NCBI GenBank assembly: GCA_019239775.1 | Contig: JAFAZN010000363.1 | Coordinates: 197 to 64,196, forward strand | Origin: Chloroflexota bacterium | GTDB lineage: Bacteria; Chloroflexota; UBA6077; CF-72 | DNA length: 64,000 bases | Direction: 5' to 3' | Part shown: positions 1-64,000 of the stretch, piece by piece | How positions within the stretch are numbered: the first letter of the stretch is position 1 | How the letters are laid out: every line of letters starts with the position of its first letter | The notes under the pieces: model-generated | The model's database searches: none | What the model saw: only the letters and a program-made list of their open reading frames with translations | Told to the model about the DNA's origin: nothing | Translations under genes and position numbers: made by a program

Positions 1-610
1 CCAACGGATCGCGGCCGAATGGCAAGATCCCGAGCCCGTTGCAATCGGGGAACACACCGCTGCATGCCCAACCCGCACCGACCGCCTGGACGGCAGCGCC
101 GCTGAGCCCGACCGCAAACAACACGAATGCGGTGACTTCTGCGACTCGCTTGAAGAGGTCGGCCTGAGGCGCATCGACGCGCTGTGCACCGGGCGGGCCG
201 ATCATCCAGGTGCTGGCAGCCCAGGCGCTGCTTCCAAGGACGATTAGGCCGAGGCCGTCCGCGGTCACTTCACCGAGCGTGAGCAGGTCCAGCGTGTTCA
301 GAACGGCGGCGGCGATGGCGCGGACCGCGTACAGGAGTGGCGCCAACGTGGCCGCGAGCAAGAGGCCTGAATCGAAGCGGCGCGTCAGCCAAGCAGCTGC
401 GCACACGGCCGCAACAAGCACGGCAGCCACGACCGTGACGACAGCGTCGACGCTATCGAGCCACGCTATCGCAGGTAGGGCGCGCGCGGCACTGTCGAGC
501 ACCAGCGCGAACGCGCACACGAGCGACGCGGCCACCGCCAACGCGCGCAGGGCGACGCGCGGCGTGGCCAGGATGGCGGCGGGCGAACGTGCGGTGACGA
601 CGAGCGCCAT
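1..610 (-). CDS. ctaA: Heme A synthase (CtaA/COX15)-like membrane protein, partial (runs off the window start)
   Basis: Hand translation from ATG 610: MALVVTARSPAAILATPRVAL...VGAGWACSGVFPDCNGLG. It is hydrophobic, carries the GAGxAC...PxCxG loop typical of CtaA, and begins 5 nt after the ctaD stop. Absent from the ORF track because it is incomplete. Confidence 0.65.
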   Translation of the reverse strand, partial: MALVVTARSPAAILATPRVALRALAVAASLVCAFALVLDSAARALPAIAWLDSVDAVVTVVAAVLVAAVCAAAWLTRRFDSGLLLAATLAPLLYAVRAIAAAVLNTLDLLTLGEVTADGLGLIVLGSSAWAASTWMIGPPGAQRVDAPQADLFKRVAEVTAFVLFAVGLSGAAVQAVGAGWACSGVFPDCNGLGILPFGRDPL

Positions 611-615
611 AGTCG

Positions 616-2373
616 CTAATGTGTTGGCGCAGCCGTAGGCGGCGCGCCACTCTCCAGTGCGGGCCGGGTCTGGGTGGGTGCGAGCACAGCGAGGCGCAGG
701 TCGCGCAGCGGCCGCTCGGAGCGGATCCGCGGCAGGCTGGCGAAGTTGTACTCAGGCGGCGGCGACGTGGTGAGCCACTCCAGGGTGTTCCCCAGCCAGG
801 GATCGTTGCCCGCGGCAGGCCCGCTGCGCCACGAGCTCAGCATGTTCCACACGAAGATCAGGACCGAAATACCCATCAGGAACGCGCCGATGGTCTCAAC
901 CACGTTCCAGGTAAGGAAACCAGTATCGACCGGGTAAGTCGCGATGCGGCGCTGCATGCCCATCACGCCCAGGATGTGCATCGGAAAGAACGTCAGGTTG
1001 AAGCCGACGATGAGCAACCAGAAATGCCACGCGGCCACACTCTCGCTATACAGGCGACCTGAGATCTTCGGAAACCAGTAGTACGAGGCGGCGAAGACAG
1101 CGAACACACTACCGCCGAACAACACGTAATGGATATGCGCGACGATGAAGTACGTGTTGTGCAACTGGTAGTCGACCGGGACGACGGCCGAGTAGACCCC
1201 ACTCAAGCCACCGATCACGAACATGGTCAAAAAGCCAACCGAGAACAGCAGCGGCGCCTTGAACTGCAGGTGGCCGCCCCACAGCGTGCCCGCCCAGTTG
1301 AAGATCTTCACGCCTGTCGGAACGGCAATGAGCATGGTCATCAGCATGAAGAAGGTCTGGCTGATGACGGGTAGGCCGACCGTGAACATGTGGTGGGCCC
1401 ACACCAGGAAGCCAAGAAAGCCGATCGCGGCCGTAGAGTAAGCCACGGCTTTGTAGCCGAAGATCGGCTTGCGACTGAACACTGGCAGCACTTCAGAGAT
1501 CACACCAAAGTACGGCAGGATCATGATGTAGACGGCGGGGTGCGAGTAGAACCAGAAGCCGTGCTGATAGCCAATGACGTCGCCGCCGCCGTTGGGGTCG
1601 AAGAAGTGGGTACCCAGGTGGCGGTCCGCCAGCACCATGAGCAGGGCCGCGGCAAGCGCAGGCGTTGCGATCAATTGAATGAACGACGTGGTCAGGATCG
1701 CCCACACGAACAGCGGCAGGCGATGCATGGTCATGCCTGGCGTACGCATGTTCAGGATGGTGACCAGGAAGTTCATCGAGCCCAGGATCGAGGAGGTGCC
1801 AAGGATGATCACGCCGATCAGCCAGAGGCTCTCGCCGAAGGGGCTCTGGCCGTTGGTGCCGATAACGCTGAGAGGCGGATACGATGTCCAACCCGCATCG
1901 GCGGCTCCAGTTACGTACTTGCCGGTCGGGTCTGGGAACCAGAACCCTGAAATGATCAGCAGCCCGGCGGGCACGATCATCCAGAACGACAGGGCGTTGA
2001 TCTTGGGAAACGCCACGTCGCGGGCGCCGATCATGAGCGGCACCAGGTAGTTGCCGAGACCGCCGACGCCGAAGGGGATGATGAACAGGAACAGCATCAC
2101 CGAGGCGTGGATCGTGAAGATCTGGTTGTAAGTCTCGTCCTGGAATGGCGCCGACTCGGGCAACGCAAGCTGCGTACGCACCATCAGCGCCGCGATCCCG
2201 CCGATCAGGAAGAAGATGAAGGTCGAAATGATGTACATCAGGCCGATCTTCTTGTGGTCGGTGGTGGTGAGCCAGGCGCCGATGCCTCGTCGCCGCGTGT
2301 GAGCCGGACGTCGTGGGCTGGGCGCGAGCGCGCCTGGCCGCGCAGCGACTGGTGGTGCAGCGGTTATCGCCAT
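616..2373 (-). CDS. ctaD: Cytochrome c oxidase subunit I, A2-type
   Basis: TTDHKKIG, WFYSHPAVY (YS motif in place of GHPEVY), WAHHMF, PTGVK, VAHIHY heme/CuB ligands. Confidence 0.96.
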   Translation of the reverse strand: MAITAAPPVAARPGALAPSPRRPAHTRRRGIGAWLTTTDHKKIGLMYIISTFIFFLIGGIAALMVRTQLALPESAPFQDETYNQIFTIHASVMLFLFIIPFGVGGLGNYLVPLMIGARDVAFPKINALSFWMIVPAGLLIISGFWFPDPTGKYVTGAADAGWTSYPPLSVIGTNGQSPFGESLWLIGVIILGTSSILGSMNFLVTILNMRTPGMTMHRLPLFVWAILTTSFIQLIATPALAAALLMVLADRHLGTHFFDPNGGGDVIGYQHGFWFYSHPAVYIMILPYFGVISEVLPVFSRKPIFGYKAVAYSTAAIGFLGFLVWAHHMFTVGLPVISQTFFMLMTMLIAVPTGVKIFNWAGTLWGGHLQFKAPLLFSVGFLTMFVIGGLSGVYSAVVPVDYQLHNTYFIVAHIHYVLFGGSVFAVFAASYYWFPKISGRLYSESVAAWHFWLLIVGFNLTFFPMHILGVMGMQRRIATYPVDTGFLTWNVVETIGAFLMGISVLIFVWNMLSSWRSGPAAGNDPWLGNTLEWLTTSPPPEYNFASLPRIRSERPLRDLRLAVLAPTQTRPALESGAPPTAAPTH

Positions 2374-2398
2374 GGCGTCAGCTGGCTCCCTCCTGTTG

Positions 2399-3568
2399 TC
2401 ACTTCAGCGTCTCGAGGTAGGCGACGATGTTGGTCGCCTCCTGGTCGGTCAGCCCGAGGTTCGGCATGATCGTGCCCGGCTTCAGGCCAGGCGGGTTCAT
2501 GATCCACGCCTTGAGGTCGTTCGGGCCGTTGTTCGGCACCGCGCCACCCGCGATGCGATTGCGCGAAGCGACGCCGGCCAGGTTGGGGCCGATGGTGCCG
2601 TTGGCGCCTGGGATGTTCGGAATGGTGTGGCAACCACCGCAGCCCTTCTGCTGAATCAACTGAGCGCCTACCGCGGGATCACCGCCACCCGGGGCCGGTT
2701 GCGGCGGGTTGGCGGGTGCTGGCGCGCCTGGCACGGGCGCGGGCGAGACTGCAGGTAGTACAGACGGCTGGACGCCTGGTGAAGCCGCCGGTGCTGGTAC
2801 CACAGGTGCCGCTGACGGGCTGGCTGCCGGGTTGGGCACGGGCGCCGCCGGCGCGGCCGCGCCGGATTGCTGTTGTTGGAGCCAGGTCTGGAAATCGGCG
2901 GGCGCCTGGGTGGTGACGCGGAACAACATGCCGCTGTGGCCTGCGCCGCACAGCATGGCGCAGACGCCGCGGAATTCGCCCACCTGGTTGGCCGTGAAGG
3001 TTATGTGGTTGATGCGGCCGGGGTTCGCATCGATCTGACCGAACAGGTCGGGTACCCAAAAGCCGTGGATCACGTCGACTGCGGTCACGTCGAAGACGAT
3101 TTGCTGGCCGGTGGGCAGGTGCAGGTCGTTGGTGGTTTTGACGCCGGAGTTGCCGTAGCCGAACTCCCACGAGAACTGTCGGCCGGTGACGGAGATGTGC
3201 ATGAGGTTGGGATCGGTGGGAATCTGGCTCAGCTCACCGAGGCGCGTGACGGTGATGCCAAACAGGCCAATGAGGATCAGCGCGGGCACGGTGGCCCACA
3301 TCACTTCCAGGCGCGTATTGCCGTGGATCTGCGGCGGCTCCTGGGTTGGTAGCGGTGTTCTTCTTCTGAATCGCAGGCTGGAGTAGATCAGCAGGCCTTC
3401 GACCAGGATGAACACGATCGTCGCCAGGACCAGCGTGAACCAGAACAGCTGGCTGATCTGTTCGGCGCCGTCAGACGAAGGCGCGACCGGCCAGGGCTGG
3501 GCGGCGGCAGGCGAGGGGAGGGAGAGCGCTGCGAAAGCCAGCGGGACGGCGAGCAGCAGTCGACGCAT
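2399..3568 (-). CDS. ctaC: Cytochrome c oxidase subunit II with C-terminal cytochrome c (caa3-type)
   Basis: CuA motif DVIHGFWVP...CAMLCGAGHSGM, Pro/Ala linker, CGGCH heme c motif with MPNL axial Met. ATG 3568 preferred over TTG 3574. Confidence 0.93.
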   Translation of the reverse strand: MRRLLLAVPLAFAALSLPSPAAAQPWPVAPSSDGAEQISQLFWFTLVLATIVFILVEGLLIYSSLRFRRRTPLPTQEPPQIHGNTRLEVMWATVPALILIGLFGITVTRLGELSQIPTDPNLMHISVTGRQFSWEFGYGNSGVKTTNDLHLPTGQQIVFDVTAVDVIHGFWVPDLFGQIDANPGRINHITFTANQVGEFRGVCAMLCGAGHSGMLFRVTTQAPADFQTWLQQQQSGAAAPAAPVPNPAASPSAAPVVPAPAASPGVQPSVLPAVSPAPVPGAPAPANPPQPAPGGGDPAVGAQLIQQKGCGGCHTIPNIPGANGTIGPNLAGVASRNRIAGGAVPNNGPNDLKAWIMNPPGLKPGTIMPNLGLTDQEATNIVAYLETLK

Positions 3569-3644
3569 CAACAAACGCTACTCATCATGATAGCCATAGG
3601 CCCGCATCGTGCGGAGCCCACACCGCGGTGAACGCCGCACAGGG

Positions 3645-3722
3645 TCCGTGGGATGACTCTCCGCAGGGTGGCACTCCGTGGGCAACACTCCCGTGAGAGT
3701 CCACCCCTCTGAGGAGTAGACT
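3645..3722. promoter_or_regulatory. Tandem imperfect palindromes in the divergent promoter region of the A2 oxidase operon
   Basis: ACTCTCCGCAGGGT (3656-3669), ACTCCCGTGAGAGT (3687-3700), ACCCCTCTGAGGAGT (3703-3717), followed by a -10-like TAGACT (3717-3722). Confidence 0.4.
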
Positions 3723-3741
3723 CGTCCGGTAGGGCGGCGTC

Positions 3742-4050
3742 ATGGAGAACAAGGGCGCGTTACTCACCGTCGCGATTCCGCTGGTTGCCTTCAAGATCTG
3801 GTTCGCAATCTTGCTGCTGATGTACGCGCCGACGCGCGACACGATGGTCTGGATCGCGGCCACGCACTGGACGCTGCTGATCGTGTTCGGCTTCATGATC
3901 GCGGCCGCCATCCCTGCGTACAGACTGCTGAAGGGTCGCCTCAAGCGCGGCCGCCTCCGCCGAGCCGAATTCATGGTCGAACCCGAGCCGAAGGTGGCTC
4001 AGTGCTCGGCCCTGTGGGAAACCGTGTCGCGACTCGAGGGCGGCGACTGA
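3742..4050 (+). CDS. Small hypothetical membrane protein (2 TM plus basic tail)
   Basis: 102-aa ORF with two hydrophobic segments and an upstream -10-like box; fills the gap between the two oxidase operons. Confidence 0.55.
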   Translation: MENKGALLTVAIPLVAFKIWFAILLLMYAPTRDTMVWIAATHWTLLIVFGFMIAAAIPAYRLLKGRLKRGRLRRAEFMVEPEPKVAQCSALWETVSRLEGGD

Positions 4051-5084
4051 TCCGACTCAGGCCGGGTCGCCAACCAGAGCGCCCCAAAGCCGATGATGAA
4101 GATGCCGCAGACCGCTGCCAAGACCGCCTTGGCGATCGTGATCGGTCCGATCTCGAATTCGCTTTTGCCAAGTTGCAGAAGACTTGTTCCTAACGTTGAG
4201 ATGATCGCGGCGATCACCACAATCAACGCAGGCGGAATCAGAAACGGCAGCACTTTGTACTGAAATGGATCCGGCCCCGAAGCCAGCTCAGCGGCATCGG
4301 GCGGGGTCTGCGGCAGACCTGCAAAGGAGCCAACAATGCCACCCACCGCACCGCCAGCGAGGATGCCGCCGACGGCCAAAGCAGCCTGCCAGCCGCCAAA
4401 GTCCACGTTGGGTAAGACTGGCGGCAACACGATCGCCAAGCCAGCGCCCACCAGCGCCCCAACGATAGCCCCGACCACGATTCCGGCCGCGCCGAAGTCC
4501 TCAGAATGCGCAACCGCCACCGCCTGCAACGGCTCGTCGTGGGTTAGGTCGGAAGCGATGGCCGCGTCGTCGGAAGACGTGTCGTAGAGCTGGCCCAGCG
4601 TGAAACCGTAGATGAGGTGCAAGACCAGGTTCCCGAGCGGCACCAGCGGCCCAGCCGACAGAGCCCAACCGAGCATGTTGACCATCGCCGCGGGCAAGAG
4701 CACCAGCAACGACACCAACCATGGCAGCAGCGCGAAGCGCACGCCGCGTTCCCAACCCGGCCCGCGTCCGATCCACCAACTGAGGCCTCGGTTCCACTCG
4801 ATAAACCGTGCGTAGAGCAACGCCCAGACAATGCCGAGCACCACGTGAATCGCCAGGGCGTAGGCCGGGCGGCCGCTGCTGAAGCCGACGACTTCGTTAT
4901 GAGTGAGCTGCCAGAGCCATTGCCGTAGCACGTCACCCTGCGAGTCTGCGGCGCCGTTCGCGAGCACGTAGGCGATCATCAACGCCGCCGTCGAGGTACC
5001 GATTGCAACGAACCCGGCGATGATGGCATCCGACAACCAGCGCTCACGAACGCGCGTGCGACGCTCGAGCGTTGCTTCAGTCAT
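3999..5084 (-). CDS. Polytopic membrane protein, last gene of the A1 oxidase operon
   Basis: About 8 TM segments; intramembrane His motifs AIHVVLG and VLHLIYG; start directly abuts the ctaG stop. Confidence 0.75.
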   Translation of the reverse strand: MTEATLERRTRVRERWLSDAIIAGFVAIGTSTAALMIAYVLANGAADSQGDVLRQWLWQLTHNEVVGFSSGRPAYALAIHVVLGIVWALLYARFIEWNRGLSWWIGRGPGWERGVRFALLPWLVSLLVLLPAAMVNMLGWALSAGPLVPLGNLVLHLIYGFTLGQLYDTSSDDAAIASDLTHDEPLQAVAVAHSEDFGAAGIVVGAIVGALVGAGLAIVLPPVLPNVDFGGWQAALAVGGILAGGAVGGIVGSFAGLPQTPPDAAELASGPDPFQYKVLPFLIPPALIVVIAAIISTLGTSLLQLGKSEFEIGPITIAKAVLAAVCGIFIIGFGALWLATRPESDQSPPSSRDTVSHRAEH

Positions 5085-5909
5085 CTATCTACTGGCTACC
5101 CCCTGTGTCACGCCCGGGCGCCGGTTCGCCGCTTCTTCGCGCGCGGCCCAGGCAAAGAACACCACACCCGTGGCGATCAGAAAATACACGCCACCGCCGA
5201 CCCACATGATCAGGCCGCCAAGCTGCTGATCTTCGAGCGCGCCCAATGCCGTCAGGCGTGGCGCCAGCTCATAGGTGATGTACAGCGGTGCGGATGCCAT
5301 CGCGAGCAGCGCGCCGACCAACGATGCCGGAATCGTCTGCAGGAACAGATACAGCACCTGGCCCAGAGCCGGATACGGTACCGAGATCTCAGGCACCGGA
5401 CTCAGTACGGGCATCCACATCAGCATAGCCGTCAATACGAATACCACGTGTTCGGCGGCATGCAATGGCTCGCTGGCGAGCGTGAGTTCGTAGAAGACCG
5501 GGATGTGCGCGAAGGCGAAGATCAGGTTGAATCCGAAGAACGCGACGAGCGGGTGACGCGCCCAGCGCACGAAGCCTGCGAGGCGGGTGGCGGCGAGCAA
5601 TTCGCGCAGCAACCAGGCTGGCATGCCGCCCAGCAGCAGCGGCGCGACACCGAGGATCAACAGCAGATGCTGCAGCATGTGCGCGGTGAACAGGTACTTG
5701 TCGCCGATCGTGTCGAGAGGACTTGCCAACGCCACGAGGGCGAGCGCCACGCCGCCGTAGAACGCAATCTGCTTCGGTGTCGAGACAGGCGTTGCAGCCA
5801 CAAACTTGTCCCTGTACGTCTGAGTGCACAGCCAGTACAGCGCCGCGACAGCAATTGCACCAGCCACCACACTCGGGGAGGGGCTGAATAACGCGAGGGT
5901 GGGTTCCAC
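5085..5909 (-). CDS. ctaG: Cytochrome c oxidase assembly factor CtaG (caa3 type)
   Basis: SPLD...YLFTAHMLQH, HIP, EH and DQQLGGLIMW motifs. Confidence 0.9.
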   Translation of the reverse strand: MEPTLALFSPSPSVVAGAIAVAALYWLCTQTYRDKFVAATPVSTPKQIAFYGGVALALVALASPLDTIGDKYLFTAHMLQHLLLILGVAPLLLGGMPAWLLRELLAATRLAGFVRWARHPLVAFFGFNLIFAFAHIPVFYELTLASEPLHAAEHVVFVLTAMLMWMPVLSPVPEISVPYPALGQVLYLFLQTIPASLVGALLAMASAPLYITYELAPRLTALGALEDQQLGGLIMWVGGGVYFLIATGVVFFAWAAREEAANRRPGVTQGVASR

Positions 5910-5932
5910 GGTGTGGAGGGGCCTGGCGACCC

Positions 5933-6277
5933 CTAGGCGAGGTGGTGGGGTAGTGGGTACTGGCCAAACAGGAACATCAACGCGGTGATGATGGAGCCGC
6001 CCACCATCAGGCCGAAGCCGAACACGCCGAGGAACAACGGGTGATCGAACTTCAAATGCATATAGAAACCAACCACCATCACGAACTTCGAGGCGGACAG
6101 GACGAGCAGCAGCGGAACGAGAAAGGCGCGCACCGACTCCTGGGTGTAGAAGAAGACCTCGGCGACCGTGATGATCGCCAGGATCACGCCAACAATGGTG
6201 TAGGTCTTTGCGCCTGGATGCGCGTGCTCAACCGCGTGTTCTTCGGCGTGGCCGTGGCCGTGATCAATCGTTGCCAT
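5933..6277 (-). CDS. Cytochrome c oxidase subunit IV (caa3 type)
   Basis: 3 TM segments with the KFVMVVGFYMHLKFD motif; follows subunit III. Confidence 0.85.
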   Translation of the reverse strand: MATIDHGHGHAEEHAVEHAHPGAKTYTIVGVILAIITVAEVFFYTQESVRAFLVPLLLVLSASKFVMVVGFYMHLKFDHPLFLGVFGFGLMVGGSIITALMFLFGQYPLPHHLA

Positions 6278-6927
6278 CAGTCAGGTATGAGATACACGAG
6301 CGTGAAGATCAGGATCCACACGATGTCGACGAAGTGCCAGTAGAGGCCGGCGATCTCCACGAGCAACGAGTGTTCCTGATGCAACTTGCCTCTGAACGAG
6401 TGCGTAACCAGCGAACCAAGCCAGAACACGCCGATCGCCACGTGCGTCCCGTGGAAGCCTGTCAGTGTGAAAAAGGTCGACCCGAACAGGTTGCGGCTCA
6501 AGGTCAAACCGTCGTGATAGAAAGTGGTGAACTCGTAGAACTGGCCGCCGAGGAAGACGCAACCGAGTAGGGCGGTGGCTGAGAGCCACACCCGCATGCG
6601 GCGCTCTTCGCCACGCTGAATAGAGGCCAGCGCGAGCACCATCGTCAAACTGCTCAGCAGCAGGACGAACGCGCTAACCGACGTGTACGGCACGTCGAAG
6701 GTCTCGCGCGGTAGCGGTCCGTCGATACTGCGGTTCTTGTAGACCATGTAGGTCGCGATTAGCGTGCCAAAGAACATGCAGTCCGACGCGAGGAACGCCC
6801 ACATCAACAACTTCCGGTTGTCGAGCCCCGTGCTGGTGTGCGGGTGTTCCAGGACCAGCGGCGCGCCAGCCGTTGCTGGCGGCGCGGCGCCTGTATCGAC
6901 GATGACCGGGACAGCGGTATGCGCCAT
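6277..6927 (-). CDS. ctaE: Cytochrome c oxidase subunit III
   Basis: WAFLASDCMFF, TGFHGTHV, LYWHFVDIVW. Start taken as ATG 6927, overlapping the ctaD stop (TAATG). Confidence 0.93.
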   Translation of the reverse strand: MAHTAVPVIVDTGAAPPATAGAPLVLEHPHTSTGLDNRKLLMWAFLASDCMFFGTLIATYMVYKNRSIDGPLPRETFDVPYTSVSAFVLLLSSLTMVLALASIQRGEERRMRVWLSATALLGCVFLGGQFYEFTTFYHDGLTLSRNLFGSTFFTLTGFHGTHVAIGVFWLGSLVTHSFRGKLHQEHSLLVEIAGLYWHFVDIVWILIFTLVYLIPD

Positions 6928-8867
6928 TACGCTGGCTCGAACGACCAGCCGTAGATGCTGCCGATCAGCAGCATCAGGCCAAGGATTGCGAAGATCGGAA
7001 TCGTCACCGGACCAAACGAATCGGCAAACAGCAGGCCGCTGGCCATCGTCGCCAGTCCGACCGCGCACAGCAGCGGCCAGAACGATGGCGACGGCATGTG
7101 GATGACCGGCGGTGCAGCATCGGGCGCCGCGACCGCGACAACGTCGTGCGCGGTTTCCGTCGCGTGACCAGGCCCGCCAGCCAGCGGCTCAACCTCGATC
7201 GGATCGAGGTGCATGCGTTCCGGATGTTTCATGGCCCACCACGCGTCGCGCGAGTGCACCGTCGGGATACGCGCAAAGTTGTAAATGGGCGGGGGTGACG
7301 GGATCGACCACTCGAGGGTGGCGCCATCCCACGGATCGTCGGGCGCGATCTCGCCGAAGCGCAAGCTGGTGAACAGATTGATCACGAACAGCAGAACTGA
7401 GAAGCCCAGACCGATCGCACCAATTGTCGAGAGCTGGTTCAGCTGGGTCACACCCAGGTCGGGACCATAGGTGTAGACGCGGCGCGGCATGCCCAGCAGC
7501 CCCGTCCAGTGCATCGGCATGAACGTGACGTTGAAGAAGATGAGGAATGTCCAGAAGTTCCATTGGCCAAGCGTCTCATTCGGCATGCGACCGCTCATCT
7601 TGGGGAACCAGTAATAGACGCCCGCGAAGAGCGCCATGATGCTGCCGCCAATCAACACGTAGTGGATGTGGGCAACGATGAAGTAGGTGTCGTGCTGGAT
7701 GAGATCAGCCGGTGGCGACGCGTGCATGATGCCGGTCACGCCACCAATGATGAACATGCTGATGAAGCCGACCGCGAACAGCATTGGTGTCTTGAAGCTG
7801 ACCGACCCTTTGAACATCGTGCCGATCCAGTTGAAGATCTTCACGCCGGTGGGCACGGCGATCAGCATCGTGCTGGAGGCAAACACCGCGTCGGCGATCG
7901 CGCCGAGGCCGACCGCGAACATGTGGTGCGCCCATACGCCAAAGGCAAGGAAGGCGATTGCGATACCCGAGTAGACCATTACGGCGTAGCCAAACAGCGG
8001 CTTGCGCGAGAACACCGGGATGATCTCGGAGACGATGCCCATGGCGGGCAAGATCAGGATGTACACCTCAGGATGGCCAAACACCCAGAAGAGGTGCTGC
8101 CACAGGACAGGGTCGCCACCATGGGGCACGCTGTAGAAGTTGGTGTCGAAGAAGCGGTCGAACATCAGCAGGATGAGTCCGACCGTGATCGACGGGAAGG
8201 CCAGCAGCAGGAGCACCATCGTGATGAGCGACATCCAGCAGAAAATGGGCAGCCGCATGAAGCCCAAGCCCGGCGCGCGCATGTTGACGATGGTTACGAA
8301 GAAGTTCAGGGCCGCGGCGATCGACGCGACGCCAAGGACCTGTAGGCCGAGCATCCAGAAGTCGATGCCAGGGCCGGGTGAGTATGTTCGGGTGGTCAGA
8401 TTGGCATAGCCGAACCAGCCTGCGTCAGGCGCACCGCCGAGCAGAAAACTGATGTTCAGCATGATGCCGCCCAGGATGAACGCCCAGTAGCTGAAGGCGT
8501 TCAGGCGTGGGAAAGCCACGTCTCGGGCGCCAATCTGCAGCGGAATGATGAAGTTGAAGAACGAGGCACCCAGGGGCATGATCGCCAGGAAGATCATGGT
8601 CGTGGCGTGCATCGTGAATAGCGAGTTGAACATCTGGGCGCTGACCAGGTTGTTCTCGGGCGTCCAGAGCTGCAGGCGGATAACGAGCGCTTCGAGGCCG
8701 CCGATCACGAAAAACGCGCCAGCTGAGACGCCGTACAGGATGCCGATGCGTTTGTGGTCGACGGTAGTCAGCCAGCTCCACAGGCCCTTGTAGGCGGGGT
8801 CTGCCAGTGTTGGCGGGGCGACGACCATTCCGCCAACGCGCGGCAGCGGTGCGCTAACTACGGCCAT
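6927..8867 (-). CDS. ctaD: Cytochrome c oxidase subunit I, A1-type
   Basis: WVFGHPEVY, WAHHMF, HDTYFIVAHIHY; two extra C-terminal TM helices after IHMPSPS. Confidence 0.97.
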   Translation of the reverse strand: MAVVSAPLPRVGGMVVAPPTLADPAYKGLWSWLTTVDHKRIGILYGVSAGAFFVIGGLEALVIRLQLWTPENNLVSAQMFNSLFTMHATTMIFLAIMPLGASFFNFIIPLQIGARDVAFPRLNAFSYWAFILGGIMLNISFLLGGAPDAGWFGYANLTTRTYSPGPGIDFWMLGLQVLGVASIAAALNFFVTIVNMRAPGLGFMRLPIFCWMSLITMVLLLLAFPSITVGLILLMFDRFFDTNFYSVPHGGDPVLWQHLFWVFGHPEVYILILPAMGIVSEIIPVFSRKPLFGYAVMVYSGIAIAFLAFGVWAHHMFAVGLGAIADAVFASSTMLIAVPTGVKIFNWIGTMFKGSVSFKTPMLFAVGFISMFIIGGVTGIMHASPPADLIQHDTYFIVAHIHYVLIGGSIMALFAGVYYWFPKMSGRMPNETLGQWNFWTFLIFFNVTFMPMHWTGLLGMPRRVYTYGPDLGVTQLNQLSTIGAIGLGFSVLLFVINLFTSLRFGEIAPDDPWDGATLEWSIPSPPPIYNFARIPTVHSRDAWWAMKHPERMHLDPIEVEPLAGGPGHATETAHDVVAVAAPDAAPPVIHMPSPSFWPLLCAVGLATMASGLLFADSFGPVTIPIFAILGLMLLIGSIYGWSFEPA

Positions 8868-8910
8868 ATGCGCTCGAGCTCCTTCCTGGCGGGCGATCGT
8901 CCGTACATGT

Positions 8911-9921
8911 TCACTTCAAGGATTCCAAATACGCCACGAGCACGTCCAGTTCGTGGTCGTTCAAGCCGAGATTGGGCATGATCGAGCCGGGCTTGACCCC
9001 GGGCGGGTCCTTGAGCCAGGTGCGCAAGCCGTCGGGCGTGTTGTCGAGCACGCTTCCAGCAATGACGCCCCGACTGGCAACGTGCGTCAAATTCGGCCCA
9101 ACCTTGCCTTGAGCTGGCGTCCCGTTGATGGTGTGGCATGCCGCGCACCCGCGTGTTTGAAACAGCTGTCCACCCTCGGCCGCCGTGGGATCTGTCGGCG
9201 TCACGGCTGGCGCCTGCTGGGAGGTCAGCCACGCCTGGAAATCCGTAGGCGTCTGGACGATGGCCTTTTCACGCATGTTGCCATGCGAGTAGCCGCACAA
9301 CTGATAGCACTGTCCTGGGAACTCGCCAACCGCGTCGGGCTTCATCCAGATGTAATTGGTATGGCCCGGAAATGCGTCGCGTTTCCCGCCAAGCGCTGGG
9401 ACCCAGAACGAATGGATCACGTCGTCTGAGTGCAGCACCAGGTTGACCGTCTGGCCCACCGGCAGGTGCAGCTCGTTGGCTGTGAGCACGTTGCCGTCGA
9501 GATAGCCAAACTCCCACCAGAACTGGTGCCCAGTCACGTCAATATTGATCGAGCCTGGCGGTGCAGGTGCCTGGGTACTGAAGATCACCGGCAGCGTGAA
9601 GAACAGGATGGCGCCGACGACCAGGACTGGACCCGTCGTCCACAGCACCTCGATGATGGTGCTGCCATGGATCTGGGGCGGCAACGGATCACCCGCCCGG
9701 CGGCGGTAGCGGATCGCCGTCGCCACCAGCACAATTTCGACGACCCCGCCAATGATGACGCCCAGAACGATGGTCAGGATGAAGAGGTTCAGCCCCTCGT
9801 TTGCGTAATCGGACCGAGGATTGAACGCCGTCTGCGGGTTAAAGCTCGTATCGGTGACGCACGCGCTGCTGAGCAACGCGAGCGCCGCCGCGACGGTCAA
9901 CAAGCGGGCACATCGAGCCAT
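8911..9921 (-). CDS. ctaC: Cytochrome c oxidase subunit II with cytochrome c, predicted lipoprotein
   Basis: Lipobox-like LLSSAC after ATG 9921; CuA HSFWVP...CYQLCGYSHGNM; CAACH heme c. Confidence 0.93.
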   Translation of the reverse strand: MARCARLLTVAAALALLSSACVTDTSFNPQTAFNPRSDYANEGLNLFILTIVLGVIIGGVVEIVLVATAIRYRRRAGDPLPPQIHGSTIIEVLWTTGPVLVVGAILFFTLPVIFSTQAPAPPGSINIDVTGHQFWWEFGYLDGNVLTANELHLPVGQTVNLVLHSDDVIHSFWVPALGGKRDAFPGHTNYIWMKPDAVGEFPGQCYQLCGYSHGNMREKAIVQTPTDFQAWLTSQQAPAVTPTDPTAAEGGQLFQTRGCAACHTINGTPAQGKVGPNLTHVASRGVIAGSVLDNTPDGLRTWLKDPPGVKPGSIMPNLGLNDHELDVLVAYLESLK

Positions 9922-9932
9922 CGAGACCTGAA

Positions 9933-10544
9933 ATGAGCATAGCAGCGGATGCGCTGACGACGCTTGTGGACGACGTGCTGGCCTGTCGCAAGTGTGAGCT
10001 GGCGGGTCTGTTGGCCGCCGCAAACCCGATTCGCCCGGCGGTGCTGGAGGACGCCCGCGTGGTGCTGATCGGACAGGCGCCCGGACCGGTCACCGATCGC
10101 AAGGGGTACCACTTCGCCGGGCCCGCGGGCACCTTCCTGTCACTCTGGCTGGACCGCGCGGGCTTTCCGCCGAACTACTTCCGCGAACATGTCTATCTGA
10201 CTTCGCTAACCCGTTGTTTTCCGGGCAAGTCACCGTCGGGCAACGGCGACCGCCCACCCTCACGAAGCGAAGTTGCACTGTGCCGTCCGTACCTCGACCG
10301 TGAACTCGCCCTGTTGCAACCAAAGTTGGTGATCCTCGTCGGGAAGATGGCAATTGACACCTTCCTTGGAAAGAAACCTCTGACCGAAACAGTGGGCAAG
10401 GTCTACGAGCACGAAGGCAGAGCCTTGCTGCCATTGCCGCATGCGAGCGGCGTCTCGCGTTGGCTCAACGCGCCCGAGAACCGTGCGCTGCTCGATCAGG
10501 CACTAACGGAACTGAGTCACCTACGAGTCGCCCTGGGCCTTTGA
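9933..10544 (+). CDS. Uracil-DNA glycosylase family protein (Fe-S type)
   Basis: CRKC, IGQAPG, RCFPG, ALC and LPHASG motifs. Confidence 0.85.
   Translation: MSIAADALTTLVDDVLACRKCELAGLLAAANPIRPAVLEDARVVLIGQAPGPVTDRKGYHFAGPAGTFLSLWLDRAGFPPNYFREHVYLTSLTRCFPGKSPSGNGDRPPSRSEVALCRPYLDRELALLQPKLVILVGKMAIDTFLGKKPLTETVGKVYEHEGRALLPLPHASGVSRWLNAPENRALLDQALTELSHLRVALGL
9936..9944 (-). promoter_or_regulatory. Extended -10 promoter candidate for the A1 oxidase operon
   Basis: Minus strand TGcTATGCT, 14 nt upstream of the ctaC ATG; overlaps the first codons of the divergent UDG ORF. Confidence 0.45.
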
Positions 10545-10624
10545 GTCCGCCACCTCAAGTGCGCGGTGGTGGCTCCGGCCACGGCTCTTTCCCAACAGGG
10601 CCCCCTCCGGGGAAGAATGACCTT

Positions 10625-11332
10625 GTGTGGTTGGGCCACCGCGTCTCGGTTGTCTTCCCTGCCTTCAACGAGGAGGCTGGCATCGCCCAGGCCGTGGCCG
10701 ACTTCGGAGCCATCGAGGCCGTCGACGAGGTGCTGGTGATCGACAACAACTCGCGCGATGCCACCGCCAGTCGCGCAACCGCGGCGGGCGCCCGCGTTGT
10801 CTGCGAGCAACGTCAAGGCTACGGCCATGCCCTGCGACGTGGCCTCGCTGAGGCGCAGGGTGAATATGTCGTGCTCGCGGAGCCGGACGGCACCTTCATG
10901 GGCAAGGACGTCCTGAAGCTCCTGGCCTATGCCGACGATTTCGACCTGGTGCTCGGCACGCGCACCACGCGCGAGCTCATCTGGCACGGCGCCAACATGG
11001 GCTGGCAGCTGCGCTGGGGCAATTGGGCCGTCGCCAAACTGCTGCAGGTGCTCTTCGGCGGTCCGTCGCTTTCGGACTGCGGCTGCACGCTTCGACTGAT
11101 CCGCCGCTCCGCAGCCGAACGCATGCTGCCGCGCTTTACGGTTGGCGGCTCGCACTTTCTGCCCGAAATGGTCTGCCTGGCGCTGCTCTCACGAGCGCGC
11201 CTGGTCGAGGTGCCGGTGAACTACCGCACCCGCGTAGGTCATTCCAAGATCACCGGCTCACTGTCCACGGCGGTCCGCGTTGGCGCCCACATGGTCGGGA
11301 TCATCCTGCGCTACCGCATCTTCGGACGATGA
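10625..11332 (+). CDS. Glycosyltransferase family 2 (polyprenol-phosphate sugar synthase-like)
   Basis: VSVVFPAFNEE, IDNNSRD, QGYG, EPDG; start adjusted to GTG 10625. Confidence 0.88.
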   Translation: MWLGHRVSVVFPAFNEEAGIAQAVADFGAIEAVDEVLVIDNNSRDATASRATAAGARVVCEQRQGYGHALRRGLAEAQGEYVVLAEPDGTFMGKDVLKLLAYADDFDLVLGTRTTRELIWHGANMGWQLRWGNWAVAKLLQVLFGGPSLSDCGCTLRLIRRSAAERMLPRFTVGGSHFLPEMVCLALLSRARLVEVPVNYRTRVGHSKITGSLSTAVRVGAHMVGIILRYRIFGR

Positions 11333-13053
11333 CCGCCGTCCTTCGAACGGAAACCCCACAGACCCGTGCCCTGTCTTCTGGTGCGATGGGCGTCGGGCGT
11401 TTGGGACTTGCGCTGGCCATCGGCGGGGCCGTGATGTACCTCGCGCTGGTCACAGCGCAGCTGAATCGCCCGCTGATGTACGACGATGCGAACTTCGCCC
11501 TCGCTGCGCGAGCCGTCGCCGACACAGGCCTGCCGTTTGGCAACCAGGGCTGGATGAGCGAGCGCGGCGACCTGACCCAGCGCGAGCAGTGGGCGTTGTG
11601 GCATCCACCGCTGTACATCTACGCGCTCGGTGCCTTCGCCAGGGTCGGCGGTTGGACGCCGCCGGTGCTGCGCGGCCTCGGCATCCTGGGCGGCCTCGCA
11701 ACGCTGCTATTGACCTGGCTGCTCGCGCGTGACCTGACGCGTGGCCCACCTCCGACGAGGGACCTCGCAGGCGGTCTCGCGGTCGCGGTCGTCGCGGTGT
11801 GCCCACTGGTGGTCCAGAGCACCTTGATCCTGGACATCGACTTCAGCGTGCTGCTGCCACTGTCGCTGCTGTTCCTGTGGCTGTATCCCCGTCTGCAGGA
11901 TCGAGGCTGGTTCTGGCTCACGCCGCTGTTTGCGCTGCTGCTCTGGGCCAAGATGACCAACCCCATCACACTCATCGCGGTGCTCGGGACGTGGCAGGTG
12001 CTGCGCGGTCGTTTTCTTCGCGCAGTTGTCCACGTGATTGGCATTGGAGGCGTCGGTGCGCTGCTGGCCGCCGCTTTCTGGATTGCGATCGGCACCTGGC
12101 TGCGCTTCCCCCTGGACATGCCCTTTGGCGTGAACCTCATCGAAGCCCAGGATTCGGCCGACGTCGCTCGGCGCGCCTATGTGAGCGCTGGTGCGTTCAT
12201 CGAAGGCCTGCAGCCGACAGTGATCTGGCTCGGCCCCGGCCTCGTCACGCTTGGCCTGCTCGGCGCGGGCGCACGCCTGGCTGGCCTCGCTCGCCTGTGG
12301 CAGATGCGTCGGGTCGACCTGTTGATCGGCGTAACGATTCTCCTGGTTCTGCTGTACGTCAACAAGAGCGCGGGGTGGTTTCCCAAGTACCAGGTCCCGC
12401 TAGCCCCGCTGCTAGCCTGCATGGCCGCTCCTGTCGTGGCCGGGCTCGCCGTTTCACGCCTGCGCGTCGCCGCGATCGCGCTCACCGCATCCGCTCTCCT
12501 GAGTGGCGGCATCAGCTTATGGTTAGTGCGCGATCAGTGGGCGCTCGAGCGCACGTGGGCCATCGCGCCGGCGGCAGCCGCATCACTTCTGGGCGTGCTG
12601 GTTGTCGCGACGCTGGTGGGCATATCGCTGCGCGCGCCGGCTATCACGGGGTGCATGGCCGTTGTGGGTTTGGCCCTCGGTTGGTCGCTGGCGGTTGACG
12701 TCGTACAGGTCGCCGCGCCCTATCAGACCGATTACTGGTACGGCACCACGGGAACCCTGGAAGCCGCCGCGTGGGTGGACGCACACCTCGCACCGAATGA
12801 CACCTATGTGTCCTCCAAGGAGGTAGCAATCCGCTCGAACGCCCAGCGTTATGTCGACCAGGACAACCTGGTGTATCTGCTCAGCATTGGCCGGCCGTTC
12901 GAATCGACGTGGTTGGGCGAGCCGCTCCACGCGCTCGTTATCTGGGAGCGCGACCCGTACATTGCGGATCTCATGGGGCGAACGATTCCGCACTCACAGT
13001 TCGCAGAGGTGGCGCGGTTCGGCGACTATGCGATCTACGCGGCGTCGTCGTAG
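11329..13053 (+). CDS. ArnT/PMT-like (GT-C) membrane glycosyltransferase
   Basis: ATG 11329 overlaps the GT2 stop (ATGA); YDD and WHPPLY loop motifs; many TM segments. Confidence 0.8.
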   Translation: MTAVLRTETPQTRALSSGAMGVGRLGLALAIGGAVMYLALVTAQLNRPLMYDDANFALAARAVADTGLPFGNQGWMSERGDLTQREQWALWHPPLYIYALGAFARVGGWTPPVLRGLGILGGLATLLLTWLLARDLTRGPPPTRDLAGGLAVAVVAVCPLVVQSTLILDIDFSVLLPLSLLFLWLYPRLQDRGWFWLTPLFALLLWAKMTNPITLIAVLGTWQVLRGRFLRAVVHVIGIGGVGALLAAAFWIAIGTWLRFPLDMPFGVNLIEAQDSADVARRAYVSAGAFIEGLQPTVIWLGPGLVTLGLLGAGARLAGLARLWQMRRVDLLIGVTILLVLLYVNKSAGWFPKYQVPLAPLLACMAAPVVAGLAVSRLRVAAIALTASALLSGGISLWLVRDQWALERTWAIAPAAAASLLGVLVVATLVGISLRAPAITGCMAVVGLALGWSLAVDVVQVAAPYQTDYWYGTTGTLEAAAWVDAHLAPNDTYVSSKEVAIRSNAQRYVDQDNLVYLLSIGRPFESTWLGEPLHALVIWERDPYIADLMGRTIPHSQFAEVARFGDYAIYAASS

Positions 13054-13658
13054 CCGCTCAGGTATGGCACGAGCAACTGTAACCAACTGTCGAGCACCGC
13101 TCGGCGGTCCTCGGCGTTCTGGTACCAGTGCGCGGGATCACGCCCGGGCGTCGCGTCGGAGTAAGCCACCATCTCCAGGCTGATGCCCGCCGGCTGCAGG
13201 ACCTCTGAGAGCTGGCGCTGGACGATGCGCGAGCCGATCCCGCCACCGCCAACAACCATCACCGAGTGCGCCCCGTCCGCCTGGATCGCGGGCAGGGCAG
13301 CTTGTGCCTGCTGGCCGCCTTGCGTGGAGGGCGCTCGCACGATGCGCAGGCGATCGGCGGGGGTTGGTGCTGGCGAAGCCAAACCCAATCGCACGAAGTC
13401 GGACCAGTACGCGACCAACGCGTGCGTCTTGACTGGCGCCTCGACGATCACCACGTCGCGCACGAGGCCCTGTTGGCGCCAGGCTTCGGCCGCGGGCACC
13501 GCACCCGTGCCTGTGCCTTCGAGCACAAGCGCAACGTCGGCAGGCACCAGGGGATCGCTAACGGCCAGGCTGGTACCGAGCAGCGGCAGCCATACTGCCG
13601 CCGCAAGCACCAGCGCGCCAACGACCACGACCGGTATCACTACAAGTAGCCGAAGCAC
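13035..13658 (-). CDS. YdcF/DUF218-like membrane-anchored protein
   Basis: N-terminal TM followed by LAVSDPLVPADVALVL, as in YdcF-like proteins; divergent. Confidence 0.6.
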   Translation of the reverse strand: MLRLLVVIPVVVVGALVLAAAVWLPLLGTSLAVSDPLVPADVALVLEGTGTGAVPAAEAWRQQGLVRDVVIVEAPVKTHALVAYWSDFVRLGLASPAPTPADRLRIVRAPSTQGGQQAQAALPAIQADGAHSVMVVGGGGIGSRIVQRQLSEVLQPAGISLEMVAYSDATPGRDPAHWYQNAEDRRAVLDSWLQLLVPYLSGYDDAA

Positions 13659-13758
13659 CAGGTAAAAACCCCCAGACCAAGAATAGGGAGATTCCCCCGG
13701 GCGATATCGGGGCGATGGCCGTCTTCAGGTGCAGCGACCTTCCCGTACGCTCGCATTA

Positions 13759-14505
13759 ATGACCACCACTGCGCCCAGTGCTACGCCGCAGGCAACCGCA
13801 TCGGTGCCGACGGCGCGTCAATTCATCCGCTATCTCTTCTATAAGGTCAGGCCGAGCTGGCGGCAGGATCTGGGGCCTGGGCACCACTCCGAACAGCATG
13901 CCGAGTTGGCGCGGGTGCTACAGCAGTTCAAGGAGCGAATGGCCGTCCTGCGCGCCTACAGCACCCTCGGAACACGCGGCGATGCCGATTTCATGTTGTG
14001 GATGGTCAGCGAGCGTCTCGAGGATTTCCAGGAGCTGCAGTCCGCCATGCTCGCGACGACGATGGGCCGCCACCTGGAGACGCCTTACTCGTTTCTGGCC
14101 ATGACGCGGCGGTCGCAGTACGTCGATAAGCACGTGCACGAAGACGGCGATGGCGAGGGGCGGCGCACTCAGATTCGACCCACCAATCGCAAGTACCTGT
14201 TCGTGTACCCGATGGTCAAAAAGCGGCCGTGGTATCGCCTCAGCCACGAAGAGCGCCAGGCGGCCATGGACGAGCACATTCGCGTTGGCCACGAGTTTCC
14301 TCGGGTCAAGATCAACACGAGCTATTCGTTTGGGCTGGATGACCAGGAGTTCGTGGTTGCTTTCGAGACGGACTACCCGGGCGACTTCCTGGACCTCGTC
14401 GAGCGCCTCCGCGGTGGCGAAGCCAGCGCCTGGACCGAGCGCGAAACGCCGATTTTCACCTGCATCGCCGGCGGCTTCGACGAGGTGCTGGAGCTGGTGC
14501 GTTGA
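13759..14505 (+). CDS. chdC: Coproheme decarboxylase (chlorite dismutase family)
   Basis: YPMVK..WY.L..EER...MDEH...SFGLDDQEF; no distal Arg; first gene of the hem operon. ATG 13759 lies 7 nt after a TACGCT -10 box. Confidence 0.85.
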   Translation: MTTTAPSATPQATASVPTARQFIRYLFYKVRPSWRQDLGPGHHSEQHAELARVLQQFKERMAVLRAYSTLGTRGDADFMLWMVSERLEDFQELQSAMLATTMGRHLETPYSFLAMTRRSQYVDKHVHEDGDGEGRRTQIRPTNRKYLFVYPMVKKRPWYRLSHEERQAAMDEHIRVGHEFPRVKINTSYSFGLDDQEFVVAFETDYPGDFLDLVERLRGGEASAWTERETPIFTCIAGGFDEVLELVR

Positions 14506-15569
14506 CCGCGACCGGGCTTTCGACGATGACCGGCGCCGAGCGCATGCGCGCCGCATGCCGTCTTCAGCCAGTTGATGCCACCCCGGTGTGGTTCATGCGC
14601 CAGGCCGGCCGCACGCTCGCGCGCTACCGCGCGTTACGCGAGCAGTACCCGATCCTGACCCTAGCCAAAACGCCTGAACTGTGCTCGCGCATCACCCTCA
14701 TGCCAATTGAGGAGCTTGGCGTAGACGGGGCAGTGCTTTTCGCGGACATCATGTTGCCCCTGGAGCCGATGGGCGTCTCGCTCGAGATCCAACCGGACCT
14801 CGGCCCGGTCATCCACGCGCCGATCCGAGACCTTTCCGCCGTCGAGCGCCTGCGCCCACTCGAGCCGTCTGAGGGAGTGCCTTTCGTCCTTCAAACGATC
14901 CGCGGACTTCGCTCGGAGCTTTCGGACGGCCGCGCGGCAATTATCGGCTTCAGCGGTGCGCCCTTCACGCTGGCGTGCTATCTCATCGAAGGTCGTCCTT
15001 CGCGCGACTACGCCCGCGCAAAAGCGCTCATGTTCGGGCAGCCGACCGTCTGGGCAGCACTCATGGATCGCCTCACCGACGCGATGGCCGCCTACCTGAG
15101 CGCGCAAGCAGCCGCCGGCGCCGACGTCCTGCAAGTCTTCGACAGCTGGATTGGCTCACTTTCGCCTACCGACTACGCACGCTCTGTGTTGCCATGGATG
15201 CAACGCCTCTTTGCTGCCCTTCGTGGAACGGGCGTGCCAACCATCTACTTTGGTACGGGCAACGCGTCGCTGCTGGAGCTCATGTCGGCCGCGGGAAGTG
15301 ACCTCATGAGCGTGGACTGGCGCGTGAAACTCGACGACGCCTGGCAACGCGTCGGACATGACCGTGGCGTCCAGGGCAACCTCGACCCGGTACGGCCGCT
15401 CGCGGGATGGGACGCGACTCAGGACGGCGCGCGTGATGTCCTGGCGCGGGCCGAAGGCCGGCCGGGGCACATTTTCAACCTCGGGCACGGGGTCATGCCC
15501 GAGACCGACCCGGACGTGCTGAAGCGCCTGGTGGACATGGTCCATACCGAAACCGCAAAGTCAGCGTAG
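14502..15569 (+). CDS. hemE: Uroporphyrinogen decarboxylase
   Basis: PVWFMRQAGR, FADI, GAPFTLACY, QGNLDP, FNLGHG. Confidence 0.97.
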   Translation: MTATGLSTMTGAERMRAACRLQPVDATPVWFMRQAGRTLARYRALREQYPILTLAKTPELCSRITLMPIEELGVDGAVLFADIMLPLEPMGVSLEIQPDLGPVIHAPIRDLSAVERLRPLEPSEGVPFVLQTIRGLRSELSDGRAAIIGFSGAPFTLACYLIEGRPSRDYARAKALMFGQPTVWAALMDRLTDAMAAYLSAQAAAGADVLQVFDSWIGSLSPTDYARSVLPWMQRLFAALRGTGVPTIYFGTGNASLLELMSAAGSDLMSVDWRVKLDDAWQRVGHDRGVQGNLDPVRPLAGWDATQDGARDVLARAEGRPGHIFNLGHGVMPETDPDVLKRLVDMVHTETAKSA

Positions 15570-16513
15570 TGGTGGTCACGGGCGTGGTTCTGATGACCTA
15601 CGGGTCGCCACGTAGTCTCGACGACGTGGGCGCGTACATCACGCGCGTCCGTGGCGGCCGCGAGCCAGATGCCGCGCTGCTGGCCGAGTTCCGCCGCCGC
15701 TACGAAGTCATCGGCATGTCGCCGTTGGTCGACGTCACGCAGGCCCAGGCGGCCGCGCTCGGCCAAGTGCTTGGCCGCGACTACCGAGTTGCGGCAGGCA
15801 TGCGCTTCAGCGAACCGTCCGTTGCGGACGCCGTCTCAGAACTGCGATCCGAGGGTGCACAACGTCTGCTGGGCGTGATCCTGTCGCCGCAGTATTCCGA
15901 CACACTCATGGGTGGCTACCTGCAGGCTCTCGAAGCCGCTGCCGATGGCGTGGCCGTTCGGACGGTTCGCGCCTGGCACCTCAATCCCGCGTTCGTGGAC
16001 GTGCTGGCCAGCCGCATTCGTGGCGCCCTCGCGGCCTTCGACGACGACTCTCGATACTCGACTCCTGTCCTGTTGACGGCGCATTCGCTGCCCAGGCGCG
16101 TCGTGGATCGCGAACCGGAGTATGTCGAGCAGCTGCGTGAGACGGCTGAAGCAATTGCCACGGCCGCGGAGCTGCCAGACGAGCAGTGGTCCTTCGTGTA
16201 CCAGAGCGCTGGGCACACGCCAGAAGAGTGGCTCAAACCCGACCTACTCGAAGTCTTGCCGCAGTTGGCCGGCAGGGGCGTTCGCCAGGTCGTCGTGGCG
16301 CCCGTGCAGTTCCTGGCTGACCACCTCGAAACCCTGTACGACGTCGACGTCGCAGGACGCGAGCAAGCCTCGCAGGCCGGCATCGACAGGTTCGTGCGGG
16401 TGGAGGCGCCGAACGCTGCGCCGGACTTCATCGAGGCGCTGGCAAGCGTCGTCCGCGGCGAACTCGCCGCATGGGACAGTAGCCCAGCGCGAGTGGCATG
16501 GCTGCGCGCGTGA
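15569..16513 (+). CDS. hemH: Ferrochelatase (probably coproporphyrin ferrochelatase CpfC)
   Basis: MTYGSP, TAHSLP, YQSAG..WLKPD, FLADHLETLYDVD. Confidence 0.95.
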   Translation: MVVTGVVLMTYGSPRSLDDVGAYITRVRGGREPDAALLAEFRRRYEVIGMSPLVDVTQAQAAALGQVLGRDYRVAAGMRFSEPSVADAVSELRSEGAQRLLGVILSPQYSDTLMGGYLQALEAAADGVAVRTVRAWHLNPAFVDVLASRIRGALAAFDDDSRYSTPVLLTAHSLPRRVVDREPEYVEQLRETAEAIATAAELPDEQWSFVYQSAGHTPEEWLKPDLLEVLPQLAGRGVRQVVVAPVQFLADHLETLYDVDVAGREQASQAGIDRFVRVEAPNAAPDFIEALASVVRGELAAWDSSPARVAWLRA

Positions 16514-17412
16514 TCCGCATGGGAACGCGGCCAAGCCCGCTAGCCCGCGCGCAGGCAGAGCAGGTCGCGGCCCTGTTGCGCGAGCGTGTCGAGGTCGAGA
16601 TCGTCCCCATTGCGACCAGCGGTGACCACAGTCAGGGCAAGAACGAGACAGGTCCTGACTGGGGCGCGGGGGTGTTCGTCAAAGAGCTCGAGGCGGCGCT
16701 CCTGCGCGAAGAAGTAGACCTCGCAGTGCACAGTCTGAAGGACGTCCCCCCGTTGATCACACCGGGTCTCGTGCTGGCGGCCATTCCAGTGCGCGGGGAC
16801 CCCGCCGACGTGCTCGTCACCTCGGATGGGCGTGGACTGGAGGCGCTGGCCGCTGGCGCACGAGTCGGCACCAGTAGCGCGCGGCGCTCGGCGTTTCTCC
16901 GCGCCGCGCGGCCTGATGTGCACTTCGTGCCGATACGCGGTAACGTCGAGACGCGGCTGCGCAAGTTGGCAGACGGCGACTACGACGCGATCGTTCTCGC
17001 TCAGGCTGGCCTGCAACGTCTCGACCTGGAGGTCGCCTGCGTTGAGCTCGATCCGGAGCTCTTGCCGCCCGCGCCCGGACAGGGCGCGCTCACGCTGGAG
17101 TGCCGCGCCGGCGATCGCGACACGATCGCGCTGGTAGAGCCGCTGCACGATCCAGCGACAGCCGCCGCGGTGCGTGCCGAACGTCACCTCATGGCAAATC
17201 TCGATGGCGGCTGCCGCCTTCCGGTCGGCGCCCTGGGCCGCCCACGGGCTGACGGCGGGCTGCACCTCCTGGGCGGGCTCGCGCGCGACGACGGCACCCT
17301 CAGCGTCGCCGACGCGCTCGGGCGGCTCGACGCACCTGAAGCCCTGGCAGACCAGCTCACCGAACGTCTGCGCATGCCGGGCGCCCCGCAACGACGAGTG
17401 ATGTACGCATGA
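16498..17412 (+). CDS. hemC: Hydroxymethylbilane synthase
   Basis: GTRPSPLA, AVHSLKD, GTSSARR, IRGNVETR, GGCRLP. Confidence 0.96.
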   Translation: MAARVIRMGTRPSPLARAQAEQVAALLRERVEVEIVPIATSGDHSQGKNETGPDWGAGVFVKELEAALLREEVDLAVHSLKDVPPLITPGLVLAAIPVRGDPADVLVTSDGRGLEALAAGARVGTSSARRSAFLRAARPDVHFVPIRGNVETRLRKLADGDYDAIVLAQAGLQRLDLEVACVELDPELLPPAPGQGALTLECRAGDRDTIALVEPLHDPATAAAVRAERHLMANLDGGCRLPVGALGRPRADGGLHLLGGLARDDGTLSVADALGRLDAPEALADQLTERLRMPGAPQRRVMYA

Positions 17413-18110
17413 CGCCGCTGCGCGTGCTGAACACGCGACCGCGCGAGCAAGCAGCAGAGCTGTCCGCATTGCTGCGCGTTGCTGGATTCGAAGCGGTCGA
17501 GGCATCCGCGATTGCCATCGAACGCGCCTGGTCAGCACACGATTTCGAAGCCACGTTGAGCGCTCTGGCCTCAGGCAGTTATGCGTGCGTGGTCCTGCAG
17601 AGTGCGAACGCCGCGTGTGGACTCGAGGAGCACCTCCCTAATGCGAGTGTGGTATGCGGCGCCTCGACCGCCCGTGCACTCGACCTGGACGCTGCCGTCA
17701 CACTCGAGCGCTTCAGCGCAGCTGCTGCCCTCGAGGCCATGACGCCAGTCCTGCGTGCGGGCGACCGCGTACTGGTCCCGCGCGCAGCCGAAGGCCGTGA
17801 TGAGCTCGTCGATGGCCTCCGAGCCCTCGGTGTGGAGGTGGATGCGCCCGTGGCATACCGCACCGTCGCCACTGTGGACGCAGCATCGCAATTGCGCCTT
17901 GGCGGCATCGACGTTGTGACGCTGTGCAGCCCATCTGCCGTTGCGCCGATCGCGGCCGCGGTACCACGCGAAGCGTTGGTGGTGTGTATCGGGGCCACGA
18001 CCGCCGACGCCGCGCGAGCGCATGGTGTGCGCGTGGATGCCGTCGCCGACCAAACCAGCATGCGCAGCCTGGTCCATGCGATCGAACGACTGGCGGGCGC
18101 GCGCGTATGA
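17409..18110 (+). CDS. hemD: Uroporphyrinogen-III synthase
   Basis: NTRP, SANA, AYRT, SPSAV, CIGATTA; position in operon. Confidence 0.9.
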   Translation: MTPLRVLNTRPREQAAELSALLRVAGFEAVEASAIAIERAWSAHDFEATLSALASGSYACVVLQSANAACGLEEHLPNASVVCGASTARALDLDAAVTLERFSAAAALEAMTPVLRAGDRVLVPRAAEGRDELVDGLRALGVEVDAPVAYRTVATVDAASQLRLGGIDVVTLCSPSAVAPIAAAVPREALVVCIGATTADAARAHGVRVDAVADQTSMRSLVHAIERLAGARV

Positions 18111-19369
18111 GCGGGCGGCTGCTGGTCTTCGGCGTGAGTCATCACGCTGCGCCGCTGGAAGTGCGCGAGCGGCTCGCCATCGACGAGAGCATGTGGCGGG
18201 CTCACGCGCCGAGGCAGCCTGCGACCGTTCTCCTTTCCACCTGTAACCGCGTTGAGGTCTATGCCTGGATCGAAGGCCGCACCCAGTCGGCTCGTCGAAC
18301 CCTGCTGCGCGCGTTGAGCCGCGCCACCGACGTGGACAGCACCGAACTCGAACAGTACGGTGTGTCGCGCTCGGGTCGTGAGGCGTTGCTGCACCTGGTG
18401 CGCGTGGCTTCGGGTCTTGACTCAATGCTCGTTGGCGAAGAGCAGATCCGTGGCCAGGTCCGCGAAGCGTTGCGGCTGGCCGAGGAGTCGGAGGACCTGC
18501 CGACCTCGTTACGCGGCGTCTTTCAGCGTGCGATCGAGTCGGCACGCCGCGTGCGCGGCTCGACTCGGCTTGGTAAGGCGCCATCGATCGCCGCGGCTGG
18601 CGTTGGCGTGGCGCGTCGCGCCCTGCCGACTGATGTCAGCGGCCAGTTAGCAGTGGTGCTGGGTGCCGGCGTAATGGCGCGCGCGGCTGCCGAGGCGCTC
18701 CTCGCCGCGGGCGCGCACGTACGCGTGCTGAACCGAACGGCGGAACACGCCATGCGCGTGATGCACCAGTTGCGTGGAGCGATCGAGATCGGCACTCTCG
18801 ACGCCCTCCCCGAGGTGCTCGCCTCGGCGGCGCTTGTAGTTGGGGCGACCGCGGCCCGCTCCACCCTGGTGGACTACGCAGCCGTGGCTGCCGTGGTGCG
18901 GTCGCGCTGTGCGCCGCTCGTGCTCCTGGACATTGCCTTGCCGCGTGACGTCGACCCGAGAGTGCGCGAGCTCGGTGGTGTGTCGCTGATCGACCTGGAT
19001 GATCTCGAACGCCTGTGTCCGGTTGATGCGCAGACCCGCTCAGTGGAGCGCGAGCGGGCTGAAGAGCTGGCGTGCCAGGAGGCGCAGCGCCTGGCCGATT
19101 GGCTGCGCACACGGGCGCAAGCGCCCGCGATCGCTGAGCTCCGTACGTATGCGGAGGCTGTTCGCCTGAGCGAGCTGCGGCGATCCGCGACGCGCCTGCG
19201 CGACCTTACGCCGGAGCAGATTGCCGCGGTCGAAGCTCTAACCACCAGCATCGTCAACAAGCTGATGCACGGCCCAACCGTGGCGCTGCGCGATGCCAGC
19301 GTCGAGCGCTCGCGCGCGCACATTCTGCGGGTGTTGCGCCCGCGCACCTCACGTGGAAGGAGCGCTTGA
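18107..19369 (+). CDS. hemA: Glutamyl-tRNA reductase
   Basis: STCNRVE, SGLDSMLVGEEQI, GAGVM, DIALPRD; start ATG 18107 (ATGA overlap). Confidence 0.95.
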   Translation: MSGRLLVFGVSHHAAPLEVRERLAIDESMWRAHAPRQPATVLLSTCNRVEVYAWIEGRTQSARRTLLRALSRATDVDSTELEQYGVSRSGREALLHLVRVASGLDSMLVGEEQIRGQVREALRLAEESEDLPTSLRGVFQRAIESARRVRGSTRLGKAPSIAAAGVGVARRALPTDVSGQLAVVLGAGVMARAAAEALLAAGAHVRVLNRTAEHAMRVMHQLRGAIEIGTLDALPEVLASAALVVGATAARSTLVDYAAVAAVVRSRCAPLVLLDIALPRDVDPRVRELGGVSLIDLDDLERLCPVDAQTRSVERERAEELACQEAQRLADWLRTRAQAPAIAELRTYAEAVRLSELRRSATRLRDLTPEQIAAVEALTTSIVNKLMHGPTVALRDASVERSRAHILRVLRPRTSRGRSA

Positions 19370-19375
19370 CGAATC

Positions 19376-20443
19376 GTGGAACACACGACGCGTGCCCAGT
19401 TCCCACAGGCGCGACCGCGTCGACTGCGCCGTACCGAAAACCTTCGACGCATGGTGCGCGAGACGCATCTCCGCACGGACGGGTTCATCTACCCGGTCTT
19501 TGTCGTGCCTGGCACCGACGTGCACGAAGAGATCACCTCGATGCCTGGCGTGTACCACCAGTCAATCGACCGTGTAGTCGAGGATGCGCGCGAGGTTGCT
19601 GACCTCGGAATACCGGCGATGCTGCTGTTCGGCCTGCCGCCGTTCAAGGACGCCGAGGCTTCCCAGGCGATGGCTGTCGATGGCATCGTGCAGCAGGCTT
19701 TACGCGCCATCAAGCGTGCCGCACCGTCGCTGGTACTGATTGCCGATACCTGTTTGTGCGAGTACACGAGCCATGGTCACTGCGGCGTGCTCGGCGCGGC
19801 GGGTCAAGAGGGCTTCATCGACAACGATCTCTCGCTCGAGCTGATGAGCCGCACGGCGGTGTCGCAGGCCGAAGCTGGCGCCGATATCGTGGCGCCCTCC
19901 GACATGCTGGATGGTCGAGTTGGCGCCATTCGCGCCGCGCTGGATGCGCGCGGCCTGCACGACACCCTCATCATGTCGTACGCGGCCAAGTACGCCAGCG
20001 CGTTTTACGGTCCGTTCCGCGACGCAGCCGACTCAGCGCCGCAGTTTGGCGATCGCCGCGGCTATCAGATGGATCCGCCCAACGGCCGCGAGGCCGTGCG
20101 CGAGGTTGGCTACGACCTGGCCGAAGGTGCAGACATCGTGATGGTCAAACCAGCACTGCCATACCTCGACGTGGTGCACGCCGTGAAAACGGCGTACCCG
20201 GATGTGCCGCTGGCGGCCTACAACGTTAGCGGCGAGTACTCGATGCTCAAGGCAGCCGTTGCGAATGGCTGGCTGGATGAGCGGCGCGCCGTGATGGAAG
20301 CGCTTACCGGAATTGTGCGCGCTGGCGCGGACATGATCATCACGTATTACGCCAAGGACGTGGCCCGCTGGCTGCGCGACGACGACACGTCACACACCGC
20401 CACATCGAACGGCGCCTTTCGCGTCGGGCCATCTCACGCGTGA
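19376..20443 (+). CDS. hemB: Porphobilinogen synthase
   Basis: [33 protein letters not shown]. Confidence 0.97.
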
Positions 20444-21780
20444 GCGTGCCGCGTGAGGGACTCGCCGCACGAACACAGAGGTCCGAGGCGCTCTTCGCCG
20501 AGGCGCAAAAGCACCTGCCGGGTGGCGTCGACTCCCCGGTAAGGGCTTTCCGCGGCGTGGGCGGCACGCCGCGCTTCATCGCCCGCGCCAAAGGCTCAGC
20601 GGTCTGGGATGAAGACGGCAATCATTATGTCGACTACCTGGCTTCGTGGGGCCCGCTGATCGCGGGCCATGCCCACCCGGGCGTGGTGGCCGCCATTCAG
20701 GAGGCCGCCACCCGCGGCACAAGCTATGGCGCGCCCACCCAGGCCGAGGTCGAGCTGGCGCAACTGGTCAAGCAAGCATTTCCGAGCATCGAGCTCGTAC
20801 GGTTCGTCAGCTCGGGCACCGAAGCGACGATGACCGCACTGCGCCTGGCGCGCGCGTTTACCGGGCGCGACCTCATCCTCAAGTTTGACGGGGGCTATCA
20901 CGGCCATGCCGATGGCCTGCTGGTACAGGCTGGCTCAGGGCCGCTGACATTGGGTGCGCCTGATTCGCCGGGTGTGCCCGCGGTGGCCGCGGCTCAAACG
21001 CTGTCGGTGCCCTACAACGACGTGGTTGCGGCGCGCGATGCATTGGCCGCGCACCCGCGACAAGTCGCGGCGGTGATCGTCGAGCCGGTGGCGGGCAACA
21101 TGGGGGTGATCCCGCCTGCGCCCGGGTTCCTCGAACACCTGCGCGAGCTCACGCGGGCGGATGGCGCGCTGTTGATCTTCGACGAGGTCATCACCGGCTT
21201 CCGCGTCGCGCTGGGCGGCGCGCAAGAACGTTTTCGCATCCGGCCCGATCTGACGTGCCTCGGCAAAATCGTTGGTGGCGGCTTGCCCGTAGGTGCCTAC
21301 GGCGGACGCGCCGACATCATGCAGCAGATCTCGCCGCTCGGGCCCGTGTACCAGGCAGGCACTCTCTCAGGCAACCCGCTCGCCATGGCAGCAGGCCTTG
21401 CCACACTACGACTGCTGACAGAGCCTGGCGTCTACGACCATCTCGAACGGCTCAGCGCTCGCCTGACGGATGGACTCGGCAACGCCGCGCTCAGTGCTGG
21501 AGTCGCATACACCACCAATCGTGTGGGCTCGATGTTCACGGGCTTCTTCTGCCCCGAACCTGTCACTGACTACGCTTCGGCCAAAGCGGCCGATACCCGA
21601 AGATATGCGCGCTTCTTCCACGCGATGCTGGAGCACGGCGTCTACCTGGCGCCCTCGCAGTTCGAAGCGGGGTTCGTGTCGCTGGCGCACACCGAGGCCG
21701 ATATCGATGCCACACTCGCCGCTGCCGCTGAGGCCTTTGGCGAAGTTACGAGTCGCGAGTCCCGCGTCGCGGGCGAGTAG
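20440..21780 (+). CDS. hemL: Glutamate-1-semialdehyde 2,1-aminomutase
   Basis: [47 protein letters not shown]. Confidence 0.97.
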
Positions 21781-21851
21781 CTTCCGTCGTGCTGCAAAGA
21801 AAAGTTCGCCACCGTTCGACGGAGTCCGGTTAAACTCGTGACTCGAGAAAC

Positions 21852-22349
21852 GTGACTACAGAAGCCCCTGTAACGGTCTACACGACCCCCACTTGACCCT
21901 GGTGCTCGCGAGCGAAGGAGTTCCTTCGCAAAGAGGGCGTTCCGTTCGAGGTACGCGATGTGTCGGTCGACGCCGATGCGGCGCGCGATATGGTGCAGCG
22001 CACTCGCCAGATGGGCGTGCCGGTCATTGCCGATGAGCAGGAAGCCATCGTTGGCTTCGACATGCCAAGGCTACAGCGCATGGCCGCGCGGCATCGACGC
22101 GGCGGTGGTCTTGGGCTGAAAGTCACCGATTTCAAGGACGGGCCTGGCGCGTATGTTGGCGGCGTGCGCGAGGACTCGCCTGGTGCGCGCGCGGGCGTCG
22201 AAGTTGGCGACGTGATCCTGGAGCTTTCAGGTCGAGCCGTCTCGGGCGTCGCGGATCTGGAGCAGATCGCGGCAAGACGGCCGCCAGGCCAGCCCACGAG
22301 CATGACCGTCCAGCGCAACGGCGAGACGCGCACGCTGATTCTGCGCTAG
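21852..22349 (+). CDS. Glutaredoxin-like selenoprotein (UxxC) fused to a PDZ domain
   Basis: GTG 21852 gives MTTEAPVTVYTTPT-U(TGA 21894-21896)-PWCSRAKEFL..., in frame with track ORF 21960..22349 (GVPVI...IVGFD, then PDZ GLGL...SPGARAG..GDVI). Confidence 0.85.
21897..21937 (+). promoter_or_regulatory. Bacterial SECIS-like hairpin
   Basis: GCGAAGG-AGTT-CCTTCGC (21912-21929); loop starts 22 nt after the UGA and has G at loop position 2; possible lower CCCT/AGGG stem. Confidence 0.7.
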
Positions 22350-22575
22350 CCCGCCCCGCGCCGCGCACCACGGTTCGTGCTCGACCGTGTAGTGCGCGGT
22401 AGCTTCGCCTGCACCGGCTGCGCTTCGCGCGCCCACGGACCTTCGGAGAGTTTGAGACCGTTGTGGGCCACCACCATGGGGCGTGGACGTGTCGAGGGCT
22501 TCGACCCTGTCGGTGTTGCCACCAGGGCGCGAATGCTGGTCCCCAACGGTTCACCCGCGGGCGAGCCGCGCCGGC
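22343..22575 (-). ncRNA. Candidate structured non-coding RNA, family not recognised
   Basis: Terminal closing stem, nested helices, a GCAA tetraloop, G-U pairs that favour the minus strand, and an upstream -10 TACCTT (22582-22587). Confidence 0.55.
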
Positions 22576-22642
22576 GAGGTGAAGGTAAAGAGCGCGACTC
22601 GCATGTCGGTACAAATCTCGCCGGGAGGCGAAAAGTTGGCTC

Positions 22643-22671
22643 TTGCACAACCTTTCGTGCAGGTGTATATT
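22643..22671 (+). promoter_or_regulatory. Sigma70-type promoter of the marR-efflux operon
   Basis: TTGCAC-17 nt-TATATT, with a TGCAC...GTGCA inverted repeat over the -35 box and spacer. Confidence 0.6.
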
Positions 22672-22708
22672 TCGCTTCAACCAAACTATTTACGCTGCCC
22701 GAAGGACC

Positions 22709-23182
22709 ATGGACGAAGAACGCATCCAACGCATACATCGCATCCTCTCCTGCTCCGAGGCGCTCGTGCATGGCTTCAATCCCAGTCGCGATCGCGCCTG
22801 GCTGCGGCTGGATCTCACCATGCCGCAGCTCAAAGCACTGATTTACGTCACCAAGAACCAGAACTCGACGAGCGGCCAGATCGCCGCGAGCCTGGGTGTT
22901 GGCCTCTCCACCATTACCGGCATCGTTGATCGGCTGGCCGAACAAAGCCTGGTCACTCGCCGCGAGGATCCGCGCGATCGACGCGTCACGCGCGTGCTGC
23001 CGACTCCGACTGGCGCCGAGCTGGTCGACGAGCTGATCCAGTACCGCAACGAGGTGGTGACCGCGATCCTGTCGCAGCTCGACCCCGACCAACTGCAAGT
23101 GGTGGAGTCCGCCTTTCAGTATCTCCTCGACGCCGCCGCCAAGCTCGACCGCGAGCGCAATCACGCAGGAGCCGTGGCATGA
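22709..23182 (+). CDS. MarR family transcriptional regulator
   Basis: LTMPQL, STITGIVDRL, EDPRDRR; SD GAAGGA before ATG 22709. Confidence 0.92.
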   Translation: MDEERIQRIHRILSCSEALVHGFNPSRDRAWLRLDLTMPQLKALIYVTKNQNSTSGQIAASLGVGLSTITGIVDRLAEQSLVTRREDPRDRRVTRVLPTPTGAELVDELIQYRNEVVTAILSQLDPDQLQVVESAFQYLLDAAAKLDRERNHAGAVA

Positions 23183-25605
23183 CTCATCTCAAACTCATCG
23201 GTGCAACCACAGCTGTGCTCATTTTCGTAGCTGGCTGCGGCCCTATCGCCGTGCCCGGCAGCTCCAGTGGGTCGCAGGCGCAGGCCATCAGCGTGCCGGC
23301 CGCGACGGCGCAGCATGGGGACATTCAGCAAACCCTGACCTATAGCGGTGACGTCCGCGCCAAGGACCAGATCACCGTGTTGCCGAAGGCATCGGGTCGC
23401 GTACAACAGGTGCTCGTCGACATCGGCTCTTCCGTGCACGCGGGCGACGTGGTAGCGGAGCTGGAGCAAGACTCGCCCGAAATCGCCGTCCTGCAGGCAC
23501 GCGCCAATCTGGCCGCGGCGCAGGCAAAGTTGGCAACCATCCAGGCTGGCGCCAAGCCAGACGACGTGGCCGCCGCACAAGAGGCCGTGGCGCAACAGCA
23601 GGCGCGCCTCGACTCAATGTTGGCCGGTGGGCGCCAGGAAGACGTTGCCGCCGCCCAGGCCGCCGTGGCCGCGCAATCCGCCAAGCTGAACTTAATGCTC
23701 AGCGGTGGTCGCGCCGAAACGGTCGCGCAGGCTCAAGCGGCCGTCGACGCGGCACAGCAGAAGCTCGCGTTGCTTCAAAAAGGTGCGACTGACGATGTGC
23801 GCCAGGCAGCCGCCAGCGCGGTGAGTGCCGACATGGCCCAGGTCACCGCGACGGAAGCCTCGTATGCCGCGTTGGGCGGTACCTCAGCAGCAGACCTGGA
23901 GCAACTACAAGCCCAGGTTGATGCGCTCCAGGCCCAGGTGAACGCCGGGCAAACGGCGGTGAGCTCAGCCGATGCGGCTCTCCAAAACCAGGTCGGCTCC
24001 AGTGCGGCTGACGTGCAGGCGGCGCAAACAGCGTACGACCAGGCCCAGGCGCAGCTCACGGCTGCTCAGGCGGCGTTGAACCAGGCTCAGAATCCGACGC
24101 AACTCTCAATCGCCCAGGCGCAAGCAGCCCTCACGGCTGCGCAAGCGCAGGAGGCCGGCGCCGAATCGAACCAGACGGCGCTGGAGCAGAAGGCCGCGGG
24201 TTTGTGCGCGCCCTTGATCAGTCCAATCACCGGTCAGGCGTACCAGCAGCCGAACAGTACCGCGTGCGGTGTGGCCAAGAGTGCGGCTGATGAAGCGGTG
24301 CAGGCTGGCAATGCCGCAATCGACGCCGCCCAGGGCCAGCTCGACCAGCTTCGCCGCGGCGGTGCCCCGGCCACGCTGGCGGCAACCCAGGCGCAGGCCA
24401 CCAGCGCTCAGGCACTGGTCAAAGCCACCAAGGCGCGGCTCGATGCGCTCACCAACGGTGGTGTGCAGGCACAGCGTGCGCAGCTTCAGGCCGCGCACGA
24501 TCAGGCCGTCAGCCAACTCACCCAGGCACAGGACAATTTGAGTGTCGCGCAGGCACGCGTGCAGGCCGCGCAAAACGGCACGCTCGATGCTCAGCGCAAA
24601 GCCGCGCAGGCACAGGTCGACGCCTCCCGTGAGAAGTTGAAGGCGGACCAGGCGCACCTGGACCAGATCTCAGCCGGCCCCCAGGACGAGGACGTGCAGG
24701 CGGCCCAGGACGCGGTCACCCAGGCGCAGCAACAGCTGGCGCTCGCAACACAACCTGCCACGACGCAGGACATCGAGGCGCAGCGCGCTCTCGTCAACCA
24801 GGCACAGGAGCAGCTGCAGAAGGCGCAGCAGCCCTACACCGACTACGACATCCAGCAGCAACAACACATGGTCGCGCAGGCTGAAGCGCAGCTGCGCGGC
24901 CGCCAGAATCCGTATACCGACCAGGACGTTCAAGCGGCGCAGGCCGGTGTCGATCAGGCGCAGGCTGCGCTCGAGCTTGCACAGCTGGGCGTGCGCGAGA
25001 CGCAGGTCGTCGCACCAGTAGACGGCATCGTGTTCGATCGGCAGGTTTCGCCGGGCGCACTCGTTGGACCGACCTCGCCGATCATCACCTTGATCCCACC
25101 AGCCCTCGAAGTCGCAATCAACGTCGACGAGGCGCAGCTGGGCAACGTGACGCAGGGGCAGCAGGTGTCGCTGCAGGTACCGGCCTATCCGGATCAGACC
25201 TTCAACGGCACCGTCACGGCGGTTGCCCCCGGCATCGATCAGAAAACGCGCACCGCAAGCGTGCGCATCCAACCGCAAGACGATGCGGGTAAGCTGAAGC
25301 CGGGCATGCTGGCCCAGGTCAACATCATCACCGCGACGCGCAGTGATGTGCTGCTGGTGCCGCGTGAAGCAATCGTCGGCACGCCCAGCACCAACGCACC
25401 GGCCACACTGGTCACGCTGGATGGTGGGCATGCCGCGCGAGTAACAGTTCAGCTCGGGCTGATTGGCGACCGAACGGTCCAGGTCAGCAGCGGTCTGAAT
25501 GACGGCCAGGTGGTGGCCGTTGGCAATGCAAACGGGTTGAACACAGGTGACGCGGTCGTCCCGCAGCTGCGGCCGACGCTCGCCTCGACGGTGGGAGTCC
25601 AGTAA
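23179..25605 (+). CDS. Efflux adaptor (MFP/HlyD) lipoprotein with very long coiled-coil
   Basis: Lipobox VAGC; lipoyl half-motifs (SGRV..V..G..V..GD and VAPVDG); about 500 aa of Ala/Gln heptads; LKPGM beta-barrel; membrane-proximal domain. Confidence 0.88.
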   Translation: MTHLKLIGATTAVLIFVAGCGPIAVPGSSSGSQAQAISVPAATAQHGDIQQTLTYSGDVRAKDQITVLPKASGRVQQVLVDIGSSVHAGDVVAELEQDSPEIAVLQARANLAAAQAKLATIQAGAKPDDVAAAQEAVAQQQARLDSMLAGGRQEDVAAAQAAVAAQSAKLNLMLSGGRAETVAQAQAAVDAAQQKLALLQKGATDDVRQAAASAVSADMAQVTATEASYAALGGTSAADLEQLQAQVDALQAQVNAGQTAVSSADAALQNQVGSSAADVQAAQTAYDQAQAQLTAAQAALNQAQNPTQLSIAQAQAALTAAQAQEAGAESNQTALEQKAAGLCAPLISPITGQAYQQPNSTACGVAKSAADEAVQAGNAAIDAAQGQLDQLRRGGAPATLAATQAQATSAQALVKATKARLDALTNGGVQAQRAQLQAAHDQAVSQLTQAQDNLSVAQARVQAAQNGTLDAQRKAAQAQVDASREKLKADQAHLDQISAGPQDEDVQAAQDAVTQAQQQLALATQPATTQDIEAQRALVNQAQEQLQKAQQPYTDYDIQQQQHMVAQAEAQLRGRQNPYTDQDVQAAQAGVDQAQAALELAQLGVRETQVVAPVDGIVFDRQVSPGALVGPTSPIITLIPPALEVAINVDEAQLGNVTQGQQVSLQVPAYPDQTFNGTVTAVAPGIDQKTRTASVRIQPQDDAGKLKPGMLAQVNIITATRSDVLLVPREAIVGTPSTNAPATLVTLDGGHAARVTVQLGLIGDRTVQVSSGLNDGQVVAVGNANGLNTGDAVVPQLRPTLASTVGVQ

Positions 25606-26481
25606 ATGAGCGTGCAAGTACAGGGGCCGCAGCAGCGGCCCGTTGCTGAACCAAATCTTGACGGTCATGGCCGTCCGGCCAGCATCGAAACCGATGCGCC
25701 AGTCGCGCCGAGCCGTCCAACTGGACCAGGGCCCGCACCCGCGGCCGCGGCCGTCGAGGTGCCGCCGCCCACGCCGCGGCGACGACCTGCGTTCCTCAGT
25801 CGGCGGGTACTGCTGCCTGTTCTGGCCCTCATCGTAATTGTCGTCGGCCTGTTCGGCTTCAACGCCTGGCGTGACAGCGCGCTCTACGTCTCGACTGACA
25901 ATGCTCAACTCAGCGGCCAGCCAGTTCAGGTTGGCGCGATGAACGCTGGGAAGGTTGACGCGATCATGCCTGGCATTGGCGCGGCCGTGCACAAGGGCGA
26001 TGTGATCGCTCAAGTGGCGCTGCCGTCCCAGGTCGGCGTCGGCCAGGGCGGTCAGCCCAAGATGGGCTTCCTTGGCGCAGGCGATACCCACGTCGACGTG
26101 ACGGCGCCGGTCGACGGCATCGTCATCGCCGAGCCAGTGGCTGTCGGTGCGACGGTTGCCGCTGGGCAGCCGATCGTGTCGGTCGTCGATCCTTCAGCGC
26201 TCTATGTGAACGCGAATATCGAAGAGACCAACATCGCCCGCGTTCGGGTCGGCCAACCAGTCACGGTCCATGTCGATGCCCTCGGAGCGGACATTCCCGG
26301 CAAAGTCGAAGCCGTGACCCCTGCGACGGCAGGCACGTTTTCGATCCTACCGAGCTCGAATACCTCGGGCAACTTCACCAAGGTCACCCAGTTGGTCCCC
26401 GTACGTATCTCTGTGAACCTGGGGAATCAACCCATGCTCGTGGGCGCCAACGTGGAAGTGAAAATCCGTGTTGGTGACTAG
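25606..26481 (+). CDS. EmrA/HlyD-like adaptor lacking the alpha-hairpin
   Basis: N-terminal TM, STDNAQ and SGNFTKVTQLVPVRI EmrA motifs. Confidence 0.88.
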   Translation: MSVQVQGPQQRPVAEPNLDGHGRPASIETDAPVAPSRPTGPGPAPAAAAVEVPPPTPRRRPAFLSRRVLLPVLALIVIVVGLFGFNAWRDSALYVSTDNAQLSGQPVQVGAMNAGKVDAIMPGIGAAVHKGDVIAQVALPSQVGVGQGGQPKMGFLGAGDTHVDVTAPVDGIVIAEPVAVGATVAAGQPIVSVVDPSALYVNANIEETNIARVRVGQPVTVHVDALGADIPGKVEAVTPATAGTFSILPSSNTSGNFTKVTQLVPVRISVNLGNQPMLVGANVEVKIRVGD

Positions 26482-26494
26482 GACCTGAAGCCCG

Positions 26495-28099
26495 ATGGCT
26501 GCTGCCAATCCGCCGATGGGCGCGGTCGCCCTGCCAGCGCTGCCGCGCTTCGGACTGCTTCGCGGCCTCGACTACCAGTGGCAGGTGCTCATCTGCGCCG
26601 TGGTCGGCACCTTCATGGTGATGCTCGACCAGACGGTGGTGAATATCGCGCTGCCCAAGATCACGACCGTCTTTGGCGTCGGTGTGCACGAGACGCAGCT
26701 GGTCGTCACCAGCTACATGCTGGCGCTGGCAGTGATCATGCCTGCGACCGGGTACCTGAGCGACACCTTCGGCACCAAGCGGCTGTACTTGATCACGATG
26801 GCCCTGTTCACAGGCGGAAGCCTGCTGTGCGGGCTGGCCTGGAACAACACCAGTCTGGTCGCGTTTCGCGTGATTCAGGGCCTGGGTGGCGGCATGATGT
26901 CGCCGCTGGGCATGACCATGCTGTTCCAGGTGGTCCCACCGCAGCGGCGGAACACGTTCATGGGCTTCTTTGGCCTACCGCTGATGCTCGCTCCGGTGCT
27001 TGGCCCAACATTGGGTGGCTACCTGGTCGAGTACATCGACTGGCGCGTGATCTTCACCTTGAACGTACCGGTGGGCGTGCTGGGCCTGTTCCTCGGCCTC
27101 ACGCTGCTGCGCGAGACTGAGCATGTTCCCGGACTGAAGTTCGACCTTCGCGGGTTCATGCTCTCGGCGGTTGGCTTCAGCGCGCTCCTACTCGGGTTCA
27201 CCGATGCTGCGACTGATGGATGGACCGCTCCTGGCATCCTGGTGCGCTTCGGCATCGGCATCGTGGCGCTGGGCCTATGGGTCTGGGTTGAACTCACCGA
27301 TGAGCACCCGCTGCTCGAGCTGCGGCTGTTCAAGATTCCGATCTTCACGTTCTCTGCCCTTGTGACGTTCGTGCTGACGGTGGGCATGTTCGGAGCCATG
27401 CTCGTGCTGCCGCTGTTCCTGCAGAATCTGCGCGGGCTTGGCGCGGCTGAGTCAGGCCTGATCCTGGTAAGTCAGGTGCTGCCGATGACCGTGGCGATGC
27501 CGCTGGTTGGGCGTCTGGTGGACAAGGTTGGCGCGCGCGCCGTGATTTTGACCGGCTTGCCGCTGCTCGCGATCACCACGTGGCAGTTTGGGCTGTTGGA
27601 CATGAACACGTCAGACATGACGATTCGTCTGTGGCTCGCCGCGCGTGGCTGCGCGATGGGGCTCGTGATGATGCCGTCGATGACGGCGGGGCTGAATGCG
27701 GTGCCGCTGCCGTTGATGAGTCGAGCATCGTCGATGAGCAACGTGATGCGGCAGGTCTTTGGCGCCTTCGGCACCGCGATCATCGTGACGGTGCTGCAGG
27801 TGCGCCAGACGTTCCACTCGGCGATCCTGGCGCAGACGGTCACCCCAGACAACCTGCCGCTGCAACAACTGATGAACTCAGCGCAGCAGTGGGGCGTGGC
27901 TCAGGGCCTCGATTCGGCCCAGTCCTCGGCAATGGGCGTGATGATGGCAGCGAAACAGGTGGCCCTGAGCGCCGCCGTCATGGGCTTCGACGACGTCTTC
28001 CGCCTGACCGCGGTCATCACCCTGCTGGCCGTGATCCCGGCTGTCTTCATGAAGACGACCCGCACCCCAAGCCGAGGCCCAACCATCATCGCCGACTGA
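26495..28099 (+). CDS. DHA2 (EmrB/QacA) MFS efflux pump
   Basis: MLDQTVVNIALP, FRVIQGLGGG, GPTLGG, WRVIFTLNVP. Confidence 0.93.
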   Translation: MAAANPPMGAVALPALPRFGLLRGLDYQWQVLICAVVGTFMVMLDQTVVNIALPKITTVFGVGVHETQLVVTSYMLALAVIMPATGYLSDTFGTKRLYLITMALFTGGSLLCGLAWNNTSLVAFRVIQGLGGGMMSPLGMTMLFQVVPPQRRNTFMGFFGLPLMLAPVLGPTLGGYLVEYIDWRVIFTLNVPVGVLGLFLGLTLLRETEHVPGLKFDLRGFMLSAVGFSALLLGFTDAATDGWTAPGILVRFGIGIVALGLWVWVELTDEHPLLELRLFKIPIFTFSALVTFVLTVGMFGAMLVLPLFLQNLRGLGAAESGLILVSQVLPMTVAMPLVGRLVDKVGARAVILTGLPLLAITTWQFGLLDMNTSDMTIRLWLAARGCAMGLVMMPSMTAGLNAVPLPLMSRASSMSNVMRQVFGAFGTAIIVTVLQVRQTFHSAILAQTVTPDNLPLQQLMNSAQQWGVAQGLDSAQSSAMGVMMAAKQVALSAAVMGFDDVFRLTAVITLLAVIPAVFMKTTRTPSRGPTIIAD

Positions 28100-28102
28100 A
28101 GG

Positions 28103-28175
28103 CGACCCCCGTGGGATTCGAACCCGCAACCTCTACCTCCGGAGGGTAGCGCTCTGTCCGTTGAGCTAGAGGGTC
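28103..28175 (-). tRNA. tRNA-Arg(CCG)
   Basis: Cloverleaf GACCCTC...GGGGGTC; anticodon arm CTACC-CTCCGGA-GGTAG; TTCGAAT T-loop; full CCA not encoded; TAGAAT -10 overlaps the pgsA stop. Confidence 0.95.
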
Positions 28176-28189
28176 GTGCGGGTGAGATT

Positions 28190-28777
28190 CTAGCGCGTGC
28201 TACGGGCGACGTGGAGCACGCGCTGGAGGACCGTCACCGTCGTGAGCAGGGTCAGCAAGACCAGGGCTAGCTCAAGGGCTAGCGGCGCTGCGGCGGCCAG
28301 GAGCAGGCCGAGGCCAAGAGTGATGATGCGCTCGGGGCGTTGGAACCAGCCTACGTCTTTGGCCTCCAGGCCGACGCCTTCGGCGCGGGCTCGGGAATAC
28401 GAAACCATCAGCGAACCGACCAGGGCCAGGTACGCGAGGATCACGCCTACCTGGTTCGAAGTCCAGAGGTAATACCAGAGCACTCCCAGGAAGACCGCCG
28501 CTTCGGCGTAGCGGTCGCACACAGAGTCCAGGAAGGCACCGAAGTTGCTCACGCGGTTTGTCGCGCGGGCAAGAGCGCCGTCGAGCGTATCGGTAGCGCT
28601 GAACGCAAACAGGCATAGGCCCGCCGCCAGGAACCAGCCCTGCGCCGCCAGCAGCCCAACGGACGCTGTGAGCAACGAGCCGACGACCGTCAGCGCGTTT
28701 GGTGTGAGACCGAGCCGGCCGAGAAACAGCGCCGGCCCAACAGCCAGCGTCCGAAAACGAACTTTGAGTTGTCGCAA
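28190..28777 (-). CDS. pgsA: CDP-alcohol phosphatidyltransferase (phosphatidylinositol-phosphate synthase-like)
   Basis: TPNALT and DTLDGALAR...GAFLDSVCDR signature; SYSRARAE. Confidence 0.88.
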   Translation of the reverse strand: MRQLKVRFRTLAVGPALFLGRLGLTPNALTVVGSLLTASVGLLAAQGWFLAAGLCLFAFSATDTLDGALARATNRVSNFGAFLDSVCDRYAEAAVFLGVLWYYLWTSNQVGVILAYLALVGSLMVSYSRARAEGVGLEAKDVGWFQRPERIITLGLGLLLAAAAPLALELALVLLTLLTTVTVLQRVLHVARSTR

Positions 28778-28790
28778 ACGTTCTTGTCAG

Positions 28791-29990
28791 TTAGACGCGC
28801 AGGAGGCCGGCCATGCGTCTCACGCGCGCGAAACGCACCCGCTGCGGCTCTGGCTCTTCCTCTCGGCGGGCAAGGACCTCCTGGTAATAGGAGAAGACCT
28901 GGGCAGCAACACGCGGCCAGTCGAAGCGCTGCGCCTTCTGCTGGCCTGCGCGCCGCATGCTGGCCCGCAGCTCGGTATTCGCCAGTAGACGTACCAGCGC
29001 ATCCGCAATCGCCTCAGGCTTCTGGCGCTCCACCAGGAGGCCTTCAACTCCATTGGTCACCACGTCGCGATACCCCGGAATGTCTGAGGCCACAATCGGC
29101 GCGCCTGCCGCCATCGCCTCCAACAGCACGATGCCAAACGACTCTTGGCCGGTATTTGGAGCACAGAAGACCGAGCACGCCTGGTAGTAGCGAGGCAGGT
29201 CCTCCGTCGCGACGTAGCCAGCAAACACGACGTCCTCGTCCGACCAACCCTGGCGCAGAGCGAAGCGTTTGTAACCCTCCAGCGGACGACCCCGGCCGAC
29301 CACCACGAGGCGCGCATCAGGAACACGCTGCAAGACCGACGGCCAGGCGCGCAGGAGGTAGCGCAGTCCCTTGCGTTTTTCCAAACGACCGACGAACAGG
29401 ACCGTCGGGCGCGAATCACCGAGCTCACCAAGAGGACTGAGAGGGGTGTTGAAGCGTGGAAAGTCGATCCCGTTAGGGATGATCTTGTAGTCGGCCGGAA
29501 AGTACTCGCCGACAAAGTCATGAGCCGCGGTCGAAACCGCGATGTGGCCGTGCAGCTTGCGGAAGAACGGCCTCAGGATCGGTTTGCCGTAGAAGTACGT
29601 GAGCGGCGTGTTGCGATACGCGTGAAACGTGCCGATGTTCGTGGTGTTCGAATGCCGCAGAACCGTGAGCGGCAACGCCGGCATCATCGGCTCGTGCAGA
29701 TGCACCAGGTCGAACTGTTCCTCCGCCAAAAGCCGCTTGGCCTGGAGATACGACCGCAATGAGAGCGTGATGCGCGCAACCGAGCCGTTGGCTGGAATCG
29801 ACACCACGCGGCCGATCCGATGCACGGGCGCATCGACTGAGGCCACTGGCTCAGTTTCGTCGTCTGACGACGGCGCAACGATGTGCACCTCGTTGCCCCG
29901 AGCCAGGAACTGCTCCGCGAGGTGGGAAACGTGCTCAGTGACGCCGCCGGGGTACGCGAAATCGTATGGGGAGACGAGCGCGAGTTTCAT
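28791..29990 (-). CDS. pimA: GT4 glycosyltransferase, PimA-like
   Basis: SPYDFAYPGGV, PANGSVAR, HLHEP, APNTGQESFGIVLLEAM, typical of PimA; sits between an acyltransferase and pgsA. Confidence 0.8.
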   Translation of the reverse strand: MKLALVSPYDFAYPGGVTEHVSHLAEQFLARGNEVHIVAPSSDDETEPVASVDAPVHRIGRVVSIPANGSVARITLSLRSYLQAKRLLAEEQFDLVHLHEPMMPALPLTVLRHSNTTNIGTFHAYRNTPLTYFYGKPILRPFFRKLHGHIAVSTAAHDFVGEYFPADYKIIPNGIDFPRFNTPLSPLGELGDSRPTVLFVGRLEKRKGLRYLLRAWPSVLQRVPDARLVVVGRGRPLEGYKRFALRQGWSDEDVVFAGYVATEDLPRYYQACSVFCAPNTGQESFGIVLLEAMAAGAPIVASDIPGYRDVVTNGVEGLLVERQKPEAIADALVRLLANTELRASMRRAGQQKAQRFDWPRVAAQVFSYYQEVLARREEEPEPQRVRFARVRRMAGLLRV

Positions 29991-30005
29991 AGTCGTCTCA
30001 CCCGG

Positions 30006-30932
30006 CTACGCTTCGGGCCAGCGCCGCTGGAAGACGGTCCATTGTTCTGGATGCTTGGCGACATAGTACTGCAGGCGTCCGGCCACAGCCTGAGTTAGAC
30101 GCAGCACATCCGTCTTGGTGTCGCCGCTGCGTTCGATCTCCGGAAGCGGTTCGAACCACGCGTCGAACCGACCTCCCTCCTTGCGGGCAGCCACCGCCGT
30201 GAGGATCGGCGCGCCGGTGCGCGACGAGAGCCAGCCAGCACCATCTGGAAAGCGTGTGGGTGCGTCGAAAAACTGAATGATCGGGCCAGTGCCGCTCACT
30301 TCCCGATCGGTTACCAGGCCGACCAGCTCGTTGCGCCGCAGCGCTAACAGCAGCTCGCGTACTGCTGACGAGCCCGCGGGCAGTAAGCGCGTGCCGTGCA
30401 CCTGGCGCTGCCGCGAAAAGAAGTCGAACACCTCGATTGGCTCGAACGGCTCGATGACGCCGGTGACCGGATAGCCGAGCGCGGGCAGGACCTGGGCGAC
30501 CAGGGCAACACTGCCGATGTGGGCGCCTGCGCAGATCACGCCGCGGCCGCCAGCGAGAGCCCGATCGAGGTGCTCGAGACCGTCAATGTCGACCAGGTCC
30601 AGCAGCTGCTGCCGCGTGAAGTGCGGAAGCGCGAGCGTGTCCCAGTAGTTCAGTGCGCCATGAAAGAACACACGCGCCACCTCACGGGTGGTGGGGTCGC
30701 GGCCCGTGACATGGCAGAGGTTGTCGCGCACAGCGGCACGAGCATCTGGACGGCTTGTATACCAGAGCGCGCCGACCAGCCGGCAGATGGGCTCGGCAAA
30801 CCGGTCGCGCCCCAGCACGCTCGTAGCGGCGTCCGCCGCGCGTAGGCCGGCAAGGTACAGGCGAACGACTAGGGGAATGCGTCGGCGTTCAGGCCGCGCT
30901 CTTGCGGCCACATGTGTCGGAACATGAACCAT
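30006..30932 (-). CDS. Lipid acyltransferase (PatA/HtrB family), copy 2
   Basis: GLEHLD..GRGVI..AHIG, LVTDR, FFD, HPEQW; start uncertain. Confidence 0.82.
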   Translation of the reverse strand: MVHVPTHVAARARPERRRIPLVVRLYLAGLRAADAATSVLGRDRFAEPICRLVGALWYTSRPDARAAVRDNLCHVTGRDPTTREVARVFFHGALNYWDTLALPHFTRQQLLDLVDIDGLEHLDRALAGGRGVICAGAHIGSVALVAQVLPALGYPVTGVIEPFEPIEVFDFFSRQRQVHGTRLLPAGSSAVRELLLALRRNELVGLVTDREVSGTGPIIQFFDAPTRFPDGAGWLSSRTGAPILTAVAARKEGGRFDAWFEPLPEIERSGDTKTDVLRLTQAVAGRLQYYVAKHPEQWTVFQRRWPEA

Positions 30933-31750
30933 TGGTCGGGGTACCGACGAATAATGCCCTCCAACCAGCTCATGATGCCTTGCATCATCACCGACACGTC
31001 GTCGCCGCGCTCGCCAACGATCGGCGGCCCGATGTGCGCGACGTAGCCGTTTCCTCGGGGATCACGCACGAGCGCGGCCGGCACGACGGGGGAACCGGTG
31101 CGCAAAGCCAGCGTGGCGGCGCCGCCGGGGACCCGTGTACCGCGACCGAAAAACGTGACCGGGACGCCGTCTGCCTCCATCGGGCGATCCACCAGGACAG
31201 CAAGGCCCTCCTGCTTGCGCAGTGCGGCGAGCATTTCACGCGGCCCGTTTTCGATGGGTATGGCTTTGACGCCAGCGGCGATGCGCGTGCGCTGGACGCG
31301 CTCGTTCCACCGCTCGGGCTTGAGCGTTTCGACTAGCGCGCTTACCGGCCGACCGCGCGCGGCGAAGGCGGCGCCGGCCATATCCCAGTTGCCGATGTGG
31401 CCGGTCGCGAACACCACGCCTTTGCCAACGCGGTAGGCCGCATCCACGTGCTCCCATCCCTCGACGCGGACGTTGTGCACAAACTCCGAGGTATCGAGAT
31501 GGGGCAGTCGCACCAGGTCGATCATGTAGCGCGCGTAATTGGCGAACGCCGCGCGCGTGAGACGCGCAGCCTCACGCGGATCGGCCTGTGGCCCAAGCAC
31601 CTGATGCATGTTGTCGGTGGCGCGACGCAGGTAACCGCGTGCAAACAGCGCCAGCGCGATCGGCGTGCACCAACCGACCAGCCGATAGGCAATACTCACC
31701 GGGACAAAACGCATCAGGACGGTCCCCATCACGTGGACCCAGTAGATCAT
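30869..31750 (-). CDS. Lipid acyltransferase (PatA/HtrB family), copy 1
   Basis: GKGVVFATGHIGNWD, LVDR, VTFFG, YPDQW. Confidence 0.88.
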   Translation of the reverse strand: MIYWVHVMGTVLMRFVPVSIAYRLVGWCTPIALALFARGYLRRATDNMHQVLGPQADPREAARLTRAAFANYARYMIDLVRLPHLDTSEFVHNVRVEGWEHVDAAYRVGKGVVFATGHIGNWDMAGAAFAARGRPVSALVETLKPERWNERVQRTRIAAGVKAIPIENGPREMLAALRKQEGLAVLVDRPMEADGVPVTFFGRGTRVPGGAATLALRTGSPVVPAALVRDPRGNGYVAHIGPPIVGERGDDVSVMMQGIMSWLEGIIRRYPDQWFMFRHMWPQERGLNADAFP

Positions 31751-31811
31751 TCGTGGCGCACGTTATTCGGTTACACCGCCGTGCGACAAGTCGCTTTGTT
31801 ACACTTGGCGC

Positions 31812-32931
31812 GTGCCTGCGGAAGAACTGATTGCTTCGCTTCAGGGGCTTCACAGTCGTATTTCCACGTTGCTGGTGCGTCTTTGACGCGACTGGCAAAC
31901 AGGCACGTCTGAACGAGCTCGATCAACAGGCTGCATCGCCAGATCTCTGGACGGATCAAACGAGCGCACAACAGGTCATGCGCGAGCTGGCAACGCTGCG
32001 TGAGGAGCTCGATCCGTGGCTCGCGGTGGAACGTCGCACGAAAGACACGTTGGAGTTGGTAGAGCTCGCTGCCCTCGAAGAGGATCAGGGGATTCTCGAT
32101 GAGGCACAGCGTGACGCGGACGCGCTCGCCAAAGAAGTCGACGAGCTCGAATTCAAGCTCCGCCTGAATGGGCCCTACGATCGTTCAGACGCGATCATGA
32201 CGATCACTGTCGGACTGGGCGGCGTGGACGCCCAGGATTGGGTGCAGATGCTGATGCGGATGTACCTGCGTTGGGGCGAACGTCGCAAGTTCCAGACTGA
32301 AGTTTTGGACCTGGCGGAAGGTGAAGAGGCCGGCTACAAATCGGTGACGATCACGCTGCGCGGGCAGTACGCCTACGGCTATCTGAAAGGGGAGCGCGGC
32401 AACCATCGACTGGTGCGGTTGTCGCCATTCGATCAGGCGCATCGGCGCCAGACCTCGTTTGCCCGAGTCGAAGTCATGCCGGACGTCGGCGAGGCCGCGC
32501 CCATCGAGATCCGCGACGAGGACGTGGAATTCGAGGCGTATCGCTCGGGGGGTCCGGGCGGACAGAACGTCAACAAGGTCAGCACCGCCGTCCGACTCCG
32601 CCACAAGCCGACGGGCATCGTCGTCACGGCGCAAACGGAACGCTCGCAACTGCAGAACCGCGAGAACGCGATGCGGTTGCTCAAGAGTCGCCTGGTCGAA
32701 ATGGAGCTGGAAAAGCGCGAAGGTGAGCTTGCGCAGCTGCGCGGCGAGCATATCGACGCAAGCTTCGGGACCCAGATCCGCAGCTATGTGCTGCACCCCT
32801 ACACCATGGTCAAGGACCTGCGGACCGAGTTCGAGACGAGCGACGTGAACGGCGTGCTCGACGGCGACCTCGACGGGTTTATCGAGGCCTACCTGGCCTG
32901 GAGCGTGGGACGTGCCGCCGAAGCAGCGTGA
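31812..32931 (+). CDS. prfB: Peptide chain release factor 2 (programmed +1 frameshift)
   Basis: GTG 31812 frame ends at CTT TGA C (31881-31887); the +1 frame continues with the SPF and GGQ motifs. Confidence 0.97.
31873..31887 (+). promoter_or_regulatory. prfB +1 frameshift cassette
   Basis: Internal SD-like TGGTG, then cgt, then CTT TGA C. Confidence 0.9.
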
Positions 32932-33571
32932 AATTGTTGTGGTCGATTATGACGCAGGCAATCTGCGTAGCGTTCAGCGGGCGCTGGAAGCTATGGGCCA
33001 ACACGTACGCGTGACGCCGGATCCGCGTGAAGTGCACCGCGCTGAAGCGCTCGTGCTGCCCGGCGTTGGCTCGGCCCAGGACTGCATGCGGAAGCTCGAA
33101 GAGCGCGACCTGATTGCGCCGCTGCGGGAGTATGCCGCGTCGGGAAAGCCGTTCCTCGGCGTCTGCGTAGGCCTTCAACTGCTGTACGACGGATCGGAAG
33201 AAGGCGGTGGCGTCGAGTGCCTGGGCATCCTACACGGCACCGTTCGCCGCTTTCCGGCAGAGGCTGGCCTCAAGGTGCCGCAGATCGGTTGGAACTCGAT
33301 TACGCTGCGGCGCGAGCACCCACTGCTCGACGGCGTGCCTGATCGGACGTACTTCTACTTCGTCCACTCTTACTACGCCGACCCCGCTGACGCCGAAACG
33401 ATAGTTGCGACGGCCGAGTACGGACTGGACTTTGCAGCCATCGTTGCGCAGGACAACGTCGTCGCGACGCAGTTCCATCCCGAGAAGAGCGCGGATCTCG
33501 GCCTGCGGCTGTATGCCAACTTCGGCCGCATCGCGGCAGGCAACGATGTTTACGCCTATTCCCGCGATTGA
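32912..33571 (+). CDS. hisH: Imidazole glycerol phosphate synthase, glutaminase subunit
   Basis: [32 protein letters not shown]. Confidence 0.96.
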
Positions 33572-34259
33572 CATACGCGGTGGGCGCTGCGTGCGCCTGG
33601 TCCAGGGTGACTTCGGGCGCGAGACGCGCTACGCGGACGACCCCGCGGAGATGGCGCGGCACTGGCAATCCCTCGGCGCGCAGCGCTTGCACGTGGTGGA
33701 CCTGGACGGCGCCCGTAACGGCGTGCGTGCTAACGCGGCCGTCATCGCCAAGCTTCTGCGAGGGATGGCCATCCCGGTGCAGGTTGGCGGTGGTGTGCGT
33801 TCGCTGGAGACGGCGCGCGCGCTGCTGGAGGAGGGTGCAGATCGCGTGATCATCGGAACGCGCGCGGCAGAGGATCCCGATGCACTTTCTGAATGGGTTG
33901 CTGCAATCGGCTCCGAACGTGTGGTCGTCGGCGTGGATGCGCGGGATGGTCGCGTGGCGACCCACGGCTGGACGACCGCGACGGACCATCATGTGCTTGA
34001 CTTCTGTCAACAGTTGTGCGAACTCGGTGTCAAACGGGTGGTTTATACAGATGTGGGGCGGGATGGTGTCCTTGGCGGACCGGACATACTGACCACGCAG
34101 GCGCTGGCCAAATACGTCGCGGTGATCGGCAGCGGTGGCGTGTCGAGCGTGGAGCACCTGCGCGCGCTGGCTAACGCAGGCGCCGAGGGCGCGATCATCG
34201 GCACCGCGCTCTACCAGGGGCGACTCAAACTTGAAGATGCGTTGGAAGTGGCATGCTGA
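33546..34259 (+). CDS. hisA: ProFAR isomerase
   Basis: [29 protein letters not shown]; start ATG 33546. Confidence 0.95.
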   Translation: MFTPIPAIDIRGGRCVRLVQGDFGRETRYADDPAEMARHWQSLGAQRLHVVDLDGARNGVRANAAVIAKLLRGMAIPVQVGGGVRSLETARALLEEGADRVIIGTRAAEDPDALSEWVAAIGSERVVVGVDARDGRVATHGWTTATDHHVLDFCQQLCELGVKRVVYTDVGRDGVLGGPDILTTQALAKYVAVIGSGGVSSVEHLRALANAGAEGAIIGTALYQGRLKLEDALEVAC

Positions 34260-35017
34260 CCCGGCGCATCATCCCGTGCTTGGACGTCGCCGACGGCAAG
34301 GTCATCCGCGGAGTCAAGTTTTCCGCCGACCGTGTCGTCGGAGACCCCGTTGAGCTAGCCGCGGAGTACAACCGCCAGGGTGCCGACGAGCTCGTCTTCT
34401 ACGACATCACGGCCTCTGCCGAGAATCGTGGCTTGATCGTGGACGTGCTGCACCGAACGGCTGGCGAGGTGTTCATTCCGTTGACCGTGGGAGGTGGCGT
34501 GCGCACCAGCGACCAGATGCGCGACCTCTTGCGCGCCGGCGCAGACAAGATCAGCATCAACACCCAGGCAGTGCTGAATCCTGACCTGATCGCCGAGGGC
34601 GCCGATCGGTTTGGCTCGCAGTGCATCGTGCTTTCGATGGACGTGCTGTGGAACGCGGAACGCGCGTTTTACGAAGTCGTCACCCATGGCGGCCGCAACC
34701 GCACTGGCATGGATGCTCTGGACTGGGCGCATCGCGGGGTCCAACTCGGGGCCGGCGAGTTGGTAGTCAACAGCATCGACGCCGATGGCACGCACGAGGG
34801 TTACGAGCTGCGCTTGACACGGTCGATTGCCGACGCAGTCTCCGTCCCGGTCGTTGCCAGCGGTGGCGCCGGCAGTCCCCAGCACATGTACGAGGTGCTG
34901 AGCGAAGGTCACGCCGACGCTGCGCTAGCGGCGGGCATCTTCCACTTTGGTGAGTTCACCGTGGCGGACGCGAAGCGCTACCTTGCCGATCGCGGCGTGG
35001 CGGTCAGACCTGCATGA
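34253..35017 (+). CDS. hisF: Imidazole glycerol phosphate synthase, cyclase subunit
   Basis: RIIPCLDV, GADELVFYDI, NSIDADG, ASGGAG. Confidence 0.97.
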   Translation: MLTRRIIPCLDVADGKVIRGVKFSADRVVGDPVELAAEYNRQGADELVFYDITASAENRGLIVDVLHRTAGEVFIPLTVGGGVRTSDQMRDLLRAGADKISINTQAVLNPDLIAEGADRFGSQCIVLSMDVLWNAERAFYEVVTHGGRNRTGMDALDWAHRGVQLGAGELVVNSIDADGTHEGYELRLTRSIADAVSVPVVASGGAGSPQHMYEVLSEGHADAALAAGIFHFGEFTVADAKRYLADRGVAVRPA

Positions 35018-35634
35018 ATATCGCCGACTTGAACTATTCGATGGGCGGCCTGTTGCCCGTGGTCGTGCAGCACCACGTTTCGGGGCAGGTGCTCATGGTG
35101 GGCTTTGCCAACGCCGAGGCAGTGCGCAAGACTATCGAGACTCGGCACGCCTGGTTCTTCAGCCGCAGCCGCCAACGCCTGTGGGAAAAAGGCGAATCCA
35201 GCGGCAACTTCCTCGATCTCCACGGCGTTCGTGTGGACTGCGACGCGGACGCATTGATCTATCTGTGCGAGCCGCACGGCCCGACGTGCCATACAGGCGC
35301 GCCGAGTTGCTTCTTCAACACGGTAGACGACGTTCCCGTGGCGGAGACCAGCGGTGAGGCGGCAGCGCACCTCTTCACCACGATCCTGGAACGACAGCGC
35401 GCGGGTGACCCAAACACGTCCTACGTGGCCAAACTCCTGCACGATGGGGTGGACCGGGTCGCGCAAAAAGTGGGTGAAGAGGCTGTTGAGACGGTCATCG
35501 CGGCGAAGAACGCCGATCGTGAGGAAGTTGCCCGCGAGGTTGCTGACCTCTGGTTCCACTCGTTCATCCTGCTCGCGCAGCAGGGCATGACGCCCGAGGA
35601 TGTCTGGCAGGTGCTGCAGCTAAGAAGGCGGTAG
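35014..35634 (+). CDS. hisIE: Bifunctional phosphoribosyl-AMP cyclohydrolase / phosphoribosyl-ATP diphosphatase
   Basis: KGESSG, DCDAD, CHTG..SCF, KVGEEAVE, EVADL. Confidence 0.96.
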   Translation: MNIADLNYSMGGLLPVVVQHHVSGQVLMVGFANAEAVRKTIETRHAWFFSRSRQRLWEKGESSGNFLDLHGVRVDCDADALIYLCEPHGPTCHTGAPSCFFNTVDDVPVAETSGEAAAHLFTTILERQRAGDPNTSYVAKLLHDGVDRVAQKVGEEAVETVIAAKNADREEVAREVADLWFHSFILLAQQGMTPEDVWQVLQLRRR

Positions 35635-36654
35635 CAGCGGAGGTATCGGCGCGGGCAGGTCGTCCAGGGTGACCTCGCTGAAGTCGTCAGTCGACAGCGG
35701 CCGCTGATCGCCTTCTTTTTGAAGGAGCTCGGTCATCGAAGCGATGGCAACTTCCATCTGCGACTCGTCCGGATAGCGCGTGGTGAGAGCCTGCAGCAGC
35801 AGCCCGGGCGCAACGATAATTTTCATGAACGCGCTATCCGGGTACTTGCCGCCAAGGCGCAGCAGCTCGTACGCGATGCCAGCAATAACGGGGATCAGCA
35901 GGATGCGCGAGAGTACGCGTATCCACCAGTCCGGCGTGCCGAGAATCGCAAACAACACGATCGAGATCGCCACGACTTCGAGCAAGAAAGCCGTGCCGCA
36001 CCGCGGATGCGCCGGCGAGTATTTGCCGACGTGCGGTGGATCGAGCGGGTCGTTGTGCTCCCAGGCGTGAATGGTCATGTGCTCGGCGCCGTGATATGCG
36101 TAGACTCGCTTGACGTCGGGCATGGTGCCAATCAAAGCCACGTAGCCGACGAGCAGGAAAAGACGAATCACGCCTTCGGAGAGGTTGCTCCAGATCGAGC
36201 TCGAACCGCCCAGCACACGCTCGGCCAGACCTACCACGGCAAGAGGTGTGACAAAGAACACGCCAATGCCAAATGCAAGGGCAACAACGACCGTCGTCCA
36301 CGCGAGTGGCTTGCTCAAGCTCGCGCCCTGCGATTGGCCGTCGCTTTCCTCGGGTTCCGCCGCCATTTGCACGTCGGCTGAGAACATCAACGCCTGCATG
36401 CCTAAACCGAGTGCATCCCAGAGCATGGTCATGCCGCGCACGAGCGGGATTTTCTGGATGATGCCGCCGTACAGGTGCTTCGGCAGCGGGCGCGAGGTGA
36501 CGATGATGTTCTTGTCGGGAGCCCGCACCGCGACCGACATATACGTTCGGCCGCGCATCATCACCCCCTCCAGAACGGCCTGACCGCCGTACGAGATCTT
36601 CGGCGTCCGCTTCTGCGTGTTGCCGGATGCCTCGACGGCGGCCTGTGCATTCAT
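35620..36654 (-). CDS. DUF1385 (YqhQ-like) membrane protein
   Basis: GGQAVLEGVMMRG, YHGAEH, HPRCGT; downstream of rpmE. Confidence 0.9.
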   Translation of the reverse strand: MNAQAAVEASGNTQKRTPKISYGGQAVLEGVMMRGRTYMSVAVRAPDKNIIVTSRPLPKHLYGGIIQKIPLVRGMTMLWDALGLGMQALMFSADVQMAAEPEESDGQSQGASLSKPLAWTTVVVALAFGIGVFFVTPLAVVGLAERVLGGSSSIWSNLSEGVIRLFLLVGYVALIGTMPDVKRVYAYHGAEHMTIHAWEHNDPLDPPHVGKYSPAHPRCGTAFLLEVVAISIVLFAILGTPDWWIRVLSRILLIPVIAGIAYELLRLGGKYPDSAFMKIIVAPGLLLQALTTRYPDESQMEVAIASMTELLQKEGDQRPLSTDDFSEVTLDDLPAPIPPLLPPS

Positions 36655-36676
36655 ATGGGAGTGCGAAAAGGGTCGA

Positions 36677-36886
36677 CTAGCGCTTCTTGGCCTGCTGCAG
36701 ACGCCGCTGGAAGCGCTCTACCTGCCCAGCCGTATCAACCAGGCGTTGCTCGCCAGTGAAGAACGGGTGGCAGGCCGAACAAACGTCGACGTGCAGACGC
36801 TCCTTGGTCGATCGGGTCTGCCAGGAATTGCCACAGCCACAGGTGACCGTGGCCTCTTTGTATTCGGGATGGATGCCAGCTTTCAT
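36677..36886 (-). CDS. rpmE: 50S ribosomal protein L31 (Zn-binding form)
   Basis: [12 protein letters not shown]...[10 protein letters not shown]. Confidence 0.97.
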
Positions 36887-36902
36887 GTGATGCTTCGATT
36901 TC

Positions 36903-37160
36903 TCACGCGACCGCGTAAACGCTGATGCGCTTGCGCTCCTTCGTTGCTTGCTCGAACCGTACTTGTCCGTCGATTAAGGCGAACAGTGTGTGGTCGCGGC
37001 CTATTCCTACGTTGCGACCCGGCTTTACTACGGTGCCTCGCTGGCGCATCAGCACCGAGCCTGCACGCACAACGTCGCCGTCGCCGCGTTTGACGCCGAG
37101 CCGCTGGCCTGGACTGTCGCGGCCATTGCGCGAGCTACCGACCCCTTTCTTGTGTGCCAT
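36903..37160 (-). CDS. rpmA: 50S ribosomal protein L27
   Basis: [16 protein letters not shown] from ATG 37160. Confidence 0.97.
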
Positions 37161-37167
37161 TGGTGTT

Positions 37168-37512
37168 CTATGCCTCCGATGGGGCGGACTGCCCGTCAAG
37201 CACGATGTCCGTGATGCGTACTCGGGTCAGCGACTGGCGGTGACCGGTCTTGCGGCGATAACGGACCTTCGACTTGTAGCGAAAGACGATGATCTTCTCG
37301 CCGCGCGCGTGCTCGACCACCTCAGCTCGAACCACGGCGCCATCCACGCCGGGTGCGCCGACCCGCGTTTGACCTTCGCCGTTATCGGCGACCAGGAGCA
37401 CTCGCCCAAGGTCGAGTACATCGCCCGGCTCACCATGGAGCCGTTCAACCGCAATGGTGTCGCCAGTTTTGACGCGGTACTGCTTTCCGCCGGTTTCGAC
37501 AATGGCGTACAT
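37168..37512 (-). CDS. rplU: 50S ribosomal protein L21
   Basis: [12 protein letters not shown]...GHRQ. Confidence 0.97.
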
Positions 37513-37606
37513 CGTTCAGTTCTCCGACCCCGGGTGATTGTTTCGACGGCGTACAAGAAGACGCCGCGGGCACTGCTACGCACAGCCACGCGGCTTGGAG
37601 AGTATA
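37513..37606 (-). promoter_or_regulatory. rplU promoter and structured 5' leader
   Basis: -10 TATACT (37601-37606), followed by a GCCGCG...CGCGGC hairpin (37563-37594). Confidence 0.45.
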
Positions 37607-37715
37607 CACATTCACTTCGCCACGGGCTCTCGTGCGCGCAGATCAAGGCACTATCGGCTGGGGGCCCTCGAACCTTGGGCGGAGGAGACCTCCCGTATCG
37701 GACGGACCCTGTCTC

Positions 37716-38306
37716 TTACGCGGGCTCCGGCTCGGGCAATGTTGGCAGCTCTTCGATGGAGCGCAAACCCAGGTACTGCAGGCAGTCGGGCGTGATGGCC
37801 AGCAGTGCGGGGCGACCGGCCGTTTCACGTCGGCCAACTTCGGCGACGAGGCTGCGTCCGAGCAACGTAGCCACAGCACTATCGGAGTTGACGCCACGAA
37901 CGGCGTCGATCTCACCGCGAGTGGCTGGACCGCGGTACGCGATCACGGCGAGCGCTTCGAGCGCGGCGCGCGACAAACGCACCGGTGGCGGGGCGCCGAG
38001 ATAGCGTTCGATGACTGGCGTCGAACTGGGCGCGGTGGTCAGCTGCAAACGGTCCGGGCCGCGCTGTAGCGCCAGGCCCAGCGGCGGCTCCTGGTCGAGT
38101 ACCTCGCACACACGCTCGAGGTGCTCGGGTTCGATCTCGAGCAGGCGCGCGGCGTCGTCTGGAGTGAGCGGCCCGGCAGCCGCGAACAGCAGTGCGACGA
38201 GGTGGCCAGCCAGCTCGGCATCGGTGATTTCACCTGGGTGCAGCAACACCAGAGTCGAGCCCTCATCGGACCGCGGGCGGCTGCGCGCACTCTCAATCCT
38301 GGACAC
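37716..38306 (-). CDS. scpB: SMC-Scp complex subunit ScpB
   Basis: ALLFAA, LSRAALEALAVIAY..P.TR.EI..VRGV, GRP, LEELP-like end; GTG 38306 follows TATACT. Confidence 0.9.
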   Translation of the reverse strand: MSRIESARSRPRSDEGSTLVLLHPGEITDAELAGHLVALLFAAAGPLTPDDAARLLEIEPEHLERVCEVLDQEPPLGLALQRGPDRLQLTTAPSSTPVIERYLGAPPPVRLSRAALEALAVIAYRGPATRGEIDAVRGVNSDSAVATLLGRSLVAEVGRRETAGRPALLAITPDCLQYLGLRSIEELPTLPEPEPA

Positions 38307-40740
38307 GTGTTCTAAGTATAGGCCGCCACAGCAACAGTGCAATTATGACAACCATGCCGGCGAGGCTCAGTAGCGCACCGCGTTTGAAGCTGGGCGAATC
38401 GAAGTAGATTTCAACGTCGTGCTGGCCAGCGGCCAGTGGCACTCCGCGCAAGAGGCCATCCGCGTGCTGCAGCGGAACGTCCGCGCCATCGACACGTGCG
38501 CGCCAGCCCGGGTACCAGGCTTCGCGCTGCAGCAAAAAGCCCGGTTGCGTCAACGTGATGTGCGCCTTCCAGTGTTCGGGTTCCGCCACGTCGGGTGTCA
38601 CGGCAAGCGGTGCAGCACCTGGTGTCGAGGAGGAGGAGGAGGAGGAGGAGCCTTCCACCACGACCTCACGGTTCGGGTCAAAGTCCGGCGAGCCCATCCG
38701 CGCAAGTGCAGCCTGCTCGTCGCCCACGCGAGTCGTGCCGAAGACCACCAGGGACAGAGGCACCGTCTCGGGCCGCACGAGCAGGTGTAGATCGCCGAAG
38801 TCAACGGTCTGGAGACCTTGGGGTACGGGTGTCGCCGCGTTCGTGACGAGGTATCGCACCCCCAAGAGGTCGAGTAGCCGGTTGGACGGCACCCGGTCCA
38901 GACGCGTCAAGAGCACGCCGTCGGGACGTGGGGATTCGACGACCAGCCCACTGAGATCCAGCCAACGCAGCAGCGGCAAGACGCCGCCGTCGTACCCGTC
39001 GGCGGTGTTCAGTCCGAATTGCAGCGGGACGTTCGGTGTCAGCGTGTCGTGCCACTTCTGGGCCACCAGGACCTGGTCGACCAGGGATGAGGGCAGGCCG
39101 GAAAGTTCATCGCGCACGGCAGGTTCAGCGGCGGGCACATACTCGGGGCGAGCCAGGCTCAATAGGCGCTCCTGGGCGGTCACGTTGTGCGCGCGAAACC
39201 AGTCCACGGTCTGGCCGTCCGTGAATGCAGCCGGTGGTGCCTGCCGCGCCGGGGATGCATTCGCCGCGGCCCACACCTCGCCGCCGGTGAGCACGAGCAG
39301 CAGACTTACCGCCAGGGTCCGTCTGCCAAGATGCGGCAGCGCGCCGATCAGGACAGTGACGCCCGCAAGCGCGACGAACATCGCAGGCGTTCGCCGTGAC
39401 GCGAAGGATTCGCCGCTGAACTCCTGCCAAGTAAGCGCGACCACCAGGAGCAGGACGAGCACGGCGATACGCACCCAGAGCCAGCGCGAGCGCAGAAACA
39501 CCTGTGCGCCGCGGCCGACCCAGTCTGCGCCAACCCCCGCCAGGATGGCGGCGCCGAATTCCCAGAGCAGCAGCCAGCGCGCCGGAACACGGAAGGTATC
39601 GAAACCTGGGACAGCGCTGAATGCGAACGCGTACAGGCCTGTGTTCTCGCCGAGAGCCAGGAACAATCCAAGGAGCGCCAGGACTGCGCCAAACGCAACC
39701 GGGCGAGCCGAACCACGCAGCACAGCAAGGAGGGCGAGCGTGACCGAGCTCGCACCCACGTAACCCAGGTATTCCGTGTACGGGACAGTGATCCAGTACG
39801 GCGGCAGCAGCGCTCGGACGGCCAAGTAGGACGGCAGCGACCCGGCGACGGCGTCAGACCAGTTGATGCCGTCACCGCGGATTGAGAGCGGGGCGAGCTC
39901 CAGGGTTGGCAGCAGCTGCGCAGCGGCGAGAGCTGCCCCAAGGGTGCACATAGCCACGCCACCTGCCGCGCAGGCGATCAGCCAGCGGCTGCGCCAGGGG
40001 GCAACAACGAGCCCGAAGATGCCCAGCACGATCAGCGTCATGTACGTCTCTTGCGGATGGCCGGCCAGCAGCTGCAGGCCCAGGGCCAGCGCCCCCAGCG
40101 CGAGCCATTTCAGCGCGCGGGTGACGACAAAGCGGTGGTACGCCAGGAGCACGGCAGGCAGCCATGCCGCGGCGCTGATCTGATTGAGGTGACCAACCTG
40201 GCCGACCGCGAAGCCGCCGAACGCGTACGCGATGCCAGCAATAGCAGCGGCCATTGGCAGCGTGCCGAACGCGTGCCGCACCAGTAAGTACGTGAAGTAC
40301 GCCGCCAGAAACGTATGTAGGATCAGCTGGACGGTGTAGACGGTGTGAACTGGCCCGAGCAGGAACAGCCACGACGGCGGGTATAGGACCGCCGTCTGGG
40401 GATTCGCCAGGAACGGCGCGCCCAGGAAGAGTTGCGGGTCCCACAATGGGATACGGCCCGCCAGCAGTGACTGCGCGAGGAACACGCGCTGCGGGTAGAA
40501 GTAGACGAACGCGTCGTAATCGACCAGGGCGCGGCCGAGGAAGACCAGCGGGTAATAGAACGCCAGTGCCGCGACCGCGAGACCCAGCGCAGCCGACATG
40601 TCGGGCGCGATCGGCCAGGTCAGGCCGGCGAACCGTCGCCAGCGCGCGGGGGCGACGTGAGGTGCTGTCGCCGTAGCGCTCACGCGGGGATGAAGCGGTA
40701 ACGCAGAAGCGTCTTCAGCACGACGAATCCGTCGTGCCAC
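38293..40740 (-). CDS. YfhO-family (GT-C) membrane protein
   Basis: D...YFYP, PLWDP..F.G.P.LA...YPP, AGHPQ, FRVPARW, and a C-terminal WYPGWRA.VDG motif. Confidence 0.85.
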   Translation of the reverse strand: MARRIRRAEDASALPLHPRVSATATAPHVAPARWRRFAGLTWPIAPDMSAALGLAVAALAFYYPLVFLGRALVDYDAFVYFYPQRVFLAQSLLAGRIPLWDPQLFLGAPFLANPQTAVLYPPSWLFLLGPVHTVYTVQLILHTFLAAYFTYLLVRHAFGTLPMAAAIAGIAYAFGGFAVGQVGHLNQISAAAWLPAVLLAYHRFVVTRALKWLALGALALGLQLLAGHPQETYMTLIVLGIFGLVVAPWRSRWLIACAAGGVAMCTLGAALAAAQLLPTLELAPLSIRGDGINWSDAVAGSLPSYLAVRALLPPYWITVPYTEYLGYVGASSVTLALLAVLRGSARPVAFGAVLALLGLFLALGENTGLYAFAFSAVPGFDTFRVPARWLLLWEFGAAILAGVGADWVGRGAQVFLRSRWLWVRIAVLVLLLVVALTWQEFSGESFASRRTPAMFVALAGVTVLIGALPHLGRRTLAVSLLLVLTGGEVWAAANASPARQAPPAAFTDGQTVDWFRAHNVTAQERLLSLARPEYVPAAEPAVRDELSGLPSSLVDQVLVAQKWHDTLTPNVPLQFGLNTADGYDGGVLPLLRWLDLSGLVVESPRPDGVLLTRLDRVPSNRLLDLLGVRYLVTNAATPVPQGLQTVDFGDLHLLVRPETVPLSLVVFGTTRVGDEQAALARMGSPDFDPNREVVVEGSSSSSSSSTPGAAPLAVTPDVAEPEHWKAHITLTQPGFLLQREAWYPGWRARVDGADVPLQHADGLLRGVPLAAGQHDVEIYFDSPSFKRGALLSLAGMVVIIALLLWRPILRTRVQD

Positions 40741-41417
40741 GAGATTTTCTTACCTTCGGCGAACTCGCGGCCTGCATACGAGATTGGCACTTCGTAGATA
40801 CGATTGCCCATCTTCAAGATGCGGGCAGTGATTTCTGGATCGAAACCCCAGCGCGGCTCGCGAAGCTTCAGCTGCCGCGCAATATCGATGGTGAAGACTT
40901 TGTAACAGGTCTCCATGTCGGTCAGGGTCGTGTCGAAAAGCACGTTGCACAGCAGAGTGAGGAACTGATTGCCCAGCGAGTGCCAGAAATACATCGCGCG
41001 GTGCTCACCGATGAAGCGGGAGCCATACACCACACGTGCCTTACCGGTTTGAATTGGCCGTAGCAGCACGGGGTAATCCGCGGGATCGTATTCGAGGTCG
41101 GCGTCCTGAATGATGACGACGTCGCCAGAGGCGCACTTCAGGCCGTCCTGCACGGAGGCGCCTTTGCCACCATTACGCGGGCGCAATCGCAGAACGATGT
41201 CGCCACGCTCAGAAGCGCGCTTTTGCAGGAGCTCGCGGGTGCCGTCGGTCGAACAGTCATCGACCACGATGACCTCTTTCTCGACGGGGACGGCGTGAAC
41301 GCGGTCGATCAGCTCATTGATCGTGCCGCGCTCATTGAAGCACGGGACGACGACCGAAGCGCGGAGCGTGATTGGCGTGAGTGCATACAGCGGAAGTGCG
41401 CTGGGCGTCTCGCTCAC
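40680..41417 (-). CDS. Glycosyltransferase family 2 (DPM-synthase-like)
   Basis: VPCFNE, VDDCSTDGT, GKG, QDADLEYDP, TDMETCYK; GTG 41417 overlaps the upstream stop. Confidence 0.92.
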   Translation of the reverse strand: MSETPSALPLYALTPITLRASVVVPCFNERGTINELIDRVHAVPVEKEVIVVDDCSTDGTRELLQKRASERGDIVLRLRPRNGGKGASVQDGLKCASGDVVIIQDADLEYDPADYPVLLRPIQTGKARVVYGSRFIGEHRAMYFWHSLGNQFLTLLCNVLFDTTLTDMETCYKVFTIDIARQLKLREPRWGFDPEITARILKMGNRIYEVPISYAGREFAEGKKISWHDGFVVLKTLLRYRFIPA

Positions 41418-42910
41418 TGGGCTCCGGGCAAAAACAATCGGTAAGTGGCGCCGTTGACCTGCACGCTGCGGTCCAGGAAGTAGAACTGGCCGATCGCGGC
41501 CAGCACAGGCTCCGGGTACAGCTCGGCGTCCAGAATGACAATAGCGTATCGATGGTCGCGCAGGTCGTTCACCATGGGCGTGGGGTCCCAAAGGCCGGAT
41601 TCGTACAGGTTGCGGAGGTGCGTTGCGTTGCCGACCAACGGCTTGCCGGCGACCACCGCGAAGCTCGGATCCTCTGAGAGCGCAGGACCGCGCAAGCCGC
41701 GTACCTCCGACGCGATCAGCTGGCCGGCCGCGACGTCATCCAAGCTCGGCGCCCGCCCCAGGAAGGCACTCTGCGGACCGCGGTCTGGCAGCCACGGCAC
41801 GACGCTGCTGAGCGCTGCATGCGAGAGAAGCAGGGCCTGCATGAGGAGCGCGGCGCCAATGCCAAGTCGCAGCTGCAGCGAGGGCGCACTGTCGAGGAAG
41901 CGACCGATCCAGATGGCCGCAAGCACGCACATCGCGGCGATCGCGCCAAGGAAATAGGACTCTCCGGCGCCCCACTTCGCCACGCCAAGCGCCGAAACGC
42001 CGGCGGTGATCACGTAGAGTGCCCATGGCGACCATTGGCGCTTGAGCAGCATGGCCGCACACTGCCAGATTGCGAGCGCCAACAGCACACAGTGCAGCAC
42101 GGAGAAGTTCGACGCGTATGCGGCAAGCTGGTTGGCGTCGAACGGATTGGCGTTACCCGCCACCACGTTGAGCCAGAAGGCGCCGTGCGTGAAGAGCATG
42201 AGCGCACCCAACCCGACCGCTCCCACAGCGCCAACCGCTGCAAGCAGCGACGCACCACTGCGTGGCTGACGCAACGTCACTGACGCCGCGGCCGCCACGA
42301 CCACGTCGATCGCGGTCGGCTTGGTGAAGAGTGCGGCCGCCAGTACGAGACCTGCAAGCAGAATGCGCCGCCGTGTGAGCTGTGCGTCCAGGAGCGACAA
42401 CGCCACAACCGCGCCGAGCAGTTCGAGACTGTTCACCCGGGCCAGCGGCGTTGTATGGAAAACATAGGGCGATGCGAGGAAGAAACCGCCCGCCAGAAGG
42501 CCCGCCACGTGTCGGTGGGTCGAGCGATATGCGGCGGCTCCGAGAACCGCCGCCGTCGCTAGCGCGCTCAGGGTCGAGACGATTCGCGCCCCGGTAAGTC
42601 CCGGTCCGAGCCACGCCATCGGAATCGAAACGAGGTAGCTCCACAGGGGCGGATAATTGGAGGAGTAATAAGGAAAGCTGGCGTTGCTCGTATACGGCAG
42701 CTGACCAAGGTTGATCAGCCAGCCGCTCCAGGCGTCATAGCCTTCGCCCTGGTCCAGGTCGAAAGGAAAGGTGACAAGCTGCGCCGCGAACTGCACGAAC
42801 GCCACGGCGTAGACCGCGAGCAGCAGGAGCGCGGGCCAGAGCTCTGGCGTCAGCACCGAGGCGCGTAGGGACGTGAGGCGCCCGGATTGGATGCGGCTAG
42901 CGTGCTGCAA
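41414..42910 (-). CDS. ArnT-like (GT-C) membrane glycosyltransferase
   Basis: DQGEG, YPPL, ARV, FTK motifs; many TM segments; start approximate. Confidence 0.75.
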   Translation of the reverse strand: MQHASRIQSGRLTSLRASVLTPELWPALLLLAVYAVAFVQFAAQLVTFPFDLDQGEGYDAWSGWLINLGQLPYTSNASFPYYSSNYPPLWSYLVSIPMAWLGPGLTGARIVSTLSALATAAVLGAAAYRSTHRHVAGLLAGGFFLASPYVFHTTPLARVNSLELLGAVVALSLLDAQLTRRRILLAGLVLAAALFTKPTAIDVVVAAAASVTLRQPRSGASLLAAVGAVGAVGLGALMLFTHGAFWLNVVAGNANPFDANQLAAYASNFSVLHCVLLALAIWQCAAMLLKRQWSPWALYVITAGVSALGVAKWGAGESYFLGAIAAMCVLAAIWIGRFLDSAPSLQLRLGIGAALLMQALLLSHAALSSVVPWLPDRGPQSAFLGRAPSLDDVAAGQLIASEVRGLRGPALSEDPSFAVVAGKPLVGNATHLRNLYESGLWDPTPMVNDLRDHRYAIVILDAELYPEPVLAAIGQFYFLDRSVQVNGATYRLFLPGAQ

Positions 42911-43364
42911 GCGGTCGCCTCCAGCGACGAACGTCGAAGGCGAGCAGTGCCCCGACGGCAGCGAGGGCGGTGATGAACGCGATGGCCACAGGTGCGCCGA
43001 GAAGATCGAGCAGGAACCCAGTGAACCACTGGCCAACAAGGCCTGTCGATTGGCCGAGGAGGTGTTCAGCGGGCAGCAGCGCAATTGTGATCAGGCCGAG
43101 ACCGGCGAGACGCCGCCGCGGCAACGCAACGCCTGGCCGCGTCCGGCGTGCGTACCCGAGCGCGGCGGCAAGCGCACAGCCCAGGGGAAGCACGAACGTG
43201 GCCTGACCCAGTAACGCGTCCATCACATCGTGCAGCGGAACGAGCACGCGGCCTTCGGCAGGAAAGAACACGATCACCGACAGGACCGCTGCGCCGAGGA
43301 TCGCGATGGCGCCAAGCGTTTCAGCTCGGCGGTCCGCCTCAGGCGAAAACGTGTGCGACATCAC
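42897..43364 (-). CDS. Stand-alone 4-TM protein resembling the FtsK N-terminal membrane domain
   Basis: Pattern G..(L)...LLG and GLVG......LLG..A; 155 aa; no ATPase domain. Confidence 0.55.
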   Translation of the reverse strand: MMSHTFSPEADRRAETLGAIAILGAAVLSVIVFFPAEGRVLVPLHDVMDALLGQATFVLPLGCALAAALGYARRTRPGVALPRRRLAGLGLITIALLPAEHLLGQSTGLVGQWFTGFLLDLLGAPVAIAFITALAAVGALLAFDVRRWRRPLAAR

Positions 43365-43370
43365 TTCGGT

Positions 43371-44012
43371 TCAGAAGAGCGGCAGTTGGTCCAACTGCTT
43401 CGGAGCAGGCTCGGCGGCGACGGCTGCCAGTGCCAGCACTTCGCGTTTGCGGCGTTCCTGCTCCAGCAACACGGGAACCTTCGCGAAATCTTCCTGGTAG
43501 ATGCGCCGCATCTCGGGCGTTGGCGTTCGCAAAATTGCAGCTGGGTGGTACATCGCCAAACAGGTGATGCCGTTCCATTCGCGTGTGCGTCCGTGCAGGT
43601 CGCGCATCGGACCCTGGCCGACGAAGCGTGCCATTGAGTAACGACCGAGCGTAACGATGAGTTTCGGCTGCAGCACCGCGATCTGCCGCTGCGTGAACGC
43701 GTCGCACGCCTGGAGCTCGTCGGGCAGCGGATCGCGGTTGCCTGGCGGCCGGCACCGCACCACGTTGGTGATGAACACGTCCTGGCGTCGCATGCCAATA
43801 GTTCGAAGCATCTCGGTCAGTAACTGGCCGGCTGCGCCAACGAACGGTCGACCCTGCTGGTCTTCGTGAAAGCCCGGGCCTTCGCCGATGAACATGACTT
43901 CCGCGGTCGGACTACCTTCGCCAGGTACGCCGACGGTGCGGGTCTGGCACAGCTTGCACATCTGGCAGGCACGCACATCGGCGCCAATCTGCTCGAGTGT
44001 CTCGGCCATCAT
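43371..44012 (-). CDS. Uracil-DNA glycosylase family 4
   Basis: CQMC, IGEGPG..ED..GRPFVG, NVVRCRPP.NR, YHPAA. Confidence 0.93.
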   Translation of the reverse strand: MMAETLEQIGADVRACQMCKLCQTRTVGVPGEGSPTAEVMFIGEGPGFHEDQQGRPFVGAAGQLLTEMLRTIGMRRQDVFITNVVRCRPPGNRDPLPDELQACDAFTQRQIAVLQPKLIVTLGRYSMARFVGQGPMRDLHGRTREWNGITCLAMYHPAAILRTPTPEMRRIYQEDFAKVPVLLEQERRKREVLALAAVAAEPAPKQLDQLPLF

Positions 44013-44040
44013 TCCCGCCGCAAGGTTACCCTGGTCGCCT

Positions 44041-45231
44041 ATGGCTGGCCCGCTCTCCGGCATCCGCGTTATCGACCTGACCCGCGCCCTGGCGGGTCCG
44101 TACTGCACCCTGCTGCTCGGCGACATGGGAGCCGACGTGATCAAGATCGAGCTGCCGGGCAGCGGCGACGAAACACGCCAGTGGGGCCCACCGTTTGTGG
44201 CGGGCGAAAGTAGCTACTTCATGAGCGTGAACCGCAACAAGCGCAGCGTCACGCTTGACCTCAAGTCAACAGCAGGCGTGGAAGCCCTGAGGCGGTTGAC
44301 GCAGTCCTCGGACGTGTTAGTGGAGAACTTCCGTCCGGGGACGATGGACCGTCTCGGTCTGGGGTGGGACAGAGCGCGCGAGTTGAACAGCTCGCTGGTG
44401 TATTGCGCGATCTCGGGCTTTGGGCAGGATGGCCCCCGAGCGAAGCAACCCGCCTACGACGGCATCCTGCAGGGCATGGGCGGCGTGCAGTTCCTCACGG
44501 GCGAACCGGACGGCGGTCCTACGCGGGTAGGGGTGCCGATTGCCGATATTTCGGCAGGGATGTTCGGTGCGTATGCAGTGGCCAGCGCCCTGACATGGCG
44601 CGAACGCGATCCGCAACGCCGCGGACAATTCATCGACACGTCAATGCTGGGCGGCCAGGTCGCACTGCTGTCCTACCAGGCGGGCCGTTACTTTGCCACG
44701 GGCTCGGCGCCGACTCGCATTGGCAACCGCCACGCCAGCATCGCGCCCTACGAGATGTTCCGTACCTCGGACGGCTATGTGAACGTGGCGGCGGCGAACG
44801 AGCCGATGTGGCAGCGCTTTTGTAAGGCGCTTGACCTCCAAGGTCTTTTTAGCGATCCACGCTTCGGCACGAATCCGGACCGTGTCACCAACCGTGCGGA
44901 GCTGAGCGCTCTGATCGAGGAGCGCCTGTCCAGCCTGACCCAGTCGGAGGTCATCTCTCGCCTCGAGGCCGCTGAGGTCCCGGTTGGACCCGTGTACGAC
45001 CTTGCGCAGGTCTTCAGCGATGCGCAGTCCGAGCACCTGCGCATGACGCAGCCGACGCCGCACCCCAAGGTGCCCGACCTCCGAACAACGGGCTTTCCCT
45101 GGCGGATGTCCGAAACCAACCCCGAGGTGCGCTGCCCGCCTCCACTGCTGGGGCAGCACACGACCGAGGTCTTGCGCGAGATCGGCTACACCGACTCGGA
45201 AATCGCCTCGCTGACTGCTGGCGCCGACTGA
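44041..45231 (+). CDS. Class III CoA-transferase (CaiB/BaiF/Frc family)
   Basis: PLSGIRVIDL, LGDMGADVIKIE, NRNKRS, ENFRPG, PIAD; start ATG 44041. Confidence 0.93.
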   Translation: MAGPLSGIRVIDLTRALAGPYCTLLLGDMGADVIKIELPGSGDETRQWGPPFVAGESSYFMSVNRNKRSVTLDLKSTAGVEALRRLTQSSDVLVENFRPGTMDRLGLGWDRARELNSSLVYCAISGFGQDGPRAKQPAYDGILQGMGGVQFLTGEPDGGPTRVGVPIADISAGMFGAYAVASALTWRERDPQRRGQFIDTSMLGGQVALLSYQAGRYFATGSAPTRIGNRHASIAPYEMFRTSDGYVNVAAANEPMWQRFCKALDLQGLFSDPRFGTNPDRVTNRAELSALIEERLSSLTQSEVISRLEAAEVPVGPVYDLAQVFSDAQSEHLRMTQPTPHPKVPDLRTTGFPWRMSETNPEVRCPPPLLGQHTTEVLREIGYTDSEIASLTAGAD

Positions 45232-46256
45232 GTCGGCATGTTCAGCGGCGTCCCCGCTTCAATCCCAAACGAAACCACGCCCGGGATAAGCCAGTTGGTC
45301 CACTGCTCGTCCACGCGGCGCTGAAACAGGTCGTAGTCCTCATCCTTGAAGTGAGCGAAGCGGCCCTGTTGAGCGAGGTATTCCCGCACCGGCTTGCGTT
45401 TGGCGCGCCCTGAGGCAATCGCGCGAGTGGTCCCGTTGAGCTTGACGACGTGATCCTCCATCTCCCAGAGCGACCAGATCCCGGTCTCGACCGCGAGCTT
45501 GCCGAGCTCGTGCGACAACTGGGGATCGTAGTGCCAGCCCTTGGGACAGGGATCGAGCACGTGGATGAAAGCCGGCCCGCCTGAGGCCAGGCCCTTGCGG
45601 ACCTTGTTCATGAAGTCGACGCCATAGGCCGCGTCGGCCGTGGCGATATACGCGGCGTCGGGGTGTCCAGCGACCAGCGCGCCGGGCGTGTTCTTCTTCC
45701 AGCGCGTGTGCATGATGCGGCGTTGCTTGCCGGTCGGTGAAAAGGTCGTGACCGCGCCGTAGGGCGTCGAGCCCGAAAGCTGGATATCCGTGTTGGCATA
45801 CGACTCGTTGTCGTAAAGGATCACCAGGAAGCGGTACTCGGCGTGCGTCAGCGCCGCCGAGATGGCCGAGAGCCCCATGTCCGCGCCGCCACCGTCACCG
45901 CAGAACGCGATGACGTTGATGGGCTCATCCTTCAGCTTGCCTTTGCGCATGAGCACCTTGAGGCCGGCCGAGGCGCCGAGCGCCGCGGAACCCGCCGCAC
46001 CAAGCTGCGTGTGCATCCACGGCACGACCCAGGGCGTTGTGTAGTAGCTAGTGTTGGCGACGTACATGCAGCCGGTCGAGCCCAGCACAATCGTGCGCGG
46101 CCCGGCGGCCTTGGCGATGTAGCGCATCACCAGCGCGCTCTCGCAACCCTGACAAGTACGGTGTCCCGAGACGAAGTACTCGGTGTACGGGACCTGCTTG
46201 ACGGTCTTGATCGAGCTCAGATCCACATCTGGTGGACGATCGACAGCGATAGTCAT
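45186..46256 (-). CDS. 2-oxoacid:ferredoxin oxidoreductase beta (TPP-binding) subunit, OOR-like
   Basis: GHRTCQGC, TGC, GDGG...DNESYANT, PCP. Confidence 0.92.
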   Translation of the reverse strand: MTIAVDRPPDVDLSSIKTVKQVPYTEYFVSGHRTCQGCESALVMRYIAKAAGPRTIVLGSTGCMYVANTSYYTTPWVVPWMHTQLGAAGSAALGASAGLKVLMRKGKLKDEPINVIAFCGDGGGADMGLSAISAALTHAEYRFLVILYDNESYANTDIQLSGSTPYGAVTTFSPTGKQRRIMHTRWKKNTPGALVAGHPDAAYIATADAAYGVDFMNKVRKGLASGGPAFIHVLDPCPKGWHYDPQLSHELGKLAVETGIWSLWEMEDHVVKLNGTTRAIASGRAKRKPVREYLAQQGRFAHFKDEDYDLFQRRVDEQWTNWLIPGVVSFGIEAGTPLNMPTQSAPAVSEAISESV

Positions 46257-46262
46257 TAGCGA

Positions 46263-47501
46263 TTACTCCCGAACCCCGATCCAATGCACATTGGTCTTCA
46301 ACTCGCCTGCATCGGCTTTCTGCAATAGCGTAAACATTTCCTGGCCATCCGCGGCCGTGAACTCGCGGCCGCCGAGGCCGCCGATGATGTTGATCATGGC
46401 CGGGCGCCTGGGACTGTCGTAGAAAGCCGCCCGGAACTCTGTAAAAAGCACACCCCCGTGGTGCGGCGAACCGAAGCTGTAGTCACGATCGATGATGCCG
46501 ACAGCCTTGAAGCCGCTCAGTCGCTCAATGACCTCCTCGGCTGGGAACGGCCGGAACCACTTCAGCCGAGCGAAGCCAACCTTGTGGCCTTGCTCGCGCA
46601 GGCGCCGCACGATAACGCGACCTGGCATGGCAATCGTGCCCTGGCCGACGAGCACATAATCGGCGTCGTCGGTCATGTACGTCTCCATGAACGGCTCTTT
46701 CTGGCGGCCAGTCAGCTCGTAGTACTCGCGGTAGGCGTCGCGGATCACTTCAGGTGCGCGGCGCATCGCGGCATCGTTCTGCTTGCGAATCTCGGTCAGC
46801 CAGTCCTGGTCGACCTGCGGCGCGATGGTGATCGGGTTGTCCGGGTGAAACAGACGGTCGCCGAGGTCGTACGCCGGCAGGAATTTGTCCACCATTTCGC
46901 GCGGCGGCACCTTGACCAGGTGCTGCGAGTGCGTCAGGAACGCACCATCGGTGCTCACCGCGCACGGCAACATCACGCGCGGATCTTCGGCCACCTTGTA
47001 AGCGATCAGCGCCGCATCCAGGGCTTCCTGGCCGGTTTCGACCCAGGTCATGAGCCAACCGAGATCGCGGACGGCGAGGGCGTCGTTGTGCTCGACGCCG
47101 AATGCCCCTGGATCATCCAGCGCACGGTTGCCAACGTTAGCCACGACCGGAAGGCGCAGACCGGCCGTCACAGCGATGGCTTCAAAGGCGTAGAACCAAC
47201 CCACACCCGAGCTGCCCACGAAGGCACGTGCGCCTACGGCACTGGCGTGCTTGACCAGCTCGAACTGAGAGTGCTCGCCCTCGGCGACGATGTACTCGCA
47301 GTCCATCTCGCCGTTGGCGATCATCGTCGCGACGGCTTGCATGACCGCGTCGTAGGGCCGAATTGGATACGCGGCAACGATGTCGACGTCCGCGAGCCGT
47401 AGTGCGTGCGCGATGGCTTCCGAGCCTGTGACCAGGAGCTCTTGCTCGCCCTCCAACTTGGGCGCCGATGCCGCCGCTCCAGGTTGTGTCGCAATGGCCA
47501 T
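46263..47501 (-). CDS. 2-oxoacid:ferredoxin oxidoreductase alpha subunit, OOR-like
   Basis: YPIRP, EGEH, SSGVG, NRALD, FRPFP, GLGG. Confidence 0.93.
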   Translation of the reverse strand: MAIATQPGAAASAPKLEGEQELLVTGSEAIAHALRLADVDIVAAYPIRPYDAVMQAVATMIANGEMDCEYIVAEGEHSQFELVKHASAVGARAFVGSSGVGWFYAFEAIAVTAGLRLPVVANVGNRALDDPGAFGVEHNDALAVRDLGWLMTWVETGQEALDAALIAYKVAEDPRVMLPCAVSTDGAFLTHSQHLVKVPPREMVDKFLPAYDLGDRLFHPDNPITIAPQVDQDWLTEIRKQNDAAMRRAPEVIRDAYREYYELTGRQKEPFMETYMTDDADYVLVGQGTIAMPGRVIVRRLREQGHKVGFARLKWFRPFPAEEVIERLSGFKAVGIIDRDYSFGSPHHGGVLFTEFRAAFYDSPRRPAMINIIGGLGGREFTAADGQEMFTLLQKADAGELKTNVHWIGVRE

Positions 47502-47504
47502 GGC

Positions 47505-48698
47505 TTACTCCTCACCTCCGGCCACCGTCACTGGCCACTTTCTCTCCTGGACATCGTGTACAGCGGCAGTTTTCTTGGCCTTTTCCACCAACTCCGGGTG
47601 GAGCGGAACACCATGTTTCTGGAGGAACGCGCGGTAGGCCTCAGGGTCCGCCTTGTAGACCGCGTACAGACTGTCGTTATCGTCGAACGCCAGCTCGTTG
47701 ACCATCACGATGCAGTCCGGTACCGGACAGACTTCTTCGCAGATCGAGCAGCCGATGCACGCCTCGTACACCACCTCGTAGGTACCTTCAGGCGTTACCT
47801 CGAAGCACTCGTCCGGGCATTGCAGCCAGCACTGCGTGCACTTGATGCAGGTGTCGAAATTGACGAGTGGGCGCCGCGTGCGGGTGCTCCACTTTTTGTA
47901 GAGCGGATTGCGCGTGCCAACCTGCTGTGCCTCGACGATGATGCCCTCGCGCATCTGGGTCCAGCCGGGCTTCTGGTACTCCTCGAACGAGGTGCTGCTG
48001 CCCTCGCCAGCATTCACGGGGCGTATCTTGAGCTGGTCGTAGTTGGCCTTGACGGCGTTGACTCGGGCCTCGTCCTTGGTGCGCTCTCGCACCAGAGTCA
48101 ATACCGTGTCCAGCGAGACGACCTGGGGTGCCACGCGTGCCACAGCGGCGAGGCAGTTCCAGTCCGTGTTGTCGTCGTTGTCGACCCACAGCCCGGCGAA
48201 GCTCGCCGAACCCTCCGGTGCGAACACGCCCGCGTGCACCGGGCTCGGCACCACGACCAGGGTGTAGTCGTAGGGTTTGGTCTTTATCGCCTTGAGCAGC
48301 TCCTCGGGTTCCTTGTCCGAGGTGACCAGGAGAAAACCACCTGGCACCACCAGCTTGTTGATGGGCTGCACGCCGTACCAGGCCCAGGACTCAACGCCCT
48401 TGCTCATGGTGTCGTCGACCACGATCGAAATTTCGACGCGCTCGGGTTCGTAGCGAGCCAGGGAAGACTCCAGCTCGACCTCATCGGTGGCTACTACGGC
48501 GAAGTTTTTGGATGGGATACCGTTGCGCTCGGGCGAATCGCCGTAACGCGCAAAGGCTGTGCCGACTTTGCCTTCACGACGCGCGCCCAGGACGACGCCG
48601 CGCGAAATACGATTGGCGAGCCGCTTCTGGAAAATGCCGCGGTACACGACCTCGACAGACCAGGAGGCTGGCGCGGACGCCGAGCCGTTTGGGTGCAT
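47505..48698 (-). CDS. 2-oxoacid:ferredoxin oxidoreductase gamma subunit fused to 2x[4Fe-4S] ferredoxin
   Basis: YGDSPERNGIP gamma motif; CIKCTQCWLQCP and CIGCSICEEVCP; SD GGAGGT before ATG 48698. Confidence 0.9.
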   Translation of the reverse strand: MHPNGSASAPASWSVEVVYRGIFQKRLANRISRGVVLGARREGKVGTAFARYGDSPERNGIPSKNFAVVATDEVELESSLARYEPERVEISIVVDDTMSKGVESWAWYGVQPINKLVVPGGFLLVTSDKEPEELLKAIKTKPYDYTLVVVPSPVHAGVFAPEGSASFAGLWVDNDDNTDWNCLAAVARVAPQVVSLDTVLTLVRERTKDEARVNAVKANYDQLKIRPVNAGEGSSTSFEEYQKPGWTQMREGIIVEAQQVGTRNPLYKKWSTRTRRPLVNFDTCIKCTQCWLQCPDECFEVTPEGTYEVVYEACIGCSICEEVCPVPDCIVMVNELAFDDNDSLYAVYKADPEAYRAFLQKHGVPLHPELVEKAKKTAAVHDVQERKWPVTVAGGEE

Positions 48699-48730
48699 AG
48701 CCTGCACCTCCCTCACTTTAAGTGGCTGGA

Positions 48731-48770
48731 TGGTCTGACCAATTTTCGGCATCCGCTCAAGGGCTGTCAA
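48731..48770 (-). promoter_or_regulatory. OFOR operon promoter with FadR-subfamily operator
   Basis: TTGACA-17 nt-GAAAAT, immediately followed by the palindrome TGGTCAGACCA (48731-48741). Confidence 0.7.
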
Positions 48771-48804
48771 GCGACGTACCCTTGGAAGCTGGAGTCTGGT
48801 TTAG

Positions 48805-49581
48805 ATGGCCGAATACGAGTATGTGCTGTCGAGCATCGATGGTGCCGTCGGCATTGTGACGTTGAACCGACCAAAGCAGCTCAATGCGCTGGCGGGACCG
48901 ATGATGCGCGAGCTGGTGGATGCGCTCGAAGGACTCGATGCCAATCAGGATGTACGTGCGATCGTCATCACCGGCGGGCCAACCGTGTTTGCGGCGGGAG
49001 CGGACATCAAGGACATGTCCGACGCCACTCCGGTCGACATGTTGCTGCGCAACAACATCGGCCTGTGGGACCGACTAAAGAAGGTGAGCAAGCCGTTGAT
49101 CGCCGCCGTCGCGGGCTACGCATTGGGCGGTGGCTGCGAGCTGGCGATGCTTTGCGACATCATCGTCGCGGCCGAAAATGCGCGGTTTGGCCAACCCGAG
49201 ATCAACATCGGCTTGATGCCAGGCGCGGGCGGCACGCAGCGTTTGACGCGCTCGATCGGCAAGTTCCTGGCGGCGGACATGATCCTCACGGGGCGGATGC
49301 TGTCCGCTGAGGAGGCCCTTCAGCATGGACTCGCGGCGCGCGTGGTGCCGCACGAGCTGATCGTGGACGAGGCTGTGCGGCTGGGCAAACAGTTAGCGAA
49401 ACAGCCACCGGTGGCGCTGCGGCTCGCCAAGGAAGCGATCACGCGTGCCTTCGAAGGTCGTGTCGACGACGGCATCGAGTTCGAACGCAAGACGTTCTAT
49501 CTGCTGTTTGCAACCCAGGATGCGCACGAGGGCATGCAGGCGTTCATCGAGCGGCGCCAGCCGACCTACCAGGGTCGCTGA
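48805..49581 (+). CDS. Enoyl-CoA hydratase (PaaF-like)
   Basis: FAAGADI, GGGCELA, GQPEI..G..PGAGGTQRL; both catalytic Glu present. Confidence 0.92.
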   Translation: MAEYEYVLSSIDGAVGIVTLNRPKQLNALAGPMMRELVDALEGLDANQDVRAIVITGGPTVFAAGADIKDMSDATPVDMLLRNNIGLWDRLKKVSKPLIAAVAGYALGGGCELAMLCDIIVAAENARFGQPEINIGLMPGAGGTQRLTRSIGKFLAADMILTGRMLSAEEALQHGLAARVVPHELIVDEAVRLGKQLAKQPPVALRLAKEAITRAFEGRVDDGIEFERKTFYLLFATQDAHEGMQAFIERRQPTYQGR

Positions 49582-50351
49582 TGCCGATAGCGGTGCAGGG
49601 CCCTATCGAGGGCGTGCAGACCATCACGCTGAATCAGCCAGACAAGCTCAATGCGCTCTCGGCCGAGATGCTGCGCGAGCTCAGCCAGGCCGTTCGCGCG
49701 GCTGAACGCGACGATGCAGTTCGCGCCGTGGTGCTGACTGGGGCTGGAAGCGGCTTCTGCTCGGGCGCGGACATCAGCGAGTTCAGCACGGAACTGGAAG
49801 CGGGTGAGCACCTGCGTTCGACGTTCAATCCGCTGATCACGCGCTTGCACACTCTCGAGAAGCCGGTCCTCGCCGCGATAAACGGCGTTGCGGCTGGTGC
49901 TGGACTGAGCCTCGCGCTCGCGTGCGACCTGCGCTTTGCGGCTTCGTCGGCGCGTCTGGTCGTGGCGTTTATCCGTATCGGCCTGGTCCCTGACGCGGGT
50001 CTGACTTACTTCCTTCCGCGTCTCATCGGACCGGCGAAAACCCTGGAGCTCGCCTGGACCGGCGATCCGATTGGCGCGACCGAAGCCTACGAGTTGGGCT
50101 TGCTGAACAAGGTCGTGCCTGACGACCAGGTGGTCTCGCACGCGCAAGAGCTCGCGAGCCGCTTGGCCACTGCACCGCGAAAAGCCGTCGCACTCGTCAA
50201 ACGCGCGGTGAACCAGGCTCACGAGCTACCAATCGAGCGCGTGCTGGAGATGGAGGCCGCCTACCAGACCATTGCCTCGCGCGATGCCAACTTCGCCGAA
50301 GGCCTGGCCGCGTTTCGCGAAAAGCGCCCGCCGCGCTTCAACGATAAGTAA
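49581..50351 (+). CDS. Enoyl-CoA hydratase/isomerase (PaaG-like)
   Basis: FCSGAD, AAGAG.SLALACD, GLVPDAG. Confidence 0.88.
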   Translation: MPIAVQGPIEGVQTITLNQPDKLNALSAEMLRELSQAVRAAERDDAVRAVVLTGAGSGFCSGADISEFSTELEAGEHLRSTFNPLITRLHTLEKPVLAAINGVAAGAGLSLALACDLRFAASSARLVVAFIRIGLVPDAGLTYFLPRLIGPAKTLELAWTGDPIGATEAYELGLLNKVVPDDQVVSHAQELASRLATAPRKAVALVKRAVNQAHELPIERVLEMEAAYQTIASRDANFAEGLAAFREKRPPRFNDK

Positions 50352-50390
50352 CTTCAGGGGTCCAGGATCCCTCCTGGTTCTCGTTTACTG

Positions 50391-51101
50391 CTACTTGGCG
50401 GCTTCGGTTTCGAGCGCGCGCAGGATGCCGTCCCGCACGAGTGTGATGTGCTCGAGCGAGGCGTCGTACGCCGCCTGCGGATCGTGCGCCTTGATCGCGC
50501 TGAGGATCGCCTCGTGTCCGCGCAGGCTGAGCTGCGGCCGATCGGGCACATGCAGATAGCTCTGGCGTGACTCGCGCAGCAGGTCCAGGATGAGGTTGTG
50601 CAGCCGTAGCAGGATGTGGTTATCGGCGGCTTGCGCCAGCGTGTAGTGGAACGCGGTGTCCTCGTCCACAAACGGGCGGCCTTCCAGAATGCAGTGGCGC
50701 TGGCGTTCCAACAACGATTCGAGCTGCGCAATGTGCTCCGCACTTGCGCGCTGAGCCGCACCGCGCGCGATCCCTGGCTCGATCAGCTCGCGCACCTCGA
50801 GCACCTCTGCCAGCTCCTGCCGCCCGCGCAGAATCGCCGCCGCCAAGGGCGGTACCAGCGCCTCGGTATCAGCGGTGCGCACGAATGTGCCACCACCCTG
50901 ACGGCTGTCGATGACGCCTTGCATCTCTAGCGCGCGCAGGGCTTCGCGAACCGACGTACGTGATACACGGAAGCGTTCGGCAAGCTCGCGTTCGGGTGGG
51001 ATCTGGTCGCCTGGCGCCCAGCGACCTTCGCGAATCAGTGCGCGAATCTGCTCGACGATGCGCTCGTAGATCCGACTTCGCTTGACGGGTTCGATCAGCA
51101 C
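50391..51101 (-). CDS. GntR/FadR family transcriptional regulator
   Basis: PPERELA..F.VSRTSVREAL HTH; FCD domain (D..FH, H); start GTG 51101. Confidence 0.93.
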   Translation of the reverse strand: MLIEPVKRSRIYERIVEQIRALIREGRWAPGDQIPPERELAERFRVSRTSVREALRALEMQGVIDSRQGGGTFVRTADTEALVPPLAAAILRGRQELAEVLEVRELIEPGIARGAAQRASAEHIAQLESLLERQRHCILEGRPFVDEDTAFHYTLAQAADNHILLRLHNLILDLLRESRQSYLHVPDRPQLSLRGHEAILSAIKAHDPQAAYDASLEHITLVRDGILRALETEAAK

Positions 51102-51210
51102 GTCAGCCGAAGTATCTTGCGCTGTCAAAGCCTGGTGTTGCCTCGAGTGCCTGCCCGGAAATCGGCACAAGCATAACGCAGCCACGGTAGACTGCCCGAG
51201 CTAGCCGACC

Positions 51211-51822
51211 ATGGGATTCAACTTCTTGCGGCGTCAGTTGAATGAGCGCGAACGCGCCGTCGCGGAGCGTCTTCCGCCAGGTCAGTACCTCACCGAGAAG
51301 TGGCCCGTATTGCACTACGGGAGTGTGCCGAAGGTGGATCTCGCGACCTGGACATTCACGCTGGACGGTCTCGTCGTCGAGCCGCGCACGCTGACCTACG
51401 ACCACGTGAAAGCGCTGCCCCGCAAAACGGTGGCATCGGACGTCCACTGCGTAACGCGGTGGTCCCTCTTAGACAGCACCTGGGAGGGCGTGCCTGTTTC
51501 AGAAGTGATGAAGCTGGTTGAGCTCAAGCCCGAGGCAACCCACGTGATGGTGCACGGTGAACATGGCTACACCACCAACCTGAGCCTCGACGACTTCTTG
51601 CGGGACGAAAACATGCTCGTCGATACACGCAACGGTGAGCCGATTCCGGCCGAGCACGGTTGGCCGCTGCGGCTATTCGTGCCGCACCTGTACTTCTGGA
51701 AAAGCGCCAAGTGGGTTCGCGGCTTCGAGTTCATGGCGGGCGACCGCCCGGGCTTCTGGGAGCAGTACGGCTACCACATGCGCGGCGACCCCTGGGCCGA
51801 GGAGCGCTACGGCTGGCAATAG
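51211..51822 (+). CDS. Sulfite oxidase-like molybdopterin oxidoreductase (YuiH type)
   Basis: [36 protein letters not shown]. Confidence 0.9.
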
Positions 51823-51831
51823 GCCCAGGGG

Positions 51832-51890
51832 TATACTGCCCCATTCCTTTCTGCCCCCAGTTCGCGGGGCTACGAAGCCATAGGAAGGGA
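51832..51890 (+). promoter_or_regulatory. rpsF promoter and S6:S18-type leader RNA, copy 1
   Basis: TATACT; stem CCTTTCT/AGGAAGG covering the SD; inner stem GCCCC/GGGGC; unpaired CCA. Confidence 0.65.
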
Positions 51891-51897
51891 CTTCCAA

Positions 51898-52233
51898 TTG
51901 CGCGACTATGAGTTAATGGTCGTACTCGACCCGAATCTAGACGACACCGCTATCGAGGCGCTGAACACGCGTATCCAGAACATGGTCACCCAACGCGGGG
52001 GCACCCTCGAAAAGGTGGACAACTGGGGACGCCGGCGCCTGGCCTACCCCATTGGCCGATTTCGCGATGGCGTGTACATTCTGAGCCGATTTCAACTACC
52101 GCCTAACGCGGCGGCCGAAATTGAGCGCGCTTTGAAATTGACCGAGAGCGTGATTCGACACCTACTCGTGCGCGCCGAAGGGTTGCCGACTGCCGCCACG
52201 GCGGTGGCCACCGCGACGGCCGCTCGCGAATAG
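51898..52233 (+). CDS. rpsF: 30S ribosomal protein S6
   Basis: [16 protein letters not shown]; TTG start. Confidence 0.97.
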
Positions 52234-52269
52234 CGAATACAAAATCAGTCAGGGAGGCCCGGAAGCGTC

Positions 52270-52719
52270 ATGGCCGGTCTGTGCAAGGTGATCGTCATTG
52301 GCAATCTGGGTCGCGATCCCGAGAAGCGGTACACGCAGGACGGTCGGCCGGTCACGCGCTTCAGTGTGGCGGCCACAACACGACGTCGCGAGCGCGATGG
52401 TGAATGGGCGGATCACACCGAATGGTTCAGTGTGACGGTGTTTGGCCGTCAGGCTGAAACACTCGCCGAGCGCGTCACCAAAGGCACACGTATTTATGTT
52501 GAGGGTCGCCTCGAGTCGCGTCAGTACGAGACCCAGACCGGACAAAAGGGGTTTTCACTAGACGTCGTGGCAAACGAAGTGATCCCGCTCGACACACGCC
52601 AACGTGACGGTGACTTCTCCAGTGCGGGCGAGTTCGAAGCGGCTGCTCCAGCACCGACCTTCGCCTCACGTGGCGCGCCGAAGGAGGAAGCGGCCGACCT
52701 GGAGGACCTGCCGTTCTAG
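52270..52719 (+). CDS. ssb: Single-stranded DNA-binding protein
   Basis: IGNLGRDPE, VEGRL, C-terminal EDLPF. Confidence 0.97.
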   Translation: MAGLCKVIVIGNLGRDPEKRYTQDGRPVTRFSVAATTRRRERDGEWADHTEWFSVTVFGRQAETLAERVTKGTRIYVEGRLESRQYETQTGQKGFSLDVVANEVIPLDTRQRDGDFSSAGEFEAAAPAPTFASRGAPKEEAADLEDLPF

Positions 52720-52728
52720 TTCCAACGG

Positions 52729-52788
52729 TATACTCTGCCGACCTTTCTGCTCCTGTCTCTGACCTGGAGCTGCAACCCAGAGAAAGGA
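52729..52788 (+). promoter_or_regulatory. rpsR promoter and S6:S18-type leader RNA, copy 2
   Basis: TATACT; stem CCTTTCT/AGAAAGG; inner stem GCTCC/GGAGC; unpaired CCA. Confidence 0.65.
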
Positions 52789-52801
52789 CCTGCTCAACCT
52801 T

Positions 52802-53359
52802 ATGGTGATGACCACTCCAGCGGCGCCTGCGACAACTGGTGCGCCGAGCACATCCGGCCTTCGTTCGGGGTCTGGGCCAGCGCGCCGCCGCCCTGGCGAG
52901 TTCAGCGGCGGTGGCCGCAAGTTCACTCCGCGTCGCAAGGTCTGCCAGTTTTGCGTCGACAAGATCAAAGAGGTGGACTACAAGGACCTTGGCCGCCTGC
53001 GCCGATTCTTGTCAGAACGCGGCAAGATCGAGCCGCGACGCAAGACAGGCACATGCGCTGCCCACCAACGCTCGCTGAACGTCGCGCTGAAGCGTGCGCG
53101 CCAACTCGCTCTGCTGCCCTTCACAGCCGAACACATCCGTGTAACAGGCGTGGTGGTCCGCGAGCCTGGCACGCCGCCATTCCGCGGTGCCCGGCCACGG
53201 CCGCCTGAGATCGACGGCGCCGAGCCGACAACGGACGGCACAGCTGAAGCCAGCGACGCCACGGCGCCAGCTAGTGCTGCTATTCCTGCACCGGAGCCAG
53301 CGCCTGAGTCGCCTGAACCCGCCCCCGTCGCCGTAGCCGAGGAAACAGCCACTACCTAG
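52802..53359 (+). CDS. rpsR: 30S ribosomal protein S18 (Zn-type) with low-complexity extensions
   Basis: [36 protein letters not shown]. Confidence 0.96.
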
Positions 53360-53361
53360 TC

Positions 53362-54636
53362 GTGTTTCCTGATCCACCGACGGTTCGCAACAGCCCGCCG
53401 TCGAGCACACGGCGGGTGCGCGGCGCCCGTGAGAGCAAGAGCGCCACGGTGCGCGCCGCGGCCGCTGCTCCGAGCCGGCGACAACAATCGCGATGGCGGC
53501 GCGAGCAGCACCAGCAGCGCCTGCTTTACATCGCCGTCGCGGCGCTGGTGGTGGTCGTGGCGCTGATCTTCGCCGGCGGTCTGCTCTACGACAACGTGTA
53601 CCGCGCGAACCAGGTTGTGGCGCAGGTGGGGCCCGACTCGATTACTGCCACGCAGTTGCTCGATGAGATTCGGCCACAGTCGCAGGCGCTGGATGCCCAG
53701 GCGAAGCAATTTGGTGGAGCGTCCGATCAGCAGGTCTCCGACTATCTCACTCAGCAGAAGCGCAGCATGCCAGACCAGGTGCTCAACGACCTGATCGACG
53801 TGCACCTCATTCAGCAGGAGGCCGCTCGCCGCGGAATCAGCGTGACGCCGGCCGAGGTAGACGACAAGGAACGTGAGACCGTCGCGCAGTTTCAGGCTTC
53901 CCAAAATCCCGCGCCCACCGAGGAGCCAACCGCGACGCCTGAGGCAAGCCCCACCAGCGAAGGCGGCGCTGCTTTGACGTCGTTGACCCCGGCCGTCCCC
54001 ACCGCGGTGCCGACGGTCGCACCCGCGACGACACCGACGCCTGTGCCGACGCTCGAGGAATCAGCCTACGGTTCCGCGGTCCAGCAATTCCTCGACAAGA
54101 ACAGCCTCAGCGAAGCCGATCTGCGCACGCAGCTCGAGCGCAGTTTATTGCAGGACAAGGTGCAGGCCGCGGTGGGTCAGGATCAGGTCCCCGATACGCA
54201 GCCGCAGGTGCACGCGCGGCAGATTGTCGTCGCCACCTCTGACCAGGCCAACGATCTGCTCGGACAGTTGCAGAATGGCGCCGACTTCGCGGCACTAGCT
54301 TCGGCGAACTCGACCGATACGGCCACCAAGGCCAATGGCGGCGACATGGGCTGGTTTGCAAAAGGCATGCAGTCGTCCAAACCGATCGAGGACGCCGCCT
54401 TCAGCTTGCAGCCAGGCCAGTTGAGCAGCGTGATCCAGGACTCGGCCGGCTACCACATTGTCCAGGTGATCGAGACGGACCCCGCCCGCGCGGTGCCAGC
54501 CGACCAGCTCACGAGCCTGCGCCAGAAAGCATTCAGCGACTGGCTCACCGGCCAACGCAGTAGCCAGAACGTGAAGATCTCGTTGGATCAGTCAGAAAAG
54601 GACTGGATCCTGGGACGACTCGGCGTCCGCCCCTAG
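53362..54636 (+). CDS. PrsA/SurA-like parvulin peptidyl-prolyl isomerase
   Basis: TM anchor, SurA-N region, HARQI, GGDMGWF, GYHIV. Confidence 0.88.
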   Translation: MFPDPPTVRNSPPSSTRRVRGARESKSATVRAAAAAPSRRQQSRWRREQHQQRLLYIAVAALVVVVALIFAGGLLYDNVYRANQVVAQVGPDSITATQLLDEIRPQSQALDAQAKQFGGASDQQVSDYLTQQKRSMPDQVLNDLIDVHLIQQEAARRGISVTPAEVDDKERETVAQFQASQNPAPTEEPTATPEASPTSEGGAALTSLTPAVPTAVPTVAPATTPTPVPTLEESAYGSAVQQFLDKNSLSEADLRTQLERSLLQDKVQAAVGQDQVPDTQPQVHARQIVVATSDQANDLLGQLQNGADFAALASANSTDTATKANGGDMGWFAKGMQSSKPIEDAAFSLQPGQLSSVIQDSAGYHIVQVIETDPARAVPADQLTSLRQKAFSDWLTGQRSSQNVKISLDQSEKDWILGRLGVRP

Positions 54637-54689
54637 AAGTTCGGCCGACAAGCCCCTTTGCTTCCCGAGCCGCAGTCGGCTGAACTTCT
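54635..54689. repeat. 15-bp inverted repeat between convergent genes
   Basis: AGAAGTTCGGCCGAC (54635-54649) pairs with GTCGGCTGAACTTCT (54675-54689), with one G-U wobble. Confidence 0.6.
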
Positions 54690-54757
54690 GTGACAGATTT
54701 GCGCGAGGAACGCGGCAAGCCACACCGGACCTTGTCAGCGGGCGGTCGGCCGCGTTC

Positions 54758-55126
54758 CTAGCGCCAGTGGATGAGCACCATCCCCAGCATCTGGCTGAGG
54801 AGGCACAGCACGATCAGCACGGCGAGGACCGCGGCGAGTCGGCTCGGGCGCGTGGGAATGGGTTCGTGCGCCAGCGGCCGGCGCTGGCGTGCCACGCGCG
54901 GCGCATCAACTCCGCCTTCAAGCAGGCGTAACTGCGGAAGCTCCTCGCGATCCAGCGTTCTGTCCCGCGGATCGCTGCAGGATCGCGATAGCACGTAGGG
55001 AAGCAGCTCGTCCCCATCGGCCAGCAGCGCGCTCAGCCGCGCCTGGCGAACCTTGACCGCCAACGGCTGGCGTTGGGCTGCCAGCAGCGTGGCACGAAGT
55101 GCTGCGAGCTCCTCGTTTTCCATCAC
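54758..55126 (-). CDS. Hypothetical protein with C-terminal TM
   Basis: 122-aa ORF with an upstream TACACT box and a C-terminal hydrophobic helix. Confidence 0.55.
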   Translation of the reverse strand: MMENEELAALRATLLAAQRQPLAVKVRQARLSALLADGDELLPYVLSRSCSDPRDRTLDREELPQLRLLEGGVDAPRVARQRRPLAHEPIPTRPSRLAAVLAVLIVLCLLSQMLGMVLIHWR

Positions 55127-55207
55127 ACAACCCGCCGCTCTTGAGTGTAGGCAATGACTCAGACTGCTTCAAAGAGGTCACAGGCATTCCGGCTACACTC
55201 AGCAGCC

Positions 55208-55693
55208 ATGACGGCCGAGGAACTCATCGCCCGGGTGGAGCGCACAGTCGAAAAGCTCCTGGACGAGGTGGAAACACTCCCGCGAGACGTGCTGTATCGC
55301 GAGCCGAGCCAGGGGGAATGGCCAGTGATGAGCACGCTCGCGCATCTCGCCGAGCTACTGCCGTTCTGGGCGCATGAGGCAGCCGACCTGGCGGCATCAC
55401 CAGGCAAGCAAGTTGGTCGCACCCATGAAGACCCCGACCGCCTGGGTGCTATTGAGCAACACCGGAACGATTCGCTTGGTGCCACGGTGCCACGCATCCG
55501 CACCGCACTGAACCAGTGCGTTGCCACGTTGCGCGCCATTCCCGAGGAAGGATGGCGCGCAGCGGGCCCGCACGTACGTGGCGGCCAGGTCACAGCCGCT
55601 GAACTGGTCGAGCGTTTCGTGGTGCGTCACGCCGAAGACCACGCGTCGCAGATCCATGCAACGCTCGAGGTGCTCAGGACGGCGAAGACCTAA
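55208..55693 (+). CDS. DinB family protein
   Basis: W....LAHL and RH..DH..QI metal-binding His pattern; ATG 55208. Confidence 0.82.
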   Translation: MTAEELIARVERTVEKLLDEVETLPRDVLYREPSQGEWPVMSTLAHLAELLPFWAHEAADLAASPGKQVGRTHEDPDRLGAIEQHRNDSLGATVPRIRTALNQCVATLRAIPEEGWRAAGPHVRGGQVTAAELVERFVVRHAEDHASQIHATLEVLRTAKT

Positions 55694-56169
55694 TCGTGCC
55701 AGGTCCCGTAGGTACGCCTGAAGTACATCAGCGGGTGGGTTCCAGGGGCGGGTGGCGAACCGTCCGTGACCTCGGCGAGGAAGATCAGGTGATCGCCCGC
55801 GTCGAGCTCCTGTGAGATGTTGCACACGGCATGTGCGATGGTGTCGGTATGCAGCCAGGGCATACCGTTGCTGGCGGGGCGCCAGGATACATTCTGAAAC
55901 TTGTCTGGCTCTTTCGACGCGAACATATTTGCGAGGTCGCCCCGACCCGCTGACAGATAGTTGACGACGAACTTCTTTGAGTGACGCAGCGCGGGCAGCG
56001 TGTTGCTGTTCTTGTCGACGCAGACCAGCATCAGCGGCGGTGTGGCCGAGACGCTGCAGAGCGCGTTGGACGTCAGCCCCCGCGGCTCGTTCTGCTCGTC
56101 CATGGCAGTGACAATGCCGACACCCGTCGGAAATGCGCCCATGATGGCAAAGAAGGTCGCACGATCCAT
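55690..56169 (-). CDS. Flavin reductase family protein
   Basis: FPTGV.IVT, SVS..PPL, AGDH. Confidence 0.92.
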   Translation of the reverse strand: MDRATFFAIMGAFPTGVGIVTAMDEQNEPRGLTSNALCSVSATPPLMLVCVDKNSNTLPALRHSKKFVVNYLSAGRGDLANMFASKEPDKFQNVSWRPASNGMPWLHTDTIAHAVCNISQELDAGDHLIFLAEVTDGSPPAPGTHPLMYFRRTYGTWHD

Positions 56170-56195
56170 CCGGCTTGATCAGCCTCCTGTAGTAC

Positions 56196-57512
56196 TTGGC
56201 TGAAACGGTAACACGCTCTAACGAGATCCTGGGCGCGCGAGAGCGGCTCGAGTTCGAGACGCTCCTGCAGTGGCTGCGGCTGAGCTTCCTGTTGACACCG
56301 CTTCTGGTGCTTGCGTCGTCGGGACCGTCCGCCGCAGGTTACGCAGCATCGATTGCCGTGGCCGTCGCAGCGTCGTTTGCGTGGGTGGCCCTGCTGCTGC
56401 GATTCAGGCCCCGACTTTTGCTGCGCATCCAGCTGTTTCTGCGCGCACTGGACTGCCTGCTGGTCTACATGATCCTTGTCAGCTACCACGCCTTTCTGCA
56501 CGACGCGTACTACGACTCGGTGTATTTGCTGTTCGTCGTGGCAGCCGCGGCGACGCATGGTCGGCGCGGCGCCTGGACGTTGTCGGCGTTTGCCGGCCTC
56601 GCCGTGCTCGTAAGTCGGCTGCAGCTGATCGCGACCAACGCGATCGTTTATGCGCCGCGCCACCTCACCGACGCGGCCTTTTACACGCTGCTCTTTCTGA
56701 TCACCTCGAGCGCGGTGGCCTTTTTGATGACGCGCACAGCAGAGGTGGTCGCGCAGCGTGAGCGCGCGCTGAGCGCGCAAATCGCCTCTCGCAACGTGGA
56801 GCTCGAACGAACCGCGCAGGAGCTGGCGCGATCCGTCCAGCTGCGCGACGGCATGCTCGCTGGCGTTACGCACGACCTGCGCACGCCGGTGACGGTGATC
56901 AAACTGCAGGCGCAGATGTTGCGGCGCAGAGTGGACGAGCGACTGGCGGGGAGCGTCGACCAGATCGATCGCGCCGCGACACGTATGGCGCGCTGGATCG
57001 ATGAGCTGCTCGAAGTTGCCACCGTCCGGACGCCGGACGACCTCGAGCTGACGGTCAAACACGCGGACCTCGTGGCCGTGCTGCGCGACGTCGTCGACGA
57101 GCAGCAGCAGAGCACCCATCGGCATAGCTTCCAATTCGACGTAGCACCCGAATCGATCACTGGTGTCTTTGACGTGCCGCGGCTGGAGCGGGTACTCCAC
57201 AACCTGGTCGGCAACGCGATCAAATACAGCCCGCGCGGCGGCTGCATTTCGGTCTCGGTGCACCAGAATGACGGCTGGGCCTCAATTCAGGTCCGCGATC
57301 CCGGCGTGGGCATTCCCGCCGAGGACCTCCCGCACATTTTCGAGCCATTCCGACGGGGCACGAACGTGGTCGGCCACATCAGTGGCACGGGGATCGGCCT
57401 GGCCAATGCACAGCGGATCGTCCAGCGCCATGGCGGCACCCTCTCGGCCGAGAGCGTGGCCGGCAGGGGCAGCACGTTCACGGTCCGCATCCCGCTAGAA
57501 CCCCCCACCTAG
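56196..57512 (+). CDS. Membrane sensor histidine kinase (no adjacent response regulator)
   Basis: THDLRTP H-box, NAIKY, D.GVGI, GTGIGL, GSTF. Confidence 0.93.
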   Translation: MAETVTRSNEILGARERLEFETLLQWLRLSFLLTPLLVLASSGPSAAGYAASIAVAVAASFAWVALLLRFRPRLLLRIQLFLRALDCLLVYMILVSYHAFLHDAYYDSVYLLFVVAAAATHGRRGAWTLSAFAGLAVLVSRLQLIATNAIVYAPRHLTDAAFYTLLFLITSSAVAFLMTRTAEVVAQRERALSAQIASRNVELERTAQELARSVQLRDGMLAGVTHDLRTPVTVIKLQAQMLRRRVDERLAGSVDQIDRAATRMARWIDELLEVATVRTPDDLELTVKHADLVAVLRDVVDEQQQSTHRHSFQFDVAPESITGVFDVPRLERVLHNLVGNAIKYSPRGGCISVSVHQNDGWASIQVRDPGVGIPAEDLPHIFEPFRRGTNVVGHISGTGIGLANAQRIVQRHGGTLSAESVAGRGSTFTVRIPLEPPT

Positions 57513-57583
57513 GGGACCCTAAATCGCCCCTAGAAGGCCGGGTCCTTTGAGGGCCGACGTGCGTATTTCCTCAGAGGCAACCC

Positions 57584-57754
57584 ATGCAGGTGGATCGAAC
57601 GCATCATGATCGAGGGCAGGGGCTCGTGGAGTTCGGGCTGTTGCTCGCGCTGGTCGCCGTGGTGGCGATCTTCGGATTGCTGATATTCGGAAACACCGTG
57701 AGCTCCATGATGTCGACGCTGTCACACACGGTTTCAGCCAACATCGCACCCTAG
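57584..57754 (+). CDS. Flp family type IVb pilin
   Basis: MQVDRTHHDRG-QGLVEFGLLLALVAVVAI...; 56 aa, too short for the ORF track. Confidence 0.85.
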   Translation: MQVDRTHHDRGQGLVEFGLLLALVAVVAIFGLLIFGNTVSSMMSTLSHTVSANIAP

Positions 57755-57777
57755 CAGCTCGTCCAGCAAACATTTCG

Positions 57778-57812
57778 GGCCCGCATTGTCTTCGGACGGT
57801 GCGGGCCTTTCT
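57778..57812 (+). terminator. Intrinsic terminator of flp copy 1
   Basis: GGCCCGCATTGTC-TTCG-GACGGTGCGGGCC-TTTCT. Confidence 0.8.
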
Positions 57813-57855
57813 GTGTCCTGTTGCAACCGGCCGCGGAGAACTGCGGTTTAAATGC

Positions 57856-57891
57856 AAAAGCGCCCGCACCGTCCGAAGACGATACGGGCGC
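57856..57891 (-). terminator. Intrinsic terminator of flp copy 2
   Basis: Minus strand GCGCCCGTATCGTC-TTCG-GACGGTGCGGGCGC-TTTT. Confidence 0.8.
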
Positions 57892-57915
57892 CTATAGCTC
57901 GTTAGTCGACCGGTC

Positions 57916-58068
57916 TTAGACCGAGCCGCCCAGCTTGCTGAGCAGGCTGCTCACCGCTGGTCCGAAGATGACGAGACCCGCGATAGCCAGGACGGCGACG
58001 AGGGCAATGATCAGGCCGTATTCGACCAGGCCCTGCGCCCGGTCCCGAGTCTGCTGCAACAGCTGCAT
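57916..58068 (-). CDS. Flp family type IVb pilin
   Basis: MQLLQQTRDRA-QGLVEYGLIIALVAVLAI...; 50 aa; SD GAGGAG upstream. Confidence 0.88.
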   Translation of the reverse strand: MQLLQQTRDRAQGLVEYGLIIALVAVLAIAGLVIFGPAVSSLLSKLGGSV

Positions 58069-58209
58069 GTCGAAAGCATCTCCTCAGAAGCTTTATCTCA
58101 ACTCTGGCCCCGCAGTGCGCGGGCCTATGTCCAGAATCGACCCGCTTATAAGCGGTCCTTACCCCCCATTTGGGGGACTGACGTCCTGAAAGGGCATGAC
58201 TTTGGTCCT

Positions 58210-59598
58210 GTGATGATGCGTTCAAGTGTTTCTGCCTGGTTGACCTTGTTTTCACTCAGCCTCGGCTACGGAGTAGTTCAACTCGACGTCACCATCGTCA
58301 ACGTGGCTCTGAACAGCATCGCCGCGAGCTACGGCGGAGCTGTCTCAGGTCTGCAATGGATCGTGAGCGCCTACACGCTGACGTTCGCGGCCGTAATCCT
58401 GACGGCCGGCGCCCTCGGCGACCGCATCGGCGCGCGGCGCATGTTCATGGCTGGTTTCGCTGTGTTTGGCGTTGCGTCTCTGGCATGCGCGCTGGCGCCC
58501 TCGTTAGGCGTGCTCATTGGCGCACGCTCGGTTCAGGGCCTGGCGGCCGCCATCCTGGTGCCGAACTCGTTGGCGCTGGTTAATCACACGTTCCCCGACG
58601 CTCGGGCGCGCGGGCGCGCCGTTGGAATATGGCTTGCTGGCGCGAGCCTGGCTCTCACGGCTGGTCCGGTGGTTGGCGGCGTGCTGATCGCATGGGTGGG
58701 CTGGCGCAGCATCTTTCTGGTCAACGTGCCGCTTTCCGTCATCGCTTTGTTGTTGGCGTGGCGGTATGCGCGCGAAACACCTGCCGATCTGCGACATGGT
58801 CTGGATCTGATTGGTCAGTTCACGGCAGTGGTTGCCCTGGGTAGTCTGGCAGCGGCACTGATTGGCGGCGGCGCACTTGGCTGGCGTGATCCGCTCGTGC
58901 TTGGCGGGTTCGTGCTCAGTGCGATCGCCGCGGCGCTGTTCGTTGGTATCGAGCAGCGCAGTCGCGACCCGATGCTGCCGCTCCAGCTGTTCCGCCGCCC
59001 GATGTTCAGCGTGACGGCGGCGAATGGCCTGCTCGTCAACATCACGTTTTATGGGCTGATCTTCGTGCTCAGCCTGTACTTCCAGCAGGTTGATCAGTGG
59101 TCGCCACTCTCGACTGGGCTGGCGTTTTTTCCAATGATGGCGATGGTGCTGCCGGCCAACCTGATTGCACCGCGCATCGCCGAGCGACTCGGCGCGGTGC
59201 CAACCATCGTTCTTGGTCAGGCGATTGCGCTAGTTGGTTTTCTGGCGCTGCTGGACCTACAGCCGGGCACCCCGTACTTGATGATCGGCCCGCAGATGCT
59301 AGCGATCGGCTTCGGACTGGGCCTCTTGGTCCCGCCGCTCACGTCGTCGCTGCTAGGCAGCGCGGATAAGCAGCACTCGGGCATCGCCTCAGGTGTGCTG
59401 AACTCGATGCGTCAAACCGGCAGCGTGATCGGCGTGGCCCTGTTCGGCTCCCTGATCGCCGCCACCAACGGCTTCGTCCCCGGTGCCCGCACCTCACTAG
59501 AAATCTCCGCTGGCATCCTGGTGCTCGGCATCCTGACCGTCCTGAGTGCCGGGGAGGGGATTCGAACCCCTATGCCCTTTTGGGGCCGCGGATTTTAA
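58210..59598 (+). CDS. DHA2-type MFS transporter whose 3' end reads into the tRNA antisense
   Basis: LDVTIVNVAL, GDRIG, GPVVGG, WRSIFLVNVP. Confidence 0.88.
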   Translation: MMMRSSVSAWLTLFSLSLGYGVVQLDVTIVNVALNSIAASYGGAVSGLQWIVSAYTLTFAAVILTAGALGDRIGARRMFMAGFAVFGVASLACALAPSLGVLIGARSVQGLAAAILVPNSLALVNHTFPDARARGRAVGIWLAGASLALTAGPVVGGVLIAWVGWRSIFLVNVPLSVIALLLAWRYARETPADLRHGLDLIGQFTAVVALGSLAAALIGGGALGWRDPLVLGGFVLSAIAAALFVGIEQRSRDPMLPLQLFRRPMFSVTAANGLLVNITFYGLIFVLSLYFQQVDQWSPLSTGLAFFPMMAMVLPANLIAPRIAERLGAVPTIVLGQAIALVGFLALLDLQPGTPYLMIGPQMLAIGFGLGLLVPPLTSSLLGSADKQHSGIASGVLNSMRQTGSVIGVALFGSLIAATNGFVPGARTSLEISAGILVLGILTVLSAGEGIRTPMPFWGRGF

Positions 59599-59632
59599 GT
59601 CCGCCGCGTCTGTCCAGTTTCGCCACCCCGGC
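59547..59632 (-). tRNA. tRNA-Leu(TAA)
   Basis: GCCGGGG...CCCCGGC-A acceptor stem; anticodon arm GCGGA-CTTAAAA-TCCGC; long variable arm; TTCGAAT. Confidence 0.95.
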
Positions 59633-59635
59633 GGG

Positions 59636-60898
59636 TCAGGCAACAGTGGGTGTGAGTATAGGTCTCGGCACGCGCACGAAGCGCAGCAGCAGCACTAGCG
59701 CGAGCACGATAGTGATGGCGAGCATCGCGAAGATGCCGCGGTAGCCGAAGCGCGGGAGAAAAACCTCGGCGGCCACCACCACGGACAATGGAATTGCGAC
59801 CGACTCGGCGGCCGCTTTCAGTCCCGCGAAAACGCCCGTTTTTTCGGGAGGAATCAGCGCGGTCAGCAGCGGCCAGCTGACCGCGGTGGCGGCGCCGTTG
59901 CCGACGCCGGCCACCAGCACAACCGCCGTGGTCTGCGGCAGGTCTATCACCACCACGCCAGCGATCGCGCTCACGGCCAACAGCGACCAGCCGATGGCCA
60001 TCACGCTGCGCGTGCCGATATGGTCCGCGAGGCGGCCGAACACGATCGCTCCAACCGCGGTGACCACCAGCAGCGCGGCCGAGAGACCGAAGGCGACCTG
60101 GTTGGTCTGGTGGATGTCCTCCACGACGAACAGAACCAGGTACGGCAGGATCGCGTTCAGGCCAAACTGGTAGACGAACAACGTGCCGAGATACCGCACC
60201 GCTTGGCGGTGCTCCAGCACCGCATCGACGTACGCACGCAGCGGTACGTGCTCACGCTCAGACACGGTCACAGGCTCGCGAACGCCGACGACGGTCACGC
60301 CGAAACTCACTAACAGCACGGCAGCAACGATGACGTACGTCCACAGGGGTACGGCGGCGCCCGAGGCAGTCGCGAGATAGATCACGAGCAAGAACGCCAC
60401 TGAGCTCACCAGCTGCACGCCTGTGCTCAGCCCCGACAGCCAACCACGATGCTCGAGCGGCACGATGTCGGCGAGCAACGCCGTGTACGGGTCAACCGCA
60501 ACATTGAAGAAAATAGAAAACAGAAAGATCACGATTGCGAGCGGCAACAAACTCGAGACGAACGCGCCCGCGATGAAAAACACCGCCGAAAGCGGAATGC
60601 CAACCAACATGAACGGACGTCGGCGCCCCACGGGCGTCCAAACGCGGTCGGATAGCGCCCCAATTGTTGGCTGAATAACGGCGCCTTCAATGCTGCGCGT
60701 ACTGGACAGCAAACCGATCAAGAGATCAGGCGCCCCGAACGACTTCAGAATGGGCGGGAGAACAAAGTTGTTGAATGCGTAAAAGGCGCCCGTGCCCACC
60801 GACGCGGACGCATAGAGCAGCGACAACGTCCGCGATGGCCCCGAAGTGCGATCCTTAGAGTCTCCTTCGATCACGTGCTGCTCTTGTGATCGGAGCAC
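59636..60898 (-). CDS. MFS transporter (sugar/glycoside type)
   Basis: QPTIGALSDR...GRRRPF, PYTALLAD, GRLADHIG. Confidence 0.88.
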   Translation of the reverse strand: MLRSQEQHVIEGDSKDRTSGPSRTLSLLYASASVGTGAFYAFNNFVLPPILKSFGAPDLLIGLLSSTRSIEGAVIQPTIGALSDRVWTPVGRRRPFMLVGIPLSAVFFIAGAFVSSLLPLAIVIFLFSIFFNVAVDPYTALLADIVPLEHRGWLSGLSTGVQLVSSVAFLLVIYLATASGAAVPLWTYVIVAAVLLVSFGVTVVGVREPVTVSEREHVPLRAYVDAVLEHRQAVRYLGTLFVYQFGLNAILPYLVLFVVEDIHQTNQVAFGLSAALLVVTAVGAIVFGRLADHIGTRSVMAIGWSLLAVSAIAGVVVIDLPQTTAVVLVAGVGNGAATAVSWPLLTALIPPEKTGVFAGLKAAAESVAIPLSVVVAAEVFLPRFGYRGIFAMLAITIVLALVLLLRFVRVPRPILTPTVA

Positions 60899-60922
60899 AG
60901 GTCACAATCACGTTTACGCATT

Positions 60923-62170
60923 GTGCCCCGGCGTCCGTTGATCGTCACGAGCATCTTTGGGCTAGCACTGCTTGCGCGGTTGCTGATCCTGGCATTTCGC
61001 TCGGATGATCTCCAAACCTGGGAGTACGAGACGCTGGCGGGAAATATTGCCAGCGGCAACGGCTATGTGATCACGCGGTTCGGCCACGATGTGCTGGCCT
61101 TTGGTGACGGCAACTTGTATTCGTTCCTGGCAGGTGCCGTCTACGCCGCGATCGGCCACATTCCATTGGCACTTGCAGTACTTCAGGCGGTAATCGCCTC
61201 ACTTGCGGCTCCGGTGCTGTACGTCATTGCCGAGCGGCCATTTGGATGGCAGCGCGCGTCGCTTGGCGCGGTACTGGCTGCACTTCATCCAGGGTTGCTT
61301 GCGTACACCTTGAAGTTGCATCCGCTCGGGCTCGACGTCTTGCTGCTCTCGTTGCTCACGTATTGGAGCTTGCAGCGGCAGTGGACGAAACGCGGCAGCC
61401 TCATGGCCGGGCTCACGCTGGGGCTCAATCTCATGAGCCGGCCGACCTACTTCTTCGCAGGCGTCGGTACCTGGTCGCTGCGTTGGATCAACCGGCGGGC
61501 AAATGGACGGTACCTGGCCGCGGCAGTTGCGATCGCGGTTGTCGTCGGGATGCCGTGGGTTGTTCGGAACTGGGCGCGCCTTGGTGAACCGCTGCTCATT
61601 TCGACCAGTTTCGAGGACGTGTGGAAGGGCAATAACGCCGCGGCCACAGGTTCGGGATTCGTCGCCCCTGGCATAACGGTGTTCGACGTCGCCTCACCCA
61701 CGCTACGCGCGCGCATCTTCCAGTCCGACGAGCTCCAGGTCAACAACATGTTCGCCGAAGAGACGTTGGAGTTCATCCAGCAGTCGCCCGACCAGTTCGC
61801 AAGTCTTGTCGTGCGCAAGTTCTTCTATTTCTGGTGGCTGCCGCAACAGGCAGGCGTGCTGTACCCCAGCACCTGGCTAGCGGCGTACCAGGTCTACGCG
61901 CTGGTAATCTTCGCATTCGCGGCGATTGGCGCGGCGGGGATTTTGCGCAACGGTACGTCGGATGAACGCAACCTGCTGTCGATGATCGTCTCGGTCGGGC
62001 TGCTGCTGGCGGTGGCGCACGCGCTGGCGTATGTCGAGGGAAGGCACCGCTGGGGCATCGAGCCGCTGGTCCTGCTGATCACGGCTCGCGGGGTCATGAC
62101 GGTCCTTAGCTCGCTTCGAGGCGCGAGTTGGCGTCAATGGCGCGAATTACGTCGAGCGAGCGAGACGTAG
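60923..62170 (+). CDS. ArnT/PMT-like (GT-C) membrane glycosyltransferase
   Basis: EY..LA.NI..G.GY, RP, PWVVRN, KGNN motifs; multiple TM segments. Confidence 0.75.
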   Translation: MPRRPLIVTSIFGLALLARLLILAFRSDDLQTWEYETLAGNIASGNGYVITRFGHDVLAFGDGNLYSFLAGAVYAAIGHIPLALAVLQAVIASLAAPVLYVIAERPFGWQRASLGAVLAALHPGLLAYTLKLHPLGLDVLLLSLLTYWSLQRQWTKRGSLMAGLTLGLNLMSRPTYFFAGVGTWSLRWINRRANGRYLAAAVAIAVVVGMPWVVRNWARLGEPLLISTSFEDVWKGNNAAATGSGFVAPGITVFDVASPTLRARIFQSDELQVNNMFAEETLEFIQQSPDQFASLVVRKFFYFWWLPQQAGVLYPSTWLAAYQVYALVIFAFAAIGAAGILRNGTSDERNLLSMIVSVGLLLAVAHALAYVEGRHRWGIEPLVLLITARGVMTVLSSLRGASWRQWRELRRASET

Positions 62171-62247
62171 CTGAGCACGATCACCGTGATGAGCAGCGCA
62201 GAATAGAACAAGCTCAGCCCGAGATCGACGGCCCCCAACGCCGGCAC
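62134..62247 (-). CDS. Putative 37-aa single-TM small protein
   Basis: GTG 6 nt after the cbiA stop: MPALGAVDLGLSLFYSALLITVIVLSYVSLARRNSRH. Confidence 0.4.
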   Translation of the reverse strand: MPALGAVDLGLSLFYSALLITVIVLSYVSLARRNSRH

Positions 62248-62253
62248 GACGGG

Positions 62254-63612
62254 TCAGCGTAGCACGCGGTCGCAGGCGGTGACGAAGCTCCTGGCTAGAG
62301 CGGGCGTGCCTGCGAAGTTCAAGTGGATGTAGGACGCCAAGGTGGAACCAATGCAAAAGCCTTCCAAGGCATCGCTGTCTGACAGGCGGTACGCGGCGAC
62401 CTGGGCAGTCGGCGCGTTGGCTACAGACCAGTGGAATTCGTGGCCGCGCACTCGCATGCCTTTCGGCATGAGTGGCGAAGAACGCAGCGACTCGACCTCC
62501 CGATAACCGATCGTCAGGGTTCGGCGCTGCATTCGCGAAGCCGCGGGCAGCACCCCAAACATCGGCAGGGTCTCACCTTCAAACGTGGTCAACGTCTGGC
62601 CCAGCGCCATCAGGCCGCCGCATTCGGCATAGAGCGGCATCTCGCGCGCGACATGCCCGCGAATGGCAGTGCGCATGGGCTGGTTGGCGGCCAGCTCGCG
62701 GGCGTAGAGCTCAGGAAATCCGCCACCGATGTAAACGCCTCGCGCATCTGACGGCAGCGCCACATCATCCAGCGGCGAAAACGGAACGACCTCAGCGCCG
62801 CAGTCGCGCAGCAGATCGATGGTGTCCTGGTAGTAGAAGCCGAAAGCGCGATCCTGCGCCACAGCGATGCGCGGCGCGCCATTGGCAACCGGCTGCGATT
62901 GCACCGCATTGGTGGTCAGGTCTGGCGCCTCATGCGCGATCCGCCACAGCGCCTCGAGATCGAACCGCTCATCGACTAGGGCCGCAAGACGCTCCAGCGC
63001 ACGCGTTGACATGGCGTGTTCGGACGCGGGCACGAGGCCAAGGTGGCGTTCTGGAACCGCAACTTCGGGATCCATGGGCAGGCTGCCAAGAACCGGCAGC
63101 CCGGTTGCAGCGCGGATCGCATCAGCGGTCGCCTGCAGATGGCCGGCGCTGCCAACTCGATTCAGAATCACGCCTCGCAGATCCACGCCGGGCTGCATAG
63201 CGCAGCAACCCAGAACCAGCGCCGCCGCCGTGCCGCTCATGGCCGCGACGTCTAACACCAGAATGACCGGGCACTGGAGCGTGCGCGCCAACTCGGCGGT
63301 GCTGCCCTGTTGGGTGGCGCCGATCCCGTCGTAGAGCCCCATGACGCCTTCGATCACCGCCAGGTCGGCTTCACGCATGCCACGCGCGAAGACGCCGCGT
63401 AAGGCGGCGTCGTCAAGCAGCCAGACGTCGAGATTGCGCGAGGGTCGGCCCGCCGCGAGTGCATGCAAACTGGGATCGATGTAGTCCGGGCCCGCTTTGA
63501 ATGGCGCAGGACGGCGCCCGCGGGTCCTGAGCGCGGCGAGCAGCCCGAGTGTGACGGTCGTTTTGCCGACGGAACTGTGCGTGCCTGCCAGAAGGAGCCG
63601 CGCGCTCACCAT
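62254..63612 (-). CDS. cbiA: Cobyrinate a,c-diamide synthase
   Basis: GKTTVT, FKAGPDYIDP, EGVMGLYDG, ERHLGL, AECGG, GHEFH. Confidence 0.94.
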   Translation of the reverse strand: MVSARLLLAGTHSSVGKTTVTLGLLAALRTRGRRPAPFKAGPDYIDPSLHALAAGRPSRNLDVWLLDDAALRGVFARGMREADLAVIEGVMGLYDGIGATQQGSTAELARTLQCPVILVLDVAAMSGTAAALVLGCCAMQPGVDLRGVILNRVGSAGHLQATADAIRAATGLPVLGSLPMDPEVAVPERHLGLVPASEHAMSTRALERLAALVDERFDLEALWRIAHEAPDLTTNAVQSQPVANGAPRIAVAQDRAFGFYYQDTIDLLRDCGAEVVPFSPLDDVALPSDARGVYIGGGFPELYARELAANQPMRTAIRGHVAREMPLYAECGGLMALGQTLTTFEGETLPMFGVLPAASRMQRRTLTIGYREVESLRSSPLMPKGMRVRGHEFHWSVANAPTAQVAAYRLSDSDALEGFCIGSTLASYIHLNFAGTPALARSFVTACDRVLR

Positions 63613-63627
63613 CTCGAACTTACATGT

Positions 63628-64000
63628 TCACGCGAGGGCTACGAGGTTGCGTTGGCGCAAGATCCGCCACACCCGCGTGGCAGTCCAGCCCTGGTCCATC
63701 TGCGGCGGCTGCTCGAGCCGGCGTGGCTGGCCGTCCGCGAAAGTCTCCACCACGGTCTCGTTGACGCGTATGACCCCATCCAGATCGCCGCGCAGGAACT
63801 CGGGGAAGGCGCCAATTTCCCTGCAGGCCGAAAGGATGCGGTCCTCGAGATCCGTGGCCGCGCGAGCGGCGCCGTGCCGTCGTAAGCCATCGGCGATGAC
63901 GCCCGTGTCCATTGGCCAGGACGAGCCGTTGTGGTACCCGCCTGGGCTGAAGCGCGCGGCGGTGGTGGACTTGGTGCGAATACCAGCGCAGCTGAGCAGA
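63628..64000 (-). CDS. Amylo-alpha-1,6-glucosidase / glycogen-debranching family protein, C-terminal part
   Basis: GIRT...YHNGSSWP.DT, FPEF, PQ..QGWT; start lies beyond the window. Confidence 0.7.
   Translation of the reverse strand, partial: LLSCAGIRTKSTTAARFSPGGYHNGSSWPMDTGVIADGLRRHGAARAATDLEDRILSACREIGAFPEFLRGDLDGVIRVNETVVETFADGQPRRLEQPPQMDQGWTATRVWRILRQRNLVALA

Follow-up and report, generated by a model that had tools for sequence, protein, structure and literature searches.

A conserved glutaredoxin-PDZ gene with an in-frame TGA, concealed by gene calling, is a probable selenoprotein gene of Chloroflexota

The window analysed here, a 64,000-nucleotide stretch of contig JAFAZN010000363.1 from a Chloroflexota bacterium, very probably holds a genuine selenocysteine (Sec)-decoded gene that is conserved among relatives and concealed by gene calling. 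As predicted from the sequence, its product would be a glutaredoxin-like domain with the active site U-P-W-C, joined by a short basic linker to a PDZ domain. The reading is carried by the structure of the gene, by one alignment column that holds either TGA or a Cys codon, by the Sec machinery of the genome and by a conserved hairpin, all of them directly observed. The features are as follows (A1 is the 23-row protein alignment of orthologs described below).

21852..22349, + strand: coding sequence of the predicted Grx-PDZ selenoprotein (GTG start, Sec codon 15, TAG stop), from the frame and the end-to-end ortholog alignment A1
21894..21896, + strand: UGA probably read as Sec, the U in first position of U-P-W-C; the same column has TGA in 15 loci and TGC/TGT in 9
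21912..21929, + strand: SECIS-like hairpin within the codons for A-K-E-F-L-R, conserved in Sec forms, with CTT kept in 14 of 15 of them
21870..22082, + strand: glutaredoxin-like domain, residues 7-77 (PF00462; TIGR02196; PDB 7c10)
22104..22337, + strand: PDZ domain, HtrA/DegP PDZ1-like, residues 85-162 (PF13180; DegP/DegQ PDZ1 profile)
21960..22349, + strand: truncated 129-aa ORF of standard gene calling (P0007), from the ORF listing and a database call
21831..21836, + strand: TAAACT, a candidate -10 motif only (letters present; promoter scan silent there)

The frame runs over 165 codons from GTG 21852 to TAG 22347-22349 and contains a single in-frame TGA, at codon 15 (21894-21896); beyond it the gene has no additional stops or frameshifts. 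From the preceding in-frame stop to the TGA, GTG 21852 is the sole ATG, GTG or TTG. When the TGA is translated as U, a 165-residue product results, with the N-terminus VTTEAPVTVYTTPTUPWCSRAKEF. The first-pass annotation had proposed that read-through restores a glutaredoxin N-terminus with U at the first Cys of CxxC, and the frame, Pfam and the orthologs all bear this out. Its -10 element at 21831 fares less well: the letters TAAACT are there, but the sigma-70 scan reports no promoter at 21831-21836.

Pfam recognizes both domains in the read-through product, glutaredoxin (PF00462) at residues 7-60 (7.1e-17, 61.8 bits against a gathering score of 22.9) and PDZ_2 (PF13180) at residues 85-162 (4.9e-13). 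Every NCBIfam model stays below its cut-off for this protein. The closest for the redox domain is the YruB-type glutaredoxin TIGR02196 (residues 7-77, 77.5 bits, cut-off 88.55), and NrdH TIGR02194 reaches 39.4 bits (cut-off 85.75), so that the domain is nearer to the YruB type than the earlier label 'NrdH/Grx-like' suggests. The Uxx-star model NF041212 scores 57.2 bits (cut-off 66), its match stopping at model position 65 of 70, after which the PDZ domain follows; the Trx7/PDZ model NF041199 matches the PDZ part only (residues 99-162; 29.8 bits, cut-off 300). In profile searches the nearest solved structures are glutaredoxin 7c10 for the redox domain (8e-25) and PDZ1 of DegP/DegQ for the PDZ domain (about 3e-24). 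Ahead of the first PDZ strand the carboxylate-loop motif L-G-L is conserved in A1, which also shows an invariant G88. An identity as an HtrA/DegP S1-C serine protease was rejected: the match is confined to the PDZ part (model positions 254-323 of 434), and the read-through protein contains no protease Pfam family. The protein is probably cytoplasmic, since its N-terminus is not signal peptide-like.

Orthologs were sought in six frames in 41 genomes, the window's own and 40 relatives. Two-domain matches were found in the window's genome, in all eight same-genus genomes and in another 15 from the same order or class. The match contains exactly one TGA in 14 genomes (15 loci, one genome having two copies) and none in nine. 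Twenty-six loci were extracted and translated: 15 Sec forms (the window's own included), nine Cys forms, and L048 (cut by a contig end in genome G038) and L049 (glutaredoxin domain only), neither of which enters any count; the partial L037 was included as a Cys form and is absent from A1 and from the tree. Homologs with Cys or TGA at the site, which the first-pass annotation had suggested looking for, fall into one column: TGA in 15 loci or TGC/TGT in nine, always at one position of the motif T-x-T-[U/C]-P-[W/Y]-C. Identity to the window's protein ranges from 82% down to 38% in A1, where the U/C column (with U written as C) and the resolving Cys do not vary. Because the orthologs are kin, these counts are not independent and carry no statistical test.

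Several further loci resemble the gene. Genome G008 has two Grx-PDZ copies (C82:2307-2786 and C333:2606-3097), each with one in-frame TGA, of which the C82 copy is not among the 15 extracted Sec forms. L049 (G028:C93) is a stand-alone, 82-residue glutaredoxin-like gene with TGA at T-P-T-U-P-W-C and no PDZ domain, and glutaredoxin-only matches with one TGA also occur in G025, G034 and G020. Among the 80 matches listed for named public genomes, in a scan with a Cys pattern (T-C-P) that is blind to Sec forms, 73 are restricted to the glutaredoxin part and derive from many phyla; the seven two-domain loci have Chloroflexota-type titles (Sphaerobacteraceae, Anaerolineales/Anaerolineae, Dehalococcoidia, Chloroflexota).

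Downstream of the TGA lies a perfect 7-bp stem formed by GCGAAGG (21912-21918) and CCUUCGC (21923-21929), with the loop AGUU (21919-21922), where the first-pass annotation had placed it. The hairpin has a ΔG of -10.4 kcal/mol, starts 15 nt after the UGA and occupies bases 19-36 counted from its U. Criteria of the bSECISearch type for bacterial SECIS elements look for a stem-loop shortly 3' of the UGA with a G early in the apical loop; here the stem spans +19 to +36 and the loop reads AGUU. Rfam reports no family, SECIS or otherwise, in the window at the gathering threshold, or in 21800-22050 at E up to 10.

The hairpin exceeds chance by codon choice and by conservation, though not by folding energy alone. 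Compared with dinucleotide shuffles the folding energy is not unusual (z -0.05 over 81 nt, z -0.65 over 60 nt). Local folding energies also overlap between the classes, at -6.3 to -15.4 for Sec forms and -1.3 to -13.8 for Cys forms, the lower Cys value being that of L044, which folds to -13.8 kcal/mol at the same place. When the window's codons were recoded synonymously, a hairpin as good arose in 18 of 1000 cases, and in seven other Sec forms in 8-34 of 1000. Recoding was not significant for L030 (253/1000), L038 (284/1000), L031 (905/1000) and L032 (944/1000), the last two having mismatched stems that perfect-stem scoring cannot score; these figures exclude L042-L047. The stem depends on the rare Leu codon CTT: its share of Leu codons is 9% in the window's long genes, yet 14 of 15 Sec forms use it, versus two of nine Cys forms.

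All 15 Sec forms have the hairpin or a substitute for it, but only two of the nine Cys forms (L027, L034) do; GU is present in every loop of the Sec forms. Seven of the 15 share the identical 18 nt. The stem of L038 has 6 bp; L031 and L032 carry one internal mismatch, with Lys changed to Met. L039 and L046 have GCGAAAG/CUUUCGC with a loop of five, AAG having become AAA, paired with a change of CGC to UCG; L045 has the same arrangement with a G-U pair, and L043 has CGAAAGA/UCUUUCG with the loop GUU. In L030 the original hairpin is lost and CCUCC-GGUC-GGAGG stands ten bases further downstream. These compensatory changes in the stem were read by eye and not scored. RNAalifold, given the 15 Sec-form stretches, returned a different 4-pair helix and did not recover the register-shifted pairs, because the 3' arm is displaced by one base in four sequences and one further sequence has a different hairpin. 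A covariance model realigned the sequences without the shift and also caught antisense copies of the palindromic hairpin.

The draft genome to which the window belongs comprises 507 contigs and 7.2 Mb, with 91% completeness and 5% contamination. A search for selA, selB, selC and selD, named in the first-pass annotation as one of its checks, found all of them: selA (551 bits), selB (344 bits) and selD (375 bits) score over their cut-offs, and a tRNA-Sec is found at 66.7 bits, with the anticodon tca according to ARAGORN. selB and selA are neighbours on the minus strand (G000:C101, 39886-43091). There is also a weaker second match to the tRNA-Sec model, just above the cut-off (C83:3293-3375, 47.4 bits). 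selD has an in-frame TGA of its own, in H-G-A-G-U-A-C-K (G000:C231, locus L012 1531-1533), followed about 28 nt downstream by a GC-rich hairpin with the loop GUG. By its sequence, selD is the predicted second selenoprotein gene of this genome, and its in-frame TGA implies that the organism would decode UGA as Sec elsewhere too.

Sec and Cys interchange easily in evolution, and the switches in our tree fit this behaviour. The maximum-likelihood tree of A1 requires four Sec/Cys changes, at least three of them on well-supported branches. One Cys form, L027, branches amid Sec forms from its own genus and is 79% identical to the window's protein; it has TGC at the site with the hairpin intact, and looks like a recent Sec-to-Cys replacement.

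We infer the inserted residue from the sequence, and the easy interchange of Sec and Cys forms among orthologs would also suit a UGA that is decoded but not, or not only, as Sec: as Trp or Cys by a near-cognate tRNA, or as Cys via the Sec pathway when selenium is scarce. Such decoding is improbable here, since the complete Sec machinery, the Sec-type selD and the conserved GU-loop hairpin at SECIS distance point to SelB-dependent decoding, and since TGA serves as an ordinary stop in the orthologs L035 and L038. We therefore keep to Sec as the residue at codon 15. SelB and the charged Sec-tRNA(Sec) would be recruited by the hairpin at 21912-21929, and Sec would be inserted at that codon.

The segment ahead of the TGA is informative on whether the codon is passed at all. 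In the orthologs the eight codons before it keep V-T-V-Y-T-T-P-T while their third positions vary, which argues that this upstream part is under protein-level selection in the same frame; the start codon lies 10-20 codons upstream of the U/C codon in every ortholog. Gene callers nevertheless truncate the gene, as the first-pass annotation had foreseen. The window's own call (P0007) is the 129-aa ORF from GTG 21960, and among the best 120 database matches 106 are of 119-148 aa and 14 are full-length (165-169 aa). All seven full-length entries examined have Cys at the site, and the five short entries examined start at an internal GTG or ATG downstream of the Sec position (V19, V31, V35, M37, M47). 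Many short calls bear the JGI name 'S1-C subfamily serine protease', a misnomer that reflects the PDZ domain only.

Were the TGA a true stop, the locus would yield only a truncated PDZ protein from GTG 21960, perhaps with a 14-residue upstream peptide. This is what the standard ORF listing gives (21960-22349), and most database entries are truncated calls of this kind. Yet such a product would start partway through the glutaredoxin fold, the residues before the TGA and from the TGA to 21960 are conserved as protein across the 23 aligned orthologs, the Cys forms are continuous full-length proteins, and the truncated starts vary between calls as artefacts would. We consider a true stop very unlikely. 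A nonsense mutation, a pseudogene or a sequencing or assembly error at 21894-21896 has practically no chance: one base does separate TGA from TGC/TGT and the genome is a contaminated 507-contig draft, but orthologs as distant as 42% protein identity share the TGA, which occupies this codon in 15 loci from 14 genomes, and the gene is otherwise free of stops and frameshifts. Nor do contigs from four public runs list any other letter at the codon; the source sample may itself be the best holder, so the independent support from these runs is weak. A genome lacking Sec machinery, with homologs all carrying TGC/TGT, was what the first-pass annotation had held against its own proposal; the machinery and the 15 TGA loci contradict it.

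In the Logan contigs of the four runs, many short related contigs pile on 21870-21940, the active-site and hairpin segment only, with a summed depth of up to 51.8 versus about 10 alongside, and diverge on either side of it. Apparently a near-identical 21870-21940 stretch is common to several related strains or paralogs, and assemblies break there. Among the public runs listed as containing the Grx-PDZ sequence there is no RNA run.

With Sec at codon 15, the protein is best pictured as a cytoplasmic, YruB-type glutaredoxin-like thiol-disulfide oxidoreductase whose attacking residue would be the Sec of U-P-W-C. Most likely, the PDZ domain would hold a client protein by an exposed C-terminal or hydrophobic peptide while the enzyme reduces disulfides or mixed disulfides of that client. 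The resolving Cys18 would then form a selenenylsulfide, to be recycled by an upstream reductase. For this step thioredoxin reductase appears more likely than glutathione, because no glutathione synthetase (gshB) was found in the window's 91% complete genome, an absence that argues against strict dependence on glutathione; a thioredoxin reductase is present (357.8 bits). The PDZ-guided mechanism, taken on its own, is a tentative proposal, possible but rather less than even in our estimation. Its homology to PDZ1 of DegP/DegQ, including the L-G-L motif, is all that speaks for a PDZ domain that would direct the redox centre to the C-termini of proteins.

The surroundings of the gene are as follows; the three ORFs of the window were named by reading their sequences.

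20440-21780: glutamate-1-semialdehyde aminotransferase-like ORF, 446 aa
22643-23182: MarR-like ORF, 179 aa
23179-25605: HlyD-like ORF, 808 aa, with a very long Ala/Gln-rich middle
L040 1-1482; L042 973-2370; L044 1546-3492: loci that adjoin an S41 protease gene

The order hemL, Grx-PDZ gene, marR and hlyD-like gene is common to the genus only. Neighbours vary in farther relatives, with no conserved partner, and none supports the proposed function. Stress-type neighbours occur in some orthologs, namely Hsp20/BON/Usp in L032 and ClpB in L038. An S41 C-terminal processing protease with a PDZ domain of its own adjoins the C-P-Y-C Cys forms of one family (f6), L040, L042 and L044.

A bolder picture is that of a client-guided protein-repair reductase, a redox counterpart of HtrA quality control, with its own principle of substrate selection and forming a distinct selenoprotein family. 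Proteins that are misfolded or damaged by oxidation would be captured by the DegP-like PDZ domain through their exposed hydrophobic C-termini and presented to a fast disulfide reductase that relies on Sec and needs no glutathione. The stress and proteostasis neighbours in L032, L038, L040, L042 and L044 are hints in this direction; we speculate along these lines but regard the picture as unlikely.

The prediction is not surprising in kind, as UxxC glutaredoxins and one PDZ-fused thioredoxin-fold selenoprotein already figure in the tables of reviews. Glutaredoxin (PF00462, UxxC) is tabulated among the experimentally supported bacterial selenoproteins (PMC9312934, PMC13188914), in agreement with the statement of the first-pass annotation that UxxC glutaredoxin-like selenoproteins exist, and a 'PDZ domain-containing / Trx7-PDZ' protein with CxxU among the predicted ones (PMC9312934, PMC13188914). 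The tables of these two articles, supplements apart, list no glutaredoxin-PDZ fusion (PMC9312934, PMC13188914). A search of the full-text literature, subscription journals and supplements apart, found no paper on a glutaredoxin-PDZ fusion or on such a selenoprotein. What the gene adds to the bacterial selenoproteome is a well-supported but systematically mis-annotated predicted selenoprotein architecture. Selenoproteome censuses and annotation pipelines would benefit from a dedicated model, because the public calls are mostly 5'-truncated and bear a protease name that does not apply to them. The window's protein and L027, a natural Sec/Cys pair at high identity, offer a clean system for Sec-to-Cys replacement and for SECIS decay, and the PDZ fusion is a testable idea for how a small oxidoreductase may choose its clients.

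Among known systems, the DegP/DegQ/HtrA proteins share the PDZ domain, which aligns with PDZ1 and has the conserved carboxylate-binding loop of the G-L-G type; the window's protein differs in having no protease domain. The single-domain Cys proteins of the GlrX_YruB type (TIGR02196, 7c10), of about 75-85 residues, share the V-P-V cis-Pro region and the G-F-D motif. UXX-star proteins carry an extra Sec three residues from the C-terminus. Their models (NF041212, NF041114) describe a related glutaredoxin-like fold, matched at the 57.2 bits given above, whereas the window's chain continues into the PDZ domain instead of ending in a C-terminal U-x-x-stop. The Trx7/PDZ family NF041199 is likewise a thioredoxin-fold selenoprotein fused to PDZ, but has a Thioredoxin_7 domain, CxxU instead of UxxC and a model of 390 positions. 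Closest in kind are the Sec-containing glutaredoxins, for example that of Clostridium/Alkaliphilus oremlandii, which are alike in fold, in the N-terminal UxxC Sec, in having Cys homologs and in the 3' SECIS hairpin. In contrast to these, the window's protein adds a C-terminal PDZ domain, has the active site U-P-W-C and comes from a genome in which no glutathione synthetase was found, and Grx-PDZ proteins have so far appeared, in the Cys-pattern scan, in Chloroflexota-type genomes. Grx-PDZ is a new architecture among the known UxxC glutaredoxin selenoproteins.

Follow-up and report, generated by a model that had tools for sequence, protein, structure and literature searches.

Oxalate oxidoreductase (OOR) has been characterized from one anaerobic acetogen, and its residue Asp116 is reportedly important for the bait-and-switch mechanism of the enzyme. 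PMC5020499 describes a three-subunit layout with fused domains III and V and gives Arg31 as an oxalate-binding residue unique to OOR; a role of the Gly-rich loop in binding of the CoA phosphate is described in PMC8091585. A recent survey of oxalotrophy relied solely on oxc, frc, oxdC, and oxlT, and its text nowhere contains the word “oxidoreductase” (PMC10192776).

The window analyzed here, which is the whole 64,000-nucleotide stretch of DNA from a soil Chloroflexota bacterium, contains three genes for a related enzyme. This enzyme is, on balance, probably an oxalate:ferredoxin oxidoreductase that works without CoA in a host that respires oxygen.

Genes and subunits of the enzyme

An earlier note had claimed three subunits, and three co-oriented minus-strand genes for a gamma-ferredoxin fusion, alpha, and beta were indeed found.

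47505..48698, minus strand: gamma-delta fusion gene (domain III plus 2x[4Fe-4S] ferredoxin domain), 397 aa with ATG 48698 as start codon
46263..47501, minus strand: alpha subunit gene (domains I-II), 412 aa
45186..46256, minus strand: beta subunit gene (domain VI), 356 aa
48624..48644, minus strand: YRGIFQK, at the place in domain III of the Gly-rich loop for the CoA phosphate, which it replaces (sequence alignments)
47355..47369, minus strand: YPIRP motif of alpha, Arg48 = OOR Arg31 (alignment to OOR alpha)
47100..47126, minus strand: switch-loop equivalent RALDDPGAF of alpha with Arg126, Asp130, and Ala133 (alignment to OOR alpha)
45786..45788, minus strand: beta Asp157 in NTDIQ (alignment to OOR beta)

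For the fusion gene, ATG 48698 is the probable start rather than TTG 48770, because a ribosome-binding site is located at 48707-48714 and homologues align from that point. Domains I, II, III, V, and VI, the TPP/Mg motif (GDG...DNE in beta), and three [4Fe-4S] sites place the enzyme in the OFOR superfamily. The proximal cluster is represented by Cys35/38/63/237 of beta, and all eight ferredoxin Cys residues of the fusion subunit are invariant (15/15 aligned). Alpha, beta, and a fused III-V subunit make up the OOR layout, and the YPITP motif and Gly-rich CoA loop that mark PorABDG-type PFOR/VOR enzymes are both missing. The fusion subunit has a C-terminal tail of about 55 residues past the end of OOR delta. 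The G+C content and GC3 of the enzyme genes agree with those of the surrounding sequence, which gives no hint of recent transfer.

Position of the enzyme beside OOR

The best sequence match of all three subunits, in PDB and NCBIfam, was Moorella OOR, and the same was true of the predicted folds of alpha and gamma-delta. The E values in PDB were 2.7e-101 for alpha (best PFOR, 6.3e-64), 2.7e-88 for beta, and 3.7e-15 for the fusion with OOR delta. The predicted alpha fold matched OOR best (TM 0.89, 42% identity in the structural alignment), and the top 8 matches of the fusion fold were all OOR delta (E 1e-20, 22% identity in delta). All three subunits remained below the NCBIfam OOR cut-offs (NF045790-NF045792), with scores of 106/230 for gamma-delta, 384/500 for alpha, and 363/590 for beta; three controls with the Asp-type loop (P0133, P0168, and the alpha of L126) were above them.

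In a FastTree analysis of 107 alphas, 6 of 113 rows having been dropped as partial or frameshifted (P0136, P0140, P0184, P0196, P0226, and P0268), all 25 rows with Arg in YPIRP split from the 82 Thr-type rows (support 99). The 17 Ala-type rows formed one side of a branch (support 100), and the 5 Asp-type rows formed one side of another branch (support 99). The Moorella sequence is absent from this tree, and Asp-type stand-ins above the NCBIfam cut-offs were used instead. The alpha studied here was located outside the Asp-type clade on the sister branch and did not group with the Thr-type (PFOR) alphas. Judged by the sequences, the enzyme falls into a large sister clade of OOR that is tightly conserved and scores below the NCBIfam cut-offs for OOR. 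The earlier proposal of an uncharacterized OOR-clade enzyme different from the ordinary pyruvate PorABDG is supported by the tree and the motifs.

The least probable reading of those considered, and a very improbable one, is the ordinary pyruvate:ferredoxin oxidoreductase of most database labels. Homologues are mostly named “pyruvate ferredoxin oxidoreductase,” and the PorA model scored alpha with 335 bits, close below the 384 bits of the OOR model. Against this reading are the exchange of the Thr in YPITP for Arg, the missing CoA loop, the separation of the Thr-type alphas in the tree, and a separate, canonical fused YPITP PFOR in the same genome. The label could nevertheless inflate PFOR or reverse-TCA calls in surveys.

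A total of 348 related stretches were found in GTDB species genomes, and among the 80 of these that were retained are Nitrospinota, Alphaproteobacteria, and an archaeon. Cluster look-ups yielded no cultured clade member, and a plasmid tblastn search gave 4 distant matches (32-35% identity), none of them a named member of the clade. The literature search, the scope of which did not extend to the primary OOR papers that possibly name Asp116-variant homologues, gave no description of the clade. One metatranscriptome contained 5% of the words and gave 427 short contigs, mostly less than 95% alike, which derive from relatives and do not indicate expression in this organism.

Active site and CoA loop

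The alpha loop RALDDPGAFGVEH aligns gap-free to RTLDPPGDFGEEH of Moorella OOR alpha. The YPIRP motif with Arg48 and the exchange of OOR Asp116 for Ala, here Ala133, had both been claimed before and were confirmed. Arg109 of OOR is kept as Arg126. Two further changes had escaped the earlier note: the loop also gains an Asp residue (Pro113 to Asp130), and beta Gly145 of OOR is Asp157. This beta site reads NTDIQ, with Gly in OOR and in the PFOR-type betas checked (NTGIQ, NTGGQ, or NTGQQ). The catalytic acid may therefore have been moved rather than lost; the block concerned has a pLDDT of 53 in the predicted structure.

Among 318 stored proteins, 197 carry the loop, with Asp113/Ala116 in 167, Pro113/Asp116 in 25, Asp/Asn in 3, Gln/Ser in 2, and neither Pro/Ala nor Asp/Asp in any of the 197; these counts are not independent, because each swap is about one event on the tree. 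A basal archaeal member (L068) has Ala in the alpha loop and retains the beta Gly, so beta Asp157 as the strict and sole compensation for Asp116 was rejected. The loop RALDDPGAFG occurs in 166/166 loci and the Arg31 equivalent in 163/163 covered loci. The natural Asp116Ala/Pro113Asp swap lends itself directly to testing the bait-and-switch mechanism.

Domain III has no Gly-rich CoA loop, as in OOR, and none was found in the 145/145 covered domain III sequences of the loci, although the loop is present in the PFOR of the same genome and in PorG of one relative. A changed CoA dependence, as suggested by the earlier note, is disfavored because the CoA-binding loop is missing just as in OOR.

Neighboring genes

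Three genes around the enzyme genes are transcribed from the opposite strand.

44041..45231, plus strand: class III CoA-transferase, probable bystander, closest to succinate-hydroxymethylglutarate CoA-transferase
48805..49581, plus strand: PaaF-like enoyl-CoA hydratase, bystander (profile/sequence comparison)
49581..50351, plus strand: PaaG-like crotonase/isomerase, bystander (profile/sequence comparison)

On its first reading, this DNA was taken to encode a CoA-dependent enzyme that acts with the CoA-transferase and the crotonases in a small-acid pathway yet to be described. In favor of this, the genes lie side by side here and in close relatives, 10/166 loci contain a class III CoA-transferase (6 orthologues with 67-84% identity and, in 4 Dehalococcoidia loci, a paralogue with 36-38%), and the transferase matches the CoA:oxalate transferase YfdE with an E value of 3e-81. 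Its best matches, however, are succinate-(hydroxymethyl)glutarate transferases, with about 20 copies of the family in the genome, and its gene is convergent with that of beta with an overlap of 46 bp. The transferase and both crotonases are on the plus strand but the enzyme and regulator genes on the minus strand, so that one catabolic cluster was not borne out; PaaF-like genes are present in 5/166 loci and PaaG-like genes in 4/166. A genome of the same genus (G007, 93% complete) contains the CoA-transferase, paaF, and paaG contiguously, with 66 bp between the first two, and neither the enzyme nor the FadR regulator was found there; a further genome (G009, 77% complete) has paaF-paaG without either. 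With the CoA loop absent as well, this reading is highly unlikely. The crotonase and CoA-transferase genes are likely unrelated bystanders, probably part of a separate CoA-acid (phenylacetate-like) gene run that was interrupted by the enzyme genes. Conservation of the neighbors thus holds for FadR, not for the crotonases and largely not for the CoA-transferase, and the local gene cluster itself indicates no new pathway. The aerobic oxidases mentioned by the earlier note do exist: the genome encodes four full-length copies of heme-copper oxidase subunit I, and two of these genes are inside the window.

Regulator and operator

50391..51101, minus strand: GntR/FadR-family (FCD) regulator, predicted repressor, conserved at 123/166 loci; predicted start codon
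48742..48770, minus strand: promoter-like site TTGACA-17-GAAAAT (promoter search), the only site in 43900-51400
48731..48741, no strand assigned: palindromic operator-like site TGGTCAGACCA immediately following the −10 box, with no other match in the window (0.11 expected)

Because 1.3 promoter-like sites were expected by chance in 43900-51400, only the position of the single site is informative. The FadR gene, which the earlier note had counted among the members of one catabolic cluster, is conserved with the enzyme, being adjacent and co-oriented in 116 of the 123 loci, and is on the minus strand apart from such a cluster; in this lineage, paaF-paaG lies between it and its target. The strict operator is located upstream in 68/127 loci and a relaxed pattern in 88/127, compared to 0/127 control stretches. 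No strict operator is upstream of FadR itself. Scanning the whole genome for the strict operator returned 13 matches (8.2 expected) and, because only the site in the window is at a promoter, no wider regulon that would point to the inducer. The conserved regulator and the palindromic operator at the promoter predict that the enzyme genes are FadR regulated, by a putative repressor.

Oxalate-related genes in relatives and in this genome

A homologue of the oxalate/formate antiporter is encoded in 42/166 loci, and in 37 of these its gene immediately follows that of beta in the same orientation; three scanned from the Ala clade (L043, L075, and L123) were above the TIGR04259 cut-off. The link to the antiporter is biased toward one lineage: of these 42 loci, 38 belong to one 80%-identity cluster. 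Loci from Chloroflexota-rich genomes had the antiporter in 3/86 cases and TctABC instead in 13, with neither in most. Among 41 related genomes, the antiporter was present in 9/17 with the Arg-type enzyme versus 1/24 without it; it was not seen in 8/16 Ala-type genomes (with up to 33 candidates scored in each genome). In this genome, it is encoded on contig C398, unlinked to the enzyme (565 bits, cut-off 335), with no strict operator upstream. An oxalate-CoA-ligase-like gene was present in 10/166 loci (the tested example matched oxalate-CoA ligases with E 1e-125) and a PanE-like reductase in 15/166, and Frc-like and Oxc-like genes in 0/166. A frc-like/oxc-like pair on contig C17 of this genome, both below the cut-off, could already serve oxalate. 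The neighborhoods of the relatives point to oxalate itself as the substrate, a different one being less probable.

An enzyme with such a different substrate would be CoA free and of the same design, with the pocket reshaped by the moved acids for another small acid (glyoxylate to formate plus CO2, oxamate, or mesoxalate); it is the less probable choice, at roughly a one-in-five guess. The clade stands apart and is highly conserved (loop in 166/166 loci), which suggests a specificity of its own, and the operator is identical to the high-affinity site of the lactate regulator LldR (PMC2602784), so an inducer other than oxalate is conceivable. The TctABC genes of the 13 loci also agree with it, as do the genes upstream in loci of the L151 type (ligase, PanE-like reductase, and aminotransferase), which could supply glyoxylate. 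The antiporter requires formate as a counter-ion and OOR makes no formate, so a formate product would suit it; an Asp-type OOR (L126, alpha above the cut-off) also adjoins the antiporter, however, and this argument does not separate the clades. Moreover, both arginines are kept, the net charge of the loop is unchanged, which fits a dianion, and a route from oxalate via glyoxylate to oxidation would waste ATP, with the ligase in those 10 loci only.

Proposed function

Oxalate is therefore preferred as the substrate: the enzyme likely burns it to CO2 without coenzyme A, under control of the predicted repressor. The thiamine-diphosphate, three-[4Fe-4S] enzyme from the three minus-strand genes would convert oxalate, which may enter via the unlinked antiporter on contig C398, to two CO2. 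Both arginines would bind the dicarboxylate, and the TPP adduct would shed CO2 twice, with two low-potential electrons passed to a ferredoxin. The acid of OOR Asp116 would be supplied by Asp130 of the same loop, perhaps aided by beta Asp157. FadR should repress at the operator behind the promoter until a small-acid inducer lifts the repression. Operation in reverse, for CO2 fixation, was set aside as thermodynamically unfavorable on general grounds.

A tentative extension, for which the odds are rather against than in favor, is a widespread CoA-free one-step route from oxalate to CO2 in oxygen-respiring soil and water bacteria, via an OOR sister clade with the catalytic acid relocated by three residues in the switch loop and a second acid from beta. 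Surveys that look for oxc, frc, oxdC, and oxlT would miss this route. If the clade does oxidize oxalate, the reaction would reach abundant uncultured Chloroflexota and other phyla.

Comparison with known systems

PadEFGHI, the phenylglyoxylate dehydrogenase, is CoA dependent. It is of the OFOR family and is encoded among aromatic-acid genes, like the paaF/paaG-like neighbors here, but the enzyme studied has no extra ferredoxin domain on beta, reaches 265 of 700 bits with the PadG model and 160 of 700 with PadI, and stays far below the cut-offs for PadF, PadG, and PadI (NF045763-NF045766); no PadH-like gene is in the cluster. A phenylglyoxylate dehydrogenase was rejected on these models.

The regulator shares GntR and FCD domains with FadR-subfamily repressors (Corynebacterium LldR; NanR, LldR, PdhR, and GlcC models) but is below every named model cut-off; the operator core TGGTCTGACCA equals the best site of Corynebacterium LldR (PMC2602784).

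PorABDG-type PFOR/VOR, such as Methanosarcina acetivorans PFOR (PDB 9BT4), shares the domain set and fold (alpha TM 0.88) but differs by YPITP, a Gly-rich GRGGQG loop, separate gamma and delta, CoA dependence, and a location on the other side of the tree.

Moorella thermoacetica OOR (PDB 5C4I, 5EXD, and 5EXE; NF045790-NF045792) shares the fused domain III and ferredoxin, three subunits, YPIRP, the absence of the Gly-rich CoA loop, and the fold. Alpha Arg109, Asp112, Phe117, and Gln211 and beta Asn143 are kept (numbering from alignments). Differences are Asp116 to Ala, Pro113 to Asp, and beta Gly145 to Asp, an ESWAWYG insertion and the C-terminal tail in the fusion subunit, and the host, which has heme-copper oxidases in contrast to the anaerobic acetogen Moorella.

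Enzyme identity and relation to OOR

The genes considered are the following.

Genes of the enzyme and its neighbors in the window
44041-45231, + strand, class III CoA-transferase (46-bp overlap with the end of the beta gene)
45186-46256, − strand, beta subunit
46263-47501, − strand, alpha subunit
47505-48698, − strand, gamma-delta fusion subunit (start ATG at 48698)
48805-50351, + strand, PaaF-like and PaaG-like crotonases
50391-51101, − strand, FadR-type regulator

The best PDB match of all three subunits was the oxalate oxidoreductase (OOR) of Moorella thermoacetica, with E values of 2.7e-101 for alpha (next, PFOR at 6e-64), 2.7e-88 for beta (next, 2e-54), and 3.7e-15 for the fusion subunit. 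The AlphaFold model of alpha (pLDDT 87) agreed with 5C4I_A at a TM score of 0.89, and OOR delta chains were the top 8 structural matches of the fusion model (pLDDT 75). OOR models also ranked first in NCBIfam for all three subunits, each under its cut-off (384/500, 363/590, and 106/230); controls with Asp at OOR position 116 (Asp-type) cleared that for alpha. A FastTree phylogeny was built from 107 alphas (representatives of 365 to 435 aa plus chosen locus and cluster proteins, 6 of 113 rows being removed as partial), with above-cut-off sequences standing in for Moorella, which was not among the rows. All 25 Arg-type rows (YPIRP) were split from the 82 Thr-type rows (YPITP) with a support of 99; the 17 rows with Ala at position 116 (Ala-type) clustered together (support 100), as did the 5 Asp-type rows (support 99). 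Judged by sequence, the enzyme is thus OOR-like by design but in a sister clade, on its own branch, and fails the curated tests of OOR membership. The earlier note had placed it near OOR rather than with the ordinary pyruvate enzymes PorABDG, which the PDB matches, the fold, and the Arg/Thr split supported. The genome encodes a PFOR apart from this enzyme, and also an OGOR-type alpha; pyruvate as the substrate is highly improbable. A literature search found no description of the Ala-type clade, which the primary OOR and PFOR papers could already mention.

Other uncharacterized OOR relatives are the deep Arg-type variants P0132, P0274, and P0241, with the loop RALDDPGNF (Asn at 116) or LPIRP with RVLDQPGSF. 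An Asp-type OOR encoded in a genome from the window's order (L126, 5968-10905, G028) adjoins an antiporter; its alpha and delta clear their cut-offs, and its beta falls just short. In L133 (10673-17024), the clade operon is followed immediately on its 3' side by another FadR-like gene and another OFOR alpha/beta pair. The C-terminal tail of the fusion subunit (approximately 47505-47690, − strand) extends past the end of OOR delta; its predicted helical part is kept in 14 of 14 aligned Ala-clade rows and possibly serves in shielding or partner binding.

Active site and CoA loop

YPIRP is described as unique to OOR, where Arg31 binds oxalate and, with Asp116, drives a bait-and-switch mechanism, and OOR as not needing CoA (PMC5020499). 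Alignment to Moorella OOR indicated that the window alpha retains Arg48 (Arg31 in OOR) and Arg126 and has Ala133 in place of Asp116, so that the loss of the substrate-contacting Asp noticed earlier was real. An acid was gained in the same loop, Asp130 at OOR Pro113. The loop RALDDPGAFG was present in 166 of 166 loci and YPIRP or FPIRP in all 163 with coverage, in a set skewed toward close relatives (the 80 best each of 348 GTDB and of 577 metagenome matches, plus 6 related-genome regions). Among the 197 loop-bearing of 318 proteins, the residues at 113/116 were Asp/Ala in 167, Pro/Asp in 25, Asp/Asn in 3, and Gln/Ser in 2. In beta, NTDIQ stood in place of the NTGIQ of OOR at all but one of the 147 covered loci (146), the basal archaeal member L068 being the exception. 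Each of the acid changes in alpha and beta probably arose once on the tree, and we infer that the acid has shifted position.

CoA is bound by domain III through a phosphate loop (PMC8091585, PMC13768988). The sequence of the loop is GLGSDG in the fused PFOR encoded by the same genome and GRGGQG in the PorG of a relative, as against ARGVVMN in OOR and YRGIFQK in the window fusion subunit. The structure of OOR blocks CoA. A Gly-rich loop was found in 0 of 145 covered clade members; its absence, as in OOR, favors a CoA-independent enzyme and makes the suggested change in CoA dependence less likely.

Regulator, predicted operator, and neighboring CoA genes

Of the 166 loci, 123 had a FadR gene, which in 116 was adjacent and in the same orientation. 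Of 127 loci, 68 carried the palindrome TGGTCNGACCA 5' of the operon and 88 matched a relaxed pattern, compared to 0 of 127 control stretches within alpha. The palindrome occurs once in the window (48731-48741; 0.11 expected), immediately after the region's only promoter-like site and 33 bp 5' of the ATG, and is predicted to be the FadR operator controlling the enzyme operon. In the window lineage, paaF-paaG came to separate FadR from the enzyme genes, next to which this candidate operator remained, a new observation. A BMP/PnrA-type ABC transporter is encoded 5' of FadR in L010 (894-4029) and about 27 to 30 Limnocylindria loci, probably as synteny by descent.

The view that the neighbors form one catabolic cluster did not hold. 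They lie on opposite strands, and PaaF-like, PaaG-like, and class III CoA-transferase genes occurred in only 5, 4, and 10 of 166 loci (3, 3, and 8 of the 61 long loci, compared to 52 for FadR). Enzyme and FadR were both present in 9 of 11 genomes of the window's family, its own included, and neither was found in G007 and G009. In G007 (same genus, 93% complete), a single run comprises UDG, CoA-transferase, paaF, paaG, and an MsrP-like gene, with a transferase-paaF gap of 66 bp; in G009 (77% complete), paaF-paaG is present but the transferase is missing from it. This indicates that enzyme and regulator were gained or lost independently of the flanking CoA genes, and the G007 comparison newly dissolves the supposed cluster. 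The presence of the enzyme near the CoA-transferase in G030, which belongs to another family, hints at a loss in G007 rather than a gain elsewhere. The window's transferase most resembles succinate-hydroxymethylglutarate transferases, and the remaining paa genes are on other contigs. A CoA pathway shared with these neighbors, suggested by their proximity, is very unlikely given this independence and the missing Gly-rich loop. The paaF-like gene of G001 (L222, 1501-2234) may be broken, as it aligns in two parts and its open frame is short.

Substrate and host

An oxalate/formate antiporter homologue was present in 42 of 166 loci, 37 times directly 3' of beta on the same strand, although 38 of the 42 fall into one 80%-identity cluster, giving about five lineages. 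The TIGR04259 cut-off was cleared by the antiporters of L043, L075, and L123, the three Ala-clade examples scanned, and of the Asp-type L126. TctABC occupies the antiporter's place in 13 other loci. A ligase gene was found in 10 loci (best PDB matches of the tested example, oxalate-CoA ligases, E 1e-125), a PanE-like reductase in 15, and an aminotransferase in 7. In L151 (961-11812), as in L156, L159, L166, L171, and L203, aminotransferase, oxalate-CoA-ligase-like, PanE-like reductase, FadR, enzyme, and antiporter genes form a run, a candidate for a full module of oxalate assimilation and oxidation. With at most 33 candidates scored per genome and kin not independent, 9 of 17 related genomes with an Arg-type enzyme had an antiporter versus 1 of 24 without (41 genomes).

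The window's genome carries an antiporter, a formate dehydrogenase alpha above cut-off, and a small ferredoxin-like open reading frame. The antiporter stands alone (L210, 440-1651, contig C398, above the TIGR04259 cut-off), unlinked to the enzyme, and no strict operator was found 5' of it. This, the 8 of 16 Ala-type genomes in which no antiporter was detected (at most 33 candidates scored per genome), and the lack of any oxalate gene in most Chloroflexota loci count against oxalate. Another small acid, also used without CoA, is a possible but rather unlikely substrate. We consider it somewhat probable that the enzyme would oxidize oxalate at TPP to 2 CO2 without CoA, with two electrons passing through three Fe-S clusters to ferredoxin and its genes being induced through the predicted regulator FadR.

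In L086 (1453-4333, contig C17 of the same genome), neighboring formyl-CoA-transferase-like and oxalyl-CoA-decarboxylase/2-hydroxyacyl-CoA-lyase-like genes, both under cut-off, may provide another route for oxalate or formyl-CoA, one that depends on CoA. The assembly (7.2 Mb, 91% complete; Chloroflexota being the label on the window's closest relatives in a homology search) has four full genes for heme-copper oxidase subunit I, which bears out the aerobic oxidases reported in the earlier note. Two of them lie less than 8 kb apart in the window (877-2250 and 7413-8750, − strand), the others elsewhere in the genome.

Comparison with known systems

The core of the candidate FadR operator in the window matches exactly the best LldR site described for Corynebacterium (PMC2602784). 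PanE2 of Methylobacterium is described as converting oxalyl-CoA to glyoxylate (PMC8411744), and the PanE-like reductases of the clade loci are its candidate counterparts. With Moorella OOR, the window enzyme has both arginines and a domain III loop that is not Gly-rich in common, but OOR has Pro113, Asp116, and beta NTGIQ where the window enzyme has Asp130, Ala133, and NTDIQ; the Pro113Asp swap is new from the window.
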